Assembly: GCA_043823315.1 (NCBI GenBank)
Contig: JBDRAU010000029.1
Span: forward strand, 1 to 33,090
Source: a bacterium
Lineage (GTDB): Bacteria > Patescibacteriota > UBA1384 > DTJR01
Direction of reading: 5' to 3'
DNA: 33,090 nucleotides
Of this stretch, positions 1 to 33,090 are shown in pieces; within the stretch, counting starts at the first letter, position 1; every line of letters begins with the position of its first letter. A program made the position numbers and the translations under genes. The notes below the pieces were generated by a model. It ran no database searches. It saw only the letters and a program-made list of their open reading frames with translations, and had not been told where the DNA came from.

Positions 1-105
1 GACCATGATGACAAAAGATGCGGAAGGGAGTTTGAAACTTCTTATTCTCTGGAACAACCCGAAAAAGTCTATTGTGAGCAATGTTATTGGTGGGAGGAGA
101 AATGA
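1..105 (+). CDS. C-terminal end (5'-truncated by window) of a further Cys-rich paralog
   Basis: Frame 1 reads DHDDKRCGREFETSYSLEQPEKVYCEQCYWWEEK*, matching the C-terminal C..EFETTY.P...E.VYCE.CY motif of the three downstream paralogs; not in the ORF track. Confidence 0.85.
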   Translation, partial: DHDDKRCGREFETSYSLEQPEKVYCEQCYWWEEK

Positions 106-512
106 TAGCTTACAAAACAAAAGCTATCAAAACTTCAGGATCTAATTTAGGAGAGGTTTACAAATCGGCCAAAAAGATTTTCAATATTATTGAAAAGTCC
201 ACCAAGAGACAGCCTTATTTAAGAAGCGCGTACTTTAAAAAGGAAAAGATATTCTTCGACTATTTCTGGAAACATTTGGGGCAGAAGGGACCAAAGGAAC
301 GCTTTAAAAGATTGAAATATTTTCAACCAGCGCTTGAACTGATTAAATATTCAAGAAACGATCCTACGGTTAAAACTAATCCAAACAATAAAAACGAAAC
401 GCTATATCGCTTTGCAGGATCCACTAAATTAAACGAGTTATTTATTGTCCAAATCAAAGAAGATAAAAAAGCTAAGAAAAAATACTTTATGTCGTGTTTT
501 CAGGTAGAATAA
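102..512 (+). CDS. Small basic hypothetical protein (136 aa), possibly a RelE/BECR-like nuclease
   Basis: ATG at 102 overlaps upstream TGA (ATGA) and follows GGAGGAG; Lys/Arg-rich with beta-strand-like C-terminus (LYRFAG, LFIVQIKE, KYFMSCF); fold is inference. Confidence 0.7.
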   Translation: MIAYKTKAIKTSGSNLGEVYKSAKKIFNIIEKSTKRQPYLRSAYFKKEKIFFDYFWKHLGQKGPKERFKRLKYFQPALELIKYSRNDPTVKTNPNNKNETLYRFAGSTKLNELFIVQIKEDKKAKKKYFMSCFQVE

Positions 513-562
513 AAGAATCCTCCGCCGATGTGAAGTTTGGAAACTTCTGGCCGAGGATCTTA
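510..562 (-). ncRNA. Putative ~50-nt hairpin small RNA convergent with the 102..512 gene
   Basis: Minus strand AAGAUCCUCGGCCAGAAGUUUCCAAACUUCACAUCGGCGGAGGAUUCUUUUA folds into one interrupted stem followed by a U run, starting ~7 nt after a consensus -10. Confidence 0.5.
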
Positions 563-568
563 AGTAAA

Positions 569-596
569 ATTATACCTAAAAAATAGAATTTGTCAA
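569..596 (-). promoter_or_regulatory. Perfect-consensus sigma70 promoter on minus strand
   Basis: TTGACA (596-591), 16-bp spacer, TATAAT (574-569). Confidence 0.7.
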
Positions 597-603
597 GATC
601 AAT

Positions 604-2325
604 ATGGAAAACAAATCCTGTAAACAGTGCAATACAGAGTTCGCGATCACTGATACTGATTTAGCGTTCTATAAAAAAATCAGCCCTACATTTGATGAAA
701 AGACTTTTGAAATTCCAGTTCCGACCTTATGTCCCCAGTGTCGAAGACAAAGACGAATTGCGTGGAGAAATGTCGGCAAAATTTATAATCGAAAGAGTGA
801 TTTGTCTGGAAAGCCAATCGTCTCTTGTTTTGCGCCTAACTCGAAGTTCAAAGTGTGGCATCTTAATGAGTGGCTAAGCGATGAATTAGATCCATATAAA
901 TTTGGGCGTGATTTTGATTTTTCAAGACCGTTCTTTGATCAATTATTTGAACTTGAAAAAAATGTTCCTCTACCGCACATGAATTCCGCTCGAAACGAGA
1001 ATAGCGAATATATCAATAATTCATCTGATTGTAAAAATTGTTATCTGATTGAAAATTCCACAGAAGCTGAGGATTCGCTCTATAGTTTGGGATTATTTTA
1101 CTCAAAAGACTGCGTTGATTGCTTTAAGGCCTACGAGTGTGAAAATTGTTACGAGTGCGTCAATATCGAGAAATGCTACGGTTGTTATTATTGCAAAGAT
1201 ACCTTTAATAGCTCGGAATCACTTTTGCTTGAAGATTGTTCCGGTTGTAAAAATTGCTATGGCTGTAGTAATTTATCAAATAAACAATATTGGATTTTCA
1301 ACGAACAAAGGACGAAGGAAGAATTTAAAAAAGTAAAAAACGATTTTTTCGCCGCAACTCCTAGTGAACGCTGGCAGTTAATTAAGAAAGCTCATAAACA
1401 TTCCGTAAAGTTTCCTAAAAAATTTGCTCACGCTTCATCCAATGAAAATTCCAATGGGGATTATGTATTTCATAGTAAAAATTCGGACGGTTTTTTTCTT
1501 GATAACTGCGAGGACGTAAGAAACTCCACTAATCTAAGCCATTGCAAAGACTTTTATGATGTGGACTACTGGGGAGATCATAGTGAGGTTTGTTATGAGA
1601 GTGCTGAAATAGGAACGAAAACTCACAATGTCTTATTTTCCCGAAAATGTCACGGTAATATAAAAAATATTTATTATTCTCTGGATTGTTGCTTTGGATC
1701 TCATGATCTCTTTAGTTGCTGCGGTATAAAACATGGTGAGTATTCCATTCTAAACAAAAAATACACAAAAGAAGAATATGAGAAGCTGGTGGCGAAAATT
1801 ATCGAATATATGCAGAAGACTGGTGAATGGGGAGAGTTTTTTCCATTCAAGATGAGCCAGTTTGCTTACAATGAGACATCGGCCATGGATTATTTTCCAC
1901 TTGGCAAAGAAGAAGTGATTAAACTTGGCTCTTATTGGCAGGATGAAAATTCTGATCAGAAATTCAACGGCTCACCCTATGAGCCGTTGGACATTTCAGA
2001 GTATTCAAAAAGTGACAAAACGCAGGAACTACTCGGTGCGGTGCTGGTTTGTAAGGAATCGGGGCGACCTTATAAAATCCAACCGCAGGAGCTGGCATAT
2101 TACTTGAAACATCATTTGCAGATTCCTTTATTTCATCCTGATATTCGATATCAAAATCGTTTCAAACAAGTTAACCCATTAAAGACTTGGCATCGAAGAT
2201 GTGACTGCACCGAGCAGAATCATGGACATTCAGGCCGCTGTCAGGTAGAATTCGAAACAACATATTCGCCAGACAGGCCAGAGAGGGTGTATTGTGAAAG
2301 TTGCTATCAAAAGGTGATTATATGA
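604..2325 (+). CDS. Cys-rich CPR-type protein of unknown function (Zn-ribbon-like termini, CxxCxxC repeat core), paralog 2
   Basis: 573-aa ORF with CxxC pairs, GRDFDFSRPFF, GEWGEFFP and VYCESCYQK motifs shared with neighbours. Confidence 0.9.
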   Translation: MENKSCKQCNTEFAITDTDLAFYKKISPTFDEKTFEIPVPTLCPQCRRQRRIAWRNVGKIYNRKSDLSGKPIVSCFAPNSKFKVWHLNEWLSDELDPYKFGRDFDFSRPFFDQLFELEKNVPLPHMNSARNENSEYINNSSDCKNCYLIENSTEAEDSLYSLGLFYSKDCVDCFKAYECENCYECVNIEKCYGCYYCKDTFNSSESLLLEDCSGCKNCYGCSNLSNKQYWIFNEQRTKEEFKKVKNDFFAATPSERWQLIKKAHKHSVKFPKKFAHASSNENSNGDYVFHSKNSDGFFLDNCEDVRNSTNLSHCKDFYDVDYWGDHSEVCYESAEIGTKTHNVLFSRKCHGNIKNIYYSLDCCFGSHDLFSCCGIKHGEYSILNKKYTKEEYEKLVAKIIEYMQKTGEWGEFFPFKMSQFAYNETSAMDYFPLGKEEVIKLGSYWQDENSDQKFNGSPYEPLDISEYSKSDKTQELLGAVLVCKESGRPYKIQPQELAYYLKHHLQIPLFHPDIRYQNRFKQVNPLKTWHRRCDCTEQNHGHSGRCQVEFETTYSPDRPERVYCESCYQKVII

Positions 2326-3974
2326 GTAAAAAATGTTTAAGTTGTGATGTAAAATTTGATCTTACTAAGCAAGAATTAAGTCTTCTTAAGAAAATGGATT
2401 TGCCAGAGCCGAAACTCTGTCCAACATGTCGTTCACAGAGACGATGGGTGATGAGAAACCAAAGTAAGCTTTTCAAAAGAAAATGTGATTTCACTGGCAA
2501 GGAAATAGTTTCACTCTATACGCCAGACTCAAAGCACAAAGTATATAAAGAAGATATTTGGTGGTCCGATAAATGGGATGCGATGGACTATGGCCGTGAT
2601 TTTGATTTTTCAAGACCTTTCTTTGAACAGTTTAAAGAGCTTCAACTTGATGTACCCCGCAGAGGAATGCATCAAGATGGAACAAGCGAAAACTGCGAAT
2701 ACACAACTTTTGGGATGAACAATAAAGATTGTTATTTGGCCTTCGCGTGTTTTGGATGTGAAAATGTTTACTATTCTACTTGGGCCATGATGTCGCGCGA
2801 ATCAATTGATTGTCTGCTTCCAATGAATAGTGAACTTGTTTATGAATGCATACATTGTCTGAACTCGTACAAGTGTTTCTATTGCAAAAACTGTAATCAA
2901 TGTACGGAGTGTTATTTGATTGAGGATTGTAATAATTGTCAAAATTGTATTGGTTGTAAAAATTTGGCCAATAAAAAGTATTATATTTATAATAAAAAAT
3001 CCACAAAAGAAGAATATGAAAAATTGAAAGATAGAATTGAAAAAGATGGGTTTAAAGATGAAAAGGAAAAATTTGATAAATGGAAGTTAACTCAGCCGAC
3101 CCGTTATGCGCATATTATAAACAGTCAGAATTGCGATGGTGATTATATTTATAATGGAAAGAATTGCCATAATTGTTTTGGAGTTTTGGCGCAAGGTGCA
3201 GAAGACAGCTGTAATTGTCATATGACCGGAGCTCAAGCTAAGGAAGTCATGGACTGTAATATGTCGGGGGCGGGATCGGAACTGATCTACGAAATGCAAG
3301 CAACAACAGCAGGATACATGAGTGCATTCGTGAATTTCTGCAAGTTCTCAAAATACGTTTACTATTGTGATTCGATAAGTAATTGTGAGAATTGTTTTGG
3401 GTGTGTGGGACTCAAAAATCAACAGTTCTGCATCTTTAATAAACAGTATTCGAAAGAAGAGTATAACAAGTTGAAGAACAGAATCATTGATCATATGAAA
3501 AAAACTGGTGAGTGGGGCGAGAACTTTCCATCTACCAATTCTCCGTTTCCATATAACCATACTTTGGCTCAGGATTATTTTCCTCTCGACAAAGCACAAG
3601 CTAGAAAACTCGGATATCCGTGGCATGATGATGAGCAGTCAGTAGTTTCGAAAAAAACTTCTAAAAAACTAGAGAAAAATATTGCCAAAATTAACGAATC
3701 AATTTTGGAGGAAGTTTTAACTTGCGAAAATTGTTCGAAGGATTATAGAATTATTCCTCAGGAATTGCGCCTTTATAAAATCTTGAAGGTAGCTATTCCG
3801 AGTGAATGTCCTGATTGCAGATACAACAGAAAAATGAAAGAATTTTCCAGGACAAAGCTTTATGAAAGAAAATGTATGAACAAAAATTGTGATAATAAAT
3901 TTAAGACAATATATACTCAAAAGGATCCAGAGATTGTTTACTGCGAGAGTTGTTATCAAAAGATCGTCATTTAG
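2322..3974 (+). CDS. Cys-rich protein, paralog 3
   Basis: ATG at 2322 overlaps previous TGA (ATGA); same motif set. Confidence 0.9.
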   Translation: MSKKCLSCDVKFDLTKQELSLLKKMDLPEPKLCPTCRSQRRWVMRNQSKLFKRKCDFTGKEIVSLYTPDSKHKVYKEDIWWSDKWDAMDYGRDFDFSRPFFEQFKELQLDVPRRGMHQDGTSENCEYTTFGMNNKDCYLAFACFGCENVYYSTWAMMSRESIDCLLPMNSELVYECIHCLNSYKCFYCKNCNQCTECYLIEDCNNCQNCIGCKNLANKKYYIYNKKSTKEEYEKLKDRIEKDGFKDEKEKFDKWKLTQPTRYAHIINSQNCDGDYIYNGKNCHNCFGVLAQGAEDSCNCHMTGAQAKEVMDCNMSGAGSELIYEMQATTAGYMSAFVNFCKFSKYVYYCDSISNCENCFGCVGLKNQQFCIFNKQYSKEEYNKLKNRIIDHMKKTGEWGENFPSTNSPFPYNHTLAQDYFPLDKAQARKLGYPWHDDEQSVVSKKTSKKLEKNIAKINESILEEVLTCENCSKDYRIIPQELRLYKILKVAIPSECPDCRYNRKMKEFSRTKLYERKCMNKNCDNKFKTIYTQKDPEIVYCESCYQKIVI

Positions 3975-4006
3975 AATTAAGAATAAAGAATCAGGAATTA
4001 AGAATG
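3972..4006 (+). repeat. 5 x 7-bp degenerate tandem repeat (AAGAATN)
   Basis: TAGAATT AAGAATA AAGAATC AGGAATT AAGAATG, running from the TAG stop to the next ATG. Confidence 0.85.
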
Positions 4007-5737
4007 GTCGAAACGAAAAAATGTAAACAGTGTGAGAAAAAATTTGAGGTTGAAGACAGCGACCTGGAATTTTACAAAAAAATTAGCCCGACATTTGATG
4101 GGAAAATTTTTGATATTCCATCTCCGCAGCTTTGTCCGCAGTGTCGATTGATTAGGAGAATGGTCTGGAGAAATGAAAGGAAGCTTTATAACAATAAATG
4201 TTCGCTCTGCGAAAAAGAAATCGTGTCCGTTTATTCGCTGGACAAGAAATTTAAAGTTATATGCCCAGAATGTTTTTGGTCAGACAAATGGGATCAGCTT
4301 GAAAGCGGCCGCGATTATAATTCTGATAAATCTTTTTTTGAACAATTTAATGATCTCATACACAGTACATATCTCTTAAATCTTTTTTCTACAAATTGTG
4401 AAAACTGTGGCTACTGCAATCAGGAAATCAATAGTGTTGATTCTTATCTTTGTACCGGAGGCAACGACAATAGAAATTGTTTTCATTGTAATAGTTGCAT
4501 CCACGGAAACGACATGACCGACTGCTGGGGAGTTGGGTTTTCCGAAAAAGTTCATAACAGCGTTTTTTCGGTGGCCTGTTTTAATTGCCAATATTTATAT
4601 AACTGCCACATGTGCAAGGACTGTTATTTCTTGAATGACTGCGTTGGGTGCGATCATTGTTTTGGCTCGACAAACCTAAGGTATAAGAAATATTATTTTT
4701 TTAATAAGCGATTAGACAAAGACGAATACTTTAAGAAGATTGAGGAATATCTATATTCCTACGAGGGGATAAAAAAAGCGCAAAAAGAATTCGAGAAACA
4801 CAAACTAAAGTTTCCGTACAAGTATGTGACGGTTATAGCCAGTAAGGAAGATTGTACTGGTGATATCTTGTTGAACTCCAAAAGCGTCAAAGACAGTTAT
4901 TACTGTTATGCGAGTGAGAATGCACGATACGTCTATATAATCGCTAACATGAAAGATGTTATGGATATTTTGTCGACTGGTACAGGAGAGCTTTCGTACG
5001 AAATTGCGTCCTCCACTAAACCCTATGGCAGTGCATTTTTTACCTCCTGTGACCTTGTTCGTAACTCTTACTATTGCTACAACTGCACCAGCAGCAACGA
5101 TCTCTTTGGTTGTGTGAGTTTAAATAAAAAACAGTATTGTATTTTTAACAAGCAATATACAAAAGAGGAATACGAGAAAGAGGTGGCTCGGATTATTACC
5201 AGCATGATAAAGCGTGGTGAATGGGGAGAATTTTTCCCTGCTTCGATTAGCCCATTTGCATACAACGAATCGAACGCGATGGAGCACTTTCCTCTTAAAA
5301 GGGATGAAGCTAAAAAAGAGGGGTTTGATTGGCAGGATAAAGATTATTCGATGAAGTATGATGGGCCATATTATGAACCGAAGGATATAAAGGAATATGA
5401 TGTCGAGCACGATCCAAAAGCTGACAAGGAAATTGAGAAATGCATAAGGGGAATAATCAAGTGCGAAGTGTCGGGAAAGTTGTTTAAAATCATCCCACAA
5501 GAGATGGTCCAATATATTAAAAACAAACTGCAATTACCGCGCAAACATCCGGACGTACGGTACAGGGAGCGGCTCAATATGTTCAACAAGATGAATCTGT
5601 ATCATCGTCAGTGTATGTGCGAAGAAGAAGGTCATGGCCATAACGGGCAATGCAAGGTTGAATTTGAAACAACATTTGAACCGGAGAGGAAAGAAAAGGT
5701 CTATTGTGGGGAATGTTATCAAGGGAGCGTAATATAA
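4004..5737 (+). CDS. Cys-rich protein, paralog 4
   Basis: MVETKKCKQC start aligns with MENKSCKQC of paralog 2; same motifs. Confidence 0.9.
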   Translation: MVETKKCKQCEKKFEVEDSDLEFYKKISPTFDGKIFDIPSPQLCPQCRLIRRMVWRNERKLYNNKCSLCEKEIVSVYSLDKKFKVICPECFWSDKWDQLESGRDYNSDKSFFEQFNDLIHSTYLLNLFSTNCENCGYCNQEINSVDSYLCTGGNDNRNCFHCNSCIHGNDMTDCWGVGFSEKVHNSVFSVACFNCQYLYNCHMCKDCYFLNDCVGCDHCFGSTNLRYKKYYFFNKRLDKDEYFKKIEEYLYSYEGIKKAQKEFEKHKLKFPYKYVTVIASKEDCTGDILLNSKSVKDSYYCYASENARYVYIIANMKDVMDILSTGTGELSYEIASSTKPYGSAFFTSCDLVRNSYYCYNCTSSNDLFGCVSLNKKQYCIFNKQYTKEEYEKEVARIITSMIKRGEWGEFFPASISPFAYNESNAMEHFPLKRDEAKKEGFDWQDKDYSMKYDGPYYEPKDIKEYDVEHDPKADKEIEKCIRGIIKCEVSGKLFKIIPQEMVQYIKNKLQLPRKHPDVRYRERLNMFNKMNLYHRQCMCEEEGHGHNGQCKVEFETTFEPERKEKVYCGECYQGSVI

Positions 5738-5746
5738 ATAACATTT

Positions 5747-5880
5747 TTCATCCTGAGTACATTCGGCAAGCTCAGTATAAACTTAATCGAATGGGCGGGG
5801 ACTGTCCTGAGGGGGACCCTTCGGGTTTATCAAAAGAGTATGGTCTAGATCTCTCCATTCGCGTTGCTTAGTCGAGATGA
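5747..5880. repeat. Degenerate REP-like palindromic cluster
   Basis: CATCCTGAG..TTCGGCAAGCTCAG.., GTCCTGAG and GTCGAGATGA resemble the CCTGAGCTTGTCGAAGG-type repeats seen elsewhere in the window. Confidence 0.5.
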
Positions 5881-5892
5881 TAGGAGTAGATA

Positions 5893-5921
5893 TTGCCGAT
5901 TTAACCTTGAAGTGCTAAGAT
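5893..5921 (+). promoter_or_regulatory. Putative gatC operon promoter
   Basis: TTGCCG-17 bp-TAAGAT with TG extension. Confidence 0.5.
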
Positions 5922-5988
5922 TGAGAAGGAATAAAGATTTCTCGGTTGCACTCTAAACGACAAAGTGCAGGCGGGAAGCAGAGGTTAA

Positions 5989-6354
5989 ATGCTTTCTAAA
6001 GATGAAGTTTTAGCTGTAGCGAAGTTAGCGAGACTGGATCTTAACGAGGATCAGCTTGTTAAATTTCAAAAACAACTTGAAGATATTTTGAAGCTTTTTG
6101 ATGAAGTGAAAAGTATTGATGTTGAAGGGGTCGAAGAGACCTCACAGGTGACGGGACTCAAAAGTGTTACTCGGGAAGATATGGTTAAGTGTGACCCTTC
6201 GACAGATTCGACGGGTTCGACAAACTCACCGCAGGCGGGCTTACTGCAGGCAAGCTCAGGGCAGGCAACTGTGCCATGTGATACAGGCGAACTTCTTCAA
6301 AATGTTCCGATCAAGGACGGCACAAACATTGTAGTTCCGAAGGTAATTAAATGA
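5989..6354 (+). CDS. gatC: Asp/Glu-tRNA amidotransferase subunit C, with ~24-aa repeat-derived insertion
   Basis: VAKLARL, REDMV, IVVPKVI motifs; precedes gatA. Confidence 0.92.
   Translation: MLSKDEVLAVAKLARLDLNEDQLVKFQKQLEDILKLFDEVKSIDVEGVEETSQVTGLKSVTREDMVKCDPSTDSTGSTNSPQAGLLQASSGQATVPCDTGELLQNVPIKDGTNIVVPKVIK
6195..6266 (+). repeat. Triple nested TTCGAC-AAGCTCA-GCAGG element in frame within gatC
   Basis: Three TTCGAC left halves followed by three GCAGG right ends; encodes PSTDSTGSTNSPQAGLLQASSGQA. Confidence 0.8.
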
Positions 6355-6370
6355 AAAACCAAATTATTAT

Positions 6371-6461
6371 TGTCATTCCGCGCTTGACGCGGAATCTAGA
6401 TCCCCGATCCCGCATCAAGTGCGGGACAAGTTGTCGGAATTCTTCCGGCTCGAGGATGACA
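6371..6461. repeat. GTCATTCCG...GGAATC / GGATGAC palindromic element
   Basis: TGTCATTCCGCGCTTGACGCGGAATC...GGATGACA; near-identical arm at 28145-28171. Confidence 0.8.
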
Positions 6462-6483
6462 CGGTAAGTTTAATATAACAAAC

Positions 6484-7956
6484 ATGAAACCGTATCAGCT
6501 AACAATTTCTGAGGCTAGCGAAAAACTCGTAAAAGGCGAGTTAACTTCGGTTGATTTAACAAAGTCAGTGCTAGAGAGAATCGAGTCGGTTGATGATAAA
6601 GTAAAATCTTATATTAATGTCTTTGAAGAAGAGGCGCTTGAAGAAGCAAAAAGATCTGACGAAAGAAGAAAGAGCGGTAAAACAATTGGCGAACTTGATG
6701 GTATTCCAATTGCTCTTAAAGATTTAATCTGTGTTAGGGGTTATGAAACTACCGCCGGATCGAATATTTTAAAGGGATTTATATCTCCATATGATGCAAC
6801 TGTCACAAATAAATTGAAAAAAGCAGGAGCAATAATTATCGGTAAGACCAATCAAGATGCTTTTGCTCACGGATCATCAACGGAGAACTCCGATTTTTTT
6901 ACTACCAAGAATCCTTGGGATCTTGAACGAATTCCCGGAGGTTCTTCCGGAGGTTCGGCTGCCGCAGTTGCGGCCGATGAATGTATCGGGGCGCTTGGTA
7001 CCGATACCGGAGGATCAATTCGTCAGCCAGCCAGCTTATGCGGTGTCGTTGGCCTTAAACCAACCTACGGTCGTGTATCTAGATATGGCGTGATTGCAAT
7101 GGCATCTTCTCTGGATGTTGTCGGGCCTATCACGAAGTCAGTCAAAGATTGTGCAATTATCCTGGAAGCAATCGCCGGAGCTGATGAACTGGACTCCACT
7201 ACTTTGAATGAACCGGTGCCAAAATATTTAACCGAGATGAAGAAAGTGAGCAAACTTAAAGTCGGTATACCCAAGGAGTATTTCGCCAAAGGCACTGACG
7301 AAGATGTTTTAAAAGAGCTTAACAAAGCCATTGATGTATTAAAAAAAGCAGGTGCAGAAATTATTGATATTTCCTTACCTTCTACTGATTATGCAATTTC
7401 ACTTTATTATATTATTCAGCCGGCCGAAGTAAGTTCAAATTTGGCGCGCTATGATGGAATTAAATATGGTTTTTCGACACTGCGTGAAAACCCAGATCAA
7501 TCTCTTAATCAAGTATATTTTTCTTCAAGGGGAAAGGGCTTTGGCGATGAGGCTAAAAGGAGGATAATGCTCGGAACTTATGTTTTGTCAGCCGGCTACT
7601 ATGATGCCTACTATCGCAGAGCGATGAAGCTTAGAACACTGGTTAAAAATGATTTCAATGAAGCGTTTAAAAAAGTTGATGTAATTTTAGGGCCCGTCTC
7701 CCCGACTCCTGCATTTAAAATCGGTGAGAAAACTGATGATCCGATCCAGATGTATTTAAGCGATATTTTTACCGCTCCGATTAACCCGGCTGGTATTCCA
7801 GCGATGTCCCTACCAGTTGGTTTTGTAGAAAGAGACGGTAAAAACTTACCAGTCGGATTGCAAATTATTGCCCCGCAACTTCAGGAGCAGATAATTTTTG
7901 ATACTGCATTCACGATCGAGCAGGAACTTAAATTAGACAGAAAACCGCAATTATGA
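6484..7956 (+). CDS. gatA: Asp/Glu-tRNA amidotransferase subunit A
   Basis: Amidase signature GGSSGGSAAAV, DTGGSIRQPA, KPTYGRVSRYG. Confidence 0.97.
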   Translation: MKPYQLTISEASEKLVKGELTSVDLTKSVLERIESVDDKVKSYINVFEEEALEEAKRSDERRKSGKTIGELDGIPIALKDLICVRGYETTAGSNILKGFISPYDATVTNKLKKAGAIIIGKTNQDAFAHGSSTENSDFFTTKNPWDLERIPGGSSGGSAAAVAADECIGALGTDTGGSIRQPASLCGVVGLKPTYGRVSRYGVIAMASSLDVVGPITKSVKDCAIILEAIAGADELDSTTLNEPVPKYLTEMKKVSKLKVGIPKEYFAKGTDEDVLKELNKAIDVLKKAGAEIIDISLPSTDYAISLYYIIQPAEVSSNLARYDGIKYGFSTLRENPDQSLNQVYFSSRGKGFGDEAKRRIMLGTYVLSAGYYDAYYRRAMKLRTLVKNDFNEAFKKVDVILGPVSPTPAFKIGEKTDDPIQMYLSDIFTAPINPAGIPAMSLPVGFVERDGKNLPVGLQIIAPQLQEQIIFDTAFTIEQELKLDRKPQL

Positions 7957-8378
7957 GTAATAAAAAACAAAACAATCAGGGACCGAACATCCTATCGTTT
8001 CTTGAAAAAGGGGTAGAGGCATTAGTTGGAAAACTTTTTTCCAAAATGAGCTTTTCTGTTTTTCCAGAAGGCGAATTGGAGAGAAGATGGGGCGAGATTG
8101 AGGAACTGGACTCAAAATATTCCGTTATTGAAGCTGATAAGTTAGTTGATACGGTACTAAAGAGAGCGGGACTTCAGGGAGAAAGTATGGCTGATCGTCT
8201 GCGCAGAACGGAAAAACTAATTCCTCGAAGGATCTATCAGGATATGTGGGATGCACATAAACTACGCAACCAGTTAATTCACGAAGATGATTATACTGTC
8301 AATCCGCAGTATTCTGTAGAGGCGATTTGGAAGATGAAGAAGTATCTCATAACACTTGGAGCATTTAAGGATGAATAA
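7953..8378 (+). CDS. Hypothetical helical protein with HEPN-like Rx4H motif
   Basis: EADKLVD near the middle and RNQLIH near the C-terminus; overlaps both gatA stop and gatB start. Confidence 0.75.
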   Translation: MSNKKQNNQGPNILSFLEKGVEALVGKLFSKMSFSVFPEGELERRWGEIEELDSKYSVIEADKLVDTVLKRAGLQGESMADRLRRTEKLIPRRIYQDMWDAHKLRNQLIHEDDYTVNPQYSVEAIWKMKKYLITLGAFKDE

Positions 8379-9747
8379 TTTCAAAACCATTATAGGACTT
8401 GAGATTCATGCTCAATTAAACACCGAAAGCAAGATGTTTTGTTCGTGCTCTAACGATGCTGAGGGTAAAGCTCCAAATACTCTGGTTTGTCCAATTTGTT
8501 TAGGGCTGCCGGGAACTTTGCCGGTTGCAAATAATCAGGCCATAGAACATGTCTGTAAAATAGGTTTGGCACTTTCTTCAAAGCTTGCAAAACTTAGCTG
8601 GTTTGATCGCAAGCATTACTTTTATCCCGACTTGCCTAAGGGGTATCAAATAAGTCAGTACCAAAAACCATTTTGCGAGGGTGGTGAACTTGAAATTGAC
8701 GGCAAGAAAATCAGGATTAACAGGGTTCATCTAGAGGAAGACGCGGGAAAACTCGTTCATCCCAATGGCGGCAAATCATATGTTGACTTAAATCGCGCCG
8801 GCACTCCGCTTGCCGAAATAGTTACAGAGCCCGACATAGAGAGTTCTGCTCAAGCGAAAGAATTTATGAAAGAATTGCGAGAACTTTTGCGTTCGATTGG
8901 AGTATCGGATGCCGATATGGAAAAAGGACACTTGAGGTGCGATGCCAACATATCGATAGTTAAAAGTGAAAAGGGTAAAGGGAAAAGTTCACCAATTGTG
9001 GAAATAAAAAATCTTAACTCTTTTAAGTTTGTTGAGAAAGCGCTCGAGATCGAAGAAAAAAGATTAAGGGAAGATTTCGATTCGTGGCCCGAAAAGCAAA
9101 CAAAAGTTACGCGCGGATTTGATTCTAAAAATAATAAAACATACCAGCTTCGAGAAAAAGAAGAGTCGAAGGATTATCGCTATTTTCCGGAGCCTGACAT
9201 TCCACCGATTGAACTTCATGAGTTATTTGATTTGGAAAAAATTAAAAGCGAGCTCGGTAAATTACCCTCTCGCTCGAGATCTGAACTCGAGGAGATTGGA
9301 CTTGATGAGCAAACTGCAAAAGTTGTAATGCGAGATAAAAAAATATTAAGTCAGATATATTTGCTCAAAGAGAAAGGTGTTAGCATTAGCCATAAATTAA
9401 TTAAAACTTTAATCAACGAGAAGACGACTCGGGAGTTTTCGGCTGAGCAGCTTGAGGATTTGGCTGTTTTGCTTGAGAAAGGAATTCCTTCAAATATCTT
9501 AAGGTCGCTTATTAGCGAAGCTCAAGATCAAGGAAAATTGCCGAGTGAATTTTACGAGGAAGACTCAACTGATATTGAAGCAATCGTTGAGGAAGTTCTA
9601 CGAAAAAATAATGAAGCGGTTTTAAGATATAAGTCCGGAAAAACAGAAGTGATCGGGTTTTTAATTGGAGAGGCGATGAAACTCTCAAAAGGCAAAGCAA
9701 ACCCAGGTCTAATTCGTGAAAAAATAATTGAGAAGATCAAGGAATAA
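8371..9747 (+). CDS. gatB: Asp/Glu-tRNA amidotransferase subunit B
   Basis: IGLEIH, YFYPDLPKGYQISQ, HLEEDAGK, YRYFPEPD. Confidence 0.97.
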   Translation: MNNFKTIIGLEIHAQLNTESKMFCSCSNDAEGKAPNTLVCPICLGLPGTLPVANNQAIEHVCKIGLALSSKLAKLSWFDRKHYFYPDLPKGYQISQYQKPFCEGGELEIDGKKIRINRVHLEEDAGKLVHPNGGKSYVDLNRAGTPLAEIVTEPDIESSAQAKEFMKELRELLRSIGVSDADMEKGHLRCDANISIVKSEKGKGKSSPIVEIKNLNSFKFVEKALEIEEKRLREDFDSWPEKQTKVTRGFDSKNNKTYQLREKEESKDYRYFPEPDIPPIELHELFDLEKIKSELGKLPSRSRSELEEIGLDEQTAKVVMRDKKILSQIYLLKEKGVSISHKLIKTLINEKTTREFSAEQLEDLAVLLEKGIPSNILRSLISEAQDQGKLPSEFYEEDSTDIEAIVEEVLRKNNEAVLRYKSGKTEVIGFLIGEAMKLSKGKANPGLIREKIIEKIKE

Positions 9748-9749
9748 CA

Positions 9750-10055
9750 ATGGCAAAAGAAGAGGAAAAAGAAAAACCAAAATTGTCCCGAAGAGCTAGA
9801 TTAGCGCGTGAGTTTAACGCGCAGTTTGTGGAAACGCTGACGACGCTTCTAACAACTGCTTTTGGACTTGTAGCGGCTTTTGCGTGGAATGAAGTAGTTA
9901 AAGGGGCGATAGATAAATACATTGCCACCGGTTCGACCTTAGTATCCCAGTTTATTTACGCTCTGCTGGTGACGCTTCTTGCGGTTATTATTTCATTTCA
10001 GCTTGGTAAAATTGCAGCTATCTATAAGGTGAATTCTGACGAAGACGGGGAGTAA
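9750..10055 (+). CDS. Small two-TM membrane protein, DUF5654-like
   Basis: TTAFGLVAAFAWN motif plus a second hydrophobic helix. Confidence 0.75.
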   Translation: MAKEEEKEKPKLSRRARLAREFNAQFVETLTTLLTTAFGLVAAFAWNEVVKGAIDKYIATGSTLVSQFIYALLVTLLAVIISFQLGKIAAIYKVNSDEDGE

Positions 10056-10082
10056 CTTCTCAAAGCCCGTTTTAAGTTTTTT

Positions 10083-10091
10083 TGGTATAAT
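10083..10091 (+). promoter_or_regulatory. Extended -10 upstream of htrA
   Basis: TGGTATAAT followed by AGGAGG and ATG at 10111. Confidence 0.5.
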
Positions 10092-10110
10092 TTTATTCAG
10101 GAGGAAGAAA

Positions 10111-11295
10111 ATGACCGATGGTCAAAACAAGTCGCTAATTAGTTTTTTAATAATTGTCAGTTTCTTGTCGGGAATTGTCGGAGGCGTGGGGGGGATGGCA
10201 CTACTGGCAACATCGACAAGCTTGCAAAAAAGCTTGGGAATCACTTCAAGCGATGGAGCGATTACTTTTCCTACGAGTGAAAAAGTCGAAAGTATTTCGG
10301 TTAAAGAAGATTCGGCGGTTATCTCATCAGTTAAAAAAGTTTCCTCTTCGGTTGTATCAGTTGTCTTCACAAAGGACGTTCAGGTCTTTGATCCATTTGC
10401 TTTTGGTGCGGGCGAAGTTCAACAACAACAGGGCGGGGGAAGCGGATTTATAATTACATCTGACGGATTGGTTGCAACCAATAAGCATGTGGCCAACATC
10501 GAAGGGGCAAGCTACACAGTTATCACTCAAGATGGTAAAAAATACGATGCCAAAGTTAAAGCGATCGATCCTATCAACGACTTTGCAATATTAAAAATCG
10601 ATGCAAGCAACTTACCTACAGTTGAGTTTGGTAATTCTGACGATCTGGAGATTGGCCAGAGGGTAATTGCAATCGGGAACGCGCTGGGCGAATTTCAGAA
10701 CACGGTTACCACAGGGATTATTTCCGGAAAAGAGCGATCCATTACAGCAAGTGATGGAAGCGGCGCAGGCGAAAATCTTTACGGACTCTTGCAGACAGAT
10801 GCAGCGATCAATGAGGGTAATTCCGGCGGACCGCTAGTTAACTTAAAGGGTCAGGTCATCGGTATGAATACCGCTACGGCGTCAAAGGGTCAGGCGGAGG
10901 GGCTTGGGTTTGCGCTTCCGATCAATTCACTGCGGCTCGCTATTGATTCAATCAAGAAAAATGGAAAGATCGTGAGGCCATATATCGGAGTTGTAACGGT
11001 TGCCGTTGATCAGAAAATTGCTGCGGTCAAGGGATTAAAAGATGCCAAGGGAGCGCTGGTTTACGGTGATCCAACTAGAGGTATCGCCGCTGTAATATCT
11101 GATTCGCCTGCAGAAAAGGCGGGTATTAAACAGGGCGATGTGATTTTGAAAGTCAATAATGAAGAGATAAACGAAAATAAATCCCTGCCTTCAATCTTGT
11201 CAAAATATAGTCCCGGCGATGAAATAAACATTCTCATCATGCGCGACAACAATCAAACAACCATCAAGCTCAAGCTCGGTGAAGTTTCATCGTAA
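10111..11295 (+). CDS. htrA: HtrA/DegP-family serine protease with N-terminal TM and one PDZ domain
   Basis: TNKHV, D.A (DFAILKI), QTDAAINEGNSGGPL; C-terminal PDZ SPAEKAGIKQGDVI. Confidence 0.95.
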   Translation: MTDGQNKSLISFLIIVSFLSGIVGGVGGMALLATSTSLQKSLGITSSDGAITFPTSEKVESISVKEDSAVISSVKKVSSSVVSVVFTKDVQVFDPFAFGAGEVQQQQGGGSGFIITSDGLVATNKHVANIEGASYTVITQDGKKYDAKVKAIDPINDFAILKIDASNLPTVEFGNSDDLEIGQRVIAIGNALGEFQNTVTTGIISGKERSITASDGSGAGENLYGLLQTDAAINEGNSGGPLVNLKGQVIGMNTATASKGQAEGLGFALPINSLRLAIDSIKKNGKIVRPYIGVVTVAVDQKIAAVKGLKDAKGALVYGDPTRGIAAVISDSPAEKAGIKQGDVILKVNNEEINENKSLPSILSKYSPGDEINILIMRDNNQTTIKLKLGEVSS

Positions 11296-11378
11296 CCCTT
11301 GTGTTGCTCTGATCTTTACTGTTCGAGCTTGTCGAGAACTCGCAGAACTTCTCCATAAGGTCGAAGAAAAAAATGAAT

Positions 11379-12284
11379 CTACTTTTTCGATATTAGGGCG
11401 ATTCTGGCGAAATTATTTAGATCGTTTTTAATTTTGCACTTAAGTCCAATGTTTTTCGTGCATTTTTTTATCAACTTTTCCTGATTATAACCAATCTCCA
11501 AAACTGCCATTCCATTTTGGTCTAAATGGTTCGGGAGTTTTAAGAGGAACTTTTCGATTAATTCAAATCCATCCTTGCCGCCGTCAAGAGCAATCTCAGG
11601 GTCAGCGAGCTTACTTACCAAAGCGTCCTTTTCGTCTACGTAAGGTAAATTAGCCAAAATTAGATCATATTGACCATTTATTTCTTGAAAGAGATCACTT
11701 TGAATAAATTCAATCTGTACCTTATGATTTTTAGCATTTTTCTTGGCAATTTTTAAAGCATTGTTTAAAACGTCGCTGGCGGTCAAATCGGCTTTAGGAA
11801 AAAGCTTTTTTAGAGTTATAGCAATACAGCCACAACCAGTGCCTAGATCTAGGATCGAGATCTTATCTGTCATTGCGCGGTTTGCGGGTGGAACGCAAAC
11901 CTGATGATGGCCGCGGCAATCTTTCAGATGAGATCGCTTCGCTAACACTCGCGATGACAAACGCTCTGTGGCTTTGTTTAGAAAGCCAATTGCCTCCTGA
12001 ATCAATATCTCTGTCTCGGGGCGGGGGATGAGGACGTTCTCATCAACGTAAAATTTATTCCCCGCAAAGTAAGCTTTCTTGAAAATATATTCCGGGGGAG
12101 TGCCGGCGAGAGCTAGGGCCTGATTTTTTTTAATTTTTTTAATTTGATTTGCCGAAAGCTCGAGCGAGCTTGAGATCATGAAGAGTTTTTCGCGGGAAAA
12201 ATTTAGCGACTCCCCTGCTAAAAAATCAAATTTTTCCGCAGGAAGAGGGGATGATTTTTTTAGATCACAATATTTAATTTGCAT
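11379..12284 (-). CDS. prmC: Release factor glutamine methyltransferase with ~30-aa repeat-derived insertion
   Basis: VLIPRPETE, LDLGTGCG, NLPY motifs; follows prfA. Confidence 0.93.
   Translation of the reverse strand: MQIKYCDLKKSSPLPAEKFDFLAGESLNFSREKLFMISSSLELSANQIKKIKKNQALALAGTPPEYIFKKAYFAGNKFYVDENVLIPRPETEILIQEAIGFLNKATERLSSRVLAKRSHLKDCRGHHQVCVPPANRAMTDKISILDLGTGCGCIAITLKKLFPKADLTASDVLNNALKIAKKNAKNHKVQIEFIQSDLFQEINGQYDLILANLPYVDEKDALVSKLADPEIALDGGKDGFELIEKFLLKLPNHLDQNGMAVLEIGYNQEKLIKKCTKNIGLKCKIKNDLNNFARIALISKK
11868..11959. repeat. GTCATTGCG...GCAATC/GAGATCGC...CGCGATGAC palindromic element in frame within prmC
   Basis: Same architecture as the intergenic element at 21174-21247. Confidence 0.8.
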
Positions 12285-13185
12285 CGGGTTTCAAAATTGT
12301 CTCTATCGCCTGCTCCTTTTCAACTTTCTTGAGCTCGTCGATTATTATCTCGATATTGCCGTCGAGAATCTTTTGCATATTGTTCCAGCTCTTTGGGATG
12401 CGGTGATCAGTGATTCTGTCTTGCGGATAATTGTAGGTTCTAATCTTGTCAGAGCGGTCTCCCGATTTAACCATTGAGAGGCGAAGTTCTTTTTCGCTTG
12501 ATTGTTTTTTGTCCTTTTCTGATTGCCATATTTTGGCTCGCAGTACCCCCATCGCCTTCTCTTTATTCTTCAGCTGACTTCTTTCGTCTTGGCAAGTTAC
12601 AACAATTCCACTTGGCAGGTGAGTGATTCTAACCGCAGAGTCGGTAGTATTGACTGATTGGCCCCCGTGTCCGCCAGAGCGGTAAACATCAATCTTCAAA
12701 TCTTCCGATCGTATTTCTACTTCTTTTTCTTCGATTTCAGGCATAACGACGACGGTAGCAGCGGAAGTATGAACTCTCCCCTGCTTTTCCGTTTTGGGAA
12801 CCCTCTGAACGCGATGAACGCCCGCTTCGTATTTGAGTGTTCCGTAGGCATTGGGGCCAGAAACGGTAGCAGTAAAATCCTTAAGTCCCCCGATGGAATT
12901 ATCTTTCTTGTTATTGATCGTTAAACGCCAAGTGGTTTTTTCCGCAAAGCGCATATACATTCTGGCAAGCTCTCCGGCAAAAAGTTCCGCTTCTTCCCCG
13001 CCTGTTCCGGCGCGAATTTCAATGATAGCATTTGAGTGATCTTCTTTTTCATCGGGAATAATTTGGGAAATTAACTGATTTATTTCTTCTTCAATTAAAA
13101 GACGGAAATCAGGATCCTGATTAGTTTTGAGCATTTCTTGATATTTTTGAAGCTCTTTAATTTTTGGATTCATTGTTTTCATCAT
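12274..13185 (-). CDS. prfA: Peptide chain release factor 1 (N-terminally short; start may be 13173)
   Basis: GGQ (GGHGGQSVN), RF1-type PxT (VPKTE), RTYNYPQDRITDHR. Confidence 0.95.
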   Translation of the reverse strand: MMKTMNPKIKELQKYQEMLKTNQDPDFRLLIEEEINQLISQIIPDEKEDHSNAIIEIRAGTGGEEAELFAGELARMYMRFAEKTTWRLTINNKKDNSIGGLKDFTATVSGPNAYGTLKYEAGVHRVQRVPKTEKQGRVHTSAATVVVMPEIEEKEVEIRSEDLKIDVYRSGGHGGQSVNTTDSAVRITHLPSGIVVTCQDERSQLKNKEKAMGVLRAKIWQSEKDKKQSSEKELRLSMVKSGDRSDKIRTYNYPQDRITDHRIPKSWNNMQKILDGNIEIIIDELKKVEKEQAIETILKPDAN

Positions 13186-13194
13186 AACAAAAAA

Positions 13195-13247
13195 TTGTCA
13201 TTTCGACCCAGTTTGGTTTATGTCCCCAAACCTGCTCGAAATGACAA
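13195..13247. repeat. TTGTCATTTCGA...TCGAAATGACAA palindrome between rpmE and prfA
   Basis: 12-bp perfect outer stem of the GTCAT..ATGAC family. Confidence 0.75.
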
Positions 13248-13255
13248 CAGCTCTG

Positions 13256-13618
13256 TTAGCTCTCTTTAGTTTCTTCTTCAGGAGTTTTCCCGACGTTTTC
13301 TCCGACGCTCTGGTCGGAGGAGCCAGTCGGGACTCCGACAGTCTCACTCGTCGGAGCTTCGTCTTCTTTCGATTTAGCCCTTTGGGCTCTCTCTTCGGCT
13401 TGCTTTTTCATTTCTTCTGATTTTTTGAGTCGGGCTTGGAATCGGTCAACTCGGCCTGCTGTGTCAACCAGTTTTTTGTTACCGGTATAAAGCGGGTGAC
13501 AAGCAGAGCAAATCTCGACTTTTATTTCCGGTTCAGTTGAGCCAACTTCAAAGGCAACGCCGCACGAGCACTTAACTTTGGCGTTTGAATGATATTTTGG
13601 ATGGATATCTTTTTTCAT
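13256..13618 (-). CDS. rpmE: 50S ribosomal protein L31 (Zn-binding type) with long C-terminal tail
   Basis: [31 protein letters not shown]. Confidence 0.97.
13288..13356. repeat. Nested CCGAC...GTCGG hairpin elements in the rpmE 3' coding region
   Basis: TCCCGAC[CTCCGAC..GTCGGAG]GTCGGGA followed by CTCCGAC..GTCGGAG. Confidence 0.65.
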
Positions 13619-13625
13619 GATTTAA

Positions 13626-13654
13626 ATCATATCATACTAGCTAGATAGGATCAA
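13626..13654 (-). promoter_or_regulatory. Putative rpmE promoter (leaderless mRNA)
   Basis: TTGATC-17 bp-TATGAT with TG extension; 7 nt separate the -10 from the ATG. Confidence 0.55.
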
Positions 13655-13722
13655 GAGCTAAATCTGTATATGCTCTTGATTTTTTTTATATTTTAGGGTT
13701 TAATATTGAAGACAAATAAATA

Positions 13723-13900
13723 TCCCAGTCACTTTTCAACCTTTTTCAGTATTCTTAATTCCCGCCTGCATAAGCTATCGCTTAGCGATTACGGGCAGGT
13801 AAGAAATCTGAAAACCTGCCTGACGGCAGGCAGGTAGGTTTCAAAGTGACGGGACTTCCGGAATCGCTTCCTGACCGGGAACGCAATTCGCGGAGCGAAG
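13723..13900 (+). promoter_or_regulatory. Structured rpsB leader (candidate S2 autoregulatory RNA) carrying REP-like inserts
   Basis: TCCCAGTCACTTT...AAAGTGACGGGA long stem with TTTCAG/CTGAAA and TCTTA/TAAGA inner pairs; position upstream of rpsB-tsf. Confidence 0.55.
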
Positions 13901-13909
13901 GATTTTTTT

Positions 13910-14686
13910 ATGGCAGATAAAGCCGATATCAAGGAATTGTTTAAAGCGGGCGCGCATTTTGGTCATCAGAGGTCAAGAACGGATGCTCGATCAAGCGAGT
14001 ATATTTATGCTTTCAAAAACAGAATAGCAGTTATTGATTTAGAGAAAACTCAAAAACTTATCAACGACAGTTTGAGCTTTATATCAAAGCGAGCTCAAGA
14101 GGGAGCGGTTTTTCTATTTGTTGGGACTAAATTGCAAGCCCAAGAGGCAGTCAAAAAATACGCCAAAGAGCTTGAGATGCCATATGTCATCGAGCGTTGG
14201 CCTGGCGGACTTCTCACAAACTTTGAGATTGTATTTAAAAGCATCAAGAAAATGGTCAAGACCGAAGAGGATTTAGCAGAGGGAAAGTTTGAGCATCTGA
14301 CTAAAAAAGAGAGATTAAAGATCGACAAAGATTTGAGAAAATCAGAACTTATCTTTGGCGGACTCAAGAAATTAGAGAAAATGCCGGATGTGCTTATTGC
14401 GGTTGATGCCAGCAAGGAATCAATAGCAATCAAAGAAGCCCAAAACAAGAAAATTCCGGTTATTGCGATTTGCGATACAAATACCAATCCAAGAATAATC
14501 GATTATCCGATCGTTTCAAATGACGATTCAACTTCGAGTGTTGATTTAGTCTTGGGTCTTATCGCCAAAGAAATCAAGGAAAATTACATACCGCGAGTAA
14601 AGGAAGAAACAAAGGTTGAGGAAAGAGTGGAAAAGGCGATTGCTAAAGAGGAAAATAAATCTAAAGATAAAAAGAAAGCTGCCTAA
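13910..14686 (+). CDS. rpsB: 30S ribosomal protein S2
   Basis: AGAHFGH, RWPGGLLTNF, DTNTNP, NDDS. Confidence 0.97.
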   Translation: MADKADIKELFKAGAHFGHQRSRTDARSSEYIYAFKNRIAVIDLEKTQKLINDSLSFISKRAQEGAVFLFVGTKLQAQEAVKKYAKELEMPYVIERWPGGLLTNFEIVFKSIKKMVKTEEDLAEGKFEHLTKKERLKIDKDLRKSELIFGGLKKLEKMPDVLIAVDASKESIAIKEAQNKKIPVIAICDTNTNPRIIDYPIVSNDDSTSSVDLVLGLIAKEIKENYIPRVKEETKVEERVEKAIAKEENKSKDKKKAA

Positions 14687-14694
14687 TTGTAATC

Positions 14695-15159
14695 ATGGAA
14701 GAGATAAAGAAGCTTAGAGAAAAAACCAGTGCAGGGGTTATGGATGTCAAAAAAGCTCTCGATGAAGCGAAGGGAGATGTTAAGCGCGCTGAAGAAATTT
14801 TGAAAACTCGAGGAGTCAAAATTGCTCAAAAAAAATCTGATAGAGCGACTGCCCAAGGACTGATCGACAGTTATATTCACATGGGTAAAATCGGAGTGCT
14901 GGTTGAAGTTAATTGTGAAACTGATTTTGTGGCCCGTAATGAAGACTTCAAAAAGCTTGTTCACGAAATTGCACTTCAGGTTGCACAATCCGAGTCGAAA
15001 ACCGTTGAAGATTTACTTAAAGAAGAATATTTCAAAGATCCGTCGCAGACAATTGATGATCTTGTCAAAGAAGCAATTGGTAAAATCGGCGAGAACATCA
15101 AGGTTGAAAGATTCACTAAATTTTCACTAGGTGCTTCTGAGGGTGGAACTCAGGAGTAA
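14695..15159 (+). CDS. tsf: Elongation factor Ts (short form)
   Basis: LREKTSAGVMDVKKAL, EVNCETDFVA, GENIKV. Confidence 0.96.
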   Translation: MEEIKKLREKTSAGVMDVKKALDEAKGDVKRAEEILKTRGVKIAQKKSDRATAQGLIDSYIHMGKIGVLVEVNCETDFVARNEDFKKLVHEIALQVAQSESKTVEDLLKEEYFKDPSQTIDDLVKEAIGKIGENIKVERFTKFSLGASEGGTQE

Positions 15160-15164
15160 AATAT

Positions 15165-15866
15165 ATGAATCTAAAATACAAAAGAGTTCTTCTGAAAATA
15201 TCAGGAGAAGCTTTTGGTGGTGAGGAAAACAAACTTTTTAATTTTACAAAAGTTCAAAAAATTGCCGAACTCATGGTCAAAATAAAAAAAGAAGGAGCAC
15301 AGGTTGTTCTGGTAAACGGTGCTGGAAATTTGTTTAGGGGAGCCAAACAAAAAGAGATTGAGCGAGAGGCGGCAGATTATATCGGAATGGTAGCAACACT
15401 TATGAATTCACTCGCGCTTCAAGCGGTTTTAAATAAAATGAAAGAGCCGGTTGTAACTTATTCCTCGTTTGGGGTTGAAGGGCTGGCAGAAAAATTTAAT
15501 GCCAAGGAAGCTCAAAAAAAACTAGAAGAGGGATTGATTGTAATTTCAACGGCGGGAAATGGTAAACCGTATTTTACAAATGACACCGCAGGGGTTCAAA
15601 GAGCAATCGATTTAAAATGCGATCTAATGATCAAGGCGTCAACGATAGATGGCGTGTATTCCGATGACCCAAGAACAAATCCCGATGCTAAAAAGTTCGA
15701 AAAAATTTCATATGACGAAACTTTGGATAGGGACTTAAAGGTGCTTGATCGCTCGGCAGTAGAGATTGCCAAGGAGCATAATTTAAAAATTATCGTTACT
15801 AGTTTTGATAGTGGATCTATTTTGAAAGCCTTGCAAGGAGAAAAAGTAGGAACTCTCATAAATTAA
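15165..15866 (+). CDS. pyrH: UMP kinase
   Basis: LLKISGEA, GAGNLFRG, DYIGMVAT, DGVYSDDP. Confidence 0.95.
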   Translation: MNLKYKRVLLKISGEAFGGEENKLFNFTKVQKIAELMVKIKKEGAQVVLVNGAGNLFRGAKQKEIEREAADYIGMVATLMNSLALQAVLNKMKEPVVTYSSFGVEGLAEKFNAKEAQKKLEEGLIVISTAGNGKPYFTNDTAGVQRAIDLKCDLMIKASTIDGVYSDDPRTNPDAKKFEKISYDETLDRDLKVLDRSAVEIAKEHNLKIIVTSFDSGSILKALQGEKVGTLIN

Positions 15867-15919
15867 TTAATTATTAATTTAGAAACTTTTGCAAAATTTT
15901 GAAAATACACCCAGATTCA

Positions 15920-16002
15920 TTATTCTTCGAGCGAAGCCTGCCTACCGGCAGGCAGGTCGAGAAGCCAAAAACATGATAGTTCTCGATAAACTCGAACAAT
16001 AA
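15920..16002. repeat. TTATTCTTCGAGCGAAG-TCGAGAA...TTCTCGA-CTCGAACAATAA element with a 20-bp CCTGCC..GGCAGG insert
   Basis: Second copy without the insert at 31116-31176. Confidence 0.85.
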
Positions 16003-16027
16003 GATGGTTTTTCAACGCATTTTTCAG

Positions 16028-16055
16028 TTGCAAAACTGATACTTAAGGATAGAAT
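16028..16055 (+). promoter_or_regulatory. Putative frr operon promoter
   Basis: TTGCAA-16 bp-TAGAAT. Confidence 0.4.
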
Positions 16056-16092
16056 GATGATAGGATATATCTAAATATTACGAGGTAAATTT

Positions 16093-16650
16093 ATGTATCA
16101 GACAGAAATTAAAATTATGAAACAGAAATTCGAGCAGGTTCGTAATAAGCTCGAAGAAGATTTTAAAAGTATCAGAACGGGTAGAGCGTCGAGCGGAATA
16201 GTAGAAAATATTATTGTCAGTTACTATGGTCAAAACACTCCCCTAAAGCAGATGGCAAATATTCAAACTCCGGACGCTGCGCAGATCGTTATCCAACCGT
16301 GGGATAAGAATTCGCTTGGTGATATCGAGCTGGCGATCAGAAATTCCGATCTAAATCTTTCACCGGTTAATGACGGCCAGCTTATTAGAATTTCACTTCC
16401 TCCTATGACCGAAGAAAGACGGGGAGAGCTCGTTAGAAATATTTCAAAAAAAGCCGAAGAAGCCAGGATTGCTCTTAGAAATGTAAGAGGCGAGGCTTGG
16501 GAGGAAATTCAGAAACTGCAAAAAAGTGGCAAAATAACCGAGGATGATAAGTATTCTGCCGAAGACGAAATCAATAAGATTATTGGCGAATTTAACAAAC
16601 AGATCGAAGAAATATTCCTCGATAAAGAAAAAGAAATTAAATCAATATAA
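16093..16650 (+). CDS. frr: Ribosome recycling factor
   Basis: IRTGRAS, IQPWDK, PPMTEERR. Confidence 0.97.
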   Translation: MYQTEIKIMKQKFEQVRNKLEEDFKSIRTGRASSGIVENIIVSYYGQNTPLKQMANIQTPDAAQIVIQPWDKNSLGDIELAIRNSDLNLSPVNDGQLIRISLPPMTEERRGELVRNISKKAEEARIALRNVRGEAWEEIQKLQKSGKITEDDKYSAEDEINKIIGEFNKQIEEIFLDKEKEIKSI

Positions 16651-17699
16651 TGTTTGCTCTGACACTGCTAGTTTTTTTGATTATACTTGGACTTCTGATT
16701 TTTGTTCATGAAGCAGGCCATTTTGTGTTGGCTAAACTTTCAGGAGTTAAAGTAGAGGAATTTGCTTTTGGTTTTCCGCCACGTCTTGTTTGCCGGAAGC
16801 GCGGTGAGACCAAGTATTGTATCAATCTTTTCCCAGTCGGCGGATATGTAAAAATGCTTGGTGAAGATGAGGATAGTAGTTCGTCACGCTCTTTTTCGAA
16901 AAAGAAAGCACGTTTTCGGATTATGATCGTTGTCGCCGGGGTAGCGATGAACTTCATCCTGGGGGGATTGCTTTTATCTTTAGGCTATGGGATTGGAATG
17001 TCTCCAATTTCAGTTAATCCCGACGAATTTCCTTCAAAAGTAAATGAAGTAGTAGTGGCCCAAGTAAATGAAGATTCGCCGGCTAAGAGTGCTGGTATTA
17101 AAGAGGGTGATGTAATTTTCGGATTCAAAGATATTAATGATTTTGCCGACTATACAAAAGAAAATTTAAATAACGAAATCTCCTTGAGTGTTAATAGGGG
17201 GGGCGAAAAACTCGATAAGAAGATCAAGGTTTCTTCTAATATCGATGCTCCGATAGGTGTCGGCCTCGTTGACATTCCCAGTGTGAAACTCCCGTTTTTT
17301 TCGGCAATTTATTATGGTTTTAAAGACATGGTATTAACCAGTAAAAACGTGGCAGTTGCTTTATATATGATCGTAGCGGGGATATTCAAAACTGGAAAAG
17401 TCGGTGAGTCAATCGCCGGTCCGGTCGGGATATTTCATATTACCGGTCAGGCAGTTTCGCTTGGATTCATATACATTGTTCAGCTCGCGGCGCTCTTGTC
17501 GATTAATTTGGCCATTATAAATATCTTGCCATTTCCGGGACTTGACGGAAGCCGGGCGCTGATAATATTCCTAGAGGGAGTATTCAGGAAGCAAGTAATG
17601 AGAAGCGAAATAGAGTCGGTTCTTCATACGGTTGGATTTATTTTATTGATAGTATTGATACTGCTGGTGACTTTTAAAGACGTCGTATCTCTTATTTAA
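16650..17699 (+). CDS. rseP: Site-2 (M50) intramembrane protease with PDZ domain
   Basis: HEAGH, GFPP, GGYVKM, NILPFPGLDG. Confidence 0.93.
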   Translation: MFALTLLVFLIILGLLIFVHEAGHFVLAKLSGVKVEEFAFGFPPRLVCRKRGETKYCINLFPVGGYVKMLGEDEDSSSSRSFSKKKARFRIMIVVAGVAMNFILGGLLLSLGYGIGMSPISVNPDEFPSKVNEVVVAQVNEDSPAKSAGIKEGDVIFGFKDINDFADYTKENLNNEISLSVNRGGEKLDKKIKVSSNIDAPIGVGLVDIPSVKLPFFSAIYYGFKDMVLTSKNVAVALYMIVAGIFKTGKVGESIAGPVGIFHITGQAVSLGFIYIVQLAALLSINLAIINILPFPGLDGSRALIIFLEGVFRKQVMRSEIESVLHTVGFILLIVLILLVTFKDVVSLI

Positions 17700-17711
17700 A
17701 AGGGGGATTTT

Positions 17712-18503
17712 TTGATAAAGGCGACTATTGTTGCAAACTGGAAGATGAATGCGACCCTGTCTGATTCTTTGGTTATATCGGGCTCCGTTTATAAAAATAC
17801 TAGAAATTACAAAAATATTGACATTGTTCTTGCTCCGCCTTCAATTTTTATCTATCCGGTTCTCGAGCATTTGCACATTAAACGCAAAAATTTCCACTTA
17901 GCTTGTCAGAATATTTATTTTGCAGATGAAGGGGAATTTACAGGAGAAATTTCTGCAAAAATGATTAAGGGTCTATGCGATTATGTTGTCTTGGGTCATT
18001 CTGAACGACGAGAGCATTTTGGCGAAACCGACGAGATGGTTAACAAAAAGATTGAATCAGCGCTTAAAAGCGGAATAACACCGATTGTTTGCATTGGAGA
18101 GAGTGAGAAGTTTCATCTCGAGGATCATTTTGACTACGAAGTAAAAAGAATGAGCTCAAGCGGAGGAATCTTGGATTCTGTCTCAAAGTGTTTGAGTGGA
18201 ATTTCTGAACTAGAAAAGGTAATAGTTGTTTATGAGCCGATTTGGGCGATTGGATCAGATAATGCTGCCTCGGGGGCATATTGTTCATCTGTCTGCTATA
18301 TTATAAAAAGTCATCTTGAAAGAAAATTTGGTGATCAGGCGGAAAAAATTAAGATTCTTTACGGTGGTTCGACTACAAGTGAAAATACTGAGGAGTTTAT
18401 GAGACAGCCGAATATCGATGGGCTTCTTGTCGGCGGATCGAGCTTAAACGCAAGAGAATTTTCGAAAATTTGTAAAATTACCAGCGAGGTTAAGGGTGGA
18501 TAA
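17712..18503 (+). CDS. tpiA: Triosephosphate isomerase
   Basis: ANWKMN, GHSERR, YEPIWAIG, LVGGSSL; TTG start after AGGGGG. Confidence 0.96.
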   Translation: MIKATIVANWKMNATLSDSLVISGSVYKNTRNYKNIDIVLAPPSIFIYPVLEHLHIKRKNFHLACQNIYFADEGEFTGEISAKMIKGLCDYVVLGHSERREHFGETDEMVNKKIESALKSGITPIVCIGESEKFHLEDHFDYEVKRMSSSGGILDSVSKCLSGISELEKVIVVYEPIWAIGSDNAASGAYCSSVCYIIKSHLERKFGDQAEKIKILYGGSTTSENTEEFMRQPNIDGLLVGGSSLNAREFSKICKITSEVKGG

Positions 18504-19620
18504 TTTCAGAAGGATACTTCGGGTTCCTCCGCACAAGACATTGCGCCGAGTGGATTTTAGGGACAAGAGAGTTTTGGTGCGCGTTGACCTAAATGTTCCT
18601 ATCGAAAATGCTACCATAGAAGATCTACGTAGAATTAATTCGGCCGTTCCTACCATCAAAAAAGTGATCGAGCGTGGGGCGAAGGAAGTAAATATCATCA
18701 CTCACTTTGGCCGTCCGCAGAAAAAAGAAGATAAATTCTCGACAAAGATTATAGCTAGGGCTCTTTCAAAATTGCTTAGAGCGAAGGGGGGAATCGAAGT
18801 AAAACACAACAAAAGCGATAGTCCTGCTCTTGATACTTTTTATCAAATCCTCCCAAACGTTAGGGTTTTTGAGAACCTGCGCTTCGACAAAGGAGAAGAG
18901 AAAAATTCAAAGGAATTCGCCAAAGAAATTGCTAAGCTTGGAGATTGCTTGGTGCAAGATGCATTTGCAAACATCCATCGCCAACATGCCTCAATGATGG
19001 CGATTTGCGACGAGCTACCTGTTTTTGTCGGTCTTTTGGTTGAAAAAGAAATCAATGCCCTCTACAAAATTCTTTACAATCCAGAACATCCTTTTATCGC
19101 CATTATAGGCGGAGCTAAAATTGAGGATAAGCTTGGGGTGATTACTTCCTTATCTAAGCGTGCCGATGCCGTCTTGATTGGCGGTATGACTGCCAATGAA
19201 TGGATACTTGATAACCATCCGGTTTCTGAAAATATTTATCTTCCTACGGATGGGATTAATAAGAATGGAGCAATTGTTGAAATGATTCCCGAGGCGATTA
19301 AAAATGGAGTTTTTGATATCGGTCCTGAAACAATCATGCTTTATAAAAGCGTTCTATCAAACGCTAAAACGATTTTCTGGAATGGTAATTTGGGGGTTAC
19401 GGAGGACAAGAAATTTGTCCATGGAACAAATGAAATCACTAGATTTATCGTTAAGCTAAAAGCCGAAAAAGTAGCTTCCGGCGGAAATACGGCAGAAGTA
19501 ATTGACGAGCTAAACTTGGCAGATCAATTTGATTTTATTTCAACTGGCGGAGGAGCAACGAGCGATTTAATAGCAGGCAAAAAAATGCCGGTGATCGATA
19601 AATTATTGGGCAGCAAATGA
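18496..19620 (+). CDS. pgk: Phosphoglycerate kinase
   Basis: RVDLNVP, HFGRP, ENLRF, GGAKIEDK, STGGGA. Confidence 0.95.
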   Translation: MDNFRRILRVPPHKTLRRVDFRDKRVLVRVDLNVPIENATIEDLRRINSAVPTIKKVIERGAKEVNIITHFGRPQKKEDKFSTKIIARALSKLLRAKGGIEVKHNKSDSPALDTFYQILPNVRVFENLRFDKGEEKNSKEFAKEIAKLGDCLVQDAFANIHRQHASMMAICDELPVFVGLLVEKEINALYKILYNPEHPFIAIIGGAKIEDKLGVITSLSKRADAVLIGGMTANEWILDNHPVSENIYLPTDGINKNGAIVEMIPEAIKNGVFDIGPETIMLYKSVLSNAKTIFWNGNLGVTEDKKFVHGTNEITRFIVKLKAEKVASGGNTAEVIDELNLADQFDFISTGGGATSDLIAGKKMPVIDKLLGSK

Positions 19621-20447
19621 GTTTAAAAGAGATTTTTAAAGAAGCATTCAAAAACAATTACGCCATTGGCGGTTTTAATTTTTTTAATTATGAATCATCC
19701 CGAGCGATCGCTAGTGCGGCAGCATCACTGAAGAAACCAGCGATTCTAATGGTTAGCGAAAAAACGATTGATTATTATGGGGTTGATAACGTTATTTTTG
19801 CATTTAATAAAGTAAAAAGAGAAACCGAGACGGAAATATTCTTGCACCTTGATCACGGTCAAGATTTGGCGCTTGTTCGCGAAGCGATCAAATTGGGTTT
19901 TGACTCGGTAATGTTTGACGGATCTAAACTGCCGATGGATCAAAATATTGAACTCTCGAAGGATTTAGCCAAGGAAGCACATCGCAAGGGTGTTTTGTTT
20001 GAGGCGGAAATCGGACACATCGGTGGCAAGGAAGACTACGTGACAAGCGAAAATTTCAAAACCAATCCGGCCGAAGCGCTGGTTTTTTACCAGGAGGTTA
20101 AGCCCGATATTTTGGCTGTCGCGATTGGCAATATTCACGGCGAAAAGACTTCTGATGAACAGCTTGACTTTACACTGCTTGGAAAAATTCAAGACACAAT
20201 TAAAGCACCGCTTGTTTTGCATGGCTGCTCAAACCGGTCTGATCGCGAATATCAAGTGGCGATTTCAGAGGGAGTTGTAAAAATTAACATCGATACTGAA
20301 CTTCGTCAAGCATTCGTCGAAGGGTTAAAGAAAGCTCTCAAAAAAGAAACCGATCCAAGAGAGATTCTAAATATTGCAAATGAACTTATAACCAAACGAA
20401 CTCGGGATAAGATAGAGGTGTTTTCAAAAGGATGCTGTAGCCGCTAA
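19617..20447 (+). CDS. fba: Class II fructose-bisphosphate aldolase
   Basis: HLDHG, SVMFDGS, GNIHG, LVLHG, KINIDTE. Confidence 0.93.
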   Translation: MSLKEIFKEAFKNNYAIGGFNFFNYESSRAIASAAASLKKPAILMVSEKTIDYYGVDNVIFAFNKVKRETETEIFLHLDHGQDLALVREAIKLGFDSVMFDGSKLPMDQNIELSKDLAKEAHRKGVLFEAEIGHIGGKEDYVTSENFKTNPAEALVFYQEVKPDILAVAIGNIHGEKTSDEQLDFTLLGKIQDTIKAPLVLHGCSNRSDREYQVAISEGVVKINIDTELRQAFVEGLKKALKKETDPREILNIANELITKRTRDKIEVFSKGCCSR

Positions 20448-20476
20448 TTCATCTCCGTGTCGTTCCTGTCCTATAT

Positions 20477-20526
20477 GTCATTCCTGCGGAACTTGTCCTC
20501 GACTCCGATCGGGGAGCAGGAATCCA
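20477..20526. repeat. GTCATTCCTGC...GCAGGAATC palindromic element with internal insert
   Basis: Same GTCATTCC..GGAATC family as 6371. Confidence 0.7.
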
Positions 20527-20663
20527 CGGGATAAATTCCGCTAGGAACCCACATAGTAAATTTCGTCGAATAATCTCTGGCTTTTGCCAGATTTTTTGAT
20601 TACTATTGAGTTAGTTAGTCGTACCTGAACAGAATTCCAACACTAGCTTACGGGTGAAGGGAG

Positions 20664-21035
20664 TTGACTGATTTGTCGAGTACAAAAGAAAAAACGCCGT
20701 TTCCAGATGACATCGAGTTTCTCGAGCTGGCCTTTACGACGAGGTTTGATCTGAAGGTCATTACGTGGAAGCGGGCCAAGGGTCTGCTTGAAGCGATGCA
20801 CCACCCAGTGCTCGTTCGTATCAAGGGCCGTGAAGAGCTCGGTGTTGTCAGTCGTAACAAGGGGAGACGCTTCTACTTCCGTGTACTTCACAACCTCACT
20901 GGCCTGCGGGATCGCAATGCCCGTGGTGGCAAAGCCTACTCGATTGGTGGGGTGCTGGAAAAGACCTATCAAGGGCTACGGTCACTTGCCGACCTTGCTA
21001 GTCTCGACTGTGATCAGTCCAGGTGGGCGGCCTAG
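20664..21035 (+). CDS. Hypothetical protein, GC-richer than neighbours
   Basis: AAGGGAG before a TTG start; followed by two GC-rich hairpins. Confidence 0.6.
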   Translation: MTDLSSTKEKTPFPDDIEFLELAFTTRFDLKVITWKRAKGLLEAMHHPVLVRIKGREELGVVSRNKGRRFYFRVLHNLTGLRDRNARGGKAYSIGGVLEKTYQGLRSLADLASLDCDQSRWAA

Positions 21036-21058
21036 TGGCTACCCGTCGCATGTGTATC

Positions 21059-21113
21059 ATGGCGCGGCCGTTCTTCGGTCGCGCCATTTCTCTAACGGCT
21101 CAATATGAGCCGT
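21059..21113 (+). terminator. Tandem hairpins / intrinsic terminator
   Basis: ATGGCGCGGCCG-TTCTT-CGGTCGCGCCAT-TTCTCT, then AACGGCTCA/TGAGCCGTT. Confidence 0.6.
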
Positions 21114-21173
21114 TGGTATTTCCATGGTTGAATAATCGGGTTTTTTTTGTTATATTCCAAAAGTAAAATAATT

Positions 21174-21247
21174 GTCATTGCGAGTGGTAACGGAGTAATC
21201 TAAAACTAGATATAGATTGCCGCGCCATACTAATGGCTCGCAATGAC
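21174..21247. repeat. GTCATTGCGAG...CTCGCAATGAC palindromic element in tig leader
   Basis: 11-bp perfect terminal stem; relative of the prmC insert. Confidence 0.8.
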
Positions 21248-21271
21248 GCGAGTTTTAAGGATTGTCAAAAA

Positions 21272-22468
21272 ATGAAATCAGAAAAAAAACAACTTTCAAA
21301 AAACAGAATTAAATTAACTATTACTGTTGAAGCTAGTAAAGTCGAAGAATATTTTGAATCTCATTATAAACGTTTGGCGCCAACAGCAAATCTTCAGGGT
21401 TTTAGACCCGGCAAAGCGCCGCGCGTTATGACGATTGAAGCCATAGGACAAAGTCGTCTTACTAATCTTACCTTGGAGTCGGCGATTGACGAAGCTTATC
21501 GCGCGGCGCTTCAAGAGCACAAAACTTATCCTGTGACACAGCCGGCAATTACAATTAGCAAGCATCCCAAACTTGATGGAACGAGTGAAGGAAATGATCT
21601 AGCTTTTGAAGTAGAATTTGATATCTTGCCGGAAGCTAAAATTGGCAATTACAAAAAAATTAAAGTCAGCAAGATAGACCCAAAAACTACAGAAGTTACC
21701 AACGAGGAAGTTGAAAAAGTTGTCGATTATCTGCGCCGCCAAGCGTCAAAGTTAAATCCGATCGAGCGCGGAGCAAAAACAGGCGACTGGGCTGATATTT
21801 CATTTGAAGGATCGATAAAAGGCGTCAAAAAAGACAAGCTCACCAGCCCATCTCTTCCCATGGTTATCGGTGATACCAAGATGATCCCGGGGTTTGAAGG
21901 GAAGCTGGTCGGTATGAAAAAAGACGAAGAAAAGCAATTTGATATTAATTTCCCGAAAGATTTTCAGGACAAAGAGTTTGCTAGCGCTAAAGTAAATTTT
22001 AAGCTCAAGCTCAAGGAACTTCGCGAAGTTATTTTGCCTGAAATCGATGGCGAGTTCTTGAAGCGATTCGGTCTCAAAAAGATTGATGAGCTCAAGACGA
22101 ATATCAAAAAAGGACTTGAAGGAGAGAAAAAGGAACAGGCCAGAGGGCAACAGATTTCTGAAATTTCCGAGCAACTGATCAAAATCACAAAAGTGGAAAT
22201 TCCCAAAAGTCTTATCGATAGTGAAAGCCAAAGAATGAAAAATGTTTTGGCTTCCGACCTCTCCCAAAAAGGTCTGACGCTCGACAAATATATTGAGTCA
22301 CTTAAAATTACGCAAAAAAAATTCGATGAAGATCTACTTGGACAAGCCAAGCGAAACATTCTTCTGGGCGTTGCAATTGGCGAGATAGCCAAAAAAGAAA
22401 AAATCGAAGTAAATTCCAAAGAAGGAACTAGAAGAGTGTTCGATTATCTTATCGAAAGCGCTAAGTAG
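21272..22468 (+). CDS. tig: Trigger factor
   Basis: GFRPGKAP ribosome-binding motif and FKBP-like MIPGFE; the ORF-track extension to 21233 derives from the repeat. Confidence 0.95.
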   Translation: MKSEKKQLSKNRIKLTITVEASKVEEYFESHYKRLAPTANLQGFRPGKAPRVMTIEAIGQSRLTNLTLESAIDEAYRAALQEHKTYPVTQPAITISKHPKLDGTSEGNDLAFEVEFDILPEAKIGNYKKIKVSKIDPKTTEVTNEEVEKVVDYLRRQASKLNPIERGAKTGDWADISFEGSIKGVKKDKLTSPSLPMVIGDTKMIPGFEGKLVGMKKDEEKQFDINFPKDFQDKEFASAKVNFKLKLKELREVILPEIDGEFLKRFGLKKIDELKTNIKKGLEGEKKEQARGQQISEISEQLIKITKVEIPKSLIDSESQRMKNVLASDLSQKGLTLDKYIESLKITQKKFDEDLLGQAKRNILLGVAIGEIAKKEKIEVNSKEGTRRVFDYLIESAK

Positions 22469-22470
22469 AG

Positions 22471-23340
22471 CTAGAACTTAACTTTAAAATTTCCGATACC
22501 TTGATCGAAAATTTTTACTATTCGGGGTGAGTGTTTTTCGGGAACAAACCTGTATGTCCCCGGAGCAAAGAAAAGCCTTAGGGCTCCCTCGGGACTGGTT
22601 TTTGAAGATTTTAGCAATCGATGGTCTTTAGAAAAAATTTCAATTTGCTCGCTTCTAAGCGGTCTATTTTTGAAACTGTATGTTCTGATTGACCGGATGA
22701 CGAGATAAAATCTGAAAGATAGATACAACGAAAAGCCGAACAGGGCGATAAGAGTTAGCTGAAGCGATAGATTCAGGTTTAAATATGCTACAAGAAGTTG
22801 TGTTAATGATAAAATTGCTAGCGAGAAGGAGAGGGTTAGGTTTAAGACGCTGAATTTAACGGCGAGACTCGACTCTTTAATATCTTCGGATCTGCGCAGC
22901 GTGAGATTGAATTTGAGTTTTTCTTTATCTAGAGAAAAGGTGTCGGTTGAGGATGGCTCGTAACCGAATTTGTTAAGCGTTATCTGATAATGATCGGAGC
23001 TCTTGAGGGAAAGCGAAAGGTTAGGCGATTTACTGTAGAGTTCTTTGATTAACTTTTCACCTTTAAAAATGGAACATTTGGCAAAATTGAGCGGGCGGCC
23101 AAGATCATCTTCGATCTCAATAAAAACATTTTTCTTTTTACCTTGAATCGTGGGGATGAAAAAACGCAAGGATAGATCGGGTGAATTTTTGATAAAAAAA
23201 TAATAAAGCAAACTGCAAAGCCCGACAAGAATGGCTAATACAAATAATATAACTAAATTGGTTTGCAGATCCTCTAGTGAAGAAGTGTTGGAATTGAGTG
23301 TCTGAAGTCCATTGTCGGTAACAGAAAAAAATGCGAACAT
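22471..23340 (-). CDS. Hypothetical membrane protein (about 3 TM, beta-sandwich-like soluble domains)
   Basis: 289-aa ORF with hydrophobic segments; TGGTATAAT 6 nt upstream of the ATG. Confidence 0.75.
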   Translation of the reverse strand: MFAFFSVTDNGLQTLNSNTSSLEDLQTNLVILFVLAILVGLCSLLYYFFIKNSPDLSLRFFIPTIQGKKKNVFIEIEDDLGRPLNFAKCSIFKGEKLIKELYSKSPNLSLSLKSSDHYQITLNKFGYEPSSTDTFSLDKEKLKFNLTLRRSEDIKESSLAVKFSVLNLTLSFSLAILSLTQLLVAYLNLNLSLQLTLIALFGFSLYLSFRFYLVIRSIRTYSFKNRPLRSEQIEIFSKDHRLLKSSKTSPEGALRLFFAPGTYRFVPEKHSPRIVKIFDQGIGNFKVKF

Positions 23341-23432
23341 ATATTTATTATACCAGAGGGTAGGGAGCTTTGCTTCTTGACTTTAAAGCGTTAAAGTGGT
23401 TAAATTTAATCTCGAATAAAACAGAGGAGCAT

Positions 23433-24008
23433 ATGAGTTATCTAATCCCAACAGTTATCGAGAAGAGTCAGTTTGGCGAGAGAGCTTACGATATTTATTC
23501 GCGACTTCTAAAAGAGCGAATCATTTTTCTGGGCGGACCGGTTGATGACGATGTTGCTAATATCGTGATTGCACAACTTTTGTTTTTGCAAAGCGAGTCT
23601 GACAAAGAGGATATCAAATTTTATATCAATTCTCCCGGTGGATCTGTTACAGCGACGCTGGCAATTTACGACACAATGAAGCACGTCAAATGCGATGTTT
23701 CGACTGTTTGTGTGGGGCAAGCAGCCTCGGGTGCGGCAGTTTTGTTGGCCGGAGGAAAAAAGGGTAAGAGGTTTTCGCTTAAAAATTCGCGCGTGATGAT
23801 CCACCAGCCGCTTGGTGGGATCGAGGGTCAAGCGACCGATATCCAAATTCATGCCGAGGAAATTTTGAAAATCAAAGATAAATTAAACGACATTCTTGCT
23901 AGGGAAACCGGAAAGAGTAAAAAACAGGTTGAAGCCGATACCGAAAGGGATCGCTTCATGACCGCCGACGAAGCCAAGAAATACGGTCTCATCGATAAGG
24001 TTATTTAG
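23433..24008 (+). CDS. clpP: ATP-dependent Clp protease proteolytic subunit
   Basis: [37 protein letters not shown]; GAGGAG RBS. Confidence 0.97.
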
Positions 24009-24015
24009 GAGATAT

Positions 24016-24984
24016 ATGAAAGCACAAGAGATATTTGATCTGGCGGTAAAAATCGGGATTAAAAACGACCCGCGGGGAAAAGTGGAAGTCGAGAAGTTCT
24101 TGAAATCGGCCAAGAAAGACTACAGTGATCTTCCCGAAAAAAAGAAAAAAGAATTCGATAAGGAAAGATTTACTAATCCCTACTCTGATTCTAGGTTTTT
24201 AGTTGGCGATAAAAACAAACGCGTTAAACGTGTTTTAGTCGGAATCGATCCTGCAACGAGTATGGTTCTTTTGGCCAAAGAGCTCGAGCGCATGGGCAAG
24301 CCGATTGATTTAATCATTGCTCACCATCCAGCCGGAAAGGCGCTAGCCGATCTTCACGAAGTAATGGATCTTCAAACCAGTGTTTACTCCAAGGCAGGTG
24401 TTCCTGAAAACATTGCCGAGGGTATCGTTAGAGAGCAAGTGGAGGATGTCTCGAGGAGAATTGCGCCGGTTAACCACTATGATCCGACGATGGCGGCCGA
24501 GCTTCTCGGGATTTCGATGATCAATATTCACACTCCAGCAGATAACTGTGTTTGGAAATATGTTGAGGATTTTTTAAGCAAGAAAAAGCCGTCTCGGGTT
24601 GGTGAACTTGTTGAAACTCTCAAGGAGATTCCCGAGTACAAAAAAGCGACCGAACTCTCTGCCGGACCAGTTATTTTTTCGGGGAGCGAAAGATCACGTT
24701 GCGGTAAAATTGTTATCTCCGGAATGACGGGTGGAACTTCGGGCAAAGGCAGTGAAAAAATTTATGAACGGATGGCACACTATGGCGTCGGCACGGAAGT
24801 TGCAATGCATGTTTCTGACGAAGATCGTCTCGAAGCGGTCAAGCACTATGTTAACATTGTTATTGCTGGCCACATCGCTTCCGACTCGCTTGGACTTAAT
24901 TTGATCTTAGACGAAGTTGAGAAGAAAAAAATTGAAATTATCCCCTGCTCGGGATTTATAAGGCACTCCAGAGTAAAAAAATAA
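24016..24984 (+). CDS. NIF3-like metal-binding protein
   Basis: DLIIAHHP, HTPADN, AGHIASD motifs. Confidence 0.8.
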   Translation: MKAQEIFDLAVKIGIKNDPRGKVEVEKFLKSAKKDYSDLPEKKKKEFDKERFTNPYSDSRFLVGDKNKRVKRVLVGIDPATSMVLLAKELERMGKPIDLIIAHHPAGKALADLHEVMDLQTSVYSKAGVPENIAEGIVREQVEDVSRRIAPVNHYDPTMAAELLGISMINIHTPADNCVWKYVEDFLSKKKPSRVGELVETLKEIPEYKKATELSAGPVIFSGSERSRCGKIVISGMTGGTSGKGSEKIYERMAHYGVGTEVAMHVSDEDRLEAVKHYVNIVIAGHIASDSLGLNLILDEVEKKKIEIIPCSGFIRHSRVKK

Positions 24985-25015
24985 CTCTACTGTGATATTA
25001 TTAAATAGAGGAACC

Positions 25016-25501
25016 ATGGATTTTTTGGATTTAGTTAAGAAGAGGCATTCGGTCAGGGTTTATCAAAACAAAAGAATTCCTGACGAGGATATTAAATATA
25101 TTTTAGAGTGTGCCAGGCTTTCGCCGAGCGCTTTTAACGTGCAGGATTTTCGTTTTGAAGTTACAGCAAATCGCGAAACAATTGGGAAAATTGCTAAAGC
25201 GACCGAAATGGTTTTCATTAAATCGGCTCCGGCGGTGGTTTTGGCTATCGGACTTGATGAGGAAAATAAATACAATATTACTGACGTCGCCATCGCTCTT
25301 GACCATCTTCAACTTGCGGCGGCGGAGAAAGAAATCGGCTCCTGCTGGGTGGGAACGCTCGGGCATTGGAATGTCGAGGAAGCCTTGAATTTGCCCGAGA
25401 ACGAAAAAGTTTATGCAGTGATGCCGCTTGGCTATGATGCCGGTAAGCTCTTGATCAAAAAGCGTAAAAGTTTCGAAGAACTATTTAAAATAGAAAAATG
25501 A
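25016..25501 (+). CDS. Nitroreductase-family protein
   Basis: RHSVRVY, SPSAFNVQ, IGSCWVG, LGY. Confidence 0.9.
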   Translation: MDFLDLVKKRHSVRVYQNKRIPDEDIKYILECARLSPSAFNVQDFRFEVTANRETIGKIAKATEMVFIKSAPAVVLAIGLDEENKYNITDVAIALDHLQLAAAEKEIGSCWVGTLGHWNVEEALNLPENEKVYAVMPLGYDAGKLLIKKRKSFEELFKIEK

Positions 25502-25932
25502 AGTGTTTATGTAACTGTCCCGAAAATCAAGTCAATGCCAAAGTAGCGAGATTAAATGCTCTTTGGACTTTGGTTTTGGCGATACTCTTTATTTTCGTTT
25601 GGCGATGGACTGCTTATATTTTATTCTTGGACTTTTTCCTAAAAGCAATTTTTCATCCGCGCTATTCACCGATTAGCCGCTTAAATAGCTGGTTCTTAAA
25701 AGTTCTCAAAATTGAGCCGAAACTTATTTTTGCCCCGCCAAAACTTTTTGCTGCTAAGGTGGGTTTTATATTTTCTGCCATAGTCATCATTTTGTATTTG
25801 CTCGATTATATTCTGGCGGCGCAGATTTTTGCCGGAGTTCTAGCCCTTTTTGCATTTTTGGAATTTGCTTTTGAATTCTGTATGGGATGCTGGGCCTACG
25901 AAATAATTCAAAAGTTAAAAGTCAAAAATTAA
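25498..25932 (+). CDS. DUF4395-like membrane protein
   Basis: RLNA, PKLFAAKVG, EFAFEFCMGCW. Confidence 0.8.
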   Translation: MKCLCNCPENQVNAKVARLNALWTLVLAILFIFVWRWTAYILFLDFFLKAIFHPRYSPISRLNSWFLKVLKIEPKLIFAPPKLFAAKVGFIFSAIVIILYLLDYILAAQIFAGVLALFAFLEFAFEFCMGCWAYEIIQKLKVKN

Positions 25933-25949
25933 GGAGTTGCTTTGCAATA

Positions 25950-25978
25950 TTGATTTTTGATGCAAGTTTTGCTAAATT
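25950..25978 (+). promoter_or_regulatory. Putative promoter for 26024 gene
   Basis: TTGATT-17 bp-TAAATT with TG extension. Confidence 0.4.
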
Positions 25979-26023
25979 ATTAAAGCGCGTAAGGCGCTTT
26001 TTAGGTTAACTTCGAGGGAGGAA

Positions 26024-26740
26024 ATGATGGAGCTGAAAGCACAGTTTGACCAAGGGCAGGCAGCAATCGCTCGTCTCGCAAAGGGCGAATACGATCTAGC
26101 GGAAGCAACCAAGATTGGAGACAAGACGCTTGGCTGTATCGACGAGGGCATCGAGTATGCTTGTTATCGGTTGGCCGGTTCGGGACGACTTCTGGGCGAA
26201 GAGCAAGCCGTTGCTCTCGTAGAGAAGTTTGGGCTTGATGTCGGCTATCACTCCGATTGCGGAGCGGTCCGCAAGTATCTTGTGGAAGGCGCTGGGGTTT
26301 TGGATCCGAGCGATGAAGAAGTGGATGCGGAAGCGAAGCGCTGGAGTGAGCAGATCGCCAGGATGGCGAAAACGAAAGCAGTCGAAATGCCGCTGGAGCG
26401 GCCCGAGCATCACATTGCTCTTTGCGCCTATTACGATGGCACGGGACAGATGACTTCGTGCAAAGGCTTGCCGCTCGGGTTTATCGTCAGCCGCACCATT
26501 TTGCCGCATGATTATGCGATAGCAGAAATGGTGACGGCAACCGACATTGCCACGAACCACGGCTTCAACGACCTGTTCACCCACGAACATCCGTTCCTAC
26601 TCGTTGCAGTTGGGCGCGATCAAGATCAGGCCCAAGAGCTCGAAGAAGAACTCAAGACTCATGCTCTGAGGCAGCTGACAGAATCCCAACAGGGTCGCGT
26701 CAAAGTGATCTCGATTCACCTCCAACGGATTCGCCTTTAG
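26024..26740 (+). CDS. Hypothetical protein with carbonic-anhydrase-like CxD...HxxC motif
   Basis: LGCIDEG and YHSDCGA; GGGAGG RBS; own terminator. Confidence 0.7.
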   Translation: MMELKAQFDQGQAAIARLAKGEYDLAEATKIGDKTLGCIDEGIEYACYRLAGSGRLLGEEQAVALVEKFGLDVGYHSDCGAVRKYLVEGAGVLDPSDEEVDAEAKRWSEQIARMAKTKAVEMPLERPEHHIALCAYYDGTGQMTSCKGLPLGFIVSRTILPHDYAIAEMVTATDIATNHGFNDLFTHEHPFLLVAVGRDQDQAQELEEELKTHALRQLTESQQGRVKVISIHLQRIRL

Positions 26741-26748
26741 CGTATTTC

Positions 26749-26785
26749 CGTCCCGACCCGCTCAGCGGCGTCGGGACGTTTGTTT
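26749..26785 (+). terminator. Intrinsic terminator
   Basis: CGTCCCGAC...GTCGGGACG stem followed by TTTGTTT. Confidence 0.7.
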
Positions 26786-26813
26786 CTAAGCCAATCTTTA
26801 AAAACTGCAGATT

Positions 26814-26848
26814 CTGGCATAAAATTGACGGCCGTTAATTTTATGCCG
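26814..26848. repeat. Left 35-bp palindromic repeat (contains the promoter -35)
   Basis: CTGGCATAAAATTGACGGCCGTTAATTTTATGCCG; TTGACG (26825-30), 18 bp, TATAAT (26849-54). Confidence 0.95.
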
Positions 26849-26863
26849 TATAATTAACTGATA

Positions 26864-27403
26864 ATGGAAAATAGAATTTCTTCCTCGGCAAAACTTCTCT
26901 CTGAAATTTTTGATTTAAGCAGAGCAGAATCCTCTCTAGGAGCTTTTTTATTTAGTTTTGGATCAGCTCGAATTCTCTCGCAAAATATGCGCATGACCAA
27001 TGAGCAGTTTAGAAGTTCTTTTCGCGGTCTGCAAAAAAACGGCTATATTAAAAAAATAAATGAGAACCAGTTTCTCATTACACCAAAATCTCTCGCAAAA
27101 GTTCGAGTTTTGAAAATTATCAGTGATGACTGGACTAAGGGAAAATGGGATGGCTGGTGGAGAATTATAGTTTTTGATATTCCAGAAAAGACGAGAAGTC
27201 AACGTAATATCTTTAGATCGCTGCTTAAGCGGAAGGGTTTTATTGGTATTCAAGGAAGCGTTTTTATTGCTCCGTTTGCTGAGTTTGAGGAGCTTGCAAA
27301 ATTAAGAAAAGATTTAAAAATTGAAAAGTATGTTTCATTCTTTAGGTCAAAAAGTGCTGAGACTGACGACGACCGTCTATTAAAGAAAAAGTTTAAATTA
27401 TAG
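26864..27403 (+). CDS. PaaX-like protein (wHTH plus Cas2-like domain)
   Basis: LQKNGYI..FLITPK wHTH-like segment; KWDGWWRIIVFDIPE..R..FR..L...GF..IQGSVF typical of the PaaX central/Cas2-like domain. Confidence 0.85.
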   Translation: MENRISSSAKLLSEIFDLSRAESSLGAFLFSFGSARILSQNMRMTNEQFRSSFRGLQKNGYIKKINENQFLITPKSLAKVRVLKIISDDWTKGKWDGWWRIIVFDIPEKTRSQRNIFRSLLKRKGFIGIQGSVFIAPFAEFEELAKLRKDLKIEKYVSFFRSKSAETDDDRLLKKKFKL

Positions 27404-27404
27404 T

Positions 27405-27439
27405 CGGCATAAAATTGACGGCCGTCAATTTTATGCCAG
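27405..27439. repeat. Right 35-bp palindromic repeat
   Basis: CGGCATAAAATTGACGGCCGTCAATTTTATGCCAG; perfect 32-bp palindrome core; 34/35 identical to the left copy in inverted orientation. Confidence 0.95.
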
Positions 27440-27491
27440 TTTAAATCGATATAAATTTGACTGAGGGGCGATTTCGAGTTACATTTTGGCT

Positions 27492-28106
27492 ATGAGCTTA
27501 AAAAGAGATGTTGAACTATTGTTTGAAGCGGGGACGCTTAGGTTTGTCGATCGGATGTGGAAGCAACTATTCGGGCCCGAACTTCAGAACGATGCCGAGC
27601 ATGCCTTTCGTGTAATTTGGTCAGCACTTATTTTGGCGAAGATGGAACAGCTTTCTGGGCGGAACAGAAAGCAAAATATAGATACAGGAAAATTAATTAA
27701 AATGGCCCTTGTTCATGATCTGGTTGAGAGCCGAACCGGCGACACCCATTATCTTTCTCGCCGCTACACCAAGCGCGATGATATGCTGGCGATAAAAGAT
27801 ATTTTTAAATCAACCTCGCTCGACAAAGAATTTGTTGAGATTTTTAAAGAATACGAGGAGCGAAAAACTCTGGAAGCGAAAATTGTCAAAGATGCCGATA
27901 ATTTGGATATTGATATTGAAACTCGTGAAGTGGAGTACCGCGGTGGCAAAATTCCGCGAATGTGGAGAAAATTTAGAACAACTGCAAGAGCAGATTTTTA
28001 CACCAAATCGGCCAAGAAGCTAGCGCAAGCGGTTGTGAAGGCCGATCCGAACGACTGGCATCAGCTAGGGAGAAACCGGTTTACGACGGGGGATTGGAAG
28101 AAGTGA
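27492..28106 (+). CDS. HD-domain hydrolase (YfbR/HDDC2-like)
   Basis: AEHAFRV, ALVHDLVESRTGD, VKDADNLD. Confidence 0.88.
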   Translation: MSLKRDVELLFEAGTLRFVDRMWKQLFGPELQNDAEHAFRVIWSALILAKMEQLSGRNRKQNIDTGKLIKMALVHDLVESRTGDTHYLSRRYTKRDDMLAIKDIFKSTSLDKEFVEIFKEYEERKTLEAKIVKDADNLDIDIETREVEYRGGKIPRMWRKFRTTARADFYTKSAKKLAQAVVKADPNDWHQLGRNRFTTGDWKK

Positions 28107-28118
28107 CAGTACTCGTTT

Positions 28119-28196
28119 ACCCCGCGTAGCTTCAGCGAAGTGGGGTCATCCCGCGCTTGATGCGGGATCCAGTTTAAAGTTCATAAAGTTAAAAAG
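28119..28196. repeat. Cluster of repeats: CCCCGCGTAGCTTCAGCGAAGTGGGG, GTCATCCCGCG..GCGGGATC and AAAGTTCAT units
   Basis: Hairpins visible; matches to 6371 and to the rRNA leader repeat units. Confidence 0.7.
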
Positions 28197-28203
28197 TAAT
28201 GAT

Positions 28204-28231
28204 TTGCTTCGGCAGATTTTTTTGTTACACT
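28204..28231 (+). promoter_or_regulatory. Putative pyrF-pyrE promoter
   Basis: TTGCTT-16 bp-TACACT with TG extension. Confidence 0.45.
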
Positions 28232-28355
28232 CCAAGTTAGAAGACACAGGGAATTCCTTATTCTTTGACAAGGAGGAGAAACGAGAACTAGACGTTGGCA
28301 GATGTAAATAGACAACCTAGAGTTGGAAAACCGAGCAGAAAGCTGGTGCTAAACT

Positions 28356-29078
28356 ATGTCGGGTATTATCAAACGGCCGAGGAGTATCATTCCGGCCTGT
28401 GATGTTGCGACTATCGCCGAGCTAGGCAAGCTGGTTCAAGCGACCCACAATGTTGTGGGGACCGGTGGCTACAAGGTGGACGGCCCGGGAAGCTGTGTGC
28501 TTAGGGTCGGTCTAGAAGCAGCTGTGGCAGAGGTTCGGAATTGGTCCGACCTGCCGATCATCTACGATCACCAGAAGGCGGCGACGGACATACCGGATAT
28601 GGGTGTCAACTTCGCCAGGAACTTGGAGGGGCTGGTCGATGCGGCCATCCTCTTCCCGTTCACCGGCCCCGAGACCCAGACGGCGTGGACCAAGGCGCTA
28701 CAGGACGTCGGGATCGTCCCGATCATCGGTGGCGAGATGACCCATCCCGGGTTCAACGAGATCGAGGGCGGGTATATCGCGACCGGCGCTCCGAAGCGCA
28801 TGTTCGAACTGGCTGTCACAGATGGTGTGCGCGACTTCGTGGTTCCCGGCAACAAGCCAATCGTGGTCGCTGCTTGCCGAGAATTGCTCGAAGAGCTACT
28901 CGGAGATGAGCCGTTTGATCTGTACGCCCCCGGCTTCATCAAGCAGGGTGGCGTGATTTCAGATGCTGGCCAAGTCGCTGGTGATCGCTTCCACGGCATT
29001 GTCGGCCGCGGGATCTATGAGGCCGAAGACATGCGCGTGGCTGCCGAGGAGCACTGCAGTCAGATCGTCGCCGTCTAG
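28356..29078 (+). CDS. pyrF: Orotidine 5'-phosphate decarboxylase (divergent)
   Basis: IIPACDV, GYKV, YDHQKAATDIP (variant of DxKxxDI), APG..QGG, IVGRGIY; adjacent to an OPRT-like gene. Confidence 0.85.
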   Translation: MSGIIKRPRSIIPACDVATIAELGKLVQATHNVVGTGGYKVDGPGSCVLRVGLEAAVAEVRNWSDLPIIYDHQKAATDIPDMGVNFARNLEGLVDAAILFPFTGPETQTAWTKALQDVGIVPIIGGEMTHPGFNEIEGGYIATGAPKRMFELAVTDGVRDFVVPGNKPIVVAACRELLEELLGDEPFDLYAPGFIKQGGVISDAGQVAGDRFHGIVGRGIYEAEDMRVAAEEHCSQIVAV

Positions 29079-29131
29079 GCGGCACGGCAAATAGACGCAA
29101 TTCTCCCGAAGTGGAGAGAGGAGGAGAGGAT

Positions 29132-29863
29132 ATGTCTACGATTTTGACTTTCACACGACCGGATCAGCTCGATCAGATCATGCCGGGCATGACGCTCGGT
29201 CAGGCTGAGTTTGAGCACATCATGAAGATGCTCGGTCTGATGTGGACGTACGATGGAGAGCCCTGCGAAGAGAAATCACATGCCCAGCTCGCATCGCCTA
29301 TGCACTCCAACGGGTTCTTCGACGTCGGATCGCTGATGAAGGGGTATCCCGAAGTACGTTGGAACTTGGCCCAGCAGCTTGTGGATCGCTTCAGTGCAAA
29401 TCAGGCGGGCCCGATTCACGGAGTAATCGGCGCTCCGACTTCCTCGACCGATCTCGCTGGTGACGTTGCTGAGATTCTCCGCGTCAGGCACTTTATCCTC
29501 GACAAGATAGAGGGTGGTATTGTCTGGCGTGAAGACCAGGAGAATATCCTGGGTTACGAGTGTCTTCTGCGCGTCGAGGAACTGATGACCACGGCCAGCT
29601 CTTGCGAGAAGGCGATGGAGGCGGTACTGGCCGGCAATCCCGGATGGGGCGGTACCTACTACCCGATCGTCTACACGATCGTGGATCGCTCTGACCCGGC
29701 TGCTGGCCCGCTGTCCGTGCGCGGATCTACCGTGGATTCACTCTTCCGCTACGAGGTCCGCAACTTCGATCCGGCTGTTTGCCCCTACTGTGCCGTCGGG
29801 TCGCCGGCACTCAAGCCCAAGGAAAATCGCGAGATCTTCTTCCCGAACGCGGTCGCCGCCTGA
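29132..29863 (+). CDS. pyrE: Orotate phosphoribosyltransferase-like type I PRTase
   Basis: LASPMHSNGFF, PRPP-loop variant LRVEELMTT, IVDRS, C-terminal CPYC; follows pyrF. Confidence 0.75.
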   Translation: MSTILTFTRPDQLDQIMPGMTLGQAEFEHIMKMLGLMWTYDGEPCEEKSHAQLASPMHSNGFFDVGSLMKGYPEVRWNLAQQLVDRFSANQAGPIHGVIGAPTSSTDLAGDVAEILRVRHFILDKIEGGIVWREDQENILGYECLLRVEELMTTASSCEKAMEAVLAGNPGWGGTYYPIVYTIVDRSDPAAGPLSVRGSTVDSLFRYEVRNFDPAVCPYCAVGSPALKPKENREIFFPNAVAA

Positions 29864-29932
29864 CCCCCATTTCCAGTCGAGACAATTCAATTTTGCGTTC
29901 CACCCGCAAAATCCCACGTCCCGACTACGCAC

Positions 29933-29959
29933 AGGTCCGCCCTCCCCGGCGGGCCTTTT
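29933..29959 (+). terminator. Intrinsic terminator
   Basis: AGGTCCGCC-loop-GGCGGGCCT followed by TTT. Confidence 0.7.
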
Positions 29960-30120
29960 GCTTTCTAGTAAAGCTATTCATATTTTTTAATCTGTAATCT
30001 GCCACTTCATTTAATAACTTATATTTAGGTTTTGGATCCCCCAAAACCGGATCGACGTCAAGTGGCAAGAATTTAATTTGCTAAACACAGGTTCGCTTTG
30101 CTACAATTTAATAAGAAAGT

Positions 30121-31065
30121 ATGAAAGCAAAACGGAAGAATATATTGTTAATAGTTGTAATTGCGCTTATTACGCTTCTGTTTTTAGCGGTAGTTTATTT
30201 AATTTTCAAAAATGGAATTTCAGCCAATACTTCATCTTCTTGTCCGCAATGGCAACCACCAGCTCAGGACTGGTGCAGTGATGGAAAAGTTGTTGCCGGT
30301 CAAACAATAGGGGATTGTACTTATCCACCGACCTGTGTAAAGGGTAGTATGACCCCGACTGTTACTACTACTGCGACTAGTAATTCCTGTCCACAGTTAA
30401 TGCCTATGAAACCAGGATGGTGCCCGAACGGGAAAATTGAAACGCAACAGAACAATTTAAACGGTTGTCCGCAGCCACCAAAATGTATTACAAATGATGC
30501 GATGTCATATACTTTTAATCTTACTAACGGATGGAATACCATTACAGTTCCTCAGTTTATGTTCGATAGCATGGATCCGATAAGTACTTCGACTTTTAGC
30601 CTCAAAGGTCTTTCGATATATGGTTATTCAAATAATAAGTGGGAGACCAAGCCACAGTTTTTTAGAAAAAACGGTTCTTATCTTATCTATAACTCCGAAC
30701 AAGATAGGTCTGTAACCGTTATGGCCAATGGCCAAATGATAATTGGCACATACAATGGATATAAGCTTAATCCGGGCTGGAATTTAGTAGGCAATAATGA
30801 GCTTTTTTCAAAGACTCCAAGTAAGTTTGATTTCACAACAAATGTCTCAAAGCCTGGCTGCACAACTCCTCTACTTTGCGATGAATCGAAGACGATTTCC
30901 CAGTTGTTTGCAGAGGGAAGAATCTACAAAAGGATTTACTTCTTTAACAATATGCAATCTACTGATCCAAATGTTTTCTACACGACGAAGGTTCTCTCTT
31001 CGGCTGACTTAGCAATTTACCAAATTCCCGCACTTAAGGCCTTTTGGATCTATCTATATAAGTAA
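30121..31065 (+). CDS. Secreted/membrane-anchored protein with two Cys-Pro repeats and GWN motifs
   Basis: KAKRK plus hydrophobic N-terminal helix; 2 x CPQ..P....WC..G.....C..PP.C; LTNGWN and LNPGWN; TTGCTA-18 bp-TACAAT upstream. Confidence 0.8.
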   Translation: MKAKRKNILLIVVIALITLLFLAVVYLIFKNGISANTSSSCPQWQPPAQDWCSDGKVVAGQTIGDCTYPPTCVKGSMTPTVTTTATSNSCPQLMPMKPGWCPNGKIETQQNNLNGCPQPPKCITNDAMSYTFNLTNGWNTITVPQFMFDSMDPISTSTFSLKGLSIYGYSNNKWETKPQFFRKNGSYLIYNSEQDRSVTVMANGQMIIGTYNGYKLNPGWNLVGNNELFSKTPSKFDFTTNVSKPGCTTPLLCDESKTISQLFAEGRIYKRIYFFNNMQSTDPNVFYTTKVLSSADLAIYQIPALKAFWIYLYK

Positions 31066-31115
31066 GCTCTGGCAAGTGAGACCGTTGAAAAACGCTAAAA
31101 ATTATCCAAATAACT

Positions 31116-31176
31116 TATTCTTCGAGCGAAGTCGAGAAGATTCAACTTTAGGGTTCTCGACGAGCTCGAACAATAA
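31116..31176. repeat. TTATTCTTCGAGCGAAGTCGAGAA...TTCTCGACGAGCTCGAACAATAA element
   Basis: Copy of the 15920 element lacking the 20-bp insert. Confidence 0.85.
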
Positions 31177-31217
31177 AATCAATTTTCAACGGTCTATCAG
31201 CAAGTCCCTGCGTCCTG

Positions 31218-31246
31218 TTGACACTAATTACAAGTTTTGTTATTAT
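31218..31246 (+). promoter_or_regulatory. Likely rRNA operon promoter
   Basis: TTGACA-17 bp-TATTAT with TG extension, ~445 nt upstream of 16S. Confidence 0.65.
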
Positions 31247-31378
31247 CAACCTTGGAGGCAATTTGGCTAACATGTATTGACATAGGATAGTGAGTTTATC
31301 AAGCAGCAAATCCAAGCACTGCTTGGATTTTTTAGTCAGTTAGCCAAAAACGCAAGTAATTTGATAATTTGGGGTTTT

Positions 31379-31432
31379 GTCATCCCTGATCCTAAGCTTG
31401 TCGAAGGAACTTGTCCTGAGCTCGCCGAAGGA
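31379..31432. repeat. CCTGAGCTTGTCGAAGG-type REP-like repeats in rRNA leader
   Basis: CCTAAGCTTGTCGAAGG and CCTGAGCTCGCCGAAGG; reverse complement of the gatC insert unit. Confidence 0.75.
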
Positions 31433-31483
31433 TTAGGAGCCCATTTCAATTACGTAATTGAAGTCTGACAAAACCAGATGAGA

Positions 31484-31624
31484 AGCGCTAAACCCGATGC
31501 GTAGCATCGAGTTCATAAAGTAAAAGGTTCATAAAGTTCATAAAGTGAGATGCAATAATACTTTACAAACTTTCAACTTTACAAACTTTAAAAACTCGCT
31601 GCTGCGCAGCGCGTGAGGGGCGCT
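31484..31624. repeat. Long imperfect hairpin of AAAGTTCAT / ACTTTACAA units in rRNA leader
   Basis: GC-rich outer stem with repeat arms at 31510-31546 and 31560-31589; inverted relative of the 16S insertion. Confidence 0.8.
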
Positions 31625-31689
31625 ATATAAAATCCTCGCACCAATTCTGAATTTAAACACTCTCCTTCGGGAGAGATAAGGATTCAATT

Positions 31690-33090
<1,401 letters not shown>

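Follow-up and report, generated by a model that had tools for sequence, protein, structure and literature searches.

A gene for a small protein, composed of a winged helix and a Cas2-like domain, is bracketed by two near-identical copies of a palindrome of its own, the upstream one of which overlaps the gene's promoter, and the same arrangement, each time with a different palindrome, recurs throughout a very large and apparently undescribed gene family of small-genome bacteria. The cassette is best read as the gene of an autorepressor that acts as a homodimer and has two conserved binding sites, private to it, one on either side of the gene, an explanation that we consider about equally apt to prove right or wrong.

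The cassette and its protein

The window (the whole stretch of 33,090 nucleotides that was analysed) belongs to a groundwater bacterium whose assembly comprises 805 kb and is 82% complete (genome G000). The features of the locus are collected in Table 1.

Table 1. Features of the cassette and its immediate surroundings (window coordinates).
Feature	Position	Strand	Remarks
Terminator-like hairpin	26750..26787	+	GTCCCGAC ... GTCGGGAC, then T-rich tail; read by eye
Upstream copy of the private palindrome	26814..26848		32-bp core 26816-26847; 15/16 pairs, one G.T mismatch
Promoter of the cassette gene	26825..26854	+	TTGACG, 18-nt spacer, TATAAT; promoter scan 11/12
Gene for the 179-aa winged-helix and Cas2-like protein	26864..27403	+	stop codon included
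Winged helix-turn-helix domain, residues 7-72	26882..27079	+	AlphaFold2 model
Cas2-like ferredoxin-fold domain, residues 93-171	27140..27376	+	predicted dimer interface
Downstream copy of the private palindrome	27405..27439		32-bp core 27406-27437; perfect, 16/16 pairs
Promoter of the downstream HD-domain gene	27457..27485	+	TTGACT, 17-nt spacer, TACATT; scan 9/12

The anatomy proposed from the letters alone was confirmed. The core of the downstream copy (GGCATAAAATTGACGG followed by CCGTCAATTTTATGCC) is perfect and lies 2 nt past the TAG stop codon (27401-27403); the copy before the start codon differs by a C to T change at 26836, which gives its single mismatch, and the two 35-nt units match in inverted orientation as claimed (34/35, 97% complementary). 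The left copy indeed holds the -35 box (26825-26830), and the -10 box (26849-26854) abuts the right edge of the palindrome. Since the ATG follows the -10 box by 9 nt, the cassette mRNA is probably leaderless. The minus-strand TATAAT described next to the right copy (27402-27397) is also present and overlaps the last codons of the gene; the promoter scan did not list it because its spacer of 20 nt falls outside the scanned range of 16–18 nt. Such a box is no clear feature of the family, as a -10 box faces back into the gene in 11/58 downstream copies and at 129/1160 background positions (11%). A -10 box of at least 5/6 facing the gene, by comparison with the same background, is found at 27/58 upstream copies.

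The hairpin on the left ends the GC-rich gene for a 238-aa protein, the left neighbour of the cassette, and stands outside it; it is missing from the terminator scan because its loop of 12 nt exceeds the allowed 3–8 nt. On the right, the promoter of the HD gene (HD_3 domain matched) begins 20 bp past the downstream palindrome, and with this separate promoter the core promoter of the HD gene is independent of the palindrome. The statement that no paa or cas genes are in the window held for the neighbouring ORFs scanned, and paa families had no match among the ORFs scanned within ~4 kb of the window cassette and of its paralogs. RNA contigs of one sequencing run (X9) cover 26938-27281 with 13–15 differences each and so represent a relative, with DNA carry-over possible.

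The protein matches PaaX_M (PF20803; residues 93-171, E 9.8e-22, 77.3 bits with the cut-off at 24) and CRISPR_Cas2 (PF09827; E 2.8e-7, 31.1 bits against 23.8) in Pfam, the cas2 model TIGR01573 of NCBIfam (29.5 bits against 24.5) and several Cas2 models of PADLOC (E about 3e-9, best 3.4e-9). The PADLOC matches are Cas2 adaptation models alone, with no effector system, and a stable long form of the family matches none of the cas2 models. The PaaX equivalog model TIGR02277 reaches 27.7 bits, far below its cut-off of 264.55, and there is no Pfam match to PaaX_C, the protein stopping at residue 179 shortly past the Cas2-like domain. The protein, labelled "PaaX/Cas2-like" earlier, is thus not a true PaaX.

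The AlphaFold2 model (mean pLDDT 90.4) comprises a winged helix, with helices 7-20, 32-41 and 46-58 and wing strands 62-72, and a ferredoxin-like domain. Among structural matches E. coli PaaX (8a39, E 4.2e-5) ranks first, and Cas2 chains are also among the best; by sequence, too, no solved structure matches better than 8a39 (E 7.4e-4), the alignment spanning its residues 45-175 of 316. Family-invariant residues of the Cas2-like domain are W95, W99, D105, R114, Q130 and S132. Asp105, identical in 54/54 aligned family members, aligns with the FDLP motif of Cas2 6jhz and is part of a conserved Cas2 signature (FDIPE and a Q-x-S-V motif) that true PaaX lacks. The conservation of these residues hints at a role beyond dimerisation. 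No invariant or near-invariant His or Tyr of an HUH or tyrosine motif is seen in the 54-sequence alignment, and the cassette protein has no match among transposase or integrase families in Pfam and none at all in PHROG.

The protein is predicted to be a homodimer. The dimer model, with its interface in the Cas2-like domain, scores an ipSAE of 0.46 versus 0.00 for the best of 3 controls, a mark that is reached by 20/30 proteins solved as pairs and by 1/23 solved as single chains; at least 90% of the contacts agree between runs and the partner pLDDT is at least 78. It is possible that this pass reflects resemblance to solved Cas2 dimers.

One gene, one palindrome at both ends

The palindrome of the window is confined to its two sites. 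Its 16-nt half-site has 5 matches with up to 3 mismatches in the window, 4 of them inside the two palindromes, while 100 shuffled windows gave 0.46 on average and none reached 5; with up to 2 mismatches it is found at these two places only in the whole assembly, with no further half-site copy. Long palindromes as such (at least 14/16 pairs) number 20 in the real genome and 0 in the block-shuffled one, and 17 of the 20 fall in the cassette class, 10 flanking cassettes and 7 standing solo.

All 7/7 short paralogs of the genome have palindromes at their ends, each different. Elsewhere, gene-specific palindromes were found at 50/76 relatives, mostly labelled Patescibacteria, as against 6/439 neighbouring control ORFs, when at least 20/24 bases had to be common to the two flanks; by a second measure both ends are palindromic and at least 24/32 alike in 51/82 cases. 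In the close relatives G002, G004 and G009, 9/9 cassettes examined have a palindrome at both ends. The sequence-only reading had named a palindrome common throughout the genome and homologs free of flanking palindromes as findings that would speak against a cassette, and the opposite was found on both counts. Inverted orientation, which had also been claimed, is true of the window pair in a weak form and is not the norm of the family, where 13 pairs are direct, 4 weakly inverted (the window pair included) and 41 ambiguous. Some of the direct pairs, e.g. those of loci L013 and L075, include promoter-like flanks.

The family falls into no fewer than 5,598 clusters when grouped at 50% identity (E up to 1e-10), and up to 7–9 members are found per genome of 0.7–1.0 Mb. 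A second member within 3 kb occurs in 2/80 loci, so tandem arrays are rare, and the neighbours of paralogs are unrelated (DnaB, FtsK, RNase J, SLT, HD, unknowns). A phage origin was rejected on the grounds of a single relative among 2.9 million viral contigs and the lack of a PHROG match. A literature search, with subscription journals and supplements outside it, found no description of the family or of the arrangement.

The palindromes follow a common plan, in which CG-RY-CG forms the centre, an A/T tract is present and the outer arms are private; the loop-forming centre is conserved as a palindrome across the family. In G000/G004 orthologs with 78% identical proteins both palindromes are identical at all or all-but-one positions, and the intergenic DNA around them is unalignable; in a metagenome contig of 88% identity both copies are preserved at 32/32 positions. 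Conservation in sequence thus holds for both copies over 12–30% divergence, including across genera. The changes between the two copies of one gene comprise 23 compensated doubles, 18 uncompensated doubles and 140 singles. Solo palindromes of G004 are perfect (16/16) and differ from the cassette copies by symmetric changes in the A/T tract. Symmetry is thus kept even at varying positions, which a plain operator would not predict; quasi-palindrome template switching could yield symmetric changes neutrally.

A covariation analysis of protein columns and palindrome arms (54 sequences, confounded by shared ancestry) gave 25 versus 35 among the top 60 pairs over both domains, and in these sequences of shared ancestry the recognition helix was not singled out. 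In 7/9 genomes the same core in shortened form, TTGACGATCGT or a sequence one base different from it, precedes the start of the syntenic long-form relative. The TTGAC within it can be read as a -35 box, and the core may be taken as the ancestral operator.

What the two sites may do

Of the two possibilities offered by the sequence-only reading, the autorepressor with two operators fits best, as the promoter extends into the upstream copy and both copies are conserved over the divergence given above. The N-terminal winged helix, together with the dimerisation domain at the C-terminus, would recognise the protein's own palindrome of 32–36 bp, with conserved regions of the protein reading the conserved centre and variable regions the private arms. 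The upstream copy, overlapping the -35 box and abutting the -10 box, would give negative autoregulation, and the downstream copy just past the stop would be an equally constrained second binding site. Two bound sites would presumably act together around the gene of ~590 bp: looping between them could tighten repression, or the bound protein could form roadblocks sealing the cassette against transcription that enters or leaves it. Besides the symmetry and the covariation result described above, several points stand against this reading. Sites that flank its own gene alone leave the regulator without an evident output, most solos are found close to 3' ends and terminators and not at promoters, close relatives seem to have either a set of short-form genes or none, and the conserved Cas2 signature hints at more than dimerisation.

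The most serious rival, which we regard as possible though clearly the less probable, is a REPIN/RAYT-like partnership built on another fold. The protein would act enzymatically on its private palindromes, probably on hairpin or cruciform DNA at the CG-RY-CG centre, so that palindromes are created, maintained, duplicated or moved; the flanking copies would be element ends or a duplicated target and the solos dispersal products or excision footprints. Tentatively, and with the same weight, the cassettes would then be protein-palindrome replicator units of small-genome bacteria, mostly Patescibacteria, in which a Cas2-fold enzyme nicks, resolves or copies its palindrome, and may thereby keep such palindromes free of mismatches, place duplicates on both sides of its gene and give rise to solos. 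Built on a Cas2 fold, such a partnership could be related, as a free-living cousin, to the link between Cas2 and repeats in CRISPR arrays.

This rival is supported by the solo palindromes and by the share of cassette-class members among the long palindromes of the genome. G000 holds 7 solos with at least 14/16 pairs; the type of one cassette (P59) has solos at 3 further loci and other types have 1 each. In G004, 8 perfect solos were found in 6 regions inspected, and two of them have flanks in common. Solos lie mostly near 3' ends and terminators, away from promoters. The loose core motif exceeds its backward control in genomes with short cassettes (22 vs 13 in G000, 57 vs 25 in G004) and shows no excess in G001 (11 vs 13) or G003 (9 vs 20). 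Motif excess and palindrome counts thus suggest that solos are restricted to genomes with cassettes, G007, with a mild excess (39 vs 29) and no short cassette, being an exception that counts against this rival. Against it, too, is the small number of solos (0–3 per type, none for the type of the window). The invariant Asp105 retained within the Cas2 signature, the match of cas2 models to the short form and not to the long one, the predominance of direct over inverted pairs where orientation is readable (13 vs 4) and the concerted evolution of the two ends fit an enzyme; no HUH or tyrosine motif, no transposase or integrase match and no Cas1 speak against one (PF01867 has no match in the 82%-complete G000, and the control search matched 7/14 well-known genomes).

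As a side observation, one solo of G000 (C6:4500) resembles the promoter-operator of a dihydrouridine-synthase-like gene, a name read from the translation. Rfam gave no match for a conserved element adjoining the C59 cassette, and one tRNA only on the contigs carrying solo palindromes.

Mobility, the second proposal of the sequence-only reading, gained some support from patchiness, solos and the Cas2 residues. The short form counts 7 members in G000 and 7 in G004, with none found in G001 of the same genus, and the genes on the two sides of a cassette adjoin or overlap each other in relatives. An empty site with a single palindrome, which had been proposed as a check, was not found at the sites examined in G001, G003 and G004. 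A gene for a 237-aa protein overlaps the start of the HD gene in G001 with no palindrome nearby, no palindrome occurs in the intergenic DNA that corresponds by orthology to the C59 cassette site in G001 (108 bp) or in G004, and in G003 FtsK and RNase J are ~25 bp apart where G000 holds an insert of 1.6 kb. This evidence is weak because insertion boundaries are undefinable at ~70% DNA identity. No target-site duplication is visible by eye. Contigs of four sequencing runs, which are blind to rare forms, contain no clear excision or inversion joint; those of run X2 break at the palindrome, and those of run X3 include two joints, each in a single contig with 30–35 letters on the shorter side and the middle unread, which may stem from paralogs or relatives. 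Neither identical cassettes within one genome nor identical copies in different contexts were found, and the paralogs are old, interleaving with G004 orthologs, some with a kept neighbourhood. Any mobility is therefore rare.

To the autorepressor reading an output could be added if the unit were a single-chain toxin-antitoxin-like or defence module, in which the winged helix would tightly repress the synthesis of a Cas2/VapD-like nuclease until a trigger comes. This is improbable. The module is self-contained, private operators would prevent cross-talk among the 7 paralogs, the distribution is patchy with decayed copies (one stop in G004:C15, three in G028:C13), and the fold comparison brought up VapD as well as Cas2 structures; one article (PMC3710099) mentions Cas2-like proteins along with other toxin RNases of integron cassettes. 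The second palindrome would be left unexplained, however, and the restriction of PADLOC matches to adaptation models, the lack of a PHROG match and the single relative among viral contigs speak against it.

It is similarly unlikely that the protein regulates its neighbours, in which case the downstream copy would serve the following gene as promoter-operator, and the upstream one perhaps a divergent gene. A -10 box of at least 5/6 faces the next gene at 17/58 downstream copies (background 11%), and the promoter-like flanks of some direct repeats and the promoter-operator-like solo of G000 agree with such a role. The downstream neighbour is convergent in 25/48 cases, however, and leaves nothing to drive, so control of a neighbour cannot be the general role of the downstream copy; the separate promoter of the HD gene and the unrelated neighbours of paralogs point the same way.

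Least probable is that the downstream copy is an RNA stem-loop only, a terminator or 3' stabiliser derived from the operator and without a protein partner: it lies at the mRNA 3' end, the 91-nt stretch around it folds with a stem of 14–16 bp (-22.4 kcal/mol, z-score -3.4), solos lie near gene 3' ends and symmetry is maintained via compensated changes, but no U-tract follows the hairpin in the window, it is absent from the terminators called on the plus strand, G.T mismatches are not favoured over A.C (33 vs 27 in downstream copies), the loop-forming centre is kept as a palindrome family-wide and the arms are conserved in sequence, beyond pairing, across genera.

Comparison with known systems and significance

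PaaX is a repressor with palindromic operators. The E. coli W protein of phenylacetate catabolism (8a39) shares the two-domain core, in which a Cas2-like ferredoxin domain comes after a winged helix, but counts 316 aa with PaaX_C and reads LLLSEGLD where the cassette protein keeps FDIPE; the cassette gene, in contrast, has a putative operator at both ends, with no paa family in the ORFs scanned. Repressors of the lac (O1/O2), gal (OE/OI) and deo systems loop DNA between a promoter operator and a similar one a few hundred bp downstream. Of the features of such looping autorepressors, the overlap of operator and promoter is evident from the sequence and a conserved second site is present; the candidate loop would here enclose exactly the repressor's own gene, the sites are near-identical 32-bp palindromes in a family-wide arrangement, and the dimer alone was modelled. 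Lrp/AsnC (FFRP) proteins likewise join a winged helix to a small alpha/beta ferredoxin-like oligomerisation domain, and 2cyy, 2znz, 2p6t and 8q90 turn up in the fold comparison; they score weakly (TM about 0.27), no such sequence family was matched and the operator architecture differs.

The likeness to Cas2 consists in the curated cut-offs passed and in the predicted dimerisation through the same domain, and two partly palindromic repeats of ~32–36 bp around a unique segment recall a CRISPR unit. Here, however, the domain shares its chain with a winged helix, Cas1 was not found in the genome, the "spacer" is the gene itself, and no CRISPR array was present in the region examined, with its two flanking repeats only. 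Xer dif/pdif modules have conserved recombinase-binding arms around a variable centre; the cassettes show the reverse, a conserved centre between private arms, and this identity was rejected. An integron gene cassette (a promoterless ORF with a single 3' attC) was rejected as well, since the unit has a strong promoter of its own and palindromes at both ends. RAYTs are described (PMC3337134) as short genes flanked by cognate palindromes, with mostly vertical inheritance and long persistence. The cassettes share with them an own palindrome type per paralog and few solos in intergenic or 3' regions, but lack HUH and Y motifs and an IS200-like domain, have 0–3 solos per type rather than tens to hundreds, and use the upstream palindrome also as promoter.

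As the cut-off of a cas2 model is passed, proteins of this family may carry Cas2 annotations in genomes devoid of CRISPR. One family supplies many members in very small genomes, with no description found in the literature. The recurrence of its bracketing palindromes points to self-contained protein-plus-palindrome units. If the enzymatic reading is true, a second, unrelated fold would join the proteins that maintain their own extragenic palindromes, and the finding would bear on the origin of the Cas2-repeat association. With a private palindrome per protein at both gene ends, the family offers thousands of natural protein-DNA pairs, which could give a recognition code or orthogonal, self-insulated repressor-operator parts.

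The window cassette and its protein

The cassette gene in the window is bracketed by two nearly identical palindromes (see the table). The 35-bp inverted repeats claimed in the sequence-only reading are confirmed, 26814-26848 and 27405-27439 being 97% complementary in inverted orientation. The half-site match count in the window is reached by no shuffle of the window, and no further half-site copy with at most 2 mismatches is found elsewhere in the assembly of the source genome (G000; 805 kb, 89 contigs, 82% complete). The upstream copy contains, as had been proposed, the TTGACG of the cassette promoter, which is near-consensus in the promoter scan (TTGACG, 18-nt spacer, TATAAT; 11/12). Since only 9 nt separate the -10 box from the start codon, the mRNA would be leaderless or nearly so. 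The minus-strand TATAAT pointed out at 27402-27397 is indeed present with a 20-nt spacer, but it overlaps the last codons, and the family does not clearly share it.

Logan contigs of the sequencing run X2 stop and start inside the right palindrome of the window, and contig C2 of the source genome terminates within a palindrome. Assemblies break at these palindromes, so the true numbers of cassettes and of palindromes without a cassette (solos) in fragmented MAGs are probably higher than counted.

Coordinates of the features discussed in the text
Feature	Genome	Position	Details
Cassette ORF	window	26864-27403	+ strand; 179 aa
Downstream palindrome	window	27406-27437	perfect 32 bp, arms GGCATAAAATTGACGG and CCGTCAATTTTATGCC; 2 nt past stop codon; site of X2 contig ends
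Upstream palindrome	window	26816-26847	32 bp; one change from downstream copy
Palindrome at contig end	G000	C2:2239-2270	
Long-form PaaX-like gene	G000	L129:4029-4751 (C82)	
Long-form genes	relatives	L139-L146	
Decayed family member	G004	C15:123334-123582	in-frame 1 TAA
Decayed family member	G028	C13:2222-2626	in-frame 1 TGA and 2 TAA
ORF near C72 cassette	G000	L123:1930-2703	GIY-YIG and Fic/DOC matches
GC islands	window	26001-26800, 28400-30000, 32000-32800	52-62% GC; remainder mostly 35-45%
238-aa gene	window	26024-26740	55% GC
Non-coding stretch beside C59 cassette	G000	L126:3700-3871	~170 nt; 5' of 434-aa gene
Paired solos	G000	C19:3393-3489	
Paired solos	G004	C3:15613-15835, C7:14391-14601, C9:3256-3427	

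The window protein matches PaaX_M (E 9.8e-22) and CRISPR_Cas2 (E 2.8e-7) of Pfam. It scores above the cut-off of the NCBIfam cas2 model (29.5 bits, cut-off 24.5) and far under that of the PaaX equivalog model (27.7 bits, cut-off 264.55). Foldseek with its AlphaFold2 model (mean pLDDT 90.4, input alignment of 54 sequences) places E. coli PaaX (8a39) at the top, 3l09 next and 3kfw further down; further hits are Cas2 chains, to the C-terminal domain, and, with low scores, several Lrp/AsnC-type regulators. True PaaX (8a39) has LLLSEGLD at the alignment position where the cassette family has VFDIPE. D105 is invariant in 54/54 family members, as are W95, W99, R114, Q130 and S132. The homodimer modelled via the Cas2-like domain has an ipSAE of 0.46, whereas the best of 3 controls reaches 0.00; the 0.46 mark is attained by 20/30 proteins solved as pairs and by 1/23 solved as single chains. 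At least 90% of the contacts are common to the runs, and the partner pLDDT is at least 78. It is possible that the dimer score owes something to resemblance to solved Cas2 dimers.

Paired palindromes across the family

The source genome encodes 8 relatives, 7 of them short forms of 179-193 aa. The expectation that homologs carry gene-specific palindromes at both ends is borne out in 7/7 of these short forms, each having its own, distinct palindrome at either end (arms TGCACTTTTGAGACGA and TCGTCTCAAAAGTGCA for the cassette on contig C78, ATACCATTTTTCGCGA and TCGCGAAAAATGGTAT for that on C38). It also holds when one genome per species is scanned (545 relatives, 80 loci retained): the best 24-mer common to both flanks reaches at least 20/24 in 50/76 family genes versus 6/439 other ORFs of the same loci. 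Both ends are palindromic (at least 11/16 pairs) and at least 24/32 alike in 51/82 genes (75 foreign, 7 own), the foreign loci being 6-kb samples of mostly incomplete MAGs and the relatives not independent. Paired palindromes occur in 9/9 cassettes examined from the close relatives G002, G004 and G009. The relatives are labelled mostly as Patescibacteria or candidate phyla within, with a few MAGs labelled otherwise (such as Gammaproteobacteria or Bdellovibrionales). Among 1.84 billion cluster representatives searched by profile, 7,282 clusters match at E <=1e-3 and 5,598 at E <=1e-10; the best 150 are 170-241 aa long. No description of the family or of its bracketed arrangement was found in the literature searched, subscription journals and supplements lying outside its scope.

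Counted from the centre, palindrome positions 1-3 are R, G and C on each side, which gives the centre CG-RY-CG (mostly CGATCG or CGGCCG). Position 4 is mostly A or G, positions 7-11 are nearly always A or T, and positions 12-17 form the variable, private part. A -10 box facing the gene is present in 27/58 upstream copies versus 11% of background positions, and at several loci the -35 and -10 boxes are formed by the ends of the palindrome arms themselves. Neither G.T nor A.C mismatches predominate (28 vs 38 in upstream copies, 33 vs 27 in downstream ones), thus there is no sign of RNA-hairpin selection. Differences between the two copies of one gene comprise 23 compensated doubles, 18 uncompensated doubles and 140 singles; the orientation, as read from asymmetric positions, is direct in 13 pairs, weakly inverted in 4 (including that of the window) and ambiguous in 41.

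The C78 protein is 78% identical to its ortholog in G004. The upstream palindromes of the two are identical and the downstream ones identical bar one position, forming islands in intergenic DNA that is otherwise unalignable. A metagenome contig 88% identical to window positions 24823-27613 (326 mismatches) contains the window cassette in the context it has here, each palindrome matching 32/32 and the outermost flanking pair being altered in concert (CT...AG to CC...GG). Judging from these alignments, both copies are constrained at the sequence level. In the ortholog pair of C27 and G004 locus L134 (72% identical) the arms differ, so specificity can shift.

Long form, cassette-less sites and solo palindromes

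The long form, ~235-257 aa in length, is encoded by a single-copy core gene located between the D-Ala-D-Ala carboxypeptidase and RNase III genes in the source genome and in 8/8 relatives examined, of which 7 belong to the same family and one, G009, to the same order. In 7/9 genomes a short element like TTGACGATCGT, differing from it by at most one change, lies 5' of the start of this gene, and the TTGAC of this element may be read as a -35 box. The long form has no downstream palindrome copy and no Cas2 model match in PADLOC.

The short bracketed form is patchy among close relatives: 7 are found in the source genome, 7 and one decayed fragment in G004, 1 each in G002 and G009, and none in G001 (same genus, 92% complete), G003, G005, G006 and G007. 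In the tree, source-genome paralogs are interleaved with G004 orthologs (P78-L135, P59-L133, P81-L132, named by contig and sampled locus), which indicates that the paralogs are old and have descended vertically, with losses. Members with in-frame stops in G004 and G028 show cassettes decaying in place. Cassette neighbours are unrelated among paralogs (DnaB, FtsK with RNase J, an SLT-domain protein, an HD-domain protein, unknowns). The C72 cassette shares a ~4.6-kb stretch absent from G001 with a further ORF and is thus part of a larger variable island.

A single palindrome had been sought at empty sites of relatives; the cassette-less sites in G001, G003 and G004 have their flanking genes adjacent and carry no palindrome. 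At the site of the window cassette a 237-aa gene of G001 overlaps the start of the HD gene. The flanks of the C59 cassette are 108 bp apart in G001 and similarly close in G004, and FtsK and RNase J are ~25 bp apart in G003, with 1.6 kb there in the source genome.

The 238-aa gene next to the window cassette shares 37% identity with the AT-richer gene at the corresponding position in G001, the genes flanking it having 66-77% DNA identity to G001, and it looks replaced by a foreign copy. The non-coding stretch beside the C59 cassette contains an internal inverted repeat, has no Rfam match at E <=0.01 and, unlike the nearby intergenic DNA, is kept in G001, G004, G002 and G007, with 72-87% identity over ~90-170 nt; it could be a structured leader or a small RNA.

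Just 20 palindromes with at least 14/16 pairs occur in the source genome, against 0 in the shuffled genome. Fifteen have the CG-RY-CG centre (8 beside cassettes, 7 solo); a further 2, centred on TGTACA, lie beside the C81 cassette. Of the solos, three belong to the C59 cassette type, and others match no cassette in the assembly; most lie just 3' of stop codons or next to terminator-like hairpins. G004 has 8 perfect solos in 6 regions inspected, with arms that differ from those of cassette copies by symmetric A/T-tract changes; 2 of them, between convergent genes, have ~10 nt of flank in common per side. The loose core motif is in excess over its backward control in G000 (22 vs 13) and G004 (57 vs 25) and not in G001 (11 vs 13) or G003 (9 vs 20); the counts are 11 vs 8 in G002 and 39 vs 29 in G007, though the latter lacks a short cassette. 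In the genome with locus L041, copies of that cassette's palindrome are the two flanking ones only. At several loci two different perfect solos are 64-190 bp apart, which could be hot spots or remains of neighbouring cassettes.

Possible role of the bracketed gene

The best-supported reading is a homodimeric autorepressor with a private palindrome and a second 3' site. The homodimeric winged-helix protein would bind its own palindrome, at the upstream copy repressing its own promoter, and would also occupy the second, equally constrained site at the gene 3' end; the two occupied sites might result in looping or roadblock insulation. This explains the promoter overlap and the private arms, as well as why both copies are conserved at the sequence level and why an RNA signature is absent.

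Five features left unexplained by it keep an alternative alive, namely a REPIN/RAYT-like reading in which the palindromes, as DNA, would be the substrate of the protein: a regulator would have itself as sole target, symmetry is maintained at variable positions and perfect in solos, solos are placed near 3' ends, the short form and solos appear and vanish together, and Cas2 signature residues are conserved. However, the protein has no recombinase motif, no Cas1 partner was found, neither identical copies in different contexts nor a target duplication were seen, and the empty sites examined lack a solo palindrome. As general explanations, a neighbour-regulator role is contradicted by the downstream genes of 51 foreign loci (25 convergent, 23 on the same strand, 3 not found), and a plain terminator role by the mismatch balance, the C78/G004 palindrome conservation and the promoter/terminator scan of the window.

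The autorepressor reading also explains why the palindrome centre is shared with, and inherited from, the long-form regulator. The long form is probably a stable regulator ancestral to the bracketed short forms.
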